Shown here: piece by piece, positions 1-46,131 of the stretch | Position numbering within the stretch: the first letter of the stretch is position 1 | Layout of the letters: each line of letters begins with the position of its first letter | Virus record (IMG/VR): IMGVR_UViG_3300048576_000591 | Location: 1 to 46,131 of that record | Length of the DNA: 46,131 nt | Source of the DNA: a virus | Taxonomy: Duplodnaviria; Caudoviricetes | Strand: one strand, 5' to 3' | The notes under the pieces: generated by a model | The model's input: the letters and a program-made list of their open reading frames with translations, nothing else | Told to the model about the DNA's origin: nothing | The model's database searches: none | Program-made: the position numbers and the translations under genes

Positions 1-285
1 TCAACTGCCGCCCCTACCCTCAATGACGCGGTCCAGCTTGCCATCGATGCTTTCAAGGCGAGCCATCAAGCGGCCTTCCATGTCTTTTGCATCGTTTCGG
101 GTAAGGTAGAGCAGCGCCATTGCCTCGCGGTGGGCGCCGAAATCCCGAATAAAATCGTCAAAGCGCTTATGGAGCTTTGCGTCGCCCTCGCTCGAATTTC
201 GGCTGACACGCCAGACGAACGTCAGGATGGCGATGATGATGGTGACGAAAAGGGCGGCCAGCGCGATCGCGGCTTCCGTCGACAT
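1..285 (-). CDS. Small single-TM membrane protein at the end of the lysis cassette
   Basis: ATG at 285 overlaps the upstream TGA; MSTEAAIALAALFVTIIIAILTFVW TM helix followed by a coiled-coil-like tail. Confidence 0.7.
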   Translation of the reverse strand: MSTEAAIALAALFVTIIIAILTFVWRVSRNSSEGDAKLHKRFDDFIRDFGAHREAMALLYLTRNDAKDMEGRLMARLESIDGKLDRVIEGRGGS

Positions 286-566
286 CACTTTGCGCCCCCA
301 TCTTTGCCGACGCACTCGTCCCAGAGTTTTCGGTAATAGCCGGCCGCCCGGCCCTCTGCCTTCCGAGAATCCACCAGGAGATCATAGAGCCCGTTCGCGT
401 CGGCATCCTTGGCCGGTACCGTCTCGATCACGATCGCCGACGGCAGAGCCTGCGACGGGTGGCAGTGGCCGTTGCCGCTGACGACAATTGTTTCCGGCGG
501 CTTGGTAGTGCATCCGGCCACGACAAAGATGGCCACGACCAGGCTGAATGTGAGCATGCGTTTCAC
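285..566 (-). CDS. o-spanin (Rz1-like lipoprotein)
   Basis: GTG start in a GTGA overlap with GGAGG RBS; signal peptide with lipobox VVAG-C; extra Cys residues; follows the i-spanin. Confidence 0.75.
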   Translation of the reverse strand: MKRMLTFSLVVAIFVVAGCTTKPPETIVVSGNGHCHPSQALPSAIVIETVPAKDADANGLYDLLVDSRKAEGRAAGYYRKLWDECVGKDGGAK

Positions 567-967
567 TGGCCACCTCCGATCAATTTCGGATCGTTGAGAC
601 CGTCCATGAGGGCCGCAGGGATGACCTGTGGTGGGCAGTTGGGCTTGGGCGGGTTGGCGCTCGCTGCGGCATGGGAACGGGCCTTGAGCTCCGCCGCTGC
701 ATCGCCGGCCGCGCGCGCGCGGCGCTCCAGCTCTTTGCCGTCCTCGACACCGCGCCGATAGTCCTTGTCGTCCTGCGCGGCCTGGGCAGCCGTGGCGTGC
801 GGGACTGCGGCGGCCGTTACCTTTGCCTGCGCCGTGACGCACATACTGGAGCCGCCTGCATAGCCGGCACCGTACACGGCGCCCATCACCATCAGCACGC
901 CCAGAACGAGCGCCACCCACTCGGTCATCGTGCCGCTTTTGAGGGCGGCGCCGATCAGTTTAAGCAT
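563..967 (-). CDS. i-spanin (Rz-like)
   Basis: N-terminal TM, Ala-rich periplasmic helix, C-terminal Cys/Pro; downstream of the holin. Confidence 0.7.
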   Translation of the reverse strand: MLKLIGAALKSGTMTEWVALVLGVLMVMGAVYGAGYAGGSSMCVTAQAKVTAAAVPHATAAQAAQDDKDYRRGVEDGKELERRARAAGDAAAELKARSHAAASANPPKPNCPPQVIPAALMDGLNDPKLIGGGQ

Positions 968-1244
968 CGGCGCCTCCGTTCGGCGGCGGCCGGCGGGAAA
1001 AGTCCTGCTTTGCCAGCACGCCAGCAATGACCCCGATCAGCGTGGCATAGGCCGCCACAGACGGAATCCAGTGAGGCAGAAACGCAATCGCCTTGTCGGG
1101 CATGACCTCCCAAGCCGTCAGCATCGCCGCACCGAGAGCTGCGATTTTGACCGAGTAAAACCGGTGCAGGTGGCGCCAATCATCCACGACCCGCGCCGCG
1201 ACGGCCGCCCTCGCCCGTTGCAGCCACGCCTTGAACTTGTCCAT
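960..1244 (-). CDS. Putative holin (2 TM)
   Basis: DWRHLHRFYSVK motif then two hydrophobic helices; lies between endolysin and spanins; an in-frame TTG at 1250 is an alternative start. Confidence 0.7.
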   Translation of the reverse strand: MDKFKAWLQRARAAVAARVVDDWRHLHRFYSVKIAALGAAMLTAWEVMPDKAIAFLPHWIPSVAAYATLIGVIAGVLAKQDFSRRPPPNGGADA

Positions 1245-1246
1245 GG

Positions 1247-1714
1247 TCAAAGTCCTTTCTCGCAGAGAGCGCGTTCAGCGGCGCGGCGACGAACGAGGCC
1301 CGGAAGGACCTTGCCGCCCGCTTTGGTGTAGAGGGAGATCGCAGCGCAGCCGCCCTTAAGATCGCCAGCGCGAAACCGCTTGGCGACCGTCGACGTGCAA
1401 TAGCGATTGACACCGATGTTGTAGGCGAGGCTCACCGCTGCTGCGAGCTGGTGTTCACGACCGCGGAGGCCTTCCGTGCACCGCAATACGCCCTCGCCGT
1501 GGGCGATGAGCTGTCGCTCCATCGATGCCAAGCATTCGGCATCGGTGTAGGCCTTGCCGACCACGACGTTGGACGTATCGCCCATGCACTTGGTGGCAAT
1601 CCCGACAGGGTCGAGATAGCCCACGTTTTGCTTGCCTTCGTGCTGCGGGATGATCGCGAGCAGCAGCGCGCATGCGCCAGCGCCGACGGCGCCGGCGAGC
1701 GTCTTCCGTTTCAT
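1247..1714 (-). CDS. GH24 lysozyme, SAR-type endolysin
   Basis: Gly/Ala-rich N-terminal SAR helix; E-x8-D-x5-T triad (HEGKQNVGYLDPVGIAT); YNIG and GLVRRRAAE motifs. Confidence 0.93.
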   Translation of the reverse strand: MKRKTLAGAVGAGACALLLAIIPQHEGKQNVGYLDPVGIATKCMGDTSNVVVGKAYTDAECLASMERQLIAHGEGVLRCTEGLRGREHQLAAAVSLAYNIGVNRYCTSTVAKRFRAGDLKGGCAAISLYTKAGGKVLPGLVRRRAAERALCEKGL

Positions 1715-1764
1715 GGTTCACCTATTGATGGGTTTGACGGACAGTGGTCCGCCACTGGCGATGG

Positions 1765-1944
1765 CTAAGCGGCGGGATCCGGCTTCTTCACAGCCTTCTC
1801 GCGCCGGGCCAATTCACGCGCGACCGCGTCGCGAACAAAGTCCGCGCGCTTTTCCTTTTCGGACAAAACGCGATCGATGCGCTCGATAGTTCCCAATGGA
1901 AACCGCGCCGGCATCTGCTCTTCGTTGATTCGTTTCCTGCCCAC
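1765..1944 (-). CDS. Ribbon-helix-helix (Arc/CopG-like) DNA-binding protein
   Basis: GRKR..QMPARFP..TIERID..RADFVRDAVAREL pattern; start uncertain (GTG 1944 or ATG 1956). Confidence 0.75.
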   Translation of the reverse strand: MGRKRINEEQMPARFPLGTIERIDRVLSEKEKRADFVRDAVARELARREKAVKKPDPAA

Positions 1945-1959
1945 GTGCGCGATCATTGT

Positions 1960-2054
1960 TGATATCACTTTTGGGGTCCAGTCTCAAAATAGATGATATC
2001 ACCTATTGAAAGCCGTACAGTAGATGATATCTACTATTCGTGGGCGGTGACATC
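1960..2054. promoter_or_regulatory. Divergent promoter region with repeated TGATATC operator-like sites
   Basis: TGATATCA at 1960-1967; ATAGATGATATCACCTAT at 1989-2006; TAGATGATATC at 2021-2031; degenerate GGTGACATC at 2046-2054. Confidence 0.65.
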
Positions 2055-2095
2055 CTCGCCAAGTTGACCTAGGGTGCAACCCAAGGGGAGTAATC

Positions 2096-2704
2096 ATGAA
2101 ATCGACAGTTCTAGTTGCGTGTGCCGCGATCGCGCTTTCGGCGGCTGTTCCGGCCTTTGCCGACGACGAAGCCAAGCTGTCCCTGAGTCCGTATTTCGGG
2201 GCCAACTACGACCTCACGTCGCTTCACTTCAAGAACGGCTATTCTTCCTATGCGGATAGCATCTCCGGAGCTTCGCCATTCGTCGGCGTCAATCTAGGCC
2301 GCTATTTTGCCCTGGAACTCTCCGTCGGCGTGGCGACGGGTGAACGCGCCGTTTCCGATACGCTCAGCTATCACTCGTCGATGCGCGGCGAGGCGATCAA
2401 ACTGATGGTCCACTACCCGCTTGGAAGCACGGGTTTCGCTCCATACCTCTTCACCGGCTTGTCGGTGATGAAGATGAAGGAAAGTTCCTTTTCCACATCT
2501 ATCGACCCGAAAACGCAAAAGCCTGTGACCACTTACAGCTCCCTGTCGGGCAAATCTGAAGCCGATCCGATCTTCGGCGGAGGGATCTCGTACGTCTATA
2601 GCGGACTCGAAATTCGCGCCGGTGCCAGCGTCCAGACGATCAACTGGAGCAACTCGGGCCAGTACGCGGTAACCTTCGGCGGCGGCCTAGCATTCCACCT
2701 TTGA
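2096..2704 (+). CDS. Outer-membrane beta-barrel protein (OmpA-TM/Ail-Lom-like), moron
   Basis: Sec signal ending AFA; PYFG, LELS and FAPYLFTG amphipathic strands; C-terminal GGGLAFHL beta-signal-like end; GGGAG RBS; opposite orientation to the late operon. Confidence 0.85.
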   Translation: MKSTVLVACAAIALSAAVPAFADDEAKLSLSPYFGANYDLTSLHFKNGYSSYADSISGASPFVGVNLGRYFALELSVGVATGERAVSDTLSYHSSMRGEAIKLMVHYPLGSTGFAPYLFTGLSVMKMKESSFSTSIDPKTQKPVTTYSSLSGKSEADPIFGGGISYVYSGLEIRAGASVQTINWSNSGQYAVTFGGGLAFHL

Positions 2705-2707
2705 CGA

Positions 2708-2834
2708 GAAGCAGCCGCCAGTGTCGTTCAGACCGTCGCCGTGGTTGATGGCAACGATACCCCCACAAAGGCGGCCGCTTCCAACGCGCTTGGCCTTGCC
2801 AAGACCTTCTACGACTTCGCCAAGGCGAACGTAG
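2708..2834 (+). other. Multi-hairpin structured intergenic segment (terminator or sRNA candidate)
   Basis: Long stem 2708-2781, hairpins 2789-2803 and 2809-2834, between convergent genes. Confidence 0.4.
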
Positions 2835-2846
2835 TTCCAACCGGTA

Positions 2847-3257
2847 TCAAGCCCCCGCCGGCGTAGCCTTTTCGGGTATCGCGTTCTCCGGCGCTTCCGG
2901 TGGACGCACGCAAATAAACCACCCATCGAGCAGCAGCAGAGATCCCGGAGAGATTGTGCCGTCGGCAAAAAGGCCTTCGAGCATGAACGGTCCGAAATTC
3001 AGCTCGACCTCGGTGTCCAGTACCTTCTGCTTATCGGCCTCGGGCGCATCCTGGAGCGCCTTCACGACCGCATCGCGGACTCGCTGGACGTCGCTAAGCG
3101 CCAGCAGGACTGGAACCGCCCTGGTGGCGTTGATCCGGGCCTGGGCGAAGTCCTGAAGCGCTCCCAGTGACTGGATGATCTTGGTACCTGTGACCATGTT
3201 CTTGGTCTTCGGCGGCAGCGTAAGGATCCGCTCTTTCTTCGGACTGTGTTTTCTCAT
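2847..3257 (-). CDS. Hypothetical protein (possible tail-fibre assembly or accessory protein)
   Basis: Closely spaced downstream of 3264-3722; position after the tail-tip gene. Confidence 0.6.
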   Translation of the reverse strand: MRKHSPKKERILTLPPKTKNMVTGTKIIQSLGALQDFAQARINATRAVPVLLALSDVQRVRDAVVKALQDAPEADKQKVLDTEVELNFGPFMLEGLFADGTISPGSLLLLDGWFICVRPPEAPENAIPEKATPAGA

Positions 3258-3263
3258 CCTCGT

Positions 3264-3722
3264 TTACTCCTGCCCTTCGGTTACGGGAGCCGCCGGCATC
3301 TTGAAGGTCGTGGTAGGAGAGACCTTCTTCATGATCCGGTCGGTCGCCTGCTGTTCCTGGTCGGCCTTGTTGAGCTTCTGGAACAGGCGCGCCTCGAGCC
3401 ACGCCTGCAGCTGTTCGCGCGACATTGTGCCTTCACTGACCATCCTGGCGATGTCGTCGAAATTCTCAGGGTCCGGAGCGTTGAACGGAGTGAAATGCGA
3501 GATCACGTCGACGATAGGCGTGCTGTTGGCATATACGGCCGGATCATTGGTCACGACCATCGGTGAGCCGTCGTCATTGAGGGCTTCGGTCTTCAGCGCC
3601 CAGTTGGTACCGGTGATGACGTTACTAAGGCCATCCCGCGCCGGCGCAATTTCTGGCCCCTGCTTCAAAGGATCGGTAATCGTCAACGTGTCGGGGACGA
3701 ACCAAGTGAACTTGAGCTTCAT
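3264..3722 (-). CDS. Hypothetical protein (possible tail-associated)
   Basis: ATG at 3722 with AGAGG RBS (MKLKFTWFVPD); the longer track ORF overlaps the tail-tip gene. Confidence 0.6.
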   Translation of the reverse strand: MKLKFTWFVPDTLTITDPLKQGPEIAPARDGLSNVITGTNWALKTEALNDDGSPMVVTNDPAVYANSTPIVDVISHFTPFNAPDPENFDDIARMVSEGTMSREQLQAWLEARLFQKLNKADQEQQATDRIMKKVSPTTTFKMPAAPVTEGQE

Positions 3723-3808
3723 GAGTTCCTCTCTTTGTTGGATGGCTGGAATGCCCATCTGGGCATATAGAGACGCCGCGCCGCCAAGCATGGCGCTTGG
3801 CGTATGTT

Positions 3809-6800
3809 TCACGCCGATGTCTGCTGGATTTCCATCGTTACGTTGTAGACGTGAAGTTTGTCGCCGGTCGTGTTGTGCAGCCACGGCTGGATTGCGTTGT
3901 ACGAGCCCACCGGGATGCGGCAGCGAATGATCATGGTCTGGTAGACCGCCGACGCATTCGAGCCCGTGTAGAGACGAACCTCCGTCTCTGGGAGGTAAAC
4001 CCACGACCCCGCCGGGGTCGTCGCCCTGAACCCGCCTCGGGCAGATACCTGCCCCGAGGTCTGAGGGTGGTAGGTGATCCGGCACTCCGCGGTGATCGTG
4101 GCCGACGCCGAATTGACCGGGAAGCCGAGGGTCTGGATGTTGGTTCGCCCCCACGCGACGCAGCCATTGGCTTCCATGTAGAACAGCTCGGAGAACGTGT
4201 CGTCCGGAGGCGTGACGTCGTATGCCTGAACCTGGCTATAGATCCAGAAGTTGTTCGACGACAGGCCGGGGAGCCGGGCGACTGCGATCGTGCCAGCCGT
4301 GATGCTCGCCGCGCTGAGGTTAGTCACCGTAATCAGGGCAGCGTTCAGCGTCCCGGTCGTGATCATGTCTGCGGTGATCGCGCCTGAAGCGATGTTCGCA
4401 GCTGTGATCGTATTTGCCGCGATCTGGTTGCCGGTGATGGTGTTCGCCACCATCCGGTCACCAGTGATCGTGCCGACCGCGATCTTAGCCGCTGTTACCG
4501 CGTTAGCGGCCAGTTCGTCGGTGCTGATGGCGCCCGAGGCGATCTGCGCCGCGGTGACGCTATCTACCGCTAGATTTGCTGCGGTGATTGTGGAGCCAGC
4601 GATTTTATCGCCTGTAATTGTTGACCCAAAAATCCTGTCCGCAGTGATGGTGCCAGCCGCGATCTGCGCCGCAGTGATCGTGTTGGCGGCGATTTGGGCG
4701 GCCGTAATCGTCGCACCTGCGATCTTGTCACCAGTGATCGTAGCCGCCGCGATTTTGAGCGCCGTGATTGATCCATCAACCAGAAGCTCAGCTGATGCGG
4801 CTTTGCGAAGGACGACATTGGTCAAATACCCTGATGCGCCTGCAGCCATCTGACCGTCGAAGTAGAAGGCAACGACACTGACACCAGCGGGAATTAAAAG
4901 TTGCGCCGTAAATGTTTTCCAGGCCTCAATCAATTGGGCGTTGTAGGATGCATACGCCTGTACTTGAGAGACAAAGTTTGTGTACCCCAAAAAGCCAACA
5001 TTGAAGTATCCGCCTACGGCTCCTGTGGCATCAAATCTGATGGTGTAGACCTCTCCAGGAGTAACGGAGAACTGTCCACCAAAGCCACCACCACCGCTCT
5101 GGCCCGCCGGGATCTCGATCGCACCTGGGCTGCCCAATGCAAATCCCCCAGAGACTATCGCGGCCCCCCCCCATACAGACCAACCATCTCCAGTGAACGA
5201 TCCGCTACTTCCGCGGAAAGATCCATTTGTAATGAGGTTTGTGGTGTCGGTAAGGGAGAGCTTCGACGCTGTAATAGCGCCGGCGGCGATCTCGTTTGCC
5301 GTGATGGCTCCAACCGCAATCTGTGCAGCCGTGATCGTATCAGCCGCGATGTTAGCCGCAGTGATCGTATTGGCTGCGATCTGGGATCCGATTATCGTTC
5401 CGGAAAGATCTGTGGTCTGGACCGACTTCACATAGGAGGATCCGTTCCAGCGATAAAGATCACCACCATAGACGATAGTGCTCGTAGACTTCGTGGATGG
5501 AATTGATCCTGTGACGATGGTGACCGGCTCGATTCCAGACGCGAACTTAGTCGTGACCAAGGTGGCGTCTGCAATTTGTGCACCCGTTATTGTCCCCGTA
5601 AGGTCGGATGTCGCTACATCCGCCCTATAGGATCCCGTCGTGGCGTTCCATGTGTACAGCTTGCCGCCATAGCTGATTGCGTTCGTCGACTTCGTCGTTG
5701 GAAGTGTACCACTCGCGATAGTGATCGGCTCAAGGCCGGATGCGAACTTCGCAACTGTCAAAGTCAAGTCCGCGATCTGCCCTCCGGCGATCGTCCCGGC
5801 GAGGTCCGTCGTGGCAACGCTCGCCACATAGGCGCCAGCCGTCGCATCCCACCGGTAGAGCTTACCCGTTCCTTTGAGGAAGATCGTGCTGGTGGCCTTG
5901 ACGCTCGGAACCGTCGATCCATCGACCAGCGTGACAGGCTCGATGCCGGCGGCGAACTTCGCCGTCGTCAGACTGGCGTCGGCAATCTGCTGGGCAACGA
6001 TCGATCCCGTCAGGTCGGACGTATCCACCGCCGCGGTGTAGGCGGTACCACTCCAGCGGTATAGCTTGGCCGTTCCGAGAAGAAAGATGGTGTTGGTAAT
6101 CTTCGTCGTAGGCAATACCGACCCGGAAACGATTTTGATCGCATCCATGCCGGCGATGAATTTTGCGATAGGGTCGATGGTGCCGTCGGCGATCTTGGGT
6201 CCGGTTACGGATCCGTTTGGGATTGCCCCCGAGCTAGTCGAAACGGTGCGCCAGTCCGAAAACTCAGAAGCGCGCCCCTCGATGCCCTGCACCTTCACGC
6301 GGTATGCGTATAGGGTCTGCCCGAGCAGGTTTCCGGCCTTGATCACACCGCTGGTCGGATCAGAGTCGTAGACGCACTGCGTGTCGCCTAGGACCATCCA
6401 GGAACAGCCCGCGGCTGCGGTCACCGTTGGATCGGTCAGCGTGACGGCAGTAGCGGAGGTGTAGGCGGCAACGGTTCCGGTGTACTCGCTGCCGGCCTGT
6501 CCAGCCCCCTCAATGACGATGAGCCGACCCACCATGTTCGGGTTGAACGCGGCCGCGGTGTTGTCGCTAAAGGCCGTCGTCACCAACGAAGCGCCATGCG
6601 TGCCCGAGGCCAAGACCTTGGCAATCTGCAGTTCAACCTGCTTCGCAGACGGATCATCCGTCACCGCATAGGTGACGGTAATGCCCGGAGCGGTCGAACC
6701 GTCTCCGCCCTGCTCTCCGATCGGAGCCACGACAATCCCAGTCATTTTTAAGGGATCGAGAGGATCGGCCGACGGAAGGGTGATGGTGTACTTGTCGAGC

Positions 6801-8422
6801 TCGTCCCGTACCGCGCTCCAGTCGCTTAGGTTGAACGGGACCTCCCTCAGCGCCATCGTCACGGTCAGGTTATGCAGATTGGGAACGGCCTTGATGATCT
6901 CGAACCACTTGGTCCCGTCCCAGTCTTTCGACGTGCCAGCGATCCATTGGCCTTTCCTGGCGTTCTGCGCCGCGAGGCGGAAGGTGCGCGTGCACGTCGC
7001 CTGAGCACGGTGACGCCGGCGCGTCGCCTCCATCACCCGCTGTGCCGTCGGCCCATGCTGGATCATGGAGAGGTCCATCGCGTCGGTGAGCGGAATCCCA
7101 CCATCTTCAGCGATGTCGGCGGCGCTCTCTCGAGGCGGAGCATCAAGCTGAACGAAACACTCGGCGACGGACAGGAATTTGCCCGTCACAATGTTCTTCA
7201 AATTGTCGATACCGAGCTTTTTATCGTAGAGATTAGATGCGCCCTGTGCCTTGTCAGCATCGGTGAAGCTGAAGATCGGCGTCTGAGATACGCCGGCGTA
7301 AGCCAAAAGCTCGCCGCGATCTTCGCAGATCCGACCCGCCATCGCCGTTTCGCAGATCTTCAGGTACTTGCGCGGCTCGTCGGTGAGATCGATCTCAAAG
7401 CTGCACGAATATCGAGGGCTCTGGGTGCCGTCTTTATCAGTGATCAGCTCGTCGCAGTCCTGGATTGCCGGAATCCAGAAGTCGAGCGGGAGATCATCGG
7501 CTTCGTAACCGGAGCCGTAGACCATCTCGCCTTTTGAGCTGAAGAACCCGCGCGCCACGTTGTAGGCGATAACCGCAGGATTGGTCGACACTTCGTAGGT
7601 CGCCAGCACCCCCCAGCGGTGCGGCCCAGATCCACCAACCGACGAGTCTTTCGCCGGGTTGTACATTAAGGCCCCGTCCAGGTAGTAGGCGAAGGTCGGA
7701 AAGCCGGTGAAGATGTCGGAATCGTAGAAGGTGAAAGCTCTGGCGTAGGCCAGGTTCACGCCTACAGCGGTCGCGTCCCATTTGTCGGCCGGCACATTGG
7801 AGACCATCCACTGATCAGCGGTTTGGCCGTCGTGCCCCAAGTGGAATTGGACGAAGAATTTCCAGCCTTTACCAACAAGAAAATCGTCCACCCGTTGCTT
7901 TGTGAACGGATTGACGGTCTCACTGATTTCGTAGCCCTTTTCGGCATCCGTGTACCTAAACGCCGCTGGGTATCCATTCACCAAAAGGCCGAAGAACGTG
8001 TCGTCGTTTCCGGCGACCTTGAACGACGCAATTCCACCGATCGGTACATCGGCAAGTGCGCTAAGGATCACGGCGTTGCAGTTGGCGTGACCCCAAGTAA
8101 TCGCATCACCCATGCTGCGACCAGCCGTATAGACCTTGCCGCATGGAATACGCCGCGTCTCGAGCGGGCTTTGGGCGGTTCTCCATTGAACGCCAGGGCT
8201 CGGCCGGGACTGCAGCGCACTCGCCGCCGCGCCCAGCAACGCCGCTTCGGCCACGGCCGTCGCGACATATGTGGCTCCATAGATCGCCTGTGCCGCCAGG
8301 AGCGAGGTCACCCCAAACGTGGTCGTTGCGGCCGCCGTCGCCGATGCAGCAACAGCAGCAGGCGCAGCAGCAGACACGGCCGCGCTGACCGACGCCGTGA
8401 TGGCGGAGATCGTCATTGGCAT
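3809..8422 (-). CDS. Tail tip / host-specificity protein (J-like) with FN3, repeat shaft and CBM-like domain
   Basis: 1537 aa; NPAVIAY and IQDCDE tip motifs; FN3-like YAYRVK...FSDW; tandem repeats; follows the L/K-like genes. Confidence 0.9.
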   Translation of the reverse strand: MPMTISAITASVSAAVSAAAPAAVAASATAAATTTFGVTSLLAAQAIYGATYVATAVAEAALLGAAASALQSRPSPGVQWRTAQSPLETRRIPCGKVYTAGRSMGDAITWGHANCNAVILSALADVPIGGIASFKVAGNDDTFFGLLVNGYPAAFRYTDAEKGYEISETVNPFTKQRVDDFLVGKGWKFFVQFHLGHDGQTADQWMVSNVPADKWDATAVGVNLAYARAFTFYDSDIFTGFPTFAYYLDGALMYNPAKDSSVGGSGPHRWGVLATYEVSTNPAVIAYNVARGFFSSKGEMVYGSGYEADDLPLDFWIPAIQDCDELITDKDGTQSPRYSCSFEIDLTDEPRKYLKICETAMAGRICEDRGELLAYAGVSQTPIFSFTDADKAQGASNLYDKKLGIDNLKNIVTGKFLSVAECFVQLDAPPRESAADIAEDGGIPLTDAMDLSMIQHGPTAQRVMEATRRRHRAQATCTRTFRLAAQNARKGQWIAGTSKDWDGTKWFEIIKAVPNLHNLTVTMALREVPFNLSDWSAVRDELDKYTITLPSADPLDPLKMTGIVVAPIGEQGGDGSTAPGITVTYAVTDDPSAKQVELQIAKVLASGTHGASLVTTAFSDNTAAAFNPNMVGRLIVIEGAGQAGSEYTGTVAAYTSATAVTLTDPTVTAAAGCSWMVLGDTQCVYDSDPTSGVIKAGNLLGQTLYAYRVKVQGIEGRASEFSDWRTVSTSSGAIPNGSVTGPKIADGTIDPIAKFIAGMDAIKIVSGSVLPTTKITNTIFLLGTAKLYRWSGTAYTAAVDTSDLTGSIVAQQIADASLTTAKFAAGIEPVTLVDGSTVPSVKATSTIFLKGTGKLYRWDATAGAYVASVATTDLAGTIAGGQIADLTLTVAKFASGLEPITIASGTLPTTKSTNAISYGGKLYTWNATTGSYRADVATSDLTGTITGAQIADATLVTTKFASGIEPVTIVTGSIPSTKSTSTIVYGGDLYRWNGSSYVKSVQTTDLSGTIIGSQIAANTITAANIAADTITAAQIAVGAITANEIAAGAITASKLSLTDTTNLITNGSFRGSSGSFTGDGWSVWGGAAIVSGGFALGSPGAIEIPAGQSGGGGFGGQFSVTPGEVYTIRFDATGAVGGYFNVGFLGYTNFVSQVQAYASYNAQLIEAWKTFTAQLLIPAGVSVVAFYFDGQMAAGASGYLTNVVLRKAASAELLVDGSITALKIAAATITGDKIAGATITAAQIAANTITAAQIAAGTITADRIFGSTITGDKIAGSTITAANLAVDSVTAAQIASGAISTDELAANAVTAAKIAVGTITGDRMVANTITGNQIAANTITAANIASGAITADMITTGTLNAALITVTNLSAASITAGTIAVARLPGLSSNNFWIYSQVQAYDVTPPDDTFSELFYMEANGCVAWGRTNIQTLGFPVNSASATITAECRITYHPQTSGQVSARGGFRATTPAGSWVYLPETEVRLYTGSNASAVYQTMIIRCRIPVGSYNAIQPWLHNTTGDKLHVYNVTMEIQQTSA
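4280..5380 (-). repeat. Decapeptide (IAA.TITA.Q/K) repeat tracts flanking a CBM-like domain
   Basis: Repeats at about 5240-5380 and 4280-4780 around a non-repetitive NLITNGSF..W domain at about 4800-5240. Confidence 0.85.
5380..6195 (-). repeat. Four ~65-70 aa tandem repeats in the tail-tip protein
   Basis: IAD..L..KFA.G.EP....GKLY.W....Y....DL.G.I...Q pattern repeated four times. Confidence 0.85.
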
Positions 8423-8423
8423 G

Positions 8424-8837
8424 TCAGGACACCCGGAAAGCCGCGGTCAATTCGGACCGCATGTGGAACATCAGGCCTCTGGCGCCAGGCGCGGCGCTAA
8501 TCGCGCCGAGACAGACGACGAGGATTTTCTTGCCTCTGCGCTCGACAATCCCGAGGTCCCCGGCCTGGACCTCGCCGGTTGCAATTCTTGGGAAGATCGT
8601 AGCAACAGCAGCTTCCATGTCGGCCGCGCCTCGAGCATCGAGCAACGCCATGGCGCCGGCCTCGTCCGAATAGGACCCAACCAATTCGGCGATCGGGTTA
8701 GCACCCGTGACGGCCTCAACGCAGCGACCAGCGAACTGGCCGCAATCGTTGACACCCCAGGAATATGGTTGTGTGCGCGCGAGCTCGACAGGGCCGTCCG
8801 GCCCCATCAAGCGCTGACGCCAATCCGTCAGTCGCAT
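8424..8837 (-). CDS. NlpC/P60-like tail tip protein (K-like)
   Basis: PYSWGVNDC catalytic-Cys motif; GDLG; located before J. Confidence 0.8.
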   Translation of the reverse strand: MRLTDWRQRLMGPDGPVELARTQPYSWGVNDCGQFAGRCVEAVTGANPIAELVGSYSDEAGAMALLDARGAADMEAAVATIFPRIATGEVQAGDLGIVERRGKKILVVCLGAISAAPGARGLMFHMRSELTAAFRVS

Positions 8838-8842
8838 GTCAG

Positions 8843-9499
8843 TTACCCGCTGATGCTCTTTCCGTGTACGGATTGGTTTCCGTACTGATACAGTTTCTTG
8901 CCCCACGAATTCACGGTGGAACGGCCAAGGGCCGATACATTCCGAAGAATCGAGTCGGTATCGGACCGGCGGCGCTGGTCGCCATCCGTGAGATAGCCGG
9001 CGCTACCAATCTTGGATCGCTGGTTTAGATCGCAGATCCGCAGGGTGATTGAGGCTTGATCCCCTGACGCTTGGTTGGTCGACGCCATCTCGAGAAGGCC
9101 CACTTGGCGCCAAACCGGCGTTGGATAGAGGGAGCGCTTTGAGGCGTTGAACAGCAGGCCAAACACTTCTATGCGGCGCAGATGCCACGTCTTGGTCTTG
9201 AAGTCGTTGCGGACCGCATCGATCGCGGAATTCAGAACAACCGTCACCTCGGATGACGCCATTCCTTCAGCTTCTGACACGCCGCTGATCTCGCCGAGCG
9301 AGCCGTCACCCAGATAGGTGACGGGAACAATAACGCCGGCGTCGTTCCGGTAGCCCATCACGCCGCCGCCGGTGATCGACCCGGCGCCGTTCCAATACCC
9401 GCCGACGCCTTCGGCGAACGCAATCTTGGCGAAGTGCGCCTGGTCAAGAAGGCCTTGCTCGGCCTCGGCCAGCGTGTCCTCATCGAAATAGCCGCTCAT
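8843..9499 (-). CDS. Minor tail (hub, L-like) protein
   Basis: YLGDGSLGEIS and DQRRR..D motifs; synteny. Confidence 0.7.
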   Translation of the reverse strand: MSGYFDEDTLAEAEQGLLDQAHFAKIAFAEGVGGYWNGAGSITGGGVMGYRNDAGVIVPVTYLGDGSLGEISGVSEAEGMASSEVTVVLNSAIDAVRNDFKTKTWHLRRIEVFGLLFNASKRSLYPTPVWRQVGLLEMASTNQASGDQASITLRICDLNQRSKIGSAGYLTDGDQRRRSDTDSILRNVSALGRSTVNSWGKKLYQYGNQSVHGKSISG

Positions 9500-10173
9500 A
9501 GCGCTGCCTTCTTGTGGCTCTGGCGGACCACGAACGACCAGGTCCCCATCTGAGCGTCGTCGCGCTCAGCCTTGCCCCACTGAATGACGCGGCCCATGAA
9601 CACCGGCTTTTCGAGATGGACCGTCGCGCCGGCGGAATACCCAGCGATCGTTGCCGGGTCGACCGTCACCGTCATGGTTCCGTCTGCAGCGGCGACCGCG
9701 TCGCCGATCGGACCGAGCGTGTGGTAGGCGTAGCGGCTGGCGTCCCAAATGAACGATAGCGGATCTCCGCTGATCAGCTTGAATCCGGCGGGAAGTCCCG
9801 ACAACCCCAGCGAGAATCCATCCGCACCAATGCTCGCCAGCGTGCACGTCCCGTCAAAGGCGCCGCCGCTGCCTGCGCGAACCAGCCCATTCCAGCCCAC
9901 GCCCTGATAATGAAAGGGATAGATGCACCGCGTGTCGTGGGCCAGGACGGTGGCTCGCGCCTTCTTCGTCGCAAGCTCCCAGGCCCGCATCAGCTTGAAA
10001 TCCGCTCCGCGCAGCACGGGCGTGTCGTATTCGGCAAACCACCTGGCATTGCCGTTGTCGACAACCTGATCGTCTACGCCGTCGGTCAAGGCTGTCTGCT
10101 GGGGGATCTCGAACGAGAACTTCCGGCATAGCAATGTGACCTCGGGGAGGCCCAAGGGATAGACCAGAGCCAT
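9496..10173 (-). CDS. Distal tail protein
   Basis: Immediately after the tape measure gene; RW.A and GD.LSF motifs. Confidence 0.7.
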   Translation of the reverse strand: MALVYPLGLPEVTLLCRKFSFEIPQQTALTDGVDDQVVDNGNARWFAEYDTPVLRGADFKLMRAWELATKKARATVLAHDTRCIYPFHYQGVGWNGLVRAGSGGAFDGTCTLASIGADGFSLGLSGLPAGFKLISGDPLSFIWDASRYAYHTLGPIGDAVAAADGTMTVTVDPATIAGYSAGATVHLEKPVFMGRVIQWGKAERDDAQMGTWSFVVRQSHKKAAL

Positions 10174-10182
10174 GTGCGCTGC

Positions 10183-13100
10183 CTATTTGTTACGATTGAA
10201 TTTCTGAGACATGGCGAGCCAGCGGGCGTCAAATTGGGACTCGCTGTGGTCCAACATGGCCTTCATGAGCCTGAGTGACCTGCTGTCCGTATCGCCGGTG
10301 ACAACGATATTTCCGCCGAAATTCGTATAGCTCAGTGCGTTGTTCTGGACGCCGGCCGTGACGCGATTGGCAAGACTGGTAACATCTGGGATCACCTGCG
10401 CCCCGCCAGGAAGGTTGACGAGCTCGGGACCGCGTTCACCGACAAGCGCCAGGCCTGCGGGCGCCGAATTCGTTCCATTGGCAAAGCCCGGAATGACGGA
10501 TCTAGCAAGGCCCCACGCCGAGGCGAGGATCCCACCGCCTGTCGATTGTGAACCTCCGGACTTGCCGCCGATCGGGGTTCCCCGCTTGCCGAAAATTGCC
10601 TCAACGGCTTCGCTTGCCGCAGAGTTCGCCAGCACACCAAGGAATGATGCCGCCGCGCTCTTCGCGTCCTTGAAATTCACGATCGTCTGCCTGACGGAAT
10701 CTCGCAGAGAATCCGAAGCCTCGACCGCGCGCTCGTTCGCCTCCCGGACACGCTCGAGCCCTTCAGACGCGGCGTTGTAGTCGGCGGCAGAGGTACGCGC
10801 TTTTTGCGCGACATCGGCTTGGCCATTAGCCTCGGCTGTGGACGCCACAGCAAGAAGACGCTTTGTGTTCAGGAAACGGTCCGCTTCTTCCCTCGTCAAG
10901 CCAATGGTTTCCATATCGTCGCGCATGGCCTGAGTTTCGCGAATCGTGCTCGCCACGAATTCATCTGCGATTTCCGATTGCGCCTTGGCGTTAACCGCGT
11001 CCTTCCTGGCGGCCGTGGCGCCGTTCACCTTGTCCACGGCGTCTTGGTATCCCGACCATCCGGGCTTCAACTTGTCGAGCTTGGCAAGTTCTTCCTTGCC
11101 TTTTGCCTCAATCACCTCGACCTGCGCAGCGGCGTCGGCGATGACCTGCTTCACGCGGGCCTTCGTGTAGGCGTCGAACGTAGCGGCCGCCCTAACCGCG
11201 GCATCGGTCTGCACCTTGGTGAGATCTCGATTGGCTTCGGCCAGAAGAGTATCGACATCGTTAGCCGCCGCGATGCGGCTCTGCTTGGCGCTATTGCTGT
11301 TCTCGCGGTGATCGGTCGACGCCGCCTTCTTCGCCTTGTCGGCCGCGGAGGCCTGCCGCGCGAGGGCGTCGGCCAGAGCGTCAACCTGCCTGATGCGCTG
11401 ATCGTGCAGGGTATTGGCCGCAGCGAGTTCCGCGTCGGCCTGTTTCGTTGCGGCGGTAGACTTGGATGTGATCTGAGCGCGCTTCTCCTGCGCCTTGGCC
11501 AGGTCCTTGTCGGCGGCAGTGCGGAGTTCGAGCGCGGCTTTCGCTTTCTCCTGCTCGTAGACCGACTTTCCGGCGACCTGAGATTCCATCTGCAGGGAGG
11601 CGGTGCGTTCTTTCGCGGCTTCGACGGCCTTCGTGAACGCATCGGAACGAGACGAGCCGGATCCCGCCGGAGAGGCATAGACACCACTCTCCGTTTCGCC
11701 CTCAGCCTCGCGGATGGTCCTGACATCCAGCGGCGTTGCCTTCCCGTTCAGAACGGCGAGTTTTGCCGTGTCGACCTCGCGCGTCCGCGCGGCGTCAAGC
11801 AGCACCTTTGCCTGATCCTGGAAGGTATCGCGCAGATCAGGAGCGGCCTTCTTCACCTCCAAGATCTTGTTGTAGAGGCGCGTTACCGCGTCAGATGAGT
11901 AGTCCCCGGCTGATTTGAACTGCTCGATATAGTCTTTAAGCTGACGTGCGGCCTTGAAATCAGCGTCTGTTGGGTTTGAGAATGGCTTGAACGGTCGAGC
12001 GATAGACGAGAATAGACCGCCCGACATTTCGGACAGTCCGCCTTGGATCGCATTCTTGGAGCCTTCAATGCTGGTCTCGAGCAGAAGGCGCCGGTTTTTG
12101 ACGAGTTCGGCGTTCTGCTCGCGAATTTTGAGCGTCGCCCGATCAACGACCTTCCAGAACCCGTCCCCGGCTTCCTTCGCCCGATCGGTCGCTTCTGCAA
12201 CCTTATCCGTTGATCCGGCGAGCGCGATCATCGCCACCGACAAACCAGTGATGGCCAGTCCGATCGGGCCGCCGAAGAACGAAAGAGTGGTCTGCAGAAG
12301 CTTGGAGCCCGCAGCAAGCGCCTGCACCCGCAGCGTCGTGGCCGCGGCAGCAATTCCGTAAGCCTCCTGCGCAGTTGCCGCCCGCGTCGTAGCGACAATT
12401 TCGGCAGCCCTGGCTTCAGCCAACGTCATTTCGGCAGCGGTGAGCTGACGATCGAGAGCCAATTCGGATTGCCGGATCTCGATTAGCTGCGCCGTGAATT
12501 TTGATTTGTCCCGCCATGGCGCCAGTGTGGCCATGGCTTGCATCGCAGCTGCCCGTTCCGCGGATAGCATCTCAAGGTCGATGCGAAGAGCGGCGGCGTT
12601 GACAGCGGCCTGGTCGGCCTTTGCGGTGGTCGAGACCCTGATCGCGTTGGCTTCGTTGAGCGCCGCTGCCGCCCGCTGGCGGCTGGCTTCGGCGCTGTTA
12701 ATCAGGACTGCCGTGCCATTGGCGTGGGCTGCTAGAAGCTGCGCCTCGGCGCCTGCAGCGCTTGCAAGACCGGACGCATACCGGCCGGCGAACACCGCCC
12801 CCACTACTATCGCGGCATCGGCCAGTTTGTCGAAGTTCTGGGCGATGAGGTTGATGGATCCGGAAATGACCTGACCGGCGCCGCTCGTCTGACTGGCCGT
12901 CCCGACGAACTCGGTGAGGCGGGTTTTGAGGTTTTCCAGAGCTTGGCCGATCGTTGGAACGGTCTGGCCGAATGCCTTATCGACTTCCGGCCCGAGACGT
13001 TCCAACGCTTCGATCACCACTGCGGAAGTGAGCTGTCCCTGCTCGCCCAGGTTCTTAAGGTTGCCGACGGTGGTACCCATCACGTCGGCGATTGCGCGGG

Positions 13101-13692
13101 CGATAACGGGCGCGTTCTCGCGGACCGAACGCAGTTCGTCGCCGCCCAGGATGCCCGAGGAGAGGGCCTGAGAGAGCTGCAGGGAGGCTGCAAATTGTTC
13201 TGATGGCGCTGCACCGCCGACGGCGAACGCCTTGTTAATGGTCTCCGTTATCCGCAACAGCTCAGTTTGCGACTTCCCGAGTCCTTTGGTCGACATTTCA
13301 AGGCGGGCGAAAGTCTGAACGGTCGCCTCGAAATTCGCGCGGGTGTCAACGGCGACGTCGGCAAGTTGCTGGAGCCGTCGCTGCTGTTCATCCAGCGGCG
13401 TTCCCATGGCCGTGATTTTGTTGCCTGCCGCGGTCCAGGCATCGGCGTAGCGCATCACCTCGCGCGTTCCGAGCGCTGCCGTGACCATGCCGAGCGAGCG
13501 ACCGAGCATGTCGGCCGCGGCCGCGCTGCTGAGGAGCGAGGAGCGTAGCCCCTGCTCCATCCTCGCACCGCCGCTCAGCACCGAGCCATAGGTCTTTTGG
13601 CTCCGCGCCTCCAAATCGGCCATGGCACGCAGATAGGGCTGCGCCATGACCTGATACTCGACAACGACGCGATCGGCGACGACATCAGTCAT
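10183..13692 (-). CDS. Tape measure protein
   Basis: 1169 aa, Ala-rich; QLSQALSSGILGGDELRSVRENAP and LVGERGPELV motifs. Confidence 0.95.
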   Translation of the reverse strand: MTDVVADRVVVEYQVMAQPYLRAMADLEARSQKTYGSVLSGGARMEQGLRSSLLSSAAAADMLGRSLGMVTAALGTREVMRYADAWTAAGNKITAMGTPLDEQQRRLQQLADVAVDTRANFEATVQTFARLEMSTKGLGKSQTELLRITETINKAFAVGGAAPSEQFAASLQLSQALSSGILGGDELRSVRENAPVIARAIADVMGTTVGNLKNLGEQGQLTSAVVIEALERLGPEVDKAFGQTVPTIGQALENLKTRLTEFVGTASQTSGAGQVISGSINLIAQNFDKLADAAIVVGAVFAGRYASGLASAAGAEAQLLAAHANGTAVLINSAEASRQRAAAALNEANAIRVSTTAKADQAAVNAAALRIDLEMLSAERAAAMQAMATLAPWRDKSKFTAQLIEIRQSELALDRQLTAAEMTLAEARAAEIVATTRAATAQEAYGIAAAATTLRVQALAAGSKLLQTTLSFFGGPIGLAITGLSVAMIALAGSTDKVAEATDRAKEAGDGFWKVVDRATLKIREQNAELVKNRRLLLETSIEGSKNAIQGGLSEMSGGLFSSIARPFKPFSNPTDADFKAARQLKDYIEQFKSAGDYSSDAVTRLYNKILEVKKAAPDLRDTFQDQAKVLLDAARTREVDTAKLAVLNGKATPLDVRTIREAEGETESGVYASPAGSGSSRSDAFTKAVEAAKERTASLQMESQVAGKSVYEQEKAKAALELRTAADKDLAKAQEKRAQITSKSTAATKQADAELAAANTLHDQRIRQVDALADALARQASAADKAKKAASTDHRENSNSAKQSRIAAANDVDTLLAEANRDLTKVQTDAAVRAAATFDAYTKARVKQVIADAAAQVEVIEAKGKEELAKLDKLKPGWSGYQDAVDKVNGATAARKDAVNAKAQSEIADEFVASTIRETQAMRDDMETIGLTREEADRFLNTKRLLAVASTAEANGQADVAQKARTSAADYNAASEGLERVREANERAVEASDSLRDSVRQTIVNFKDAKSAAASFLGVLANSAASEAVEAIFGKRGTPIGGKSGGSQSTGGGILASAWGLARSVIPGFANGTNSAPAGLALVGERGPELVNLPGGAQVIPDVTSLANRVTAGVQNNALSYTNFGGNIVVTGDTDSRSLRLMKAMLDHSESQFDARWLAMSQKFNRNK

Positions 13693-13696
13693 ATGG

Positions 13697-13957
13697 CTAA
13701 ACCTTTATGTCTTCGAACCGCCCTCGCAGCGCTGCTTTGCGCGCTTCGATCTGCTCGGGAGACCAAGGGTCGAGTCTCGCAGCCGGATCATCGCGATCTG
13801 GCGAGTTCGCATCGGCAAACCCCTCGATACCGATGAGCGCCTCGTAAAGGCTCAGGTCTCGGATGTCGGCGGGAGTTCGCTTGAGGGCTCCCCAGGCTCG
13901 ATAGATGGCCGGAACGTCGACATATCCGCTGTCGGCGCCCCGGCGTGGGCTTTTCCC
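13697..13957 (-). CDS. Tail assembly chaperone, -1 frameshift extension (gpT-like)
   Basis: -1 frame is open from the G GGA AAA heptamer (13951-13957) to TAG at 13697; reads GKSPRRG...PADIRDLSLYE...EDIKV; absent from the ORF track. Confidence 0.8.
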   Translation of the reverse strand, partial: GKSPRRGADSGYVDVPAIYRAWGALKRTPADIRDLSLYEALIGIEGFADANSPDRDDPAARLDPWSPEQIEARKAALRGRFEDIKV

Positions 13958-14424
13958 TGGGGGTCACCTTTCAGCTCTTGCACGCCGTAAATCGCGGCGT
14001 CGACAATCTGAAATGCGGCAAGGCAATTCGATACGGCATCGCATTCCGCGCCCGTACCGCCGCCGGCGAGCGTCTTCTTGACGTCCTCGCGCGAGGCCAA
14101 CGGCCGGCTGTCGACGTAGGTTTCCACCATCGTCTTGGCGCGGACCGCATCCATGCCGCCGCCGATCAGGCCCAGCCGAATGGTTTCAGCGACGTCGGAC
14201 CGGAAATACGTTCCGGACGCCAGCCGGGACCAAATAGACCCGATGCCACAAGCTTCAAGAATAGCCTTCGGAATCGCGGTTGTGGGAACGCCGGACGCCA
14301 TCATGGCCTCGGCAACGGCTTTCGCAGTGACGCGCTGCAGCTCGTCTATCTGTGGGACCTTGAGGGCGAACAGATGGTCTCCGTCCGCCCATTTCAAGGT
14401 CACTTCGGCGCGAGTGTTGGTCAC
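13852..14424 (-). CDS. Tail assembly chaperone (gpG-like, GTA-family)
   Basis: GTG in a GTGA overlap with the tube gene stop; WADG..FAL and ETIRLGLIGGG motifs. Confidence 0.85.
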   Translation of the reverse strand: MTNTRAEVTLKWADGDHLFALKVPQIDELQRVTAKAVAEAMMASGVPTTAIPKAILEACGIGSIWSRLASGTYFRSDVAETIRLGLIGGGMDAVRAKTMVETYVDSRPLASREDVKKTLAGGGTGAECDAVSNCLAAFQIVDAAIYGVQELKGDPQGKAHAGAPTADMSTFRPSIEPGEPSSELPPTSET

Positions 14425-14900
14425 GCCGCGGCGTCCGTCCATTTCGCCCGGCCGACGAAATTCAGCGTGCAGCTGAACTTCCAGACATCGCGTTCCTGGC
14501 CGGTCATCTTTAGGCCGGTGATATAGGCCGGACCGGCCCAGTTGCCGCCGCCCTTGGCCAACACCTCGTCGACCAAGATTTTGAAGTTGCTGGCTGCACC
14601 TGTATCGCGAACCTTGTCGTTCGCCGCCTGCAGCAGCTTCCTGCTCGCGAGATCGACGGTTCCGCTCATCGTGGCCTGATCCTTCGACGCTTCCGGGAAG
14701 TAGATCGTCTTCCCCGGTGCGTCGGGATTGGTCGCATTGGGAATCGTGACTTCCTTGACGGTGTTGTCCTGGGACCACTCGAGCTGCTGGACGCCGATCA
14801 AGCCGGTGTAGACCGGCGGCGCCGCATCGGTACCGATGTGGGCGGTGATTTTGCCAAACGCCAGCGCGTCGGCATAAGTGGCTTCATCAGCCATTGCCAT
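14421..14900 (-). CDS. Major tail tube protein
   Basis: 159 aa between tail terminator and chaperone; MSG and WAGPAYIT strands; AAGGAG RBS. Confidence 0.8.
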   Translation of the reverse strand: MAMADEATYADALAFGKITAHIGTDAAPPVYTGLIGVQQLEWSQDNTVKEVTIPNATNPDAPGKTIYFPEASKDQATMSGTVDLASRKLLQAANDKVRDTGAASNFKILVDEVLAKGGGNWAGPAYITGLKMTGQERDVWKFSCTLNFVGRAKWTDAAA

Positions 14901-14924
14901 TCTCCTTAGGTGGTGGGGATTTGG

Positions 14925-15362
14925 TTACGCCCGTTCCGCAGTTAGCGCCGCGAATTGAACGATGACGTGGAAGTCGGACGGCGACCCGGTATCCGACACG
15001 GTAGACGACAACTGACAGCGCAGGTCGCGCATCACGGCGCCGCCAGAGAGCGGAAGTGGTTTGAGGTCGAGAGCCGCAATAACGGCGCCCTTGAGCTGTT
15101 CGGCGAGATCAGATGATGGGCCAGCGGCGAAGCCGTGGACGGCGAAGCGAATCTCGCCTCCGTTCAAGCCGCTGGGCTCAGACGGCGATGTCACGGGAAG
15201 GCCCATTTTCACATAGGCTGGGTTCGTATCGCTCGGCCAAATCGGCATTTCAGGGTCGACGGTCTCGCCGTAGACGCGCTGGCCGACGATCGCCAAAACA
15301 CCGGCGTCGGCCAGGAGCGCCATGACGACGGCTTGGCGCACGAGTAACGAGTGATCGCGCAT
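14925..15362 (-). CDS. Tail terminator (DUF3168-like)
   Basis: LLAD..V.AIVGQRVY N-terminus; H.IVQF.A near the C-terminus. Confidence 0.85.
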   Translation of the reverse strand: MRDHSLLVRQAVVMALLADAGVLAIVGQRVYGETVDPEMPIWPSDTNPAYVKMGLPVTSPSEPSGLNGGEIRFAVHGFAAGPSSDLAEQLKGAVIAALDLKPLPLSGGAVMRDLRCQLSSTVSDTGSPSDFHVIVQFAALTAERA

Positions 15363-15368
15363 TTAGGT

Positions 15369-15653
15369 CTAGCCCTCGAAGGAAATCTTGCCGGTCTTTG
15401 CCTCGTTACTTAGCGAAACGGCATCGAGGTTCCGCGTGACGAGAGAGTCGCCGTCATCAACCAGTTCGTCATCGAGCACGCCATCGGCGCGCGCCGCGGC
15501 GGCAATTGCAGGATGCACAGTTCCCCAGAAGCCTTCCGGATAGTCCACCGTTGTCCGCGGAAAGTCCATAATTTGGACACTGTACGGCTTGGCGAAGCGA
15601 ACGATCTCGCGTTCGTCGCTGTCTTCCGAGAATGCCGCGGCTACGTTGCGCAT
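15369..15653 (-). CDS. Hypothetical virion-module protein
   Basis: TGATG coupling to the upstream gene; YPEG..G.V...AAAARADGV. Confidence 0.6.
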   Translation of the reverse strand: MRNVAAAFSEDSDEREIVRFAKPYSVQIMDFPRTTVDYPEGFWGTVHPAIAAAARADGVLDDELVDDGDSLVTRNLDAVSLSNEAKTGKISFEG

Positions 15654-16063
15654 CAGCGCCTCCTCAAAAGCTGGGACAGGTAATTGGCGACGAACTGGAC
15701 GGCCTTATGGCCTACCTTCATCGATGCGGGTCGCATGTAAGGGCGCTCCGCCATCTTCGACGTGCCGAATTCGAGGTCTAGGCCGTGGGGCGCCGACGAA
15801 ACGACCTTAACCGTCAGCTTGGCCTTTTCGCCTTCAATGAAAATCCCGGTGTCGAGCTGATGGGTATCGGCGTTCGGCGGTTCGCCCGGTTTCGACGGAA
15901 CGTGCCCCTTGCCGCTCACAGCCCCTGCAGTGATCGAGTGGCGGGCTTCGGTTTCGACCGTACTGGCGGCCGCATAGAGCCCGCGATAGGCGGCATCGGT
16001 TACGCCAGGGCCTCGCATGGCGCGCAGCCGCGCCAAGTGCTCGTTCATGCCGGTGGTGCGCAT
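15653..16063 (-). CDS. HK97 gp10-like neck/tail component
   Basis: SKPGEPP..DT..L and LEFGTSKMAERPYMRPA motifs. Confidence 0.9.
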   Translation of the reverse strand: MRTTGMNEHLARLRAMRGPGVTDAAYRGLYAAASTVETEARHSITAGAVSGKGHVPSKPGEPPNADTHQLDTGIFIEGEKAKLTVKVVSSAPHGLDLEFGTSKMAERPYMRPASMKVGHKAVQFVANYLSQLLRRR

Positions 16064-16064
16064 A

Positions 16065-16421
16065 TCAGCCGATCTTTCGGCCCTGGAACGTCCACGCCGC
16101 CCGCGCCGGATCTTGGCTGATCGCAATCACCTTCCAACGATATCCGCCAAGCGTTAGCTCGTAGCCAACCTTCGGCTCTACAGCGACACCGTTCTGCAGC
16201 ACCAGAAGTTTCGAATCCGTGGCCGGGATCTGCGCGGCCAGCATCGTGACGGCGCTGTAGGAATCCACCATTCCCTTGATCGAGTGCGGCGTTGGCTCGC
16301 CGGTGATGAACCCACCTTTTCCGTCCGACACGCGGTTCGGAACATAAAGCGTTCCGTCCAGGAGAAATTGCGAAAAGACCGACGAAAACACGTCCGCCAG
16401 ACCGCCATCGAGAAGCCCCAT
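16065..16421 (-). CDS. Head closure (stopper) protein
   Basis: Synteny; C-terminal DPA.A.W..Q.R. Confidence 0.7.
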   Translation of the reverse strand: MGLLDGGLADVFSSVFSQFLLDGTLYVPNRVSDGKGGFITGEPTPHSIKGMVDSYSAVTMLAAQIPATDSKLLVLQNGVAVEPKVGYELTLGGYRWKVIAISQDPARAAWTFQGRKIG

Positions 16422-16422
16422 C

Positions 16423-16791
16423 TCAGCAGCCTCCCGTGACACGCGGTCCGCCTCGATTCCGACGACGCAGTTCGATGAAACTGCGCCCGAAGCTGGTCGA
16501 CTTCAGCTCTCCGGGCTGGGCGTCCTGAGTGGCGCGCTCTAGCGAGAGCGGCCCGATCGACAGCTTCGAGAACCCCTGCAGTTGGGCCTCGGTGGTCTTG
16601 CCAACGCCGTCCAGCGTCATCACGTGGGCGGCATAGAGCATCCGCGCCGGCGCGAAATCGGCCTCTGTCCACGTCTCATCCACCATCCGCGCAGCATCGT
16701 TCAACGCAGCGGTGATCGTGTCATCCGCAACGGCTGCAAACGCAGGGAAACGGGACTTGAGATCCGCAGCGGTCGGCGCGGTGTAGGCCAT
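16423..16791 (-). CDS. Head-tail adaptor (DUF4054-like)
   Basis: RFPAFA, YAAH and STSFGRSF motifs. Confidence 0.85.
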   Translation of the reverse strand: MAYTAPTAADLKSRFPAFAAVADDTITAALNDAARMVDETWTEADFAPARMLYAAHVMTLDGVGKTTEAQLQGFSKLSIGPLSLERATQDAQPGELKSTSFGRSFIELRRRNRGGPRVTGGC

Positions 16792-16794
16792 GGC

Positions 16795-17211
16795 TTACGC
16801 CTTCTTGATCGGTTCGTTGAGCGGGGCGTTCAGCTTGTCCACTTCGGCCGCAGCCTCGTCCTTCGAGTAGGTTTCGTCGCCGAAGCGTTCCTCACCCAGG
16901 AAGATGCCCCAACGGCCTTTGCCGAGGTGTCTGGCTTCAGCGCGTACGATCGGCGCCGGCGGATCGCCTGGATTGCCATGAGGCATATTCTCCGGAAGCT
17001 TACCGGGATTTCCCTGGGCAGTGCCAAGCTCCTCCTTCGTCTTGATCGGTTCGTTGAGCGGGGTCTCAGCCGACAAATGCGGAAGCGCATCGACGCGGGC
17101 GCGATAGCCTTCGAGGACGTCAAGCTCTCTGGTCTCGCCCGGCGCGATGAACCGCAGCCCTTGTGTGGTGTGCACGCCCTGTGGCGCACGCGAAGTATTC
17201 GTGATCTTCAT
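16795..17211 (-). CDS. Hypothetical post-capsid protein
   Basis: ATG at 17211 (MKITNTS) with AGAGAG upstream; internal duplicated PLNEPIK. Confidence 0.65.
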   Translation of the reverse strand: MKITNTSRAPQGVHTTQGLRFIAPGETRELDVLEGYRARVDALPHLSAETPLNEPIKTKEELGTAQGNPGKLPENMPHGNPGDPPAPIVRAEARHLGKGRWGIFLGEERFGDETYSKDEAAAEVDKLNAPLNEPIKKA

Positions 17212-17229
17212 GGAACTCTCTCTTGGAAT

Positions 17230-17253
17230 GGGCCGGAACCGAAGCCCCGGCCC
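17230..17253 (-). terminator. Hairpin after the capsid gene (weak terminator or mRNA stabiliser)
   Basis: GGGCCGGGGC-TTCG-GTTCCGGCCC on the minus strand; poor U-tail. Confidence 0.5.
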
Positions 17254-17273
17254 TAATCGATGATCAACCGGCG

Positions 17274-18242
17274 TTACGCCGGCGCTGCCGTCACCTCGTC
17301 CAGGTACGCCATCGCACCCGGCAAGCGGATTTCGACGCCGCCGATGCGCGCGATCGTGGCCTGCTCCCAAGCCATGGACGAGCACTGCCAAGGCGGCAGG
17401 ACGCGCCGCGGCATCGGAAGGTGGAAGCGAACGACCTCCATCTCCTTGCGATACACAACGATGCGGCCGCCACCATCCTGGCTGGCCGTTGCGAGCGCGG
17501 GCATTGAGGCGATGTCGGGAGCGACGCCATACTGCGCCTGATACGAGGTGCGGAACCGCTCAAGGATCGTCGGGCTGGTGGAGTCGCCGTCGACATAGGT
17601 CTGGGCAATGTAGTCCATGGCGGCCGGAGGAAGCCGGATCGCATTCGCGGTCTCGATTTCCTTACTGTTCCGCTTGACCAGATTGAACCCGGAGAACAGG
17701 TCTTCGAGCACCTGGATCGGCGTCTTCTTGTTCCAGAACGTAACGTTGCCCGTGCCGGTGGCCGGAACATCGCTGCGTTGAACCAGGTCGGAGTTGCAGA
17801 AGCCCTTCCAGCCCTTTTCGTCCGCACCGACCATCGCGACGTCGTAGATCAATTGCTCGACACCACGGGTGGCACCGATTGCCTTCTCATCGCTGAGGTT
17901 GGTGCCGTACAAGGTGGCTTGGTTGATCTCTTCGAGATCCCAGTCCCAGCCGGCGCCGATCAGCGCAAAGTCGTGGCTCGCCTGATCGCGGGTCACGGAC
18001 GATTTCGGAAGGTCGTTACCCTTGCCCGAAATGAACTTGGCGGTGCCGGTGGTGTCGATCATCCGGAACATCGTTCCGATCGCCCAGGGATTGCCTTCGG
18101 TCACCACAGGAATGTGGGAAGCGTAATCCAAGTTTTGATAACGCTTCCGATAGATAGTCGTCTCGATGTTGCGGCCCTGTGCCACCACGAAGGGAAGCGC
18201 GGACTGCGCATCGGCGTACTGCATCGGAACATGCAGAGTCAT
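17274..18242 (-). CDS. Major capsid protein (DUF2184 family)
   Basis: 322 aa; W.LEE and GGVEIRLP.AMAYLD motifs. Confidence 0.9.
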   Translation of the reverse strand: MTLHVPMQYADAQSALPFVVAQGRNIETTIYRKRYQNLDYASHIPVVTEGNPWAIGTMFRMIDTTGTAKFISGKGNDLPKSSVTRDQASHDFALIGAGWDWDLEEINQATLYGTNLSDEKAIGATRGVEQLIYDVAMVGADEKGWKGFCNSDLVQRSDVPATGTGNVTFWNKKTPIQVLEDLFSGFNLVKRNSKEIETANAIRLPPAAMDYIAQTYVDGDSTSPTILERFRTSYQAQYGVAPDIASMPALATASQDGGGRIVVYRKEMEVVRFHLPMPRRVLPPWQCSSMAWEQATIARIGGVEIRLPGAMAYLDEVTAAPA

Positions 18243-18281
18243 TGCCTTATGCCTTTCTTTCTAAGTTGCGGTTGTCCGCGG

Positions 18282-19022
18282 TTAGGCGGGGTTGATGTCG
18301 ACTTTGACGATGTCGCCATTCCCGCCGGTGGTGGCGAATTGCGCACCCGGAATCCGGATGTGCGTCGCGGTCGACGTGTAGCGGCCCGTCGCCGGGTTCC
18401 AATACACATCGCCGCCATCCACGACGTTGGCACCCGCCATGACGTACATCGGCCCCTTCTTCATGAAGCCGCCGGTGAAGTACTGCGGGTACTTGTCGGG
18501 GTTGGTGGCGTCTGGCGGAACGGCCGGAGAGAGAACGGCCAGGCCAACGAAGCCCACATTCGCCGTATAGGTCACGTCGATGTAGAACATGTCGCCAGCG
18601 GTCGGGGTGCCGGCGCCGGTCACAGTGGCGGTGATGCCGTCGACCGTGAACGCGGTGCCGACGGCGCCGTGCCCAACGATGACGCCTTTCGGGTCATGGA
18701 TGACCAGGGCACCGGTCGCCGCGGTATTCAGTTGCGTCACGACGTAACGGCCCTGCTTCGCACCGGCTGCAACGGCTGGTGCCGCCGTGATGGTGGAGGT
18801 GCCGGTGTTTCCGGCAGCGGCCGAACCGGCTCCGGTCGCCGCAAACGCAGCACCGGCGATCACGCCGTTGTCGCCATTGCCGCGGAATGCGGGCTGACCG
18901 AACGCGATGCCAGCGGCAGATTCCACGGTTCGGCTCACGACCTCAGCGTGCTCGGTGCTGGCGATTTGACCGGGAAGGCCAATCGGCGCCTTCTCGGCGT
19001 AAGTGGTCTGATAAGTGGACAT
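18282..19022 (-). CDS. Capsid decoration/cement protein with an inserted Ala/Thr-rich domain
   Basis: IGLPG, IAFG and G.MYV motifs; between scaffold and capsid genes. Confidence 0.75.
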   Translation of the reverse strand: MSTYQTTYAEKAPIGLPGQIASTEHAEVVSRTVESAAGIAFGQPAFRGNGDNGVIAGAAFAATGAGSAAAGNTGTSTITAAPAVAAGAKQGRYVVTQLNTAATGALVIHDPKGVIVGHGAVGTAFTVDGITATVTGAGTPTAGDMFYIDVTYTANVGFVGLAVLSPAVPPDATNPDKYPQYFTGGFMKKGPMYVMAGANVVDGGDVYWNPATGRYTSTATHIRIPGAQFATTGGNGDIVKVDINPA

Positions 19023-19064
19023 GAATTCTATCCCTTCTTGTCCGGGGTTGTTCCGATTGGCTGG

Positions 19065-20240
19065 TTAGGCCGACTTCGGCAGGTAGGCGGACTGCATGTC
19101 CTTGATCATCTGATCGCGGGCATCGGTCACCTGCTTGTCGGCGTCCGGATTAGGCTGCTGGGTGCGGATCGCATCGCGCAGCGGGTCGGAACCGGCGGCC
19201 GTGGCATCCTTGGTGAGAGCCATGAACATGCCGGTGATGGTCGCGTCGCTCGCGTCCTTCACAGCGGCGTCGCCCATGACCTTCGTGACCACTGCCTTAC
19301 GGATGTCGGAATCCGAAATGCCATCGGTCTTGACGTCCTTGTCGAGAGCCTTCGCAGCCGTGATGACAGCCACGCGGCCCGCTACGAGCGCGTCGAGCTG
19401 AGCCGGCGTCGGGATTTTGTCCTCAGCCGTCTTCAGTTGACCTTTCAGCCTGCCAATTTCCGTGTCCTTCGTCGCGATCGCGGTGGTGTGAATCGCAGCG
19501 GCGTCAGTCGTGGCCTTCAGCGCATCGGTCAACTGCTTCTGCAGCCGATCGATCGCCTGGGCGCCCTGGTCAGTGGTGGAGATCGAGAAACCGTCAACCA
19601 CGACGGTCTTCAGATTGGCGTCGAGCGCCATGGTCGTGTCCCTTTCATTGAGAGGAAGCGCGAGTTGCCCGCGATCATCGGCTGCGCGCTGATCACCGAT
19701 GCGTGTGCTGCCGGCACGCGGGTTGTTGTCCGGCAGATAGGCGACATGGTTGAAGCGGATCGGTCCAACCTGTTTGAACTGGTAGTGAGTGCCGTCAGGC
19801 GCCACGCCATCGGCGGCGACGACGTTTGCCGTGTATCCGGCTGACAGCGAACGAGCTCCGCCAAGAACCTCCTGAACGGCGGCCGCATCCATAATCGCTG
19901 CCTGCGCGACGACGAATTCGCCATCCCTTCGAATGACGCCACCCATCTGCCCACGGGAAAGGGCCTTCCAGTTGTCGGCCTTGATGCCGTTGAGTGGGTG
20001 GTTGCGCGAAATGGGACGTCCTGCCAGCGAAAGCATGGACGCGCTGTCGAAAACGGCATCGGGATCGCGATAGACGCCGAACGGCTTGTTGGCATCATCA
20101 CCGGTGAGCCCGAGTTCGTAGCCGTAGTACTGCTGGACGTTCCCGCCCCGGGCCACCTTGGCGTCGCCGACAAGGTAGCCGTCGTTCGTGAGGCTGAGCC
20201 CCGACGCATCGAACGTCAGAGCGTCGAAGATTTCGACCAT
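19065..20240 (-). CDS. Prohead protease/scaffold (DUF2213)
   Basis: DGYL, HP, LSAGY, NHVA and RAG motifs; coiled-coil C-terminus; AGGAG RBS. Confidence 0.9.
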   Translation of the reverse strand: MVEIFDALTFDASGLSLTNDGYLVGDAKVARGGNVQQYYGYELGLTGDDANKPFGVYRDPDAVFDSASMLSLAGRPISRNHPLNGIKADNWKALSRGQMGGVIRRDGEFVVAQAAIMDAAAVQEVLGGARSLSAGYTANVVAADGVAPDGTHYQFKQVGPIRFNHVAYLPDNNPRAGSTRIGDQRAADDRGQLALPLNERDTTMALDANLKTVVVDGFSISTTDQGAQAIDRLQKQLTDALKATTDAAAIHTTAIATKDTEIGRLKGQLKTAEDKIPTPAQLDALVAGRVAVITAAKALDKDVKTDGISDSDIRKAVVTKVMGDAAVKDASDATITGMFMALTKDATAAGSDPLRDAIRTQQPNPDADKQVTDARDQMIKDMQSAYLPKSA

Positions 20241-20384
20241 AGTGATCTCCTGAAGGATTGCGGGGCTTCCCGACCTTTGGCGCAAATGATCGGGTGGATA
20301 CGACCCGGGCGAGGCACGCCAGCGATACGATCAGGTTCTGGGCATTGCAGCGGCGCCCGCCGACCGCTGGGGAGTTCGCCTCGC

Positions 20385-21224
20385 CTATTCTTCTTCGATG
20401 TCGACCACGGCCTGAGCCGTGCATCCGCAAAACGGCTTCATCTTCGGCTTGTCGTTGCGGATGGCTGGATCATCCCAGCGGTACCGCTTGCCATTCCGCG
20501 CCTTGTGCACAGGCCGGTAATGCAGCTTTCCCGAATGCCGCCACTGGAAAGTGTCGATTCCGGCTTGCTGCTGGCGCAGCTCATCAAGCGCGCCTGACAG
20601 CTTGTTGGTTTGGTCGACAGCGATCCGGCGGGCCCGTGCGCGCTGCCCTTCGATGACGGCGTTGATATGCTTCGCGATCTCGTTGCGCGGCGTCCGTGCC
20701 GCAATCCCTTGCCAAACGGCCTGACCGATCTGCTGGCGCATCACGTCCGAGACGTTGCGGATCAGGTCCGTGTTGCGCTGTACCGCCAGCGCTAGTTCCT
20801 CAGCGGCGTCCTGGCTCAGGATGACACCTTGCACTTTGATACCCGTTGCGCTCGCCACAGCCTGTTCGAAGCGGCCACGGTGCCAATTCTCGACACGTAC
20901 CGCCCAATGCCTTAAGGCGATCAACTTCGCGGCTACAACGCTGCCGGCGTGCGCATCTGATTGCGCCAGCGCAGCGCCGATCTGGTCCGCCTCTTCGTCA
21001 CGCGTAAGGCGATTGAGAGCGGCGGCATACGTCGGCAGGATCAAGGTCGCCGATTGATCACGCCAGGCGCGCACCACCGGTGCGTACTCGAGGTAAAGGG
21101 CATTTACCAAGGCGGGGGTCGGATCGATCGGGCGAAGAAGAACGTTCCTTTTCAAGCCCGTAGCGCGCGCCATGGTCGCCAAATTGTAGCGAAGATTTCC
21201 TCGGCTGGTGATCTCGATCGCCAT
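20385..21224 (-). CDS. Head morphogenesis protein (SPP1 gp7/Mu F)
   Basis: RARRIAVDQT, W.HS, R..H..RNG and CGC motifs. Confidence 0.9.
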   Translation of the reverse strand: MAIEITSRGNLRYNLATMARATGLKRNVLLRPIDPTPALVNALYLEYAPVVRAWRDQSATLILPTYAAALNRLTRDEEADQIGAALAQSDAHAGSVVAAKLIALRHWAVRVENWHRGRFEQAVASATGIKVQGVILSQDAAEELALAVQRNTDLIRNVSDVMRQQIGQAVWQGIAARTPRNEIAKHINAVIEGQRARARRIAVDQTNKLSGALDELRQQQAGIDTFQWRHSGKLHYRPVHKARNGKRYRWDDPAIRNDKPKMKPFCGCTAQAVVDIEEE

Positions 21225-21403
21225 GGGCTACCTTTCAGCCATGCCAGAAGACTGGACACCCGGCGAGCAGTTGCGGATCTGGGCGGCCGAAGCTCAGGCC
21301 AGGGCCTCGGCCATCGAGGACGGCATGTCTAAGCAGCACGCTGAGATGATCGGAAATACGGCCGCCGCAGTAATGAAGGCGGCGATCATAACCGACCGTG
21401 CGC

Positions 21404-23269
21404 TCACGCCTCCTCGATCGACGTCTCCCAATCGTTCTTGACCTCTTCGAAGATCTCCGGTCCGAAAACGATCTCCCCCGAGTAGGGTTTGACCTTCGCG
21501 AGATCCATATCTCTAGCGTCGTAGCTGATCGTGATGTGAGGCTGATACTCGGGCCAGTCCCACGACGCGCCAGCGTTGCGCTTGATGTCCTCGTGGCGCC
21601 ATGACAGCTCCGACGAGCTGAACAGCAGCACGACGGCTTTCCCATCAGCACCGAGACGCTCGATTAGGCGAGCTCCACCGGGTTTTATGGTCAGTTGGCC
21701 CTTGTCGTTCTCCGCCCAGGCGCTGCCGGCCTTCATCCAATCAACGGGCTGGCGCGAGAACGCGATCGTGACGTGCATGTCTCCGGCCGGGATGGTCTTG
21801 GTAAAGCCCTGCGCCTTCGCCCACGCGACTATATCGGCGGCGTTCAACACCTTGCGGCTGACGTAGAGCGTGCGAGGCTCGGCGTCCTTGGTTGGGCGCG
21901 GTTCGCCCCCTGCAGCACTCTGAACGGGCGCCGGCGGTGCGTTTGGATCGGGCTCGGCGGGCTCTTCCTCGATCGGCGCAATTTCGCCCGCCTTTTCGGC
22001 CTCGGCCATTGCCTCCTCGAGACCGGGATAGTCGCCGCTTTCGATTAGCTGGTTCTGGGTGGATTTGGCCAATGCCGATTCCGGGATCAATTGGCTGTTG
22101 ACGTAGATCTGCGTCGTCTGTGCCCGCTTGTACGAGATGTCGGCCCTATCCTTCTCGCTGAGCGGCCGGAGTTCGGGAAGCTCGTACCATAGATCCGGCG
22201 GATAGGCACCAAGTGCCGATCGAGCGATCACCTGGTCGGCCTTGTCGAGGGCCGGGCAAAGCTTCTCTTCCTGCTCGGACGAAACCTTGCTCTGGTAGTT
22301 GTCCATGTCGCCGTCGCCGGTCGAGTTGAGGCCACCAGGGCTCTGGCTGAGGAACCGCGTCACCGGGATGTCGCGCGCCGCCGATGCGATCGTCAGATAC
22401 TTCTGCAGGATCTCCGGCAACTGCGAGAAGTTGACCTGACGCTGCTCCCACTTTTCGTTGGCGTCCATGATCAGAGCGTTATGGACGGACTTCCCAACCG
22501 CGGCCACGGTAAGGCGACGAGAGAGGCGATCCTCGTATTCCTTCGTCCCGATCCGATCCATCAGTTCGGGAATCTGAATGATATCGATCTTGGCTTCGCG
22601 GATCAGCGCCGCGATTTCGGTTTGAGCCATCGCCGCGTTGAGAACAGCGTCATAGACAGACTGAAGGACGGGATCACCCCAACCGAGATTGGCAGTTTCG
22701 CTATCGGGGTCCGGCAACTCATTGCCCAGGAACCGCACGACGCGCGACGGATGGATGCGGACTGCACCGTTCACACCGGCCAAAGAGTACATCTTCGGCT
22801 CCATGAAGAACGGCGATTCCGGATCGCGATCGATGTCCTCGACGGTCAGCTGGTGACGGTTCACCACATGAATGTAGCGAAGCGAACCTTTACCGAGGTG
22901 TTTGAGGTCGAGTTCGTCTTGCGAGCTGCCTTGAGCGACGCCCATGATCATCGCCGCGCCGCCGTAGAGGTCGGCCAGACGCAACGCGCGACGGACACGC
23001 GCCTTCAGCTTTAGCGTTCGCTCGGTCTCCTCGAGCGCCTTGATGGCGGCTTTGTCCGTCTTCCACTCGCGCCATTCGCGCGTCATGTCGCCGGGGATGA
23101 TGTCGACCGATTTGCGCGCCACCCAATCGCACCGGTATGCGGCCTCGAGCTCAAGCTTCTGCAGGGGGCGAAGAACGAACCTGTCGGTAACGCCTTTATC
23201 CCTGCCGGGCACTCCCATCCCGGTGAGCACGTTGGCGAGGCCGTCCGCGAATTTGGACAGGAGCTTCAT
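21404..23269 (-). CDS. Portal protein (DUF1073) fused to a C-terminal Acb1-like 2H phosphoesterase
   Basis: DMTREW, YGGA, IHPSR, IPVTR..SPGGLNSTG portal motifs; acidic/Pro linker; C-terminal HVT...HIT domain. Confidence 0.9.
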   Translation of the reverse strand: MKLLSKFADGLANVLTGMGVPGRDKGVTDRFVLRPLQKLELEAAYRCDWVARKSVDIIPGDMTREWREWKTDKAAIKALEETERTLKLKARVRRALRLADLYGGAAMIMGVAQGSSQDELDLKHLGKGSLRYIHVVNRHQLTVEDIDRDPESPFFMEPKMYSLAGVNGAVRIHPSRVVRFLGNELPDPDSETANLGWGDPVLQSVYDAVLNAAMAQTEIAALIREAKIDIIQIPELMDRIGTKEYEDRLSRRLTVAAVGKSVHNALIMDANEKWEQRQVNFSQLPEILQKYLTIASAARDIPVTRFLSQSPGGLNSTGDGDMDNYQSKVSSEQEEKLCPALDKADQVIARSALGAYPPDLWYELPELRPLSEKDRADISYKRAQTTQIYVNSQLIPESALAKSTQNQLIESGDYPGLEEAMAEAEKAGEIAPIEEEPAEPDPNAPPAPVQSAAGGEPRPTKDAEPRTLYVSRKVLNAADIVAWAKAQGFTKTIPAGDMHVTIAFSRQPVDWMKAGSAWAENDKGQLTIKPGGARLIERLGADGKAVVLLFSSSELSWRHEDIKRNAGASWDWPEYQPHITISYDARDMDLAKVKPYSGEIVFGPEIFEEVKNDWETSIEEA

Positions 23270-23275
23270 GGTGCC

Positions 23276-24646
23276 TCACAGGTTGTCGAGGGTGTAGTTC
23301 GGGGCAGTGAGGAGCGCGTTGAACGCGCGGCTCGTGCTGTCGGCATCGTCGTCGTGGTCAGCCTCGGGGAAACCCTCGAGCTCGGTGAACCAGCGTTCGT
23401 TCCAAGAGCCTCGGAGCACGAGGACGTTTCCTGCTTCGGCCTGGGCGGAGAAGCCGCCGAAACGGGTGATCTTGTCGCCGCTCTCGGGCGTGGCCCGTAC
23501 GCGGTAGCCGGAAAGCAGTTTGATAAAGCCACCGACCTGATACTTTCCCGCCTGCCCCGGATCTTGCGGCAACGAGATCTCGACGCTGTGCCCGTCGGCC
23601 GACGCCGTGTTCTTGATCATCGTCTCAACGCCGGCGGGCGACTTTCGATCGAATGCGTGGTCGGCGACGATGTATCGACCGTCTGGAAGCTTTCCGACCT
23701 TGGTTCCGCACGTCCAGTCGGGGTCGTTGGATTCCGTCTTCGGCGTTCCGCCGAGGTCCCATCCACGAACCCAACGAACACCGGCCGGAACGGCATCAAC
23801 GACCGTGCACCAGGCGCGTTGGAAGTAGAGGCCGGCGGCGGGGCGGATCTTCCAGTTTCCACCGAGGAGGCGCTCGCGTTCGACCGTCGGCAGCGCCATG
23901 AGGTTGGCGCGATAGCCCGGATCTGCCGCCATCAAGGCGAGATTGTCGGTCAGCTTGGCCGGAATGAAGGTGACGGACTTCGGCGGCAGCGGAAGACCTG
24001 TCGTCGGATCGGTGTACTCGGCGAGATCCTGGGGGTGATCTGCCCATTTCAGTGTATCGCCGATGCGCACAAACCAGCGAAGAACGCCCGATCGTTCGGG
24101 GATGGGATATCCCGTCTCCTGGTTGATCCACCACGAAATGAATTCGGCAACCCAGCTGTCGGCGTCGGGATTGCATGTCGCCCGAATGTAAGGCCGGACG
24201 CCGCACATCGATCGGTTGCGGCTGACCATGTACCAGAACTGCTTCGCGCTGAAGTGGGTCAGCTCATCGAAGCATTCAAGCGGGATCTGGGCGCCCTGGT
24301 AGCCGAGCACGGTCTTGTCGTGCTCGAGGTGGGCCATTGTGACGGACGCGCCGCTTGGAAAGTCCCAGGTGAGGATGTGCTCCTTCGGACCGGCCGAAAG
24401 CAGCGGGTAGAGGTTGTTGCTCTCGTCCCATAGACCGCCCTCGTTTCGGATCTGCACCGTGGTGCGCCGAAAGAAGACAGCGCCGAACCCAGGATTCGAG
24501 ACGTGGCGCAGGGGCTCCATCAGGAGCGCCCAGGTTTTCCCTCCGCCGGCGGCGCCGCCGTAGATCGCAATGTCGGCCGGGCTGGACAGGAACGTCGTCT
24601 GCGGCCCCGGCTGAGGGCGTATGACCCTCTGATCAGCCCCGCCCAT
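23276..24646 (-). CDS. Terminase large subunit
   Basis: GGAAGGGKT Walker A; FDELTHF; TCNP; WDL and HDDDADS nuclease motifs. Confidence 0.95.
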   Translation of the reverse strand: MGGADQRVIRPQPGPQTTFLSSPADIAIYGGAAGGGKTWALLMEPLRHVSNPGFGAVFFRRTTVQIRNEGGLWDESNNLYPLLSAGPKEHILTWDFPSGASVTMAHLEHDKTVLGYQGAQIPLECFDELTHFSAKQFWYMVSRNRSMCGVRPYIRATCNPDADSWVAEFISWWINQETGYPIPERSGVLRWFVRIGDTLKWADHPQDLAEYTDPTTGLPLPPKSVTFIPAKLTDNLALMAADPGYRANLMALPTVERERLLGGNWKIRPAAGLYFQRAWCTVVDAVPAGVRWVRGWDLGGTPKTESNDPDWTCGTKVGKLPDGRYIVADHAFDRKSPAGVETMIKNTASADGHSVEISLPQDPGQAGKYQVGGFIKLLSGYRVRATPESGDKITRFGGFSAQAEAGNVLVLRGSWNERWFTELEGFPEADHDDDADSTSRAFNALLTAPNYTLDNL

Positions 24647-25115
24647 TATCCGGGAGCTGGAAAATCGTCACCGCGCTCGGAGGCGGCAAGTCCTTTCCAT
24701 CCTTTCCGGTCAGCTCGCGCTTGTTCGTGAACGCGTTGCCCATTTCCTTCGCCGCCTGTTCGAGGAGTTGAGCGGCAAGGCCGATGTTTCCCGACGATTC
24801 CGCCTTCTCGGCCATGCGCTGCAGGGCGCGAAGCCGGTACACCTGATGGCTGACGCCGATCGCCGCGGAATCCTCAAGGAAGGTCTTCCGGGTTTCGTTG
24901 AATAGGGCCCGCCACTTGTCCGCAATCTTGGCTCCGGCCCGCTTGTTCGGGTCGTAGACCTCCATCGCCTGGGGCGTGACGGTGATGCCGAATTCTTTCT
25001 TGACCGCGGCGGCCACGACGGACGGCGGGTCGAACATAGCCAAGCTTTGCACCACAAAGGTTTGAGCCTCCGGTGTCAGCTTTGGTCTGCCCCTGCCCCC
25101 TTGTTTCGGCATCAA
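24633..25115 (-). CDS. Terminase small subunit (DUF2280)
   Basis: FVVQSLA.FD.PS, LLEQAAKE.G and ELTGKDG motifs; upstream of TerL. Confidence 0.85.
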   Translation of the reverse strand: MMPKQGGRGRPKLTPEAQTFVVQSLAMFDPPSVVAAAVKKEFGITVTPQAMEVYDPNKRAGAKIADKWRALFNETRKTFLEDSAAIGVSHQVYRLRALQRMAEKAESSGNIGLAAQLLEQAAKEMGNAFTNKRELTGKDGKDLPPPSAVTIFQLPDNGRG

Positions 25116-25131
25116 TCCAACCTCAAGCTAA

Positions 25132-25767
25132 TTACGCAACTTTGTTGCATGTCCCGCAGGCACCAACGATCTGGGCCTCGGTGATCGTCGGGCGCTTCTT
25201 GGAGGCTTCGACCAGATCGAAAGTTCGACCGGCACTACGCCCTGCCCCGTACCTCTCAACAATGCCGACGAACTCTTCGACGTCATGCGATCGCATCGCG
25301 AATACCGGTCGACCGTCTTTCGTAAACCGGGGCTGGCCGAACTTGTTGAGCGCCTGGCCGCAGTGGAGGAGCTCATGCTCTACCGTCGCGCAGAACGTCC
25401 CGTCATCGCAGATTGCGGCATAGCCGGCATCGATGGAGATGATGAAGTCCGGCAGATCGCCGAACCATTCCCGAAGCTGCTGTTCTTGGCGGGCCCGGCG
25501 CCACTTGCCGCCCTGGAACATCGGTTGTTCAGCTTGACCGACGATGGCCACCATGCCCCGGCTGTTCGGCTCATAGGCCCAGAGCATGCCGATGCGCGCC
25601 GCCTTCAGGTGACGATGATCTGGGTTCTCGAGCGGAGCACCGTCGGCAATGAACGTTGATACCGCCCACTCGGCTAGGTCGATCGCCGGAATGAAGCTCG
25701 GTGGAACTTCGCCGTCCTCGAATTTACGCGGATGCGGGCGCAGCCGCAGGGTTGCGGCATTGGTCAT
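25132..25767 (-). CDS. Phage putative metallopeptidase
   Basis: HELLH (HExxH) and HDVEEF.GIV.RYG motifs. Confidence 0.85.
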   Translation of the reverse strand: MTNAATLRLRPHPRKFEDGEVPPSFIPAIDLAEWAVSTFIADGAPLENPDHRHLKAARIGMLWAYEPNSRGMVAIVGQAEQPMFQGGKWRRARQEQQLREWFGDLPDFIISIDAGYAAICDDGTFCATVEHELLHCGQALNKFGQPRFTKDGRPVFAMRSHDVEEFVGIVERYGAGRSAGRTFDLVEASKKRPTITEAQIVGACGTCNKVA

Positions 25768-25811
25768 CTGTTAACCCCCGCGACCTACAAAACGATGGAA
25801 GGAGATTCGTT

Positions 25812-25994
25812 ATGGACGAAAAACAGCACGAGACAATCGTTGCTGCCATCTTGACAGTGGCAAGCGCCCAGTCGGGGAGCATGACCCCGGCGAGCACCGT
25901 TAAGCGCTATCGCGACATTCTGACGGAGATCCGCCGGAACAGCGATGGCGTTCATTCTGACAGCACACAGGTCGCGAAGCCGAGCGTGCTCTAG
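25812..25994 (+). CDS. Small hypothetical protein in antisense orientation
   Basis: AAGGAGA RBS before ATG 25812; fills the gap between metallopeptidase and dam. Confidence 0.55.
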   Translation: MDEKQHETIVAAILTVASAQSGSMTPASTVKRYRDILTEIRRNSDGVHSDSTQVAKPSVL

Positions 25995-26793
25995 TTGTTC
26001 TGAACGATCAGCTCCTGCACCTTCTTGCTCCGCCCTCGGCCTGCCAAGCTGTAGTCGAGCGATTTCGTCCTGACTTTGAACCGGCCGAACACTTTTCGCG
26101 CCAGAGGGCAATCGTTCACGGTCAGGATGAACCGGCCGGCGATCGTCGCGAGTAGATCGGCGAGCCGCTGGAAATCAGCCTGCCCAAACATTCCGGCGCC
26201 GTAATAGTCCTCACTGCCGATGTAGGGCGGATCGATGAAGAACACCGTGCCGGCGCGGTCGTAGCGCTTGATCATGTCAGCGTAGGGAAGGCGCTCGCTC
26301 ACAACGCCGGCGAGCCTCTCGTGGTAGGCCTCAAGCTCGGGGACGATCCGTGGATATCGAACGTCCCGCGCTCGCCCGGCGACACACCGAAATTCCGTCC
26401 GTTGACCTTTCCGCCGAACGCCGTCTTTTGGAGATAGAAGAACCGGGCGGCCCGCTGAAGGTCCGTCAACATCGACGGATCGGTATTGACCAGGCGCTCA
26501 AACTCGGTACGCGTCGTGATCTGCCAGCGCAGCATCTCGACAAATGCGGCGTAGTGAACCTGCAGGACGCGAAATAGGGTCGAAACGTCCTGCGACCAGT
26601 CGTTGATGACCTCCGACCTAGGACGCGATTTCCGACGGAAGAACACCCCTCCCATACCAACGAAAGGTTCGGCGTAGGTGGTGTGCGGCACTTTGTCGAT
26701 TAGGTCGATCAACGTCGACGCCAGAAGCCTTTTACCTCCCACGTAGGGTGCCAGACCCTTAAGCGGGACAATCTGCTCATACTCCTCAGACAC
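25991..26793 (-). pseudogene. dam: DNA adenine methylase (D12/Dam class) split by a frameshift near 26352
   Basis: N-part has PYVGGK and EPFVGMGGV; C-part has DPPY; the -1 frame reads RIVPELEAYHERLAGVV straight into the second ORF. Confidence 0.8.
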
Positions 26794-26809
26794 GACTCAC
26801 ATTCCTTTG

Positions 26810-26913
26810 CCCGTCGCCGGTGCACCCGGTGGCGGGATGATCGCAAGGCGATCGATTGCGGTTATGCGAGTGCAAGCTCGCAGCTCAGAGCGTTGCCGCG
26901 CTCTGGGCCCCGC
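26810..26913 (+). ncRNA. Candidate structured RNA upstream of and antisense to dam (C4/CI-like architecture)
   Basis: Hairpins 26810-26836, 26839-26853, 26865-26882 and 26883-26908; closing GCGG/CCGC; G-U pairs favour the + strand. Confidence 0.5.
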
Positions 26914-27108
26914 CTATTCTCGGCGAGGAATAGACTGCTGAAATTCTGCGCCGCCGCCCGCGCACCCAATGGGCGGATCTATCGGCGGCGCAAGGCGCTT
27001 AGGAGAAGGCGGAGCCGTTTTGCCCGATCCATCGGGCGCGGGAGAGGCGCTTGGCAATCCCGCTATCGGTACGACCCTTCTGTCACTGCGCCGAAAACTA
27101 TGCAGATC

Positions 27109-27441
27109 CTATGTAGGCGGCTGGAAGCGCAGGACCCCGCGCGCGAATAGCTGGTCAACCGGTGGATAGCCGAGCGCCTTTTCGAATGCCGTGCCATCAC
27201 CACCTACCGTCGCCATGACGCGGTCGACAAGCTTTCGATCGTCATGGCGGACCTTCGCCTCATCCACGCGGAGCCATTTCGATACGGTCGCGAGCCAGCG
27301 AAGGTGAAGCACTCTCGCCTCAGCGATTTCGGCCGGGGTGTGATGGCCGTCGACGCGAACCGCTGGCGTAATAACTCGAGCTTCTGTTTCGAAACGGGGC
27401 GCGGCTGCGCGCTTTCGCACCGCTGCTGAGGCTCTCGCCAT
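27109..27441 (-). CDS. Hypothetical protein
   Basis: ATG directly follows the GIY-YIG stop codon. Confidence 0.55.
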   Translation of the reverse strand: MARASAAVRKRAAAPRFETEARVITPAVRVDGHHTPAEIAEARVLHLRWLATVSKWLRVDEAKVRHDDRKLVDRVMATVGGDGTAFEKALGYPPVDQLFARGVLRFQPPT

Positions 27442-28005
27442 CTACCCAACCTTGGTGATGGAATTGGATTTCATCCACTCATCGATGAGGGCGCGTTCCT
27501 GCAGATCCTTTGCCCGGTCTCTCCGCCTTCGCCACGGCTTGGTTATCGCGATGCCAATCTTCTTCGCCTGAATATCTTCGCGCGCCCGCGCGGTGTATTC
27601 GCCGTCACCGGTGTGCAGATTTACGAGCTGATCACCCCTCGCCTCGATCCATTCTCGTTCCGCTCTGCCCAGGTCAGCAGGGTTGTGCTCCAAAATCACA
27701 ACGCGGAGATCGTCACCAGCCCTAGCCAGCCGCTTTTGCAGATTTAGCTGGACCTTCGCGGGGTTGGCATAACTTGAGAACCGCGACTTAGCGTTCGTCG
27801 TTTTGCCTATATAGAACACACCGTCGCCATCTCGCAGGCCGTAGATCAAGCTACCCGGAATCTTCTTGGCTTCGGAAAGCGTGTATTCCCGATCGAGGTC
27901 GGGAGGCGCAATGGTTGCCTTCTTCGGCGGTGAGAAGTCCAAGCGACGCCGCGATTTGTTGTTGCGACGTATCCGAACTTCCAATCTGTTCACTGGTTTA
28001 CGCAT
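27442..28005 (-). CDS. GIY-YIG family endonuclease
   Basis: IYGL...FYIGKT....R, later AEREWI and LVN. Confidence 0.8.
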   Translation of the reverse strand: MRKPVNRLEVRIRRNNKSRRRLDFSPPKKATIAPPDLDREYTLSEAKKIPGSLIYGLRDGDGVFYIGKTTNAKSRFSSYANPAKVQLNLQKRLARAGDDLRVVILEHNPADLGRAEREWIEARGDQLVNLHTGDGEYTARAREDIQAKKIGIAITKPWRRRRDRAKDLQERALIDEWMKSNSITKVG

Positions 28006-28057
28006 TGGACGCACCTCTAGCGTTGGTAGAGGGCATCGTTTCTGCGAAGCAGTTGAG

Positions 28058-28087
28058 AACATAAGAGAATCGCTTCATCGCCGTCAA
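28058..28087 (-). promoter_or_regulatory. Putative late (pR'-like) sigma70 promoter
   Basis: TTGACG-N18-TATGTT downstream of the NusG-like gene, followed by leader hairpins. Confidence 0.5.
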
Positions 28088-28112
28088 TTGGCTTTCTGCA
28101 CCACGTTATGGA

Positions 28113-28343
28113 TTAGTAACGCGCCCTTGCCGGGTTCATTTCGTCATAGAGTTGGCACAGGGCATCCATCTTCACTTTGATGGCGTCCCTTGCCTTCCCG
28201 ATGTTTTCTGATTTCGGATGACAATCTTCGTCCTGCCACCGGTGAAGGGTGGTCGTCGAAATACCCGCAGCACGCGCCGCAGCCTTCGGTGTTCCGAATG
28301 CCTTTATTAGGGCCGTCGCCACATTGGATCCGGTGAGGATCAT
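28113..28343 (-). CDS. Small HTH (Cro/XRE-like) protein
   Basis: KAAARAAGISTTTLHRW. Confidence 0.75.
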   Translation of the reverse strand: MILTGSNVATALIKAFGTPKAAARAAGISTTTLHRWQDEDCHPKSENIGKARDAIKVKMDALCQLYDEMNPARARY

Positions 28344-28879
28344 CACGCCCTCCTCTTCATCTCGGCCGGCATGAAGACGATGTCGCAATCGGCGATCTGC
28401 GGCGATGCCAATCCGCCGAAATCGAGCCACGCCCAACCGCGGCTGAAGTCGACCAGCTTCCCGATCCGGTCTTTGAAGGCGCCGCGGACGATGCGGTAAT
28501 CGGCGCCGCGCTCGAGATCTTTGCGGCCTCCTCCGGTCTTGTGTCCGACCAGACCTGCCCGCTCGGCGTCCTCGCGCTTCCTGTGCTCATCGATGAGGCT
28601 GGAAAGAACGCTTCCTGGGTGACCCGGGCGGCTTTCGAGGAAGTGCATGACGCCACGGCGGCTGCGAGCCAGGCTGTACTCGCTGTCGTTGTCGTCAAAG
28701 CGGGCGTAGAAATACGGCGGCATGAGCAGCTCGCAGGTGAGCTTCATCTTGCCCTTCAACGTCCTCTCACGCTCCCAGGTGCGGGGGAAATGCACCTCGA
28801 TCAGCACTTCCTTCAGGCTGACCTCTGCCAGCTCCCCGCGCCCGCTTTGGGCCACGCCTACGTGCCATGCCATTGTCAT
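28343..28879 (-). CDS. NusG/RfaH-like transcription antiterminator
   Basis: AWHV, LMPPYFYARF and RGV..FL (NGN domain); RIVRGAFKDRIG (KOW-like); sits in the lambda Q position. Confidence 0.8.
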   Translation of the reverse strand: MTMAWHVGVAQSGRGELAEVSLKEVLIEVHFPRTWERERTLKGKMKLTCELLMPPYFYARFDDNDSEYSLARSRRGVMHFLESRPGHPGSVLSSLIDEHRKREDAERAGLVGHKTGGGRKDLERGADYRIVRGAFKDRIGKLVDFSRGWAWLDFGGLASPQIADCDIVFMPAEMKRRA

Positions 28880-29886
28880 CGGATAGTTCTCCCATCGCTC
28901 GTTCTGTTGTCGTTGCATTCGATCACCACGTCGGTGCCGAAGGCATGGGCCAATGCGCCCTGATAGTTTTTCGCAATCCAGTTCCGCCGATAGGGCTTGT
29001 CCGCAACGATCCTCACGGGATCACCGGTGATCAGCTCAACGGCGCCGCCGCCGAACCACTGGGCGAACACGGGCGCGCCGATCGCCTCGATCAGCTTCTG
29101 CCCGGGGTCGCCCCAATCCGGAGCCGCAGGAAGATCACCACTGGCCGCGGGCCGGCTCGCGTCGAGGAATCCGTCGAAGCGACGCTGGCTCAGGAAGCGT
29201 TCAGCATGCACCGGTCGATAGTCCGGACGCTTCTGGCAGTAGGCCTTGAACGCCGGGATGGCGGCTTGCGCGGCCGCTCGATCTTCCGGCGACAGCCTCA
29301 CCCACTTTTCCGCCGCGGCCTTCTTCGACATGTTCGGATCGGTCGGGTAATCGCGCCAGAATGCTTCGAAGGCTTCCGGGTAGGTCTTACGTTCCGATCT
29401 TGGCTTTGGAGGCGGCAACGGGTCCGCGCCAGCGGACAAGAGATCTTCTTTCTTATCTGGTTCTGGATATGGTTCATGGATAGCTACGTTTTCGCTAGCT
29501 TGTTTTGCTGGCGAAGCTGTAGCGTCTGCTAAGACCGCATTCTTTGTTTTCAACGCCTTAGCTTTTCCACCAAGCGAACCACTGACGCGGTTGGCCTCAA
29601 TCTTTTCGATGACGCCAACTAGGTCTTTCTTGACGCGTTTTTGACTCCATCCGCCGGCGGAAACCTCGAACAAATCCACGAGCGCGGGCCGCGCCTTTTC
29701 CCATGCGCGCGGGCTAAGCCTAGCAATCCTGGCGAGGCGCTTCTCATCTAGTGGAAGCGCTGCACCATTCGAACGCCACTGCGCCATCATCAACAGCATG
29801 TAGGCCCCGAACTCTTCGGTTGTCAGATGCGTCGTGTCGGCGATCAGCGCGTCGGTGGCGACCGGCCATATGGGGGCTTTGCTCAC
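28876..29886 (-). CDS. Replication initiator (DUF1376/YdaU-like) with a C-terminal DnaA-domain-I-like region
   Basis: ADTTHLTTEEFGAYMLLM; FEAFW..YP; C-terminal FAQWF.....ADKPYRRNWI..NY. Confidence 0.85.
   Translation of the reverse strand: MSKAPIWPVATDALIADTTHLTTEEFGAYMLLMMAQWRSNGAALPLDEKRLARIARLSPRAWEKARPALVDLFEVSAGGWSQKRVKKDLVGVIEKIEANRVSGSLGGKAKALKTKNAVLADATASPAKQASENVAIHEPYPEPDKKEDLLSAGADPLPPPKPRSERKTYPEAFEAFWRDYPTDPNMSKKAAAEKWVRLSPEDRAAAQAAIPAFKAYCQKRPDYRPVHAERFLSQRRFDGFLDASRPAASGDLPAAPDWGDPGQKLIEAIGAPVFAQWFGGGAVELITGDPVRIVADKPYRRNWIAKNYQGALAHAFGTDVVIECNDNRTSDGRTIR
29440..29570. other. Probable replication origin inside the initiator gene
   Basis: Clustered TAGC/GCTA motifs next to a pyrimidine-skewed AT-rich tract, as in lambda O. 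Confidence 0.45.
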
Positions 29887-30392
29887 TTCCGGCCCCGCTG
29901 GTTGTGACGCTGCTCTACCGGGGATGCCCACCGACAATTCGACGGCTCATAGTTCCCATCCGGGTCAATGCGATCGATCGAATATTCGTGGCTTGGTCGA
30001 GGTCCCATGTCGGCCAAAAACAGCTCGAAGCAGCTCCACCTCTCGCAGACGCGGATTCCTCTTCCGCCGTATATCTCATAGCTATGGACACATGGATATT
30101 TGCACCGCGCATGCATAGCCGCCCAAGAAATGTACTCAGGTGACCTTTTGGCCCTGCTCGAATTTCCATGTTTGAAGGAGCGAAGATAGGCGTTTGCCGC
30201 TGCGACTTCTCGGTTCCAGCAACCACATGACTTCGTGGCACCGCTTCGAAGGCGCTGAACTAAAGTCCGGATTTCGCCACCGCAATCACAATGGCAAAGC
30301 CATAGCCGCTGCCCGTGGTTGTTGTATCCATCGAAACGGATGGCTACGAGGCGGAAAAATCGCTGGCCTGTGAGATCCGCGGTATTATGCAT
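29883..30392 (-). CDS. HNH endonuclease-like protein
   Basis: WLCHCDCG, SCGC, YGGRGI.VCERW and SIDRIDPDGNYEPSNCRWA motifs. Confidence 0.9.
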   Translation of the reverse strand: MHNTADLTGQRFFRLVAIRFDGYNNHGQRLWLCHCDCGGEIRTLVQRLRSGATKSCGCWNREVAAANAYLRSFKHGNSSRAKRSPEYISWAAMHARCKYPCVHSYEIYGGRGIRVCERWSCFELFLADMGPRPSHEYSIDRIDPDGNYEPSNCRWASPVEQRHNQRGRK

Positions 30393-31002
30393 GGCGCACC
30401 TCGGCAGTTGGTGCGTACAGCACAAACGGAGCGCGCGGCGCGCGGATCACCCGCTTTTCCCAAATGTACCAACAATGATTCCCACTCGGGCCACCCGCCT
30501 TCTTTCCGTCCGGTTTGATCTCGCGAGGAAACCACTCGATGCGGCGGTTCAGGACGATGCGGCCGGCGAAGTGCTCGCAATCCCGGAACAGGTGTCGACG
30601 GCCGCCGGCGCTATCGAAGTCTGCCTGCAACAGCAGGGCGAGGACGCCGCCTAGCGGAAGCTGTTCCAAGCCGCGCACGATGAAACGCTCTGCGGTGTGC
30701 CCCTGCGGCCCGTATGGCGGGTTTGAGATGATGTCTTGGAAATCGTAGCGCGCCGCCGCCTCTGGCGCGAAAAAATCGAGTTGCTCCAGCATATCCTGGA
30801 AGCCGTAGTCGTGAAGATCTGTCGCCAGCACGCGCGCGCCAAGGGCAGAAAGCGCGCGCACCATCTTCCCCTCGCCGCACGCGGGCTCCCACACCCTCCG
30901 TCCGGCCAGGTTGATGTGCTCGCCGAGAGAGGCGGTCACCCAAGCCAGCGTCTGATACAGATCGGAGGGAACGCGTGCGTATCCGGAATTGCGGGTGCTC
31001 AT
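30385..31002 (-). CDS. DNA N6-adenine methyltransferase
   Basis: DLYQT, WEPACGEG (motif I) and NPPY (motif IV). Confidence 0.85.
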   Translation of the reverse strand: MSTRNSGYARVPSDLYQTLAWVTASLGEHINLAGRRVWEPACGEGKMVRALSALGARVLATDLHDYGFQDMLEQLDFFAPEAAARYDFQDIISNPPYGPQGHTAERFIVRGLEQLPLGGVLALLLQADFDSAGGRRHLFRDCEHFAGRIVLNRRIEWFPREIKPDGKKAGGPSGNHCWYIWEKRVIRAPRAPFVLYAPTAEVRHA

Positions 31003-31010
31003 AAAAGGCC

Positions 31011-31253
31011 TCAGCGCATTCCAATCTTGGTCAGGTAGAGGTCGAGCATCGCGTCGGCTTCTTGGAAGTCGGCTTTATCCATTTTACGGAGCCGCACGAC
31101 CTGGCGCATTATCTTGACGTCAAAGCCTTCGCCTTTGGCCTCGGCGTAGACCTCCTTGATGTCGTCAGCGAGAGCCTTCTTCTCCTCTTCCAGACGTTCC
31201 ACGCGTTCTATGAACGAACGCAGGCGATCCTCTGAGAATGTGGTTTTTGCCAT
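31011..31253 (-). CDS. gapR: DUF2312 / GapR-like nucleoid-associated protein
   Basis: [31 protein letters not shown]. Confidence 0.92.
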
Positions 31254-31263
31254 TTCTCTCCCC

Positions 31264-31470
31264 CTAATCGTTGTTGTATGCGTGCCAAGGCTGCTTGGCC
31301 GGTTCGCCGACCTCGACGCCCTTCTCGTTCGCGAATCGCGCCGGCGGCGTGTAGGGCTCGAGCCGGAGGTCCTTGCGCAGGCACTCGTTGGTTTCGCGAC
31401 GGATCGCGTCACGCACGCGCAAATCGCAGCGCTTGGCTTCCGGCGGTATCGGACGAAGATGCAGCATCAC
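31264..31470 (-). CDS. Hypothetical protein
   Basis: Overlap coupling to the upstream gene. Confidence 0.5.
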
Positions 31471-31913
31471 TTCCTCCCCATCAGGCGTGTGAGAAGTGCA
31501 CGCGCTGCAGAACCCTCTGGCCCAGGATCTGCGGCGACGACATGCAGACCGGCGATCACGGCGTTGAGCGCGTGAGGTCCGTTGTCATCACCAACGATTT
31601 CGGAGAGGACAAACTCAGCGACAGCCGGGATGCAGCGCGCCATGTTCAGCAGCTTGTCCATGCTGGGAGCCGAGCGCCCCGACTTCCACTGCTTGCCCGC
31701 TTCTTTGGTGGCTTGCGCGCCCTGCGCCAGGGTTCCGACTTGGATCATGCGCGCTACGGTACTGAAGCGCGCCGCCGTGTCAGCTTTCCTGATGGGGCTA
31801 AAATTCGTCTTGATGGGGCAAAAATTCGTCGGGGCTGTGGATAAACTTGTACCCTTCGAGCTCGTAGACGTTAACGATTTTTCCGTACCAGGATCATCTC
31901 GCCGCGAACACAT
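31467..31913 (-). CDS. HTH protein in the CII position (start uncertain)
   Basis: KEAGKQWKSGRSAPSMDKLL HTH-like segment. Confidence 0.55.
   Translation of the reverse strand: MCSRRDDPGTEKSLTSTSSKGTSLSTAPTNFCPIKTNFSPIRKADTAARFSTVARMIQVGTLAQGAQATKEAGKQWKSGRSAPSMDKLLNMARCIPAVAEFVLSEIVGDDNGPHALNAVIAGLHVVAADPGPEGSAARALLTRLMGRK
31790..31844. repeat. 21-bp-period tandem repeat followed by a perfect DnaA box
   Basis: TGATGGGGC(T/A)AAAATTCGTC twice (31790-31830); TGTGGATAA at 31836-31844. Confidence 0.7.
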
Positions 31914-32047
31914 CGTGCGACGAGAGAGGATTGATGGAACGAGTTCGACACCAGAACGCTGCGCCTCAACGGCACCTTCTGTGCCCGGCATCGACGCAGC
32001 TGCGTGGCGGCGATCGGCCTGGGGTTCAACGCATTTTGCGGCGCACG

Positions 32048-32581
32048 TCATCGCGCGGCCTCGCGGTAGAGGCTGGCGCCCCGGGTTATGGCCACCGGTC
32101 GGGGGGCGACCGGTTGGTGGAGTTGGCCGCCCAGGGCGCCCCTATTCGCGGTCGAGTTCATTCCGCGAATTACGAAAATCGGAGTGGTGCTCGGCTTCAC
32201 CGGTTCGGCGGCGAGCGCGGGAAACAGGTGGGAGGCATCCTTGATCGAGCGCGGGCGGAAGCTCTCGCTCGCGATGCGGTGCAGGAGAATGCGAACGCGG
32301 TCCGCGAATTCATCCCCGCACGCGATCCGACGCTCAGTGGATCGGAGCGCCTGCATAGCGGTCGTGTGATCCTTCCGTCCGAACAAGCGACCAAGTACCG
32401 TCGTGCTGATCGGGCGCCCGTAGGCTCCTGGGACACATTGCCGACACAGCCACATTGCGAGCTGACGCGGATGGGCCGCGGCATGCCGCTTTGCGCTGGT
32501 CAGCAGCTCGCCGACTGTGATGCCGTATTCATCGGCAACGACACGCTTGACCCGGTCGACGGTGTTCGAAGCAGTGGTCAT
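32048..32581 (-). CDS. DnaA C-terminal (domain IV) HTH-containing protein
   Basis: VADEYGI..EL....R....PRQLAMWL...LGRLFGRKDHTT. Confidence 0.88.
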   Translation of the reverse strand: MTTASNTVDRVKRVVADEYGITVGELLTSAKRHAAAHPRQLAMWLCRQCVPGAYGRPISTTVLGRLFGRKDHTTAMQALRSTERRIACGDEFADRVRILLHRIASESFRPRSIKDASHLFPALAAEPVKPSTTPIFVIRGMNSTANRGALGGQLHQPVAPRPVAITRGASLYREAAR

Positions 32582-32823
32582 GCCGCGCTTTCTCGGTGGA
32601 GATCGGAATGATTGACGGTTCCGTCTACCGGATAGATGTCAGGCCTGAGAGCGTTCCTCGATATTCCGGTGATCCTCTCGACTTCGAGAACCCGGGTCGG
32701 CGGGACGCGCCTCCACTGCGAAAGCGCTTGTGTGGTTATGCCGAGTTTCTCGGCAAGGGCAGCGAGGTTACCGTTCCTCTGCCCCATGGCATCAATTGCC
32801 TTCTGAAGAGCTATGTCGCGCAT
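32578..32823 (-). CDS. cro: Cro-like repressor (YdaS family)
   Basis: LAEKLGITTQALSQW and LRPDIY motifs; divergent from cI. Confidence 0.9.
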   Translation of the reverse strand: MRDIALQKAIDAMGQRNGNLAALAEKLGITTQALSQWRRVPPTRVLEVERITGISRNALRPDIYPVDGTVNHSDLHRESAA

Positions 32824-32829
32824 GCCCAA

Positions 32830-32869
32830 AGCGTAAGTATTGCTTAACTCGATGTCAAGCCATTCTTAC
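32830..32869 (-). promoter_or_regulatory. pR promoter with two operator sites
   Basis: TTGACA-N17-TACGCT on the minus strand; GTAAGTATTGCTTAAC at 32833-32848 and GTCAAGCCATTCTTAC at 32854-32869. Confidence 0.8.
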
Positions 32870-32905
32870 GGAGACGAGTGTCACGGTTCACGACAGATTC
32901 CAGGA

Positions 32906-33565
32906 ATGGAAGAATCTGGCCTTGGAAAACGATTACGTGAAGCACGTCTCTTGCGCGACAGAAGCCAAGACGAGGTGGGGCGCGCCTGTGGCGTATCTCG
33001 GGCTGCAGTTGCTCAATGGGAAAAGGGCACCACCGCACCTACCGCTGACAAGATAGAGGCGATTTGCGAGCTTCTCGATATCGATCCGGTATGGCTGCTG
33101 ACCGGAAAGCACAGCAAGGGCGTCAAACCCAGTAAGGAGATCGGGGTCGCGATGGTCAGCGTCCCGGAATATGACGTTCGTGCATCGGCCGGCGGCGGTT
33201 TTATGGTCGACCGTGAAAAGCAGAAGGACGTCTGGCCATTTTCACGCCGCTATATCCAAGATGAGCTGCGCCTGACCGCGTCGAGCTTAGTGGTACTGGA
33301 AACCATCGGCGATAGCATGGAGCCAACGCTACGATCTGGCGACCGCGTGCTTGTGAACATGGCAGATAAGCGCGCCAGTCAACCAGGCATCTTTGTTTTG
33401 TGGGATGGAGATGGAACGGTCGTTAAGCGCATTGAGTTGGTCCCAAATAGCAAACCAATCAAGCTGCGGCGAATCAGCGACAACCCGCTTCACGGCTCGT
33501 ACGAAGTATTAGCCTCAGACACAGTTATTGTCGGCCGCGTGGTCTGGTTCGCTAGGAGAATGTAG
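32906..33565 (+). CDS. cI: CI-like repressor (XRE HTH plus S24 peptidase)
   Basis: HTH SQDEVGRACGVSRAAVAQWE; ASAG cleavage site; GDSMEP Ser; VKR Lys. Confidence 0.95.
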   Translation: MEESGLGKRLREARLLRDRSQDEVGRACGVSRAAVAQWEKGTTAPTADKIEAICELLDIDPVWLLTGKHSKGVKPSKEIGVAMVSVPEYDVRASAGGGFMVDREKQKDVWPFSRRYIQDELRLTASSLVVLETIGDSMEPTLRSGDRVLVNMADKRASQPGIFVLWDGDGTVVKRIELVPNSKPIKLRRISDNPLHGSYEVLASDTVIVGRVVWFARRM

Positions 33566-33600
33566 GTTCTCGATCACCTTTTAAAGATTCGAGCTATATT

Positions 33601-33945
33601 TCAACCACCTACAATATTTATGCCACGGGCTTCCCATGATCCATTTGGAAGCTCGTGAACCGTTGCCGCCCATGTTGAGCGGAGTTTCGCCCCAAAACCA
33701 TTCTGGGCATCGACGTAGCCGGAAACCGACCACCACCCCCCACCAGCATCATAGGCCTTGATTTCAGAGCAGCTTTGAAATGAGGCCGTGGATGGCGCCC
33801 TAAGCCGCTTCTTGACCATCTCTTCGGCCATGATGCAGGCCATCGTGTTGCCACCGGGGTCTTTGTTGCTCCGAAATAGGATCGATCCAGTCCCCACAAC
33901 GATGATAATCAGCATCAACAGGCTGAATATTGTGCTGAATTTCAT
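33601..33945 (-). CDS. Membrane-anchored hypothetical protein in the immunity region
   Basis: N-terminal TM; VKKRLRAPSTASF and VDAQNGFGA motifs; AGGAGG RBS. Confidence 0.8.
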   Translation of the reverse strand: MKFSTIFSLLMLIIIVVGTGSILFRSNKDPGGNTMACIMAEEMVKKRLRAPSTASFQSCSEIKAYDAGGGWWSVSGYVDAQNGFGAKLRSTWAATVHELPNGSWEARGINIVGG

Positions 33946-34052
33946 CCCCCCACCTCCTTAAGCGCTAGTGACCTGAGGCGACTAGGCCGGCCAACGAGAA
34001 CATCGTTCCTGGCCTACCCCATCTATTCACGCCTAAACGGGCGCAGTTCAAC

Positions 34053-34092
34053 GTAAGTATTGCTTGACACTGAGGTAAGCGATACTTAACTT
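34053..34092 (+). promoter_or_regulatory. pL promoter with two operator sites
   Basis: TTGACA(34064)-N17-TAACTT; GTAAGTATTGCTTGAC at 34053-34068 and GTAAGCGATACTTAAC at 34075-34090, matching the pR sites. Confidence 0.8.
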
Positions 34093-34128
34093 CCTCTCCA
34101 AGGCGCCCAGGCGCGGAGGGAGACGGAA

Positions 34129-34329
34129 ATGCAAGTCACCGAGCTTACGAAGATCAGTTGGCATCCGGGAACGCCCGGCGGCCTGACCGCTGCTGAGGCG
34201 CAGAGCCTTGGATTCGTCGTTGCTGAGCCGGCGGTGCAGCCGAAGCGGCGGTGGAACTGGACGCGCATCTCGGTGTTCGCCCTCCTCGGCTTGATCGACG
34301 GCGCCATCCTTCTCTTCGGCTTTCACTGA
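34129..34329 (+). CDS. Small protein with a C-terminal TM helix
   Basis: First gene after pL; GGAG RBS. Confidence 0.7.
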   Translation: MQVTELTKISWHPGTPGGLTAAEAQSLGFVVAEPAVQPKRRWNWTRISVFALLGLIDGAILLFGFH

Positions 34330-34339
34330 GGGCGCGGCG

Positions 34340-34459
34340 ATGGAACAGACCTCCAATACCTCGTCAATCAGCTGGAGCTGCTCGCTCAAAATCGGCGCCG
34401 CCATCGCGTTCCTGATCACGTTCGCGGTCGTCTATGCGATCTATCCGGGGGCGTTCTGA
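34340..34459 (+). CDS. 39-aa single-TM peptide (not in ORF track)
   Basis: MEQTSNTSSISWSCSLKIGAAIAFLITFAVVYAIYPGAF; stop overlaps the next ATG. Confidence 0.65.
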   Translation: MEQTSNTSSISWSCSLKIGAAIAFLITFAVVYAIYPGAF

Positions 34460-34725
34460 TGAGCACCGCAGACCAGCGAGCCTTGGCCGACACGATGCGC
34501 GATGTTGTCCTGCAGAAGCCTGTCGCGCTCGTCTACTGCGATCAGATCGCCCACATCATCCGGCGCGAACTCGCATCGGGTTGGAGCGGCTTCGCCGAGA
34601 TCGGCCGTGTCGAATACGACCTGCATCCGCAAGGCGGCTACCTCGTATCGACCAAGAAGACGATCCGCGTCACCGACCGCAACGGCCGCAAGTACCGCAT
34701 CACCGTCGAGGAGGACGCTCAATGA
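34459..34725 (+). CDS. Hypothetical early protein
   Basis: TGATG coupling. Confidence 0.7.
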   Translation: MSTADQRALADTMRDVVLQKPVALVYCDQIAHIIRRELASGWSGFAEIGRVEYDLHPQGGYLVSTKKTIRVTDRNGRKYRITVEEDAQ

Positions 34726-35084
34726 GCATCGTCTATCTCGTCGCTGACGAACTGCGCACAGGCTCCGTCGTCTTCGGCGAAACCACTATTCCGACCTATG
34801 GCGACATGACCGAGGCCGACGCCGCGGCCGCGCTGCTGGAATGTGTTGGAAAGCCAGTGCGTGTCATCGGCATGGACACCGAGACGCTCCGCACCTGGGA
34901 CGCCTCTGCAGCTGTCGCGCGATATCTCGCCGACGAGCGTCACGCCCGCGGCGAAGAACCGCTCACCGGCGCGATCGGCGACTTCATCTGGCGCCACGCG
35001 CCGGCCGATGTCGACGTCGGGTACCGCGGGCCCATCAACGATTTCAGCGACAGCTACGCGCATCTGCGCGCGGCGGCGGAGTGA
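34722..35084 (+). CDS. Hypothetical early protein
   Basis: ATGA overlap and GGAGG RBS (MSIVYLV). Confidence 0.7.
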   Translation: MSIVYLVADELRTGSVVFGETTIPTYGDMTEADAAAALLECVGKPVRVIGMDTETLRTWDASAAVARYLADERHARGEEPLTGAIGDFIWRHAPADVDVGYRGPINDFSDSYAHLRAAAE

Positions 35085-35377
35085 TGGCGATGACCAATCA
35101 CACACCGGGACCATGGCGAAAAGAAGCTCATGGCGATGGCTGGCACATTCTGGGGAACATCGGTCCGGAAAAAACGACGGTATATGTCGCGACCGCGCAC
35201 GGGATGCGGCCGAATGATGCCTGCCTGATAGCCGCCGCTCCTGAGCTGCTGGAAGCATTGCAGGGCCTTGTTCGATACGCCGAAGCGGTTGGATACACCG
35301 CCGGCATGGGAAAGACGCAGAAGGCGCGCCTCGATGCCGCCCTCGCCGCCGTCGCAAAAGCGACAGGTGGAGCATGA
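35084..35377 (+). CDS. Conserved phage early protein (HTPGPW...LIAAAPELL type)
   Basis: HTPGPW and A.LIAAAPELLEAL motifs. Confidence 0.8.
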   Translation: MAMTNHTPGPWRKEAHGDGWHILGNIGPEKTTVYVATAHGMRPNDACLIAAAPELLEALQGLVRYAEAVGYTAGMGKTQKARLDAALAAVAKATGGA

Positions 35378-35721
35378 AGCCCCTCCCCGTCAACTGCGAA
35401 ACCATCGACGCCTCCACTGGCAAGGTTGAGAAGCGCGAAACCGTGAATTTCGGAATTCTGCCGCCGAAGCCCGGTCATTGCTCGGTCTGCGGTGTCGCTC
35501 ACGAACCGGCGATTCCGCACAACGCCCAATCGCTCTACTACCAATACGCATTCTACGGCGAGTTCGGCCGCTGGCCTACCTGGGCCGATGCCGTTGCCCA
35601 CTGCAGCGATGAAATGCAGGCCCTCTGGACGCTTGAACTGCACCGCCTCGGCGCGTGGTCAGAGCCCGAAGGTGCGCCCATCGCTCAGCCCTACTCCAAG
35701 CAGGAAGGAGTGCGGCAGTGA
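35374..35721 (+). CDS. Hypothetical protein, possibly Zn-binding
   Basis: CSVC..H....PH and TWADAVAHC motifs. Confidence 0.75.
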   Translation: MKPLPVNCETIDASTGKVEKRETVNFGILPPKPGHCSVCGVAHEPAIPHNAQSLYYQYAFYGEFGRWPTWADAVAHCSDEMQALWTLELHRLGAWSEPEGAPIAQPYSKQEGVRQ

Positions 35722-35897
35722 CCACGGCTAACTACAAGAGCATGAGCCTGGACCAACTGCGAAACGAGGAGCGCAACGTTTCGAAGACACTTGCGGACAT
35801 GCGCACCGCCACCGGCGCATCGTGGTTCAACATCCGGCTACGGAAGCTCCGGAACCTCATTGCCATCAAAGAACACGCCCAGAAGGTGCAGCAATGA
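35718..35897 (+). CDS. Small hypothetical protein
   Basis: GTGA overlap; AAGGAG RBS. Confidence 0.65.
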   Translation: MTTANYKSMSLDQLRNEERNVSKTLADMRTATGASWFNIRLRKLRNLIAIKEHAQKVQQ

Positions 35898-35983
35898 CCT
35901 GGCTGAAGGATTTCGCCGCGACCGCCGGCCTCGCCCTCTTCACCGCATCAGTCTTCGTCCTGCTGATCGGCTTCGGAGGCTGA
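35894..35983 (+). CDS. 29-aa single-TM peptide (not in ORF track)
   Basis: MTWLKDFAATAGLALFTASVFVLLIGFGG; ATGA overlap. Confidence 0.6.
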   Translation: MTWLKDFAATAGLALFTASVFVLLIGFGG

Positions 35984-35986
35984 CCA

Positions 35987-36103
35987 ATGGCTCGCCGCTC
36001 AACCGTCATCAACACCATCGCCCGCCAGCTTCCGCCGGCAAGCTGGGCTGCAATTCTCTTCGCGGTCCTCGTCGTCGGCGTGGCCCTGGCCGCAACACAT
36101 TGA
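35987..36103 (+). CDS. 38-aa single-TM peptide (not in ORF track)
   Basis: MARRSTVINTIARQLPPASWAAILFAVLVVGVALAATH; GGAGG RBS. Confidence 0.65.
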   Translation: MARRSTVINTIARQLPPASWAAILFAVLVVGVALAATH

Positions 36104-36110
36104 GGAATCC

Positions 36111-36404
36111 ATGAACACCGAAAAGCCTTTGACTTTCGCCGACAAAGTCGCCGCCTCCTCACAGGTGCGCCACGTCAGCTATGACGCCGAACAGCGCCAG
36201 CTTCACGTCGTCTTCCGGCGCACGCCCGCGCTCTACGTCTACAGCGACTTTCCGGCTGAGAAGTGGGACGAGCTGCAGGCATCCGACAGCATCGGCTCGT
36301 ACCTCTACAAGCGCGTCACGCGGCCGATCGACGGCGAACTGCCCTACCTGTTCGAAAAGCGCGAGTTGCCGGAAGACCTCAAAGAGGAAGCGGCGGCACA
36401 ATGA
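36111..36404 (+). CDS. KTSC domain protein
   Basis: SSQVRHVSYD....L.V.F....Y.Y...P........S.SIGSY. Confidence 0.85.
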   Translation: MNTEKPLTFADKVAASSQVRHVSYDAEQRQLHVVFRRTPALYVYSDFPAEKWDELQASDSIGSYLYKRVTRPIDGELPYLFEKRELPEDLKEEAAAQ

Positions 36405-36784
36405 GGCGCGAACCGTCATCCCACGACAAGCTCTATGCCTGGCACACCGCCGCGCTGGCGCACGTCGCCAAGGCTGGCACCATGAAGGGCTTCGAGGGCC
36501 GCATCGTCGCGGACGATCCGCAGTGCGGATGGTTCCGGCGCCGTCTCGTCAAGAACGGCCCGTGGGTACCCGCGCGTGTCTTCTACGACCAGCCCATCAA
36601 CCCGGAAACCGGCGAGCTCGAGGGCGACGAGGTTCTGATCTGCGAGGTCGCCGGCGAGCGCCGCAACCCCGCCGACGAATGGACGTGGCTCGCGAACCAC
36701 CCGATCAGCCAGGAGGAATACCTCAGCATGGTGTCCTCCGCGTTCGCCGAGCCCGCCGGCAATTCAACCAATCTTCCCTTCTGA
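36401..36784 (+). CDS. Conserved hypothetical phage protein
   Basis: PQCGWFRRRLVKNGPWVPARV; ATGA overlap. Confidence 0.75.
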   Translation: MRREPSSHDKLYAWHTAALAHVAKAGTMKGFEGRIVADDPQCGWFRRRLVKNGPWVPARVFYDQPINPETGELEGDEVLICEVAGERRNPADEWTWLANHPISQEEYLSMVSSAFAEPAGNSTNLPF

Positions 36785-36794
36785 GGATACTGAA

Positions 36795-37553
36795 ATGAAC
36801 GCCACAGCCTTAAGGTTTGGCATCGGCGGCAACAACCCGCCAATCTCGGACCTTCTCACCGAGGAATACAGGAAGCTGACGAGCGACATCGATGCCGCCG
36901 TCGCCTCGGCGTCCCGAGCGCCCGAAGTCATCGAGGATGATGTGATCCTCGGCAAATTCGGCGACCTGACGAAAATCCTCATCGCCCATTCCAAGACCGC
37001 TGACGACAGCCGCAAGGCTGAAAAGCAGCCATATCTCGACGCCGGACGGGCGGTCGACGGCTTCTTCTCCGCGTTGATCGGCAAGGTCGACGCCGCGAAG
37101 TCCAGCCTGCTGAAGCGCTCGACGGCGTATCTCCAAAAGAAGGAGGCGATCGAACGCGCCGCACGCGAGGCGGAGGCGAAGAAAGCAGCAGATGAGCAGG
37201 CGGCGGCGATGGCTGCAGCCGAGCGCGCCCAGGACCAGGGCGACACCGATACCGCGCTCGAGATGCTGGCTGAGGCATCCGCGGCCGAAACGACCGCCGC
37301 AGTCGCTGCTGCGGAGGCTCGCGCCAAGCCCGCCGACCTCGTTCGCACTCACGGAACTGGCGGCTCTGTCTCGACCCTCAAGAAGGAATGGACCTTCACC
37401 GTCGAGGACCGCAGCAAGATCCCGCTCGAGCAGATCCGACCCTACCTCGCGGCCGACGCGGTCGACAAGGCGATCAAGGCCTTCATCAAGGCAGGCAATC
37501 GCGAGCTCGCCGGCGTCCGAATTTTCGAGCAGCCCAAAGCGATGGTGAGGTAA
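36795..37553 (+). CDS. Coiled-coil protein of the recombination module (Gam/Gp157-like position)
   Basis: GIGGNNPP N-terminus; RKAEKQPYL...VD.FF; C-terminal I.AFI..G....GVRIF. Confidence 0.6.
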   Translation: MNATALRFGIGGNNPPISDLLTEEYRKLTSDIDAAVASASRAPEVIEDDVILGKFGDLTKILIAHSKTADDSRKAEKQPYLDAGRAVDGFFSALIGKVDAAKSSLLKRSTAYLQKKEAIERAAREAEAKKAADEQAAAMAAAERAQDQGDTDTALEMLAEASAAETTAAVAAAEARAKPADLVRTHGTGGSVSTLKKEWTFTVEDRSKIPLEQIRPYLAADAVDKAIKAFIKAGNRELAGVRIFEQPKAMVR

Positions 37554-37556
37554 CCC

Positions 37557-38306
37557 ATGGACAGCCAGCAGAGCAGCGGCGGAGCGATATTCGGCAAGAT
37601 GGTCGCCATTTTCCAGGAAGTGGACGCGATCGCGAAGACGGCGCGGAATACCTCGCAGGGCTTCAATTATCGCGGCATCGATGACGTCTACAACGCCATC
37701 AACCCGATCCTTGCCAAGCACGGCGTCTTCATGACGGCGAAGATCCTCGAAAAGACGCGCGAGGAGCGTGTAACGCGGCGGGACAGCGGGAAGGACAGCG
37801 TCCTCGCATTCACATGCCTGCACATGAGCTACCGGTTCAACGCCGAGGATGGATCCTTCGTTGAAACCGAGAGCGAAGGCGAAGGCATGGACTCCGGCGA
37901 CAAGTCTTCGAACAAGGCTATGTCGGTGGCGCACAAGTACGCCCTGCTCCAGGCCTTTTGCATCCCGACCAAGGATCTAGACGATCCGGACGCGCAAAGC
38001 CACGAAGTAGCGCCGCGTCAGTCGCAGGGCCGTCCGCCAGCGGAACAGCCGAAAGGCAACCCGCCGCCCCGCACCGAAGCTCCGAAGCAGCAGGCCAACA
38101 ATAGCCGCGTAGCGCCGGCGAAGGCCTGGGCAGAAGAAGCGACGCGCTTCGTTCTCACGATCAAGGACGGCAAGGCCCTTGAGACCTGGAACACCAAGAA
38201 CGCGAAGGCGATCGCGGCGGCGAGGGACCTCGCTCCCGAAGCGCACAAGGCCCTGCTCGCGGCGATCGACAAGCGTCGCGCCGACCTCAACCCCTTATCG
38301 GCATAG
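37557..38306 (+). CDS. erf: ERF-family single-strand annealing protein
   Basis: FNYRGIDDV, DSGDK...KAMS.A.KY and DPD motifs. Confidence 0.9.
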   Translation: MDSQQSSGGAIFGKMVAIFQEVDAIAKTARNTSQGFNYRGIDDVYNAINPILAKHGVFMTAKILEKTREERVTRRDSGKDSVLAFTCLHMSYRFNAEDGSFVETESEGEGMDSGDKSSNKAMSVAHKYALLQAFCIPTKDLDDPDAQSHEVAPRQSQGRPPAEQPKGNPPPRTEAPKQQANNSRVAPAKAWAEEATRFVLTIKDGKALETWNTKNAKAIAAARDLAPEAHKALLAAIDKRRADLNPLSA

Positions 38307-38313
38307 GTGAACC

Positions 38314-38778
38314 ATGGCCGGAAGCGTCAACAAAGTCATCATCATCGGCCACCTCGGGCGTGATCCCGAGGTGCGCCGCACCACCGCTGGCGACCCCGTC
38401 GCCAGCCTCAGCGTGGCAACCAGCGAGAGCTGGCGCGACAAGCGCAGCGGCGAACGGATGGAAAAAACCGAGTGGCACCGGGTCGTAATCTGGAACGAGC
38501 ACCTCGCGAAGGTGGCCGAGCAGTACCTGCGCAAGGGCTCCAAGGTCTATCTCGAAGGCCAGCTCGCCACCCGCAAATGGACCGATCGCGACGGTGTCGA
38601 GAAGTACACGACCGAGATCGTGCTCAACCGATTCCGCGGCGAGCTGCAGCTCCTCGACAATCGATCGAACGATGACCGCGCTGGATCTGCGGAAGGCCAG
38701 AACGGCAACTCCGGGTCCTCCAGCGAGGCGCCGGCGAGCTTCGACCGTGACGATCTTGACGACGAAATTCCGTTCTGA
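38314..38778 (+). CDS. ssb: Single-stranded DNA-binding protein
   Basis: SVNKVII.G.LG.DPE; TEWHRV; DDEIPF tail. Confidence 0.97.
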
Positions 38779-38787
38779 GGCGGGCAC

Positions 38788-39204
38788 ATGGGCGATCGTC
38801 GGCTATTTTTCCTCCAATCCGAGGCTATCAGGGAGCGCGTCTGCGATTTCGTGCGCCGCGCCCCTGACGGATACCGCGTCGAGATCAAAGAGCAAAAACG
38901 CTCGCTCGATCAAAACGCGAAGCTATGGGCGATGCTAAGCGATGTGGCCTCGCAGGTTGTCTGGTACGGCCAGAAGCTGACATCGGACGATTGGAAAGAC
39001 GTTTTCACCGCGTCGCTGCGCAAGACTCGCGTCGTTCCCGGTATTGACGCCGGCTCGTTCGTCCCCCTCGGCATGAGAACGTCCGATATGTCGAAGGCCG
39101 AAATGGCAGACCTTATCGAGCTTATCTATGCCTTCGGCGCGGATCACAACGTTCAATGGTCGGAGCCGGCTTTGCGGCAGTTACCGGGAGCGCAAGCGGC
39201 ATGA
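38788..39204 (+). CDS. ninB: NinB/Orf recombination mediator
   Basis: RSLDQNAKLWAML.DVA.QV.W and TS.M...EM..LIE motifs. Confidence 0.9.
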   Translation: MGDRRLFFLQSEAIRERVCDFVRRAPDGYRVEIKEQKRSLDQNAKLWAMLSDVASQVVWYGQKLTSDDWKDVFTASLRKTRVVPGIDAGSFVPLGMRTSDMSKAEMADLIELIYAFGADHNVQWSEPALRQLPGAQAA

Positions 39205-39518
39205 CCGAGCAATTACCGTGGTCGGAGGAGATCGGGTTTGCAGAAAAGATCTGCGGCGCACTTGGCTGCGTGGTGGAGCGCTCAAAGCACGCCTACGAGA
39301 TCGCTACCGTTGTCGGAAAAGGCATTCGGCTCGTCATCTACCCGCACAAGACTTCGAGCACTGGGAACATTTCGGCGCGCGTCAGGGACAATGGGAGCAA
39401 GGACAAAGCCCGAGCTCGGGAAGTTATGCTCGCGATGAAGCGAGGGGCCGGCCTTCCAGAAGAGATCCGCTGGCGCGTCGCAACGTTCAACACATTCTAC
39501 ACGAAGAAGTTGCCATGA
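39201..39518 (+). CDS. Hypothetical protein
   Basis: ATGA overlaps at both ends. Confidence 0.65.
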   Translation: MTEQLPWSEEIGFAEKICGALGCVVERSKHAYEIATVVGKGIRLVIYPHKTSSTGNISARVRDNGSKDKARAREVMLAMKRGAGLPEEIRWRVATFNTFYTKKLP

Positions 39519-39895
39519 CCCGCCTCGCCGAATTCTCGAAGGCCACCAAGCGCGAGGCCCTGAAGCGGTCCCACCATCGCTGCGAGGCTGAGGGCGAGCG
39601 TTACGGATTGCCCTCTGGTCATCGGTGCGGCGCCGACCTCGCCTACGGCGTCGAGTTCGACCACGTCATCATGGAAGCGAACAGCCACGACAACAGCCTC
39701 GAAAACTGTGCCGCGGTCTGCCCGAAGTGCCACCGCTTCAAGACCTCTAATTTCGATGTGCCGAGCGCGGCGAAGGCTCGCGCCCAGCAGGACAAGCGCT
39801 TCGGAATCAAGCCGAAGCATCACCGCCCGATGCCGGGGTCACGCGCCAGCGGGATCCGCAAGCGCATGAGCGGCCAAGTGGAGCGCTGGGACTGA
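39515..39895 (+). CDS. HNH endonuclease
   Basis: EFDH......N..EN....CPKCH..KT. Confidence 0.88.
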   Translation: MTRLAEFSKATKREALKRSHHRCEAEGERYGLPSGHRCGADLAYGVEFDHVIMEANSHDNSLENCAAVCPKCHRFKTSNFDVPSAAKARAQQDKRFGIKPKHHRPMPGSRASGIRKRMSGQVERWD

Positions 39896-39935
39896 CCCAG
39901 GCCCGCCATCAACCAATCCGAGGAAGGGAAACCAA

Positions 39936-41819
39936 ATGGCATTGACTGCAACGATCGACCAGCTCCGACCTGGCCAGGACTATCCGGACGGCAATATCAA
40001 CGCCCGCCAGCACTACACCGACGCCGAAATCGAGGAGCTGGCGGCGAGCCTGCGCCCTGACCGTGACGGCCAGCTGCGCCCGTTCCTGGTCGCCACACAC
40101 CCCGAAACGCCGAACGTCTACTATGTCTTCGGCGGAGGGCGCCGGCGTATTGCGTACACGCGCCTGATCGAGAGCGGCAAGCTGCCGAAATCGCACCCGA
40201 TCGAGATCAAGGATTTCGGTCACCTCTCGGTCGCCGAAGCCCTGTCGAAGTCCTGGGCCGACAACAAGGCCGTGCCGATGCACCCGGCCGACCTAGCCGC
40301 CACGTTCGCCACCCTTGCCGCCGATCGGCCGGTCGAGGAGATCGCAGCCGAGCGCGGCGTCACGGTCCGCGCCGCCCAGCAGCACATCGCCCTGGGCACC
40401 AGGCTTGCTCCCGAGATCATCGCGGACTGGCGTGAAAGCCTTCTGACGCGTGAAGCCGTCGAAGTTTTCGCGATCACCGACGATCACGAAGCGCAGAACG
40501 AAGCCCTACTCTGGGCGAAAACACAGTGGCAGTGGGCCCACAACAGCCGCCACGAGATCAACCTCAAGGAACTGCGCCAGAGGTTGACCCACAAGAAGGA
40601 GCCGGAAATGAAGCGGCTCCTCGGGTTCGTCGGCGTCGACGCCTATCGCGAAGCCGGAGGCGTCGTCACGGAAGACTTCTTCGGCTCTGGCGGCGTCGTC
40701 AAGGACATGAAGCTTCTCAAGAAGCTGGCCAAGACAAAGATGGGCGATCTTCTGGCCGACCTCGAGGCTACTGGCTGGTCGTGGACAGAAGGCCGGATGA
40801 AGCGCAACTTCATGCACCACGGCTACGGCCAGGCGAAGATCAAGGCCGAGCCTCTCGTCTCGGAAATGATCCGACAGTCAGAGATCGAGGAACGACTTGC
40901 TGCGATCGAGGGGATCGATCCCGACGAGATATCGCCCGAAGAAGACGCCAAACTCGACGCCGAGACCGAGACCATAAAGTCCGAGCTCGAGCTTCTCGAG
41001 CGGAAAGCACTTCTCGCCGGCGCCACGAAGCAGCAGAAGGCACGATCTGGCGTCATCGTCTCGGTCTGCGACGATGGCTCGCTGCACTACGATATCGGGC
41101 TGATCCGGAAGGAAGAGCCAGCCGCGGACAAGGCGAAAGGCGGACGCACACCTGCGCCGCGCCAGCAGGAGGAGCGCGCGGTTTCGTACACGGCCGACCG
41201 CCACGTCTCGGAATGCGTTTCCGAAGCGGCTCAGGAGCTTCTTGTCGAGCACCCGGAAGAACTGTTCGCCTTGTTCCTGGCGGCGGCGGTGCGCGACGAT
41301 TGGCACGATCCGTTCCGGTCCGGCAATATCGGTGTCGGCGGTGACAAAAAGAAAGCTGCAAAGCCCCTCGCCTCACTGTATCGCGACTACCTCAACGCCA
41401 CGCCCGGCGAAATGATTGTCAACGCCGCGCCACACCTTGCCGTGGCGGTAGACGCAGTGAACGACGGTGTGCTCGACCCGCTGATCATATCGATCGTCGG
41501 CGAGGACGAGCTGCAGAAGGCAATCGCAGAGCGGTTCGACCCCAAAATCTATTTCGAAGGCGCGTCGAAGCGCTTCATGCTTGGCGTGATGGCCGAGACG
41601 CTGGGCGAGGAAGTCCGCGCCGCCGGCGAGCACATCGGCGACCAGAAGATCCGCGAGGAAGTGATCGCCGCGGCCAAGAAGACGGGCTGGCTCCCGCCTG
41701 CCCTGCGCACCTCGAAATACATCGAGCCCACCCCGCTCGAGACTGCGATCGCCGCCAAGACCGCCAAGACCAAAGCCAAGGCGCCGAAGACCTCCGCGGC
41801 CAAGAAGAAGGCGGCGTGA
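39936..41819 (+). CDS. Large ParB/Srx-domain protein (plasmid-type ParB-like)
   Basis: N.R, ELAASL, GGGRRRIA (GxxR), MHPAD, HTH, GV.AY.EAGG and WLP motifs. Confidence 0.85.
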   Translation: MALTATIDQLRPGQDYPDGNINARQHYTDAEIEELAASLRPDRDGQLRPFLVATHPETPNVYYVFGGGRRRIAYTRLIESGKLPKSHPIEIKDFGHLSVAEALSKSWADNKAVPMHPADLAATFATLAADRPVEEIAAERGVTVRAAQQHIALGTRLAPEIIADWRESLLTREAVEVFAITDDHEAQNEALLWAKTQWQWAHNSRHEINLKELRQRLTHKKEPEMKRLLGFVGVDAYREAGGVVTEDFFGSGGVVKDMKLLKKLAKTKMGDLLADLEATGWSWTEGRMKRNFMHHGYGQAKIKAEPLVSEMIRQSEIEERLAAIEGIDPDEISPEEDAKLDAETETIKSELELLERKALLAGATKQQKARSGVIVSVCDDGSLHYDIGLIRKEEPAADKAKGGRTPAPRQQEERAVSYTADRHVSECVSEAAQELLVEHPEELFALFLAAAVRDDWHDPFRSGNIGVGGDKKKAAKPLASLYRDYLNATPGEMIVNAAPHLAVAVDAVNDGVLDPLIISIVGEDELQKAIAERFDPKIYFEGASKRFMLGVMAETLGEEVRAAGEHIGDQKIREEVIAAAKKTGWLPPALRTSKYIEPTPLETAIAAKTAKTKAKAPKTSAAKKKAA

Positions 41820-41820
41820 T

Positions 41821-42465
41821 ATGACGCAAGCCTACCCCCTTCAATGGCCTGAAGGCTGGCCGCGAACCAAGTCCCGCCGCCACGCAAAATTCGGCAAGAA
41901 CGAAACCCAACGCTCGAGCTCCTCGGATATCTCCTGGACCTCGAAAAAGGAGCTGTCGATCGCGGACGGCACCAAGCGCGTGATCGCAGAGCTTCGCGCA
42001 CTCGGCGTCGAGGCCGGCCATTTCATTATCAGCAGCGACCTGGAGCTACGGAATGACGGGCTTCCTCGGTCGGGGCAGCGCGCGCCGTCCGACCCTGGTG
42101 TTGCCGTCTACTGGTCCCGGTGGCGCGACGGGCGCCGCGAGCCTCAGAAGGTGATGGCGATCGACCTCTACGACCGGGTGGCGGATAACCTCGCCGCCAT
42201 TGCGGCCACGCTAAGCGCCATGCGGGCGATCGAACGCCACGGCGGCGCGCAGATCCTGGAGCGCGCGTTCACGGGCTTCGATGCTCTGCCACCGCCGAAA
42301 ACGTGTTGGGAAATTCTCGGCCTCCAGCCGGGCGCCAGTGCCGCGATGATTGCGACTGCGTTTCGCCGCTTGGCGATGGACAACCATCCCGATCACGGCG
42401 GCTCAACGGAGCGCATGGCAGAAATTTCGGCGGCGCGTGACGCGGCGCTGAAGGAGGCGGCATGA
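41821..42465 (+). CDS. Phage J-domain (DnaJ-like) protein
   Basis: AYPLQWP.GWPRT N-domain; C-terminal WEILG...HPDHGGS. Confidence 0.88.
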   Translation: MTQAYPLQWPEGWPRTKSRRHAKFGKNETQRSSSSDISWTSKKELSIADGTKRVIAELRALGVEAGHFIISSDLELRNDGLPRSGQRAPSDPGVAVYWSRWRDGRREPQKVMAIDLYDRVADNLAAIAATLSAMRAIERHGGAQILERAFTGFDALPPPKTCWEILGLQPGASAAMIATAFRRLAMDNHPDHGGSTERMAEISAARDAALKEAA

Positions 42466-42752
42466 ACCGCTGTTCGATCATCCTCGATATTCCCAGCCCG
42501 CCCAGCGCGGGCCTCAGGGGCGCTGACGTTCCCATGCAAACGGTGCGGGTGGAGTTCTCGGTGCTCCCGCCGGATCCATCTGCAGGGATTATCGGCTACG
42601 GAAGCGAGGACCATACCCTTCACGACATCAAGTCCGGCGAGCGGCTTACCGATTTTGAAGACGATGCCCCAGATGAATTTTGGGACTGGCTCGCGGACCG
42701 GGTCAACGAGAAGTTCGATTTCTACGCTGCCGAAGGTGGACTGCATGCCTAA
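42462..42752 (+). CDS. Hypothetical protein
   Basis: ATGA overlap; GGAGG RBS. Confidence 0.65.
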   Translation: MNRCSIILDIPSPPSAGLRGADVPMQTVRVEFSVLPPDPSAGIIGYGSEDHTLHDIKSGERLTDFEDDAPDEFWDWLADRVNEKFDFYAAEGGLHA

Positions 42753-42951
42753 GCTCCCCACCAACATGAAGAAGGCTCGCGCGGCTGTGTCCCGGTCGCG
42801 CGCCGACAGAGAGCACCAGACGCAGGCCGATGCTGAAAGCCGCCGCGCCGAAGAGTGCGCGTTGACGAAGATGCGCCGGGATTTCGCACGCGAGCACGGT
42901 GTGCCCGAGAGCGAGGTTTCGATGATCGTTTGCAGGAGGGGAAGACGATGA
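42745..42951 (+). CDS. Hypothetical protein
   Basis: Overlap coupling (MPKLP). Confidence 0.55.
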   Translation: MPKLPTNMKKARAAVSRSRADREHQTQADAESRRAEECALTKMRRDFAREHGVPESEVSMIVCRRGRR

Positions 42952-43394
42952 CTGATGGGACTGTGGAAACAAGCGGTGATCGACTCCATTTTGCGGCAGA
43001 AGCCGAAATCCGCCGCCAGGCGCACCATGTCGACGCCGCCACTCTCGCAGCGATGCTCTCGCTCGAGGCCGGGCTTTATCCGGACGGGTGCCGGATCCGG
43101 GAACTTGCCAGCGAAGCGTCCCGTCGCGTTCTTTGGGCTGCCATCATGCTCGACGACAAAGCCGAGACTTATCTCGTCTGGTCGAATGAACATAACGCTT
43201 GGTGGAACCCGCAAAGCCGTGGGTACACGCAATCACTTGATCGTGCAGGTCGCTACACGCGCGAAGAGGCGCTGCAGATCTGCGCGAACGCGCGCGACGG
43301 CTGGTCGTACCGCGGCCGCCCCTCGGAGATCCCCGTCCGGGAGACCGACGCCTACGCGTGCCAACAGCTCGATGTGAAGGTAGCCGCGCGATGA
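42948..43394 (+). CDS. Hypothetical phage protein
   Basis: YLVWSNEH.AWW.P...GYT....AGRY; GGAGG RBS. Confidence 0.7.
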   Translation: MTDGTVETSGDRLHFAAEAEIRRQAHHVDAATLAAMLSLEAGLYPDGCRIRELASEASRRVLWAAIMLDDKAETYLVWSNEHNAWWNPQSRGYTQSLDRAGRYTREEALQICANARDGWSYRGRPSEIPVRETDAYACQQLDVKVAAR

Positions 43395-43696
43395 AACCAG
43401 AGGACGTGATCGCGAAGATCGCCGCCTACTGCAGCGACTTTGCCTGGATGGCTGGCGTCGGCGGCGTCGAGACAGCGGGGGCGGTCGTGTCGTACCTCGC
43501 GGCCCATCCTGAACACACTCAAGTGTTTTTGTTCGGCGGCGTGTCGGCGCTCATGGACACCTGCGATGACGCGAGAGAGTTTTTTTCGCAAGGCTGTTTG
43601 ACCTTCCACCGCCAGATAGACGGCAAGGTCACAACCCCGGAAGAGTTGCGAGCCGCCATCGCTGCGCGAGACGCGGCCGAGGGCGTGCAGCCATGA
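43391..43696 (+). CDS. Hypothetical protein
   Basis: ATGA overlaps. Confidence 0.65.
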   Translation: MKPEDVIAKIAAYCSDFAWMAGVGGVETAGAVVSYLAAHPEHTQVFLFGGVSALMDTCDDAREFFSQGCLTFHRQIDGKVTTPEELRAAIAARDAAEGVQP

Positions 43697-44241
43697 CCAG
43701 TATCGTGAAACCCGTACCGAAGGCGATCGAAGCAACCGAGATTCCCGATATCGCGCTGGCAGTCCGCCAGCCTTGGGCTTGGGCGATTGTGTACGGCCTC
43801 AAGGATATCGAGAACCGAGTCGCGCGCGCGGTCACCATGGGTGGGATGAAGCCGCGCCGCATCGCCATTCTCGCCAGCAAGGGGATGGGCAAGGAAGAGT
43901 ACGAGGACACAGCGAGTTTCATGGCTGGCCTCGGCGTGATCGCGCCGCCGCCGCTGGAATTGAAGCGTGGCGGCATCATCGGCGCCGTCACGGTTACGGC
44001 GATCGTGTCAGAACACGACAGCCCTTGGTTCTTCGGACCGCGCGGATTGGTGCTCGCGGACGCGGCACCGTGCGAATTCATCCCGGCGGTGGGGCAACTT
44101 GGCTACTTCGCGTGGAAGCCCGCCTCCAACCCGGAAGCCGCACCGGTGGCGCCATGGATGGCCGCCTGGGGAAAGCCCAAGCCGCCATCGCGAACGCGCG
44201 ATCATATCGAAGACCCGCGCCAACAGACGCTGTTCGGGTGA
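43693..44241 (+). CDS. ASCH domain protein
   Basis: ALAVRQPWAWAI..GLKDIENR; GGIIG.V; WFFGP. Confidence 0.88.
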   Translation: MTSIVKPVPKAIEATEIPDIALAVRQPWAWAIVYGLKDIENRVARAVTMGGMKPRRIAILASKGMGKEEYEDTASFMAGLGVIAPPPLELKRGGIIGAVTVTAIVSEHDSPWFFGPRGLVLADAAPCEFIPAVGQLGYFAWKPASNPEAAPVAPWMAAWGKPKPPSRTRDHIEDPRQQTLFG

Positions 44242-44246
44242 GCGGC

Positions 44247-44564
44247 ATGACCAAACCGTATACGACCGTCGAATGCACGGTCTGCCGCCCGAAGTTCGGC
44301 GCGGTCTGGATCGTGATCGACGCCGGCAGCGGAACTAGGAGTGAGCAACTGCAGCTCGCGCATATCCATCCCGACGATGTCGAGACGATGGAAGAGGCTG
44401 ACAAGGTGCAGCCGATGAAGCTGCGCGTCCTCGCCGACGTGGCGGCAGAGCTTGGCATCGAAGCGGCTCCCAAGGTTGCCCCCGCCGAAGAGCCGACCCC
44501 CGTCCCGGTTCCGGCGTTCGGAGACCTGTTTGCAGGCATCGAGCCCGTCAGGAGCATCGGCTAG
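44247..44564 (+). CDS. Hypothetical protein
   Basis: Fills the gap before xis; alternative GTG start at 44238. Confidence 0.55.
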   Translation: MTKPYTTVECTVCRPKFGAVWIVIDAGSGTRSEQLQLAHIHPDDVETMEEADKVQPMKLRVLADVAAELGIEAAPKVAPAEEPTPVPVPAFGDLFAGIEPVRSIG

Positions 44565-44882
44565 ATGAGCCTGCACGTCGTCACGTCTGAAATCGCACCG
44601 GCCGCACCGCGGCCGAGCGCCAGCGTGCGACGTGTGGCGGAGCTTATTGGCTGCGACGAGGCAACGGTCCGCAGATTGGTTAACGAGGGGGCGCTTGAGG
44701 CCTACACCCTGCGCCGCCGGTCGATCATGGTTTTCCTCGACTCGGTAGCAGCTCACCAAATCCGGCAGGCCCGCGAGCCGAAATCACCTGTGGAAAAGAT
44801 CAAAATGCACCGGCGTGCCGTGGCAAATTCGGCCAATGAGGCGGCCAAGGCCAGGTTGCGGGCGATGGGCTACCTCCGATAG
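44565..44882 (+). CDS. xis: Excisionase-like HTH_17 protein
   Basis: SVRRVAELIGCDEATVRRLVNEG.L.A; directly upstream of int. Confidence 0.8.
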   Translation: MSLHVVTSEIAPAAPRPSASVRRVAELIGCDEATVRRLVNEGALEAYTLRRRSIMVFLDSVAAHQIRQAREPKSPVEKIKMHRRAVANSANEAAKARLRAMGYLR

Positions 44883-44892
44883 CCTTGACCTT

Positions 44893-46131
44893 ATGACGGT
44901 TTACCAGGACAGACGCCGCGGAATTTGGCGATATGACTTTTGGAAGGGTGGCGTGCGTCACGTCGCGGACTGCCCTCCTGACGTCAAATCGAAGCGCGCC
45001 GCTGCCCAGGTGGAAGCCGCCGCCCGCCTGCGGCTCCACATCGAACCGAAGATTCCCGAACCGACGGCGGTCACGCTAAATTCCGTTGCCGACCAGCTCG
45101 CCGCGCAATGGAACCGCGGCCGCAACGTCGCGAACAACAGATGCTATGTCGCCGAGATCCTCGGCCGGTTCGGCGACATGCCAGTTCAAGAGATCGGCAC
45201 CAGCGAGATTTCCGCCTACATCGACTGGGCGCTGGCACAGCCCCTCAAGCGCTGGTGCGGTGAAACGAAGGGGTATGTCGACGGCGACACGAAGCGGAGC
45301 CCAGCGACGGTGAACCGATACCTCGTCCCGCTCCGCCAAATGCTGAAACGCGCGGCCAAGATGCGCGACGGGGTGACGGGCCGGCCGATTCTGTCAGACC
45401 CGCCGGAGGTTCCCGAACTGGCGGCGCCGAAGCGAATCCCTCGCCCCGTTCCGGATGCGGTCGCGACCCGGTTGCTCGAGATCCTTCCGGAGCACGTTCG
45501 CGACGCCATGACCCTGACGCTCTTTTTCGGCTTCCGGCGAGACGAAGTGTTCGGCCTGACCGTCGCGCACATCGATCGCGACGCCGGCGGCCTCCGTCTC
45601 CCAGCCGAAATGGTGAAGGCCAATCGCGACGAATTCCTCCCCGGCGCGCCCGCCGCCATGGCGCTCCTGACCCGGCTGGCCCGGCAGGCAGCAAAGCGCG
45701 GGGTGCCCAATCTGATATCGTGGCGGCATGGCCATGACGGCGAATGGAAGCCGCTGGCGAGCCCCAAGCGGGCCTGGGCGACGGCCATGAAGGTCATCGA
45801 GAAAGAGTTCGGCCAGAAATGGCGCTGGCACGACCTTCGGGCGGCCTACATCACGCACCTGGCGCTGACCGTAAACTCGGGCCGCATTGTGCAAGCGATG
45901 GCGCGGCACAAAGACTTTTCCACGACGCAGCGATATATTGCGGTGACCGAGGAGGTCATGGCACAAGCTGCGAAGCAGGCCGCTACTCACCCTGCCCTTA
46001 TCGCCAAGAAGTCCCACACCGCAGTCCCACACAAAGCCGGAAAGCGATCTGGAAACCGAGACGAAAAAGCGGGGAAAGTAGCGAAAATTCACGTGCTTAC
46101 TGGAAAAAGACCCCGTAGCTCAGCAGGATAG
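44893..46131 (+). CDS. int: Tyrosine integrase
   Basis: SPATVNRY; GFR..E; HDLR; RH.....T.RY catalytic residues. Confidence 0.93.
   Translation: MTVYQDRRRGIWRYDFWKGGVRHVADCPPDVKSKRAAAQVEAAARLRLHIEPKIPEPTAVTLNSVADQLAAQWNRGRNVANNRCYVAEILGRFGDMPVQEIGTSEISAYIDWALAQPLKRWCGETKGYVDGDTKRSPATVNRYLVPLRQMLKRAAKMRDGVTGRPILSDPPEVPELAAPKRIPRPVPDAVATRLLEILPEHVRDAMTLTLFFGFRRDEVFGLTVAHIDRDAGGLRLPAEMVKANRDEFLPGAPAAMALLTRLARQAAKRGVPNLISWRHGHDGEWKPLASPKRAWATAMKVIEKEFGQKWRWHDLRAAYITHLALTVNSGRIVQAMARHKDFSTTQRYIAVTEEVMAQAAKQAATHPALIAKKSHTAVPHKAGKRSGNRDEKAGKVAKIHVLTGKRPRSSAG
46010..46032 (+). repeat. Direct repeat AGTCCCACAC x2, probable integrase arm-type sites
   Basis: At 46010-46019 and 46023-46032, about 80 bp before the tRNA. 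Confidence 0.65.
46109..46131 (+). tRNA. 5' end of a tRNA (probably Arg), truncated by the window; likely att core
   Basis: GACCCCG-TA-GCTC-AGCAGGATA-G matches acceptor strand, T8A9 and D-arm; anticodon not visible. Confidence 0.7.

What the first reader, a model, noticed from the sequence alone, without database searches (positions are those of the whole stretch)
21404..21890. Portal protein carries an Acb1-like 2H phosphoesterase: candidate virion-delivered anti-CBASS enzyme
Seen: after the DUF1073 portal body and an acidic/Pro linker (EEEPAEPDPNAPPAP), about 155 in-frame residues contain two HxT motifs (DMHVTIAFS and QPHITISY). Established: paired HxT/S motifs define 2H phosphoesterases, and T4 Acb1 of this fold hydrolyses CBASS cyclic nucleotides. 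Portal-Acb1-like fusions do appear in family annotations, but I know of no mechanistic study. Inference: a dodecameric portal would put about 12 enzyme copies in each virion, or would supply the enzyme when head proteins, which trigger some CBASS systems, are made.
Basis: partly seen in the sequence, partly recalled or inferred. Interest (0 to 1): 0.82.

Follow-up and report, generated by a model that had tools for sequence, protein, structure and literature searches.

The report
Cleavable Acb1 cargo on phage portal
This phage's head-portal protein ends in an intact enzyme domain of the Acb1 family, predicted to destroy bacterial alarm nucleotides; the fusion is common and already proposed in print, and a conserved Asp-Ala site at the junction suggests the phage's own head protease likely cuts the enzyme loose inside the new virus head.

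Summary
Observation confirmed. The minus-strand ORF 23269-21404 (621 aa) is a PF06381 portal, an acidic/Pro linker and an Acb1-family 2H domain (Pfam E 2e-47; best structural match FBB1 Acb1, Z 16.5, LigT 10.8). Both HxT motifs and the lid Trp are intact. The fusion is common (1,795 clusters; cyanophage Pam3 portal is a full-length orthologue). Iyer et al. 2017/2022 already proposed head packaging against nucleotide signalling, and this scan found it at least six times on other DNA, twice with a cleavage idea. Tested here: the junction Asp462-Ala463 behaves like a maturation-protease site. Asp is there in 109 of 110 loci with a DUF2213 protease, 0 of 7 with other proteases. Asp-Ala is enriched in the scaffold and conserved near the capsid, portal and protease N-termini. 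DUF2213 folds like T4 gp21. In phage TLS (same head module) the published mature capsid N-terminus follows an Asp in register with this phage's. So the enzyme is likely freed in the prohead, not left on the portal. Activity, cleavage, packaging and ejection are untested. New member of a known kind; interest 0.42.

The parts
21404..23269 (-). Portal-Acb1 fusion gene, 621 aa (P0001)
   Evidence: full-length match to Pam3 portal PDB 8HDS, E 7.5e-134
22010..23269 (-). Portal body, residues 1-420 (PF06381 40-387; TIGR01555; PHROG 146)
23243..23245 (-). Portal Asp9, conserved N-terminal Asp; predicted maturation site
   Evidence: Asp in 68 of 69 portals
21887..22009 (-). Acidic, Ala/Pro-rich, poorly conserved linker, residues 421-461
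   Evidence: mean identity 0.18-0.21; 22-99 aa, median 34, in relatives; Asp-Ala under-represented in it, 21 vs 37+-5
21881..21886 (-). Asp462-Ala463 junction; predicted cleavage site of the DUF2213 head protease
   Evidence: Asp 120 of 120, Ala 119 of 120; tracks protease type; TLS anchor
21407..21880 (-). Acb1-family 2H phosphodiesterase domain, residues 464-621
   Evidence: PF23474 E 1.9e-47; AF2 pLDDT 94; Foldseek and VIA top hits 7T26/7T27
21767..21775 (-). First catalytic motif H499-V-T501 (T4 Acb1 H44/T46)
21530..21538 (-). Second catalytic motif H578-I-T580 (T4 Acb1 H113/T115)
21413..21436 (-). C-terminal lid segment with Trp614 (T4 Acb1 W147, lid 145-152)
   Evidence: lid defined in PMC9117128
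20385..21224 (-). MuF/SPP1 gp7-like minor head protein with a conserved Asp76
   Evidence: PF04233; Asp in 14 of 14
19065..20240 (-). DUF2213 prohead protease-scaffold fusion; invariant His81, Ser133, His165; scaffold rich in Asp-Ala
   Evidence: PF09979; PHROG 530 head maturation protease; fold match to T4 gp21 5JBL, E 5e-4
18282..19022 (-). Capsid cement protein
   Evidence: PF22758
17274..18242 (-). Major capsid protein; Asp11-Ala12 predicted propeptide cut
   Evidence: PF09950; Asp in 45 of 55; in register with TLS Asp27 by ungapped extension
23276..24646 (-). Terminase large subunit, 6 bases upstream of the portal start
   Evidence: PF03237, PF17289
24633..25115 (-). DUF2280 protein in the terminase small-subunit position
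   Evidence: PF10045; role inferred from position

Best explanation
The portal gene ends in an intact Acb1-family 2H domain that likely hydrolyses adenine-containing CBASS alarm nucleotides, and the phage's DUF2213 head protease is predicted to cut it off at Asp462-Ala463 during prohead maturation, so that up to 12 free copies would stay in the head and likely be ejected with the DNA into the next cell. The portal serves as a loading handle. Its C-terminal end faces the capsid interior, the linker keeps the enzyme clear of the DNA channel, and the cut both clears the portal and frees the cargo, as for T4 internal proteins and Alt. Surplus portal made with the late genes would also put the enzyme in the producing cell when the head protease appears, which is a known CBASS trigger. 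Shown here: the fusion, the intact catalytic motifs and lid, the fold, the conservation of the Asp-Ala site and its covariation with protease type. Inferred: substrate (about 0.75), cleavage at this site (about 0.85), retention and ejection (about 0.5).
For: Enzyme identity: PF23474 E 1.9e-47; phmmer to FBB1 Acb1 E 2e-12; AF2 model matches 7T26 at E 2.5e-8; VIA Z 16.5, rmsd 2.0 over 136 residues for 7T27, 13.8 for PDE-9, 10.8 for LigT 5LDM. T4 Y12, H44, T46, F107, H113, T115, E141, W147 map to Y469, H499, T501, W572, H578, T580, E608 (or E609), W614. Purifying selection against the 93%-identical relative L147: 12 amino-acid vs 34 silent differences in 160 codons. Optional cargo slot: among the 120 closest portals 53 carry Acb1, 47 have a short tail, 20 a longer tail, including PBECR3, ADP-ribosyltransferase and topoisomerase IB. 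Cleavage site: Asp seven residues before Tyr469 in 109 of 109 loci where BLAST found DUF2213 (110th, L115, found by Pfam only, has Asn-Ala), 0 of 7 with Peptidase_S78 or XkdF proteases, all 7 of which have Lys there or 1-2 residues before. Standalone relatives T4 gp57B, L003 and P0220 lack the Asp at that place. Asp-Ala in 48 scaffolds 398 vs 228+-13 in shuffles, Ala-Asp not enriched, capsid body depleted 29 vs 47+-7. DUF2213 model matches T4 gp21, with invariant His81/Ser133. TLS has the same three Pfam families; its Edman-read mature capsid start ASDMGIW (PMC11447400) follows Asp27, in register with this capsid's Asp11. Pam3 portal is ordered barrel, crown, wing, stem, clip from inside out; the related Pa193 portal has a C-terminal barrel and no density for 529-765.
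Against: No activity, cleavage, virion proteomics or ejection data exist for this protein. T4 Trp74 aligns with Leu539 (Leu in 100, Phe in 20 of 120), and the domain has insertions relative to Acb1, so specificity may differ; Doherty et al. report that 2H clades differ widely in substrate and some cut none of 18. 49 of 118 portal-fused relatives lack the lid Trp yet keep both HxT motifs, which suggests the family may not depend on the Acb1 lid mechanism. The five S78 loci form one clade in a quick tree, so the Lys cases are about 3-4 events, not 7; Lys enrichment in two HK97-type delta domains was not significant (6 vs 5.1), the L080 scaffold was borderline (p 0.04) and the L115 Asn motif was not significant (p 0.10). 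D462 lay inside the search region, a small selection bias (the portal-only search gave Asp-Ala in 45 of 53, Asp at that place in 49 of 53). The TLS authors themselves inferred a different cut (45 residues removed), although their Edman read starts at residue 28. A folded 18-kDa domain must pass a channel as narrow as 24 A in Pam3. CBASS fires late, so 12 copies delivered at entry are few: about 0.7 uM substrate per minute at saturation, a rough figure from T4 Acb1 rates.
Confidence: 0.45

Rival explanations
1. Late counter-defence in the producing cell only: surplus portal-Acb1, or the fragment cut from it, destroys CBASS signal during head assembly; the cut mainly clears the portal for DNA packaging, and any fragment left in the head is not delivered.
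For: Prohead proteases activate CD-NTases late in infection (bioRxiv 2026.03.04.709575); the protease-scaffold of Drexlerviridae phage Bas13 determines Type I CBASS sensitivity, and the Drexlerviridae phage TLS uses DUF2213. The gene lies between terminase and protease. A temperate phage (integrase, CI/Cro-like genes) induced from a prophage has no injected copy.
Against: Late expression needs no fusion; the domain is repeatedly joined to head proteins (HK97-, Mu- and PF06381-type portals, DUF2213 and XkdF proteases, ChaB) and swaps with ADP-ribosyltransferase and PBECR nuclease, the pattern of packaged effectors.
Confidence: 0.3
2. The domain is an active 2H enzyme for another substrate (other cyclic or 2'-5' oligonucleotides, RNA 2',3'-cyclic ends, cyclic ADP-ribose phosphate), and CBASS is not its target.
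For: Trp74 equivalent is Leu; 49 of 118 relatives lack the lid; the domain is fused with NUDIX domains in P0007; Iyer 2017 also offered an RNase role; SMODS-family genes were over the cut-off in only 6 of 26 genomes carrying a relative, against 2 of 14 controls.
Against: Acb1 and PDE-9, both broad CBASS-signal hydrolases, are the top structural matches, well above LigT, Usb1 and CNPase; no RNA ligase, polynucleotide kinase or tRNA was found in the window (76 ORFs scanned).
Confidence: 0.15
3. The enzyme stays tethered: the mature virion holds 12 copies on the portal crown and Asp-Ala is part of the domain's fold.
For: The Pam3 portal entry lists the full 621-residue sequence; the AF2 model gives residues 1-10 of the fragment pLDDT 84 and the structural alignment to PDE-9 starts at model residue 3.
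Against: The alignment to FBB1 Acb1 starts at model residue 7 (R466), after the Asp-Ala; standalone relatives lack it; the residue changes with protease type; a tethered enzyme could not reach the host cytoplasm because portals stay in the capsid (established knowledge).
Confidence: 0.07
4. The domain is a decayed or purely structural passenger.
For: 47 of the 120 closest portals lack any cargo, so it is dispensable for assembly.
Against: All four catalytic residues are conserved in 120 of 120; the domain is better conserved than the portal body in that set; silent changes outnumber replacements about 3 to 1.
Confidence: 0.03

Closest known systems
Acb1 of phages T4 (gp57B) and FBB1 (PDB 7T26/7T27; PF23474; Hobbs et al. 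2022, PMC9117128)
   Same: 2H fold, HxT/HxT tetrad, Y12/F107/E141/W147 equivalents, C-terminal lid; 29% identity to T4 over 126 residues
   Different: Fused behind a portal instead of standalone; Leu in place of W74; short insertions; activity untested
2H phosphoesterases fused to portal or MuF (Iyer et al. 2017 PMC5512222; 2022 PMC9503650)
   Same: Same architecture and the same proposal: packaged in the head and injected to counter nucleotide signalling
   Different: Those are predictions; the passages I read name no cleavage site or protease
Cyanophage Pam3 portal gp3 (PDB 8HDS; PMC9942802)
   Same: 621 aa, aligned over 7-618, with linker, VTDA junction and the 2H domain (second motif HxS); same head gene order
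   Different: Pam3 is a myophage, this one has a siphophage-type tail; the passages and supplement I read describe only the five usual portal parts and no enzyme domain; I did not see the modelled residue range
T4 prohead protease gp21 with head-packaged, cleaved proteins (IPI, Alt)
   Same: Protease fold; cut after an acidic residue (I/L-x-E for gp21); packaged effector delivered with DNA (Alt; cleavage of IPs and Alt is recalled)
   Different: Predicted Asp rather than Glu specificity; cargo loaded through fusion to the portal rather than by a targeting peptide
2H PDE-9 of Burkholderia phage BCSR5 (PDB 9Q2Y/9Q2G; bioRxiv 2025.08.21.671373)
   Same: Second-best fold match (Z 13.8); hydrolyses 3'3'-cGAMP
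   Different: Uses an N-terminal lid, 16-18% identity
LigT / ThpR RNA 2',3'-cyclic phosphodiesterases
   Same: 2H fold, two HxT/S motifs
   Different: Lower fold score (Z 10.2-10.9, rmsd 3.4-3.6), partial Pfam match only, no RNA-repair genes found nearby

Membership tests
Acb1 (PF23474) | Profile match above the curated cut-off over the whole domain | tested here: met
   161 bits vs 27; profile 1-143 of 144
Acb1 (PF23474) | HxT/HxT catalytic tetrad | tested here: met
   H499/T501, H578/T580
Acb1 (PF23474) | Compact 2H fold closest to 7T26/7T27 | tested here: met
Acb1 (PF23474) | Base-stacking aromatics Y12, F107, W147 and adenine-reading E141 | tested here: met
   Y469, W572, W614, E608 or E609 by sequence alignment
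Acb1 (PF23474) | Aromatic residue at T4 W74 | tested here: inconclusive
   Aligns with L539 next to a gap; Phe in 20 of 120 relatives; no residue-level structural alignment was available
Acb1 (PF23474) | C-terminal lid (T4 145-152) | tested here: met
   NDWETSIE 612-619 aligns with LDW147
Acb1 (PF23474) | Metal-independent hydrolysis of 3'3'-cGAMP, cUA, cA3 and rescue from CBASS | not testable with these tools
   needs biochemistry and plating
LigT / RNA-repair 2H enzymes | Best structural and profile match is LigT-like | tested here: not met
   Z 10.8 vs 16.5; PF02834 matches 27 residues only
LigT / RNA-repair 2H enzymes | Linked to RNA ligase, kinase or tRNA genes | tested here: not met
   none among 76 ORFs scanned; 0 tRNAs; small unscanned ORFs remain
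PF06381 / TIGR01555 phage portal | Profile match and place between terminase and head genes | tested here: met
Prohead maturation protease (T4 gp21/HK97/assemblin fold) for DUF2213 | Fold and invariant His/Ser | tested here: met
   5JBL top hit, E 5e-4, TM 0.49-0.56; H81, S133, H165 invariant in 47 of 47
Prohead maturation protease (T4 gp21/HK97/assemblin fold) for DUF2213 | Cleaves head proteins after Asp | not testable with these tools
   indirect only: TLS Edman read follows Asp27; motif statistics
Head-packaged, ejected phage effectors (MuF/portal cargo, T4 Alt type) | Optional, swappable enzyme on a head protein | tested here: met
Head-packaged, ejected phage effectors (MuF/portal cargo, T4 Alt type) | Present in the mature virion and transferred to the host cell | not testable with these tools
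   no proteomics or infection data

The most novel reading that the evidence does not exclude
A self-timed antidote: the head protease whose activity trips CBASS is the same enzyme that frees the signal-destroying Acb1 from the portal precursor, and the freed copies are also carried in the head to pre-arm the next infection. The release site is re-tuned (Asp, Lys or Asn) to whichever protease family the phage uses, and DUF2213 is an Asp-specific member of the T4 gp21 family.
Probability: 0.25. Interest if true: 0.75.

Novelty: new member of a known kind. Interest (0 to 1): 0.42.

Why it matters
If the mechanism holds, small temperate phages with no room for anti-defence islands would use the portal as a loading handle for a catalytic anti-CBASS enzyme, and release would be tied to the head protease, a known CBASS trigger. 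That would be a first virion-borne anti-CBASS enzyme among the papers I could search, and it would assign a specificity to the widespread DUF2213 protease. It can be tested in cultured phages that carry the same fusion (Pam3, Rhizobium RHEph04-06, Synechococcus Yong-M2-251). The fusion itself is common and already predicted, so this copy adds little alone.

Tried and rejected
LigT/RNA-repair identity: rejected on fold rank and context. Frameshift or split gene: rejected, one open frame and 1,795 clusters of fused length. Asp-Ala as part of the fold: disfavoured. Sequencing runs for 19000-25000: none was listed; no evidence either way. Promoter/terminator scan of 19000-27500: nothing above shuffles. 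Host CBASS: the record is a 46-kb virus record with no host DNA; the SMODS survey of 26 of the 29 genome loci (6 over the cut-off; controls 2 of 14) does not separate the hypotheses. phmmer of DUF2213 against PDB sequences found nothing meaningful; only the fold search did. The careful tree did not finish; the quick tree has 4 starred branches of 55 and cannot fix the number of motif switches. Lys and Asn motif enrichment tests were weak or negative. The wide VIA search was not obtained. Literature: 10 searches found no experimental study of a portal-fused 2H domain and no statement of DUF2213 specificity; most subscription papers are outside this library.
Full report
Observation. The finding is the 3' end of a minus-strand ORF, 23269..21404, of 621 residues. 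It lies in the head module of a temperate, siphophage-type phage: DUF2280, terminase, portal, MuF, DUF2213, cement, PF09950 capsid, then tail genes and lysozyme, with CI/Cro-like genes and an integrase elsewhere. The record is a single 46,131-base virus record; the nearest relative of the domain (93%) is in a contig titled Alphaproteobacteria bacterium (L147). Pfam gives PF06381 at 40-387 and PF23474 Acb1 at 466-616, E 1.9e-47.

What the domain is. phmmer against PDB sequences finds the Pam3 portal (E 4.6e-35) and FBB1 Acb1 (E 2.1e-12), and nothing else below E 0.7. An AlphaFold2 model from a 67-sequence alignment (pLDDT 94) matches 7T26/7T27 first by Foldseek and by VIA-align: Z 16.5, rmsd 2.0 over 136 residues, then PDE-9 at 13.8 and LigT-type chains at 10.2-10.9. 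Against T4 gp57B (fetched), the residues named by Hobbs et al. (PMC9117128, passages) map as Y12-Y469, H44/T46-H499/T501, F107-W572, H113/T115-H578/T580, E141-E608 or E609, W147-W614; W74 falls on L539 beside a gap. In the query plus its 119 best fused homologues all four catalytic residues are kept in 120 of 120. Against L147 the domain has 12 replacement and 34 silent differences in 160 codons. So it is an intact, selected Acb1-family enzyme. Its substrate is inferred, not shown.

How common, and whether known. The domain occurs in 1,795 clusters of 341-1,087 residues among 2,112 candidates, and on the portals of cultured phages such as Pam3, phiPSA1, RHEph04-06 and HMSP1. Among the 120 closest portals, 53 carry Acb1, 47 end soon after the body and 20 have longer tails; of nine long-tailed ones scanned, two had PBECR3, one an ADP-ribosyltransferase, one topoisomerase IB and five no further Pfam match. 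Acb1 is also found on HK97- and Mu-type portals, on DUF2213 and XkdF proteases and on ChaB. Iyer et al. 2017 (PMC5512222, passages) report 2H domains fused to MuF or portal and suggest RNase or nucleotide-signal-degrading roles; Iyer et al. 2022 (PMC9503650, passages) say such fusions are likely packaged and injected to counter SMODS, cyclic-mononucleotide and CRISPR signalling. This scan noted the fusion in at least six other genomes. The architecture and the delivery idea are therefore not new.

The junction. Earlier scan notes suggested a protease site; I tested it. The linker is variable (0.18-0.21 identity), yet Asp462 is present in 120 of 120 and Ala463 in 119 of 120. Because Asp462 lay inside that search region, I recounted in the portal-only search: Asp at that place in 49 of 53, with two shifted by one residue and two not anchored. 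In loci L001-L146 plus the window (147 sources; T4 gave no row, 2 could not be anchored, 14 duplicates dropped, 130 counted), Asp stands seven residues before Tyr469 in 109 of 109 loci with a BLAST-detected DUF2213 and in 0 of 7 with Peptidase_S78 or XkdF, which have Lys at or just before that place; 14 loci showed no protease (10 Asp-Ala, 2 Asn-Ala, 2 other). One Asn-Ala locus, L115, has a divergent DUF2213 seen by Pfam only, so the fair count is 109 of 110. In the HK97-type loci the same Lys-Ala/Ser recurs at the portal N-terminus and at the end of the capsid delta domain in three of four printed, as in HK97, whose cut after Lys103 I recall. The five S78 loci are one clade, and count-based tests of the Lys and Asn motifs were weak, so the covariation rests on few independent events.

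The same Asp marks other head proteins: portal Asp9 (68 of 69), capsid Asp11 (45 of 55, followed by Ala in 42), both ends of the DUF2213 domain (62 of 63 each) and MuF Asp76 (14 of 14). Asp-Ala occurs 398 times in 48 non-redundant scaffold regions against 228+-13 in shuffles; the reversed pair is not enriched; the capsid body (29 vs 47+-7) and the rest of the linker (21 vs 37+-5) are depleted; the portal body is neutral; this phage's own scaffold has 11 vs 4.9+-1.9. That is the pattern expected when a scaffold is to be chopped up and mature shell protein spared. DUF2213 has invariant His81, Ser133 and His165, PHROG calls it a head maturation protease, and its model (pLDDT 88) has T4 gp21 as top fold match, with herpesvirus proteases below. 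An experimental anchor exists: phage TLS has the same portal, protease and capsid families, and Edman sequencing of its mature capsid gave ASDMGIW (PMC11447400, passages). In the TLS sequence this follows Asp27, which is in register with Asp11 here when the BLAST alignment (24 to 40, 20% identity) is extended without gaps. The authors inferred a different cut further on; their own read fits Asp27-Ala28.

Mechanism. Portal C-termini face the capsid interior: Pam3 is described as barrel, crown, wing, stem, clip from inside out (PMC9942802, passages and one supplement searched), and Pa193 has a C-terminal barrel followed by 237 unresolved residues (PMC11456595, passages). The enzyme would therefore enter the prohead with the portal, 12 per head, beside the protease. 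A cut at Asp462 would release a 159-residue folded protein that begins three residues before the part that aligns with FBB1 Acb1. I think it most likely stays in the head and is ejected, because fusion is not needed for late expression and the slot swaps among typical packaged effectors. Against this: the channel is as narrow as 24 A in Pam3, and 12 copies give only about 0.7 uM per minute at saturation, from T4 Acb1 rates in bioRxiv 2025.08.21.671373 (passages). The main rival is action in the producing cell. Hobbs and Kranzusch (bioRxiv 2026.03.04.709575, abstract and passages) show that prohead proteases activate CD-NTases by cleavage, late in infection, and the Bas13 protease-scaffold sets Type I CBASS sensitivity (bioRxiv 2023.05.21.541620, passages). 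The two roles are not exclusive.

Limits. Nothing here shows activity, cleavage, packaging or ejection. 49 of 118 portal-fused relatives lack the lid Trp, most ending 3-7 residues after GPExF, yet all 49 keep both HxT motifs; T4 Acb1 without its lid did not trigger Panoptes, so that half of the family is unexplained. I could not see which nine homologues Hobbs 2022 tested (no 'portal' in the text or in 9 supplement files), nor Doherty's supplementary table. I recall, unverified, that one database Acb1 entry from a Bacillus phage is a long portal-like protein; if it was among those tested, activity of such a fusion is already known. Other papers seen as passages only, with nothing on the fusion: PMC13728456, PMC13480210, PMC7824862, PMC9382816, PMC13577500, bioRxiv 2025.06.06.658234.

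Verdict. Real, correctly identified, common and predicted before: a new member of a known kind. The useful addition is the supported prediction of an Asp-Ala release site cut by the DUF2213 protease, which turns the tethered-enzyme picture into a released-cargo one and ties the enzyme to a known CBASS trigger. Interest 0.42; novel case 0.25 likely, 0.75 if true.

Noticed in passing
loci L001, L004, L029, L057 and others: 49 of 118 portal-fused Acb1 domains lack the lid Trp, most ending 3-7 residues after GPExF, yet all keep both HxT motifs: a lid-less subfamily with unknown activity.
   Followed up: partly
L115:1713-10254, L079:2116-3972: A divergent head module with an Asn-Ala junction; L115 has a distant DUF2213 and a scaffold with several Asn-Ala/Glu/Ser sites (not significant, p 0.10), possibly an Asn-specific protease.
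   Followed up: partly
L176:7088-8062 (phage TLS capsid): The published Edman read starts at residue 28, after Asp27, not at the 45-residue cut the paper surmises.
   Followed up: yes
P0262: A portal with a PBECR3 tail and no Acb1 domain is named 'anti-CBASS protein Acb1 family protein' in UniRef: the name spills over to PF06381 portals, so database counts of Acb1 may be inflated.
   Followed up: partly
P0250, P0254, P0233, P0007, P0167, P0200: Other cargo or carriers: portal with ADP-ribosyltransferase, topoisomerase IB or PBECR3; Acb1 with NUDIX and DUF2213 in one 1,018-aa protein; Acb1 with ChaB; Acb1 with XkdF protease. Several long tails start with a recurring F-D/E-x-x-x-H/Q-P-R-x-x-x-G-x-W/F motif.
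   Followed up: partly
window 21241-21441 (+): A 66-codon ORF on the opposite strand between portal and MuF, 95% identical over 55 residues in L147 and absent from the other loci; no Pfam match.
   Followed up: partly
window 25991-26793 (-): A D12-class adenine methyltransferase (PF02086) is split over two adjacent frames, profile 1-121 and 165-246: a frameshift or a sequencing error.
   Followed up: no
window 25132-25767 (-): A putative phage metallopeptidase (PF18894) directly upstream of the terminase genes; role unexplained.
   Followed up: no
window 31011-31412 (-), 41821-42465 (+), 36111-36404 (+): GapR-like DNA-binding protein, DnaJ-domain protein and KTSC-domain protein in the early region.
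   Followed up: no
L081:5343-13538: An Acb1 domain inside a 2,732-aa protein with no other Pfam match, in a context that looks like ejected internal virion proteins.
   Followed up: no
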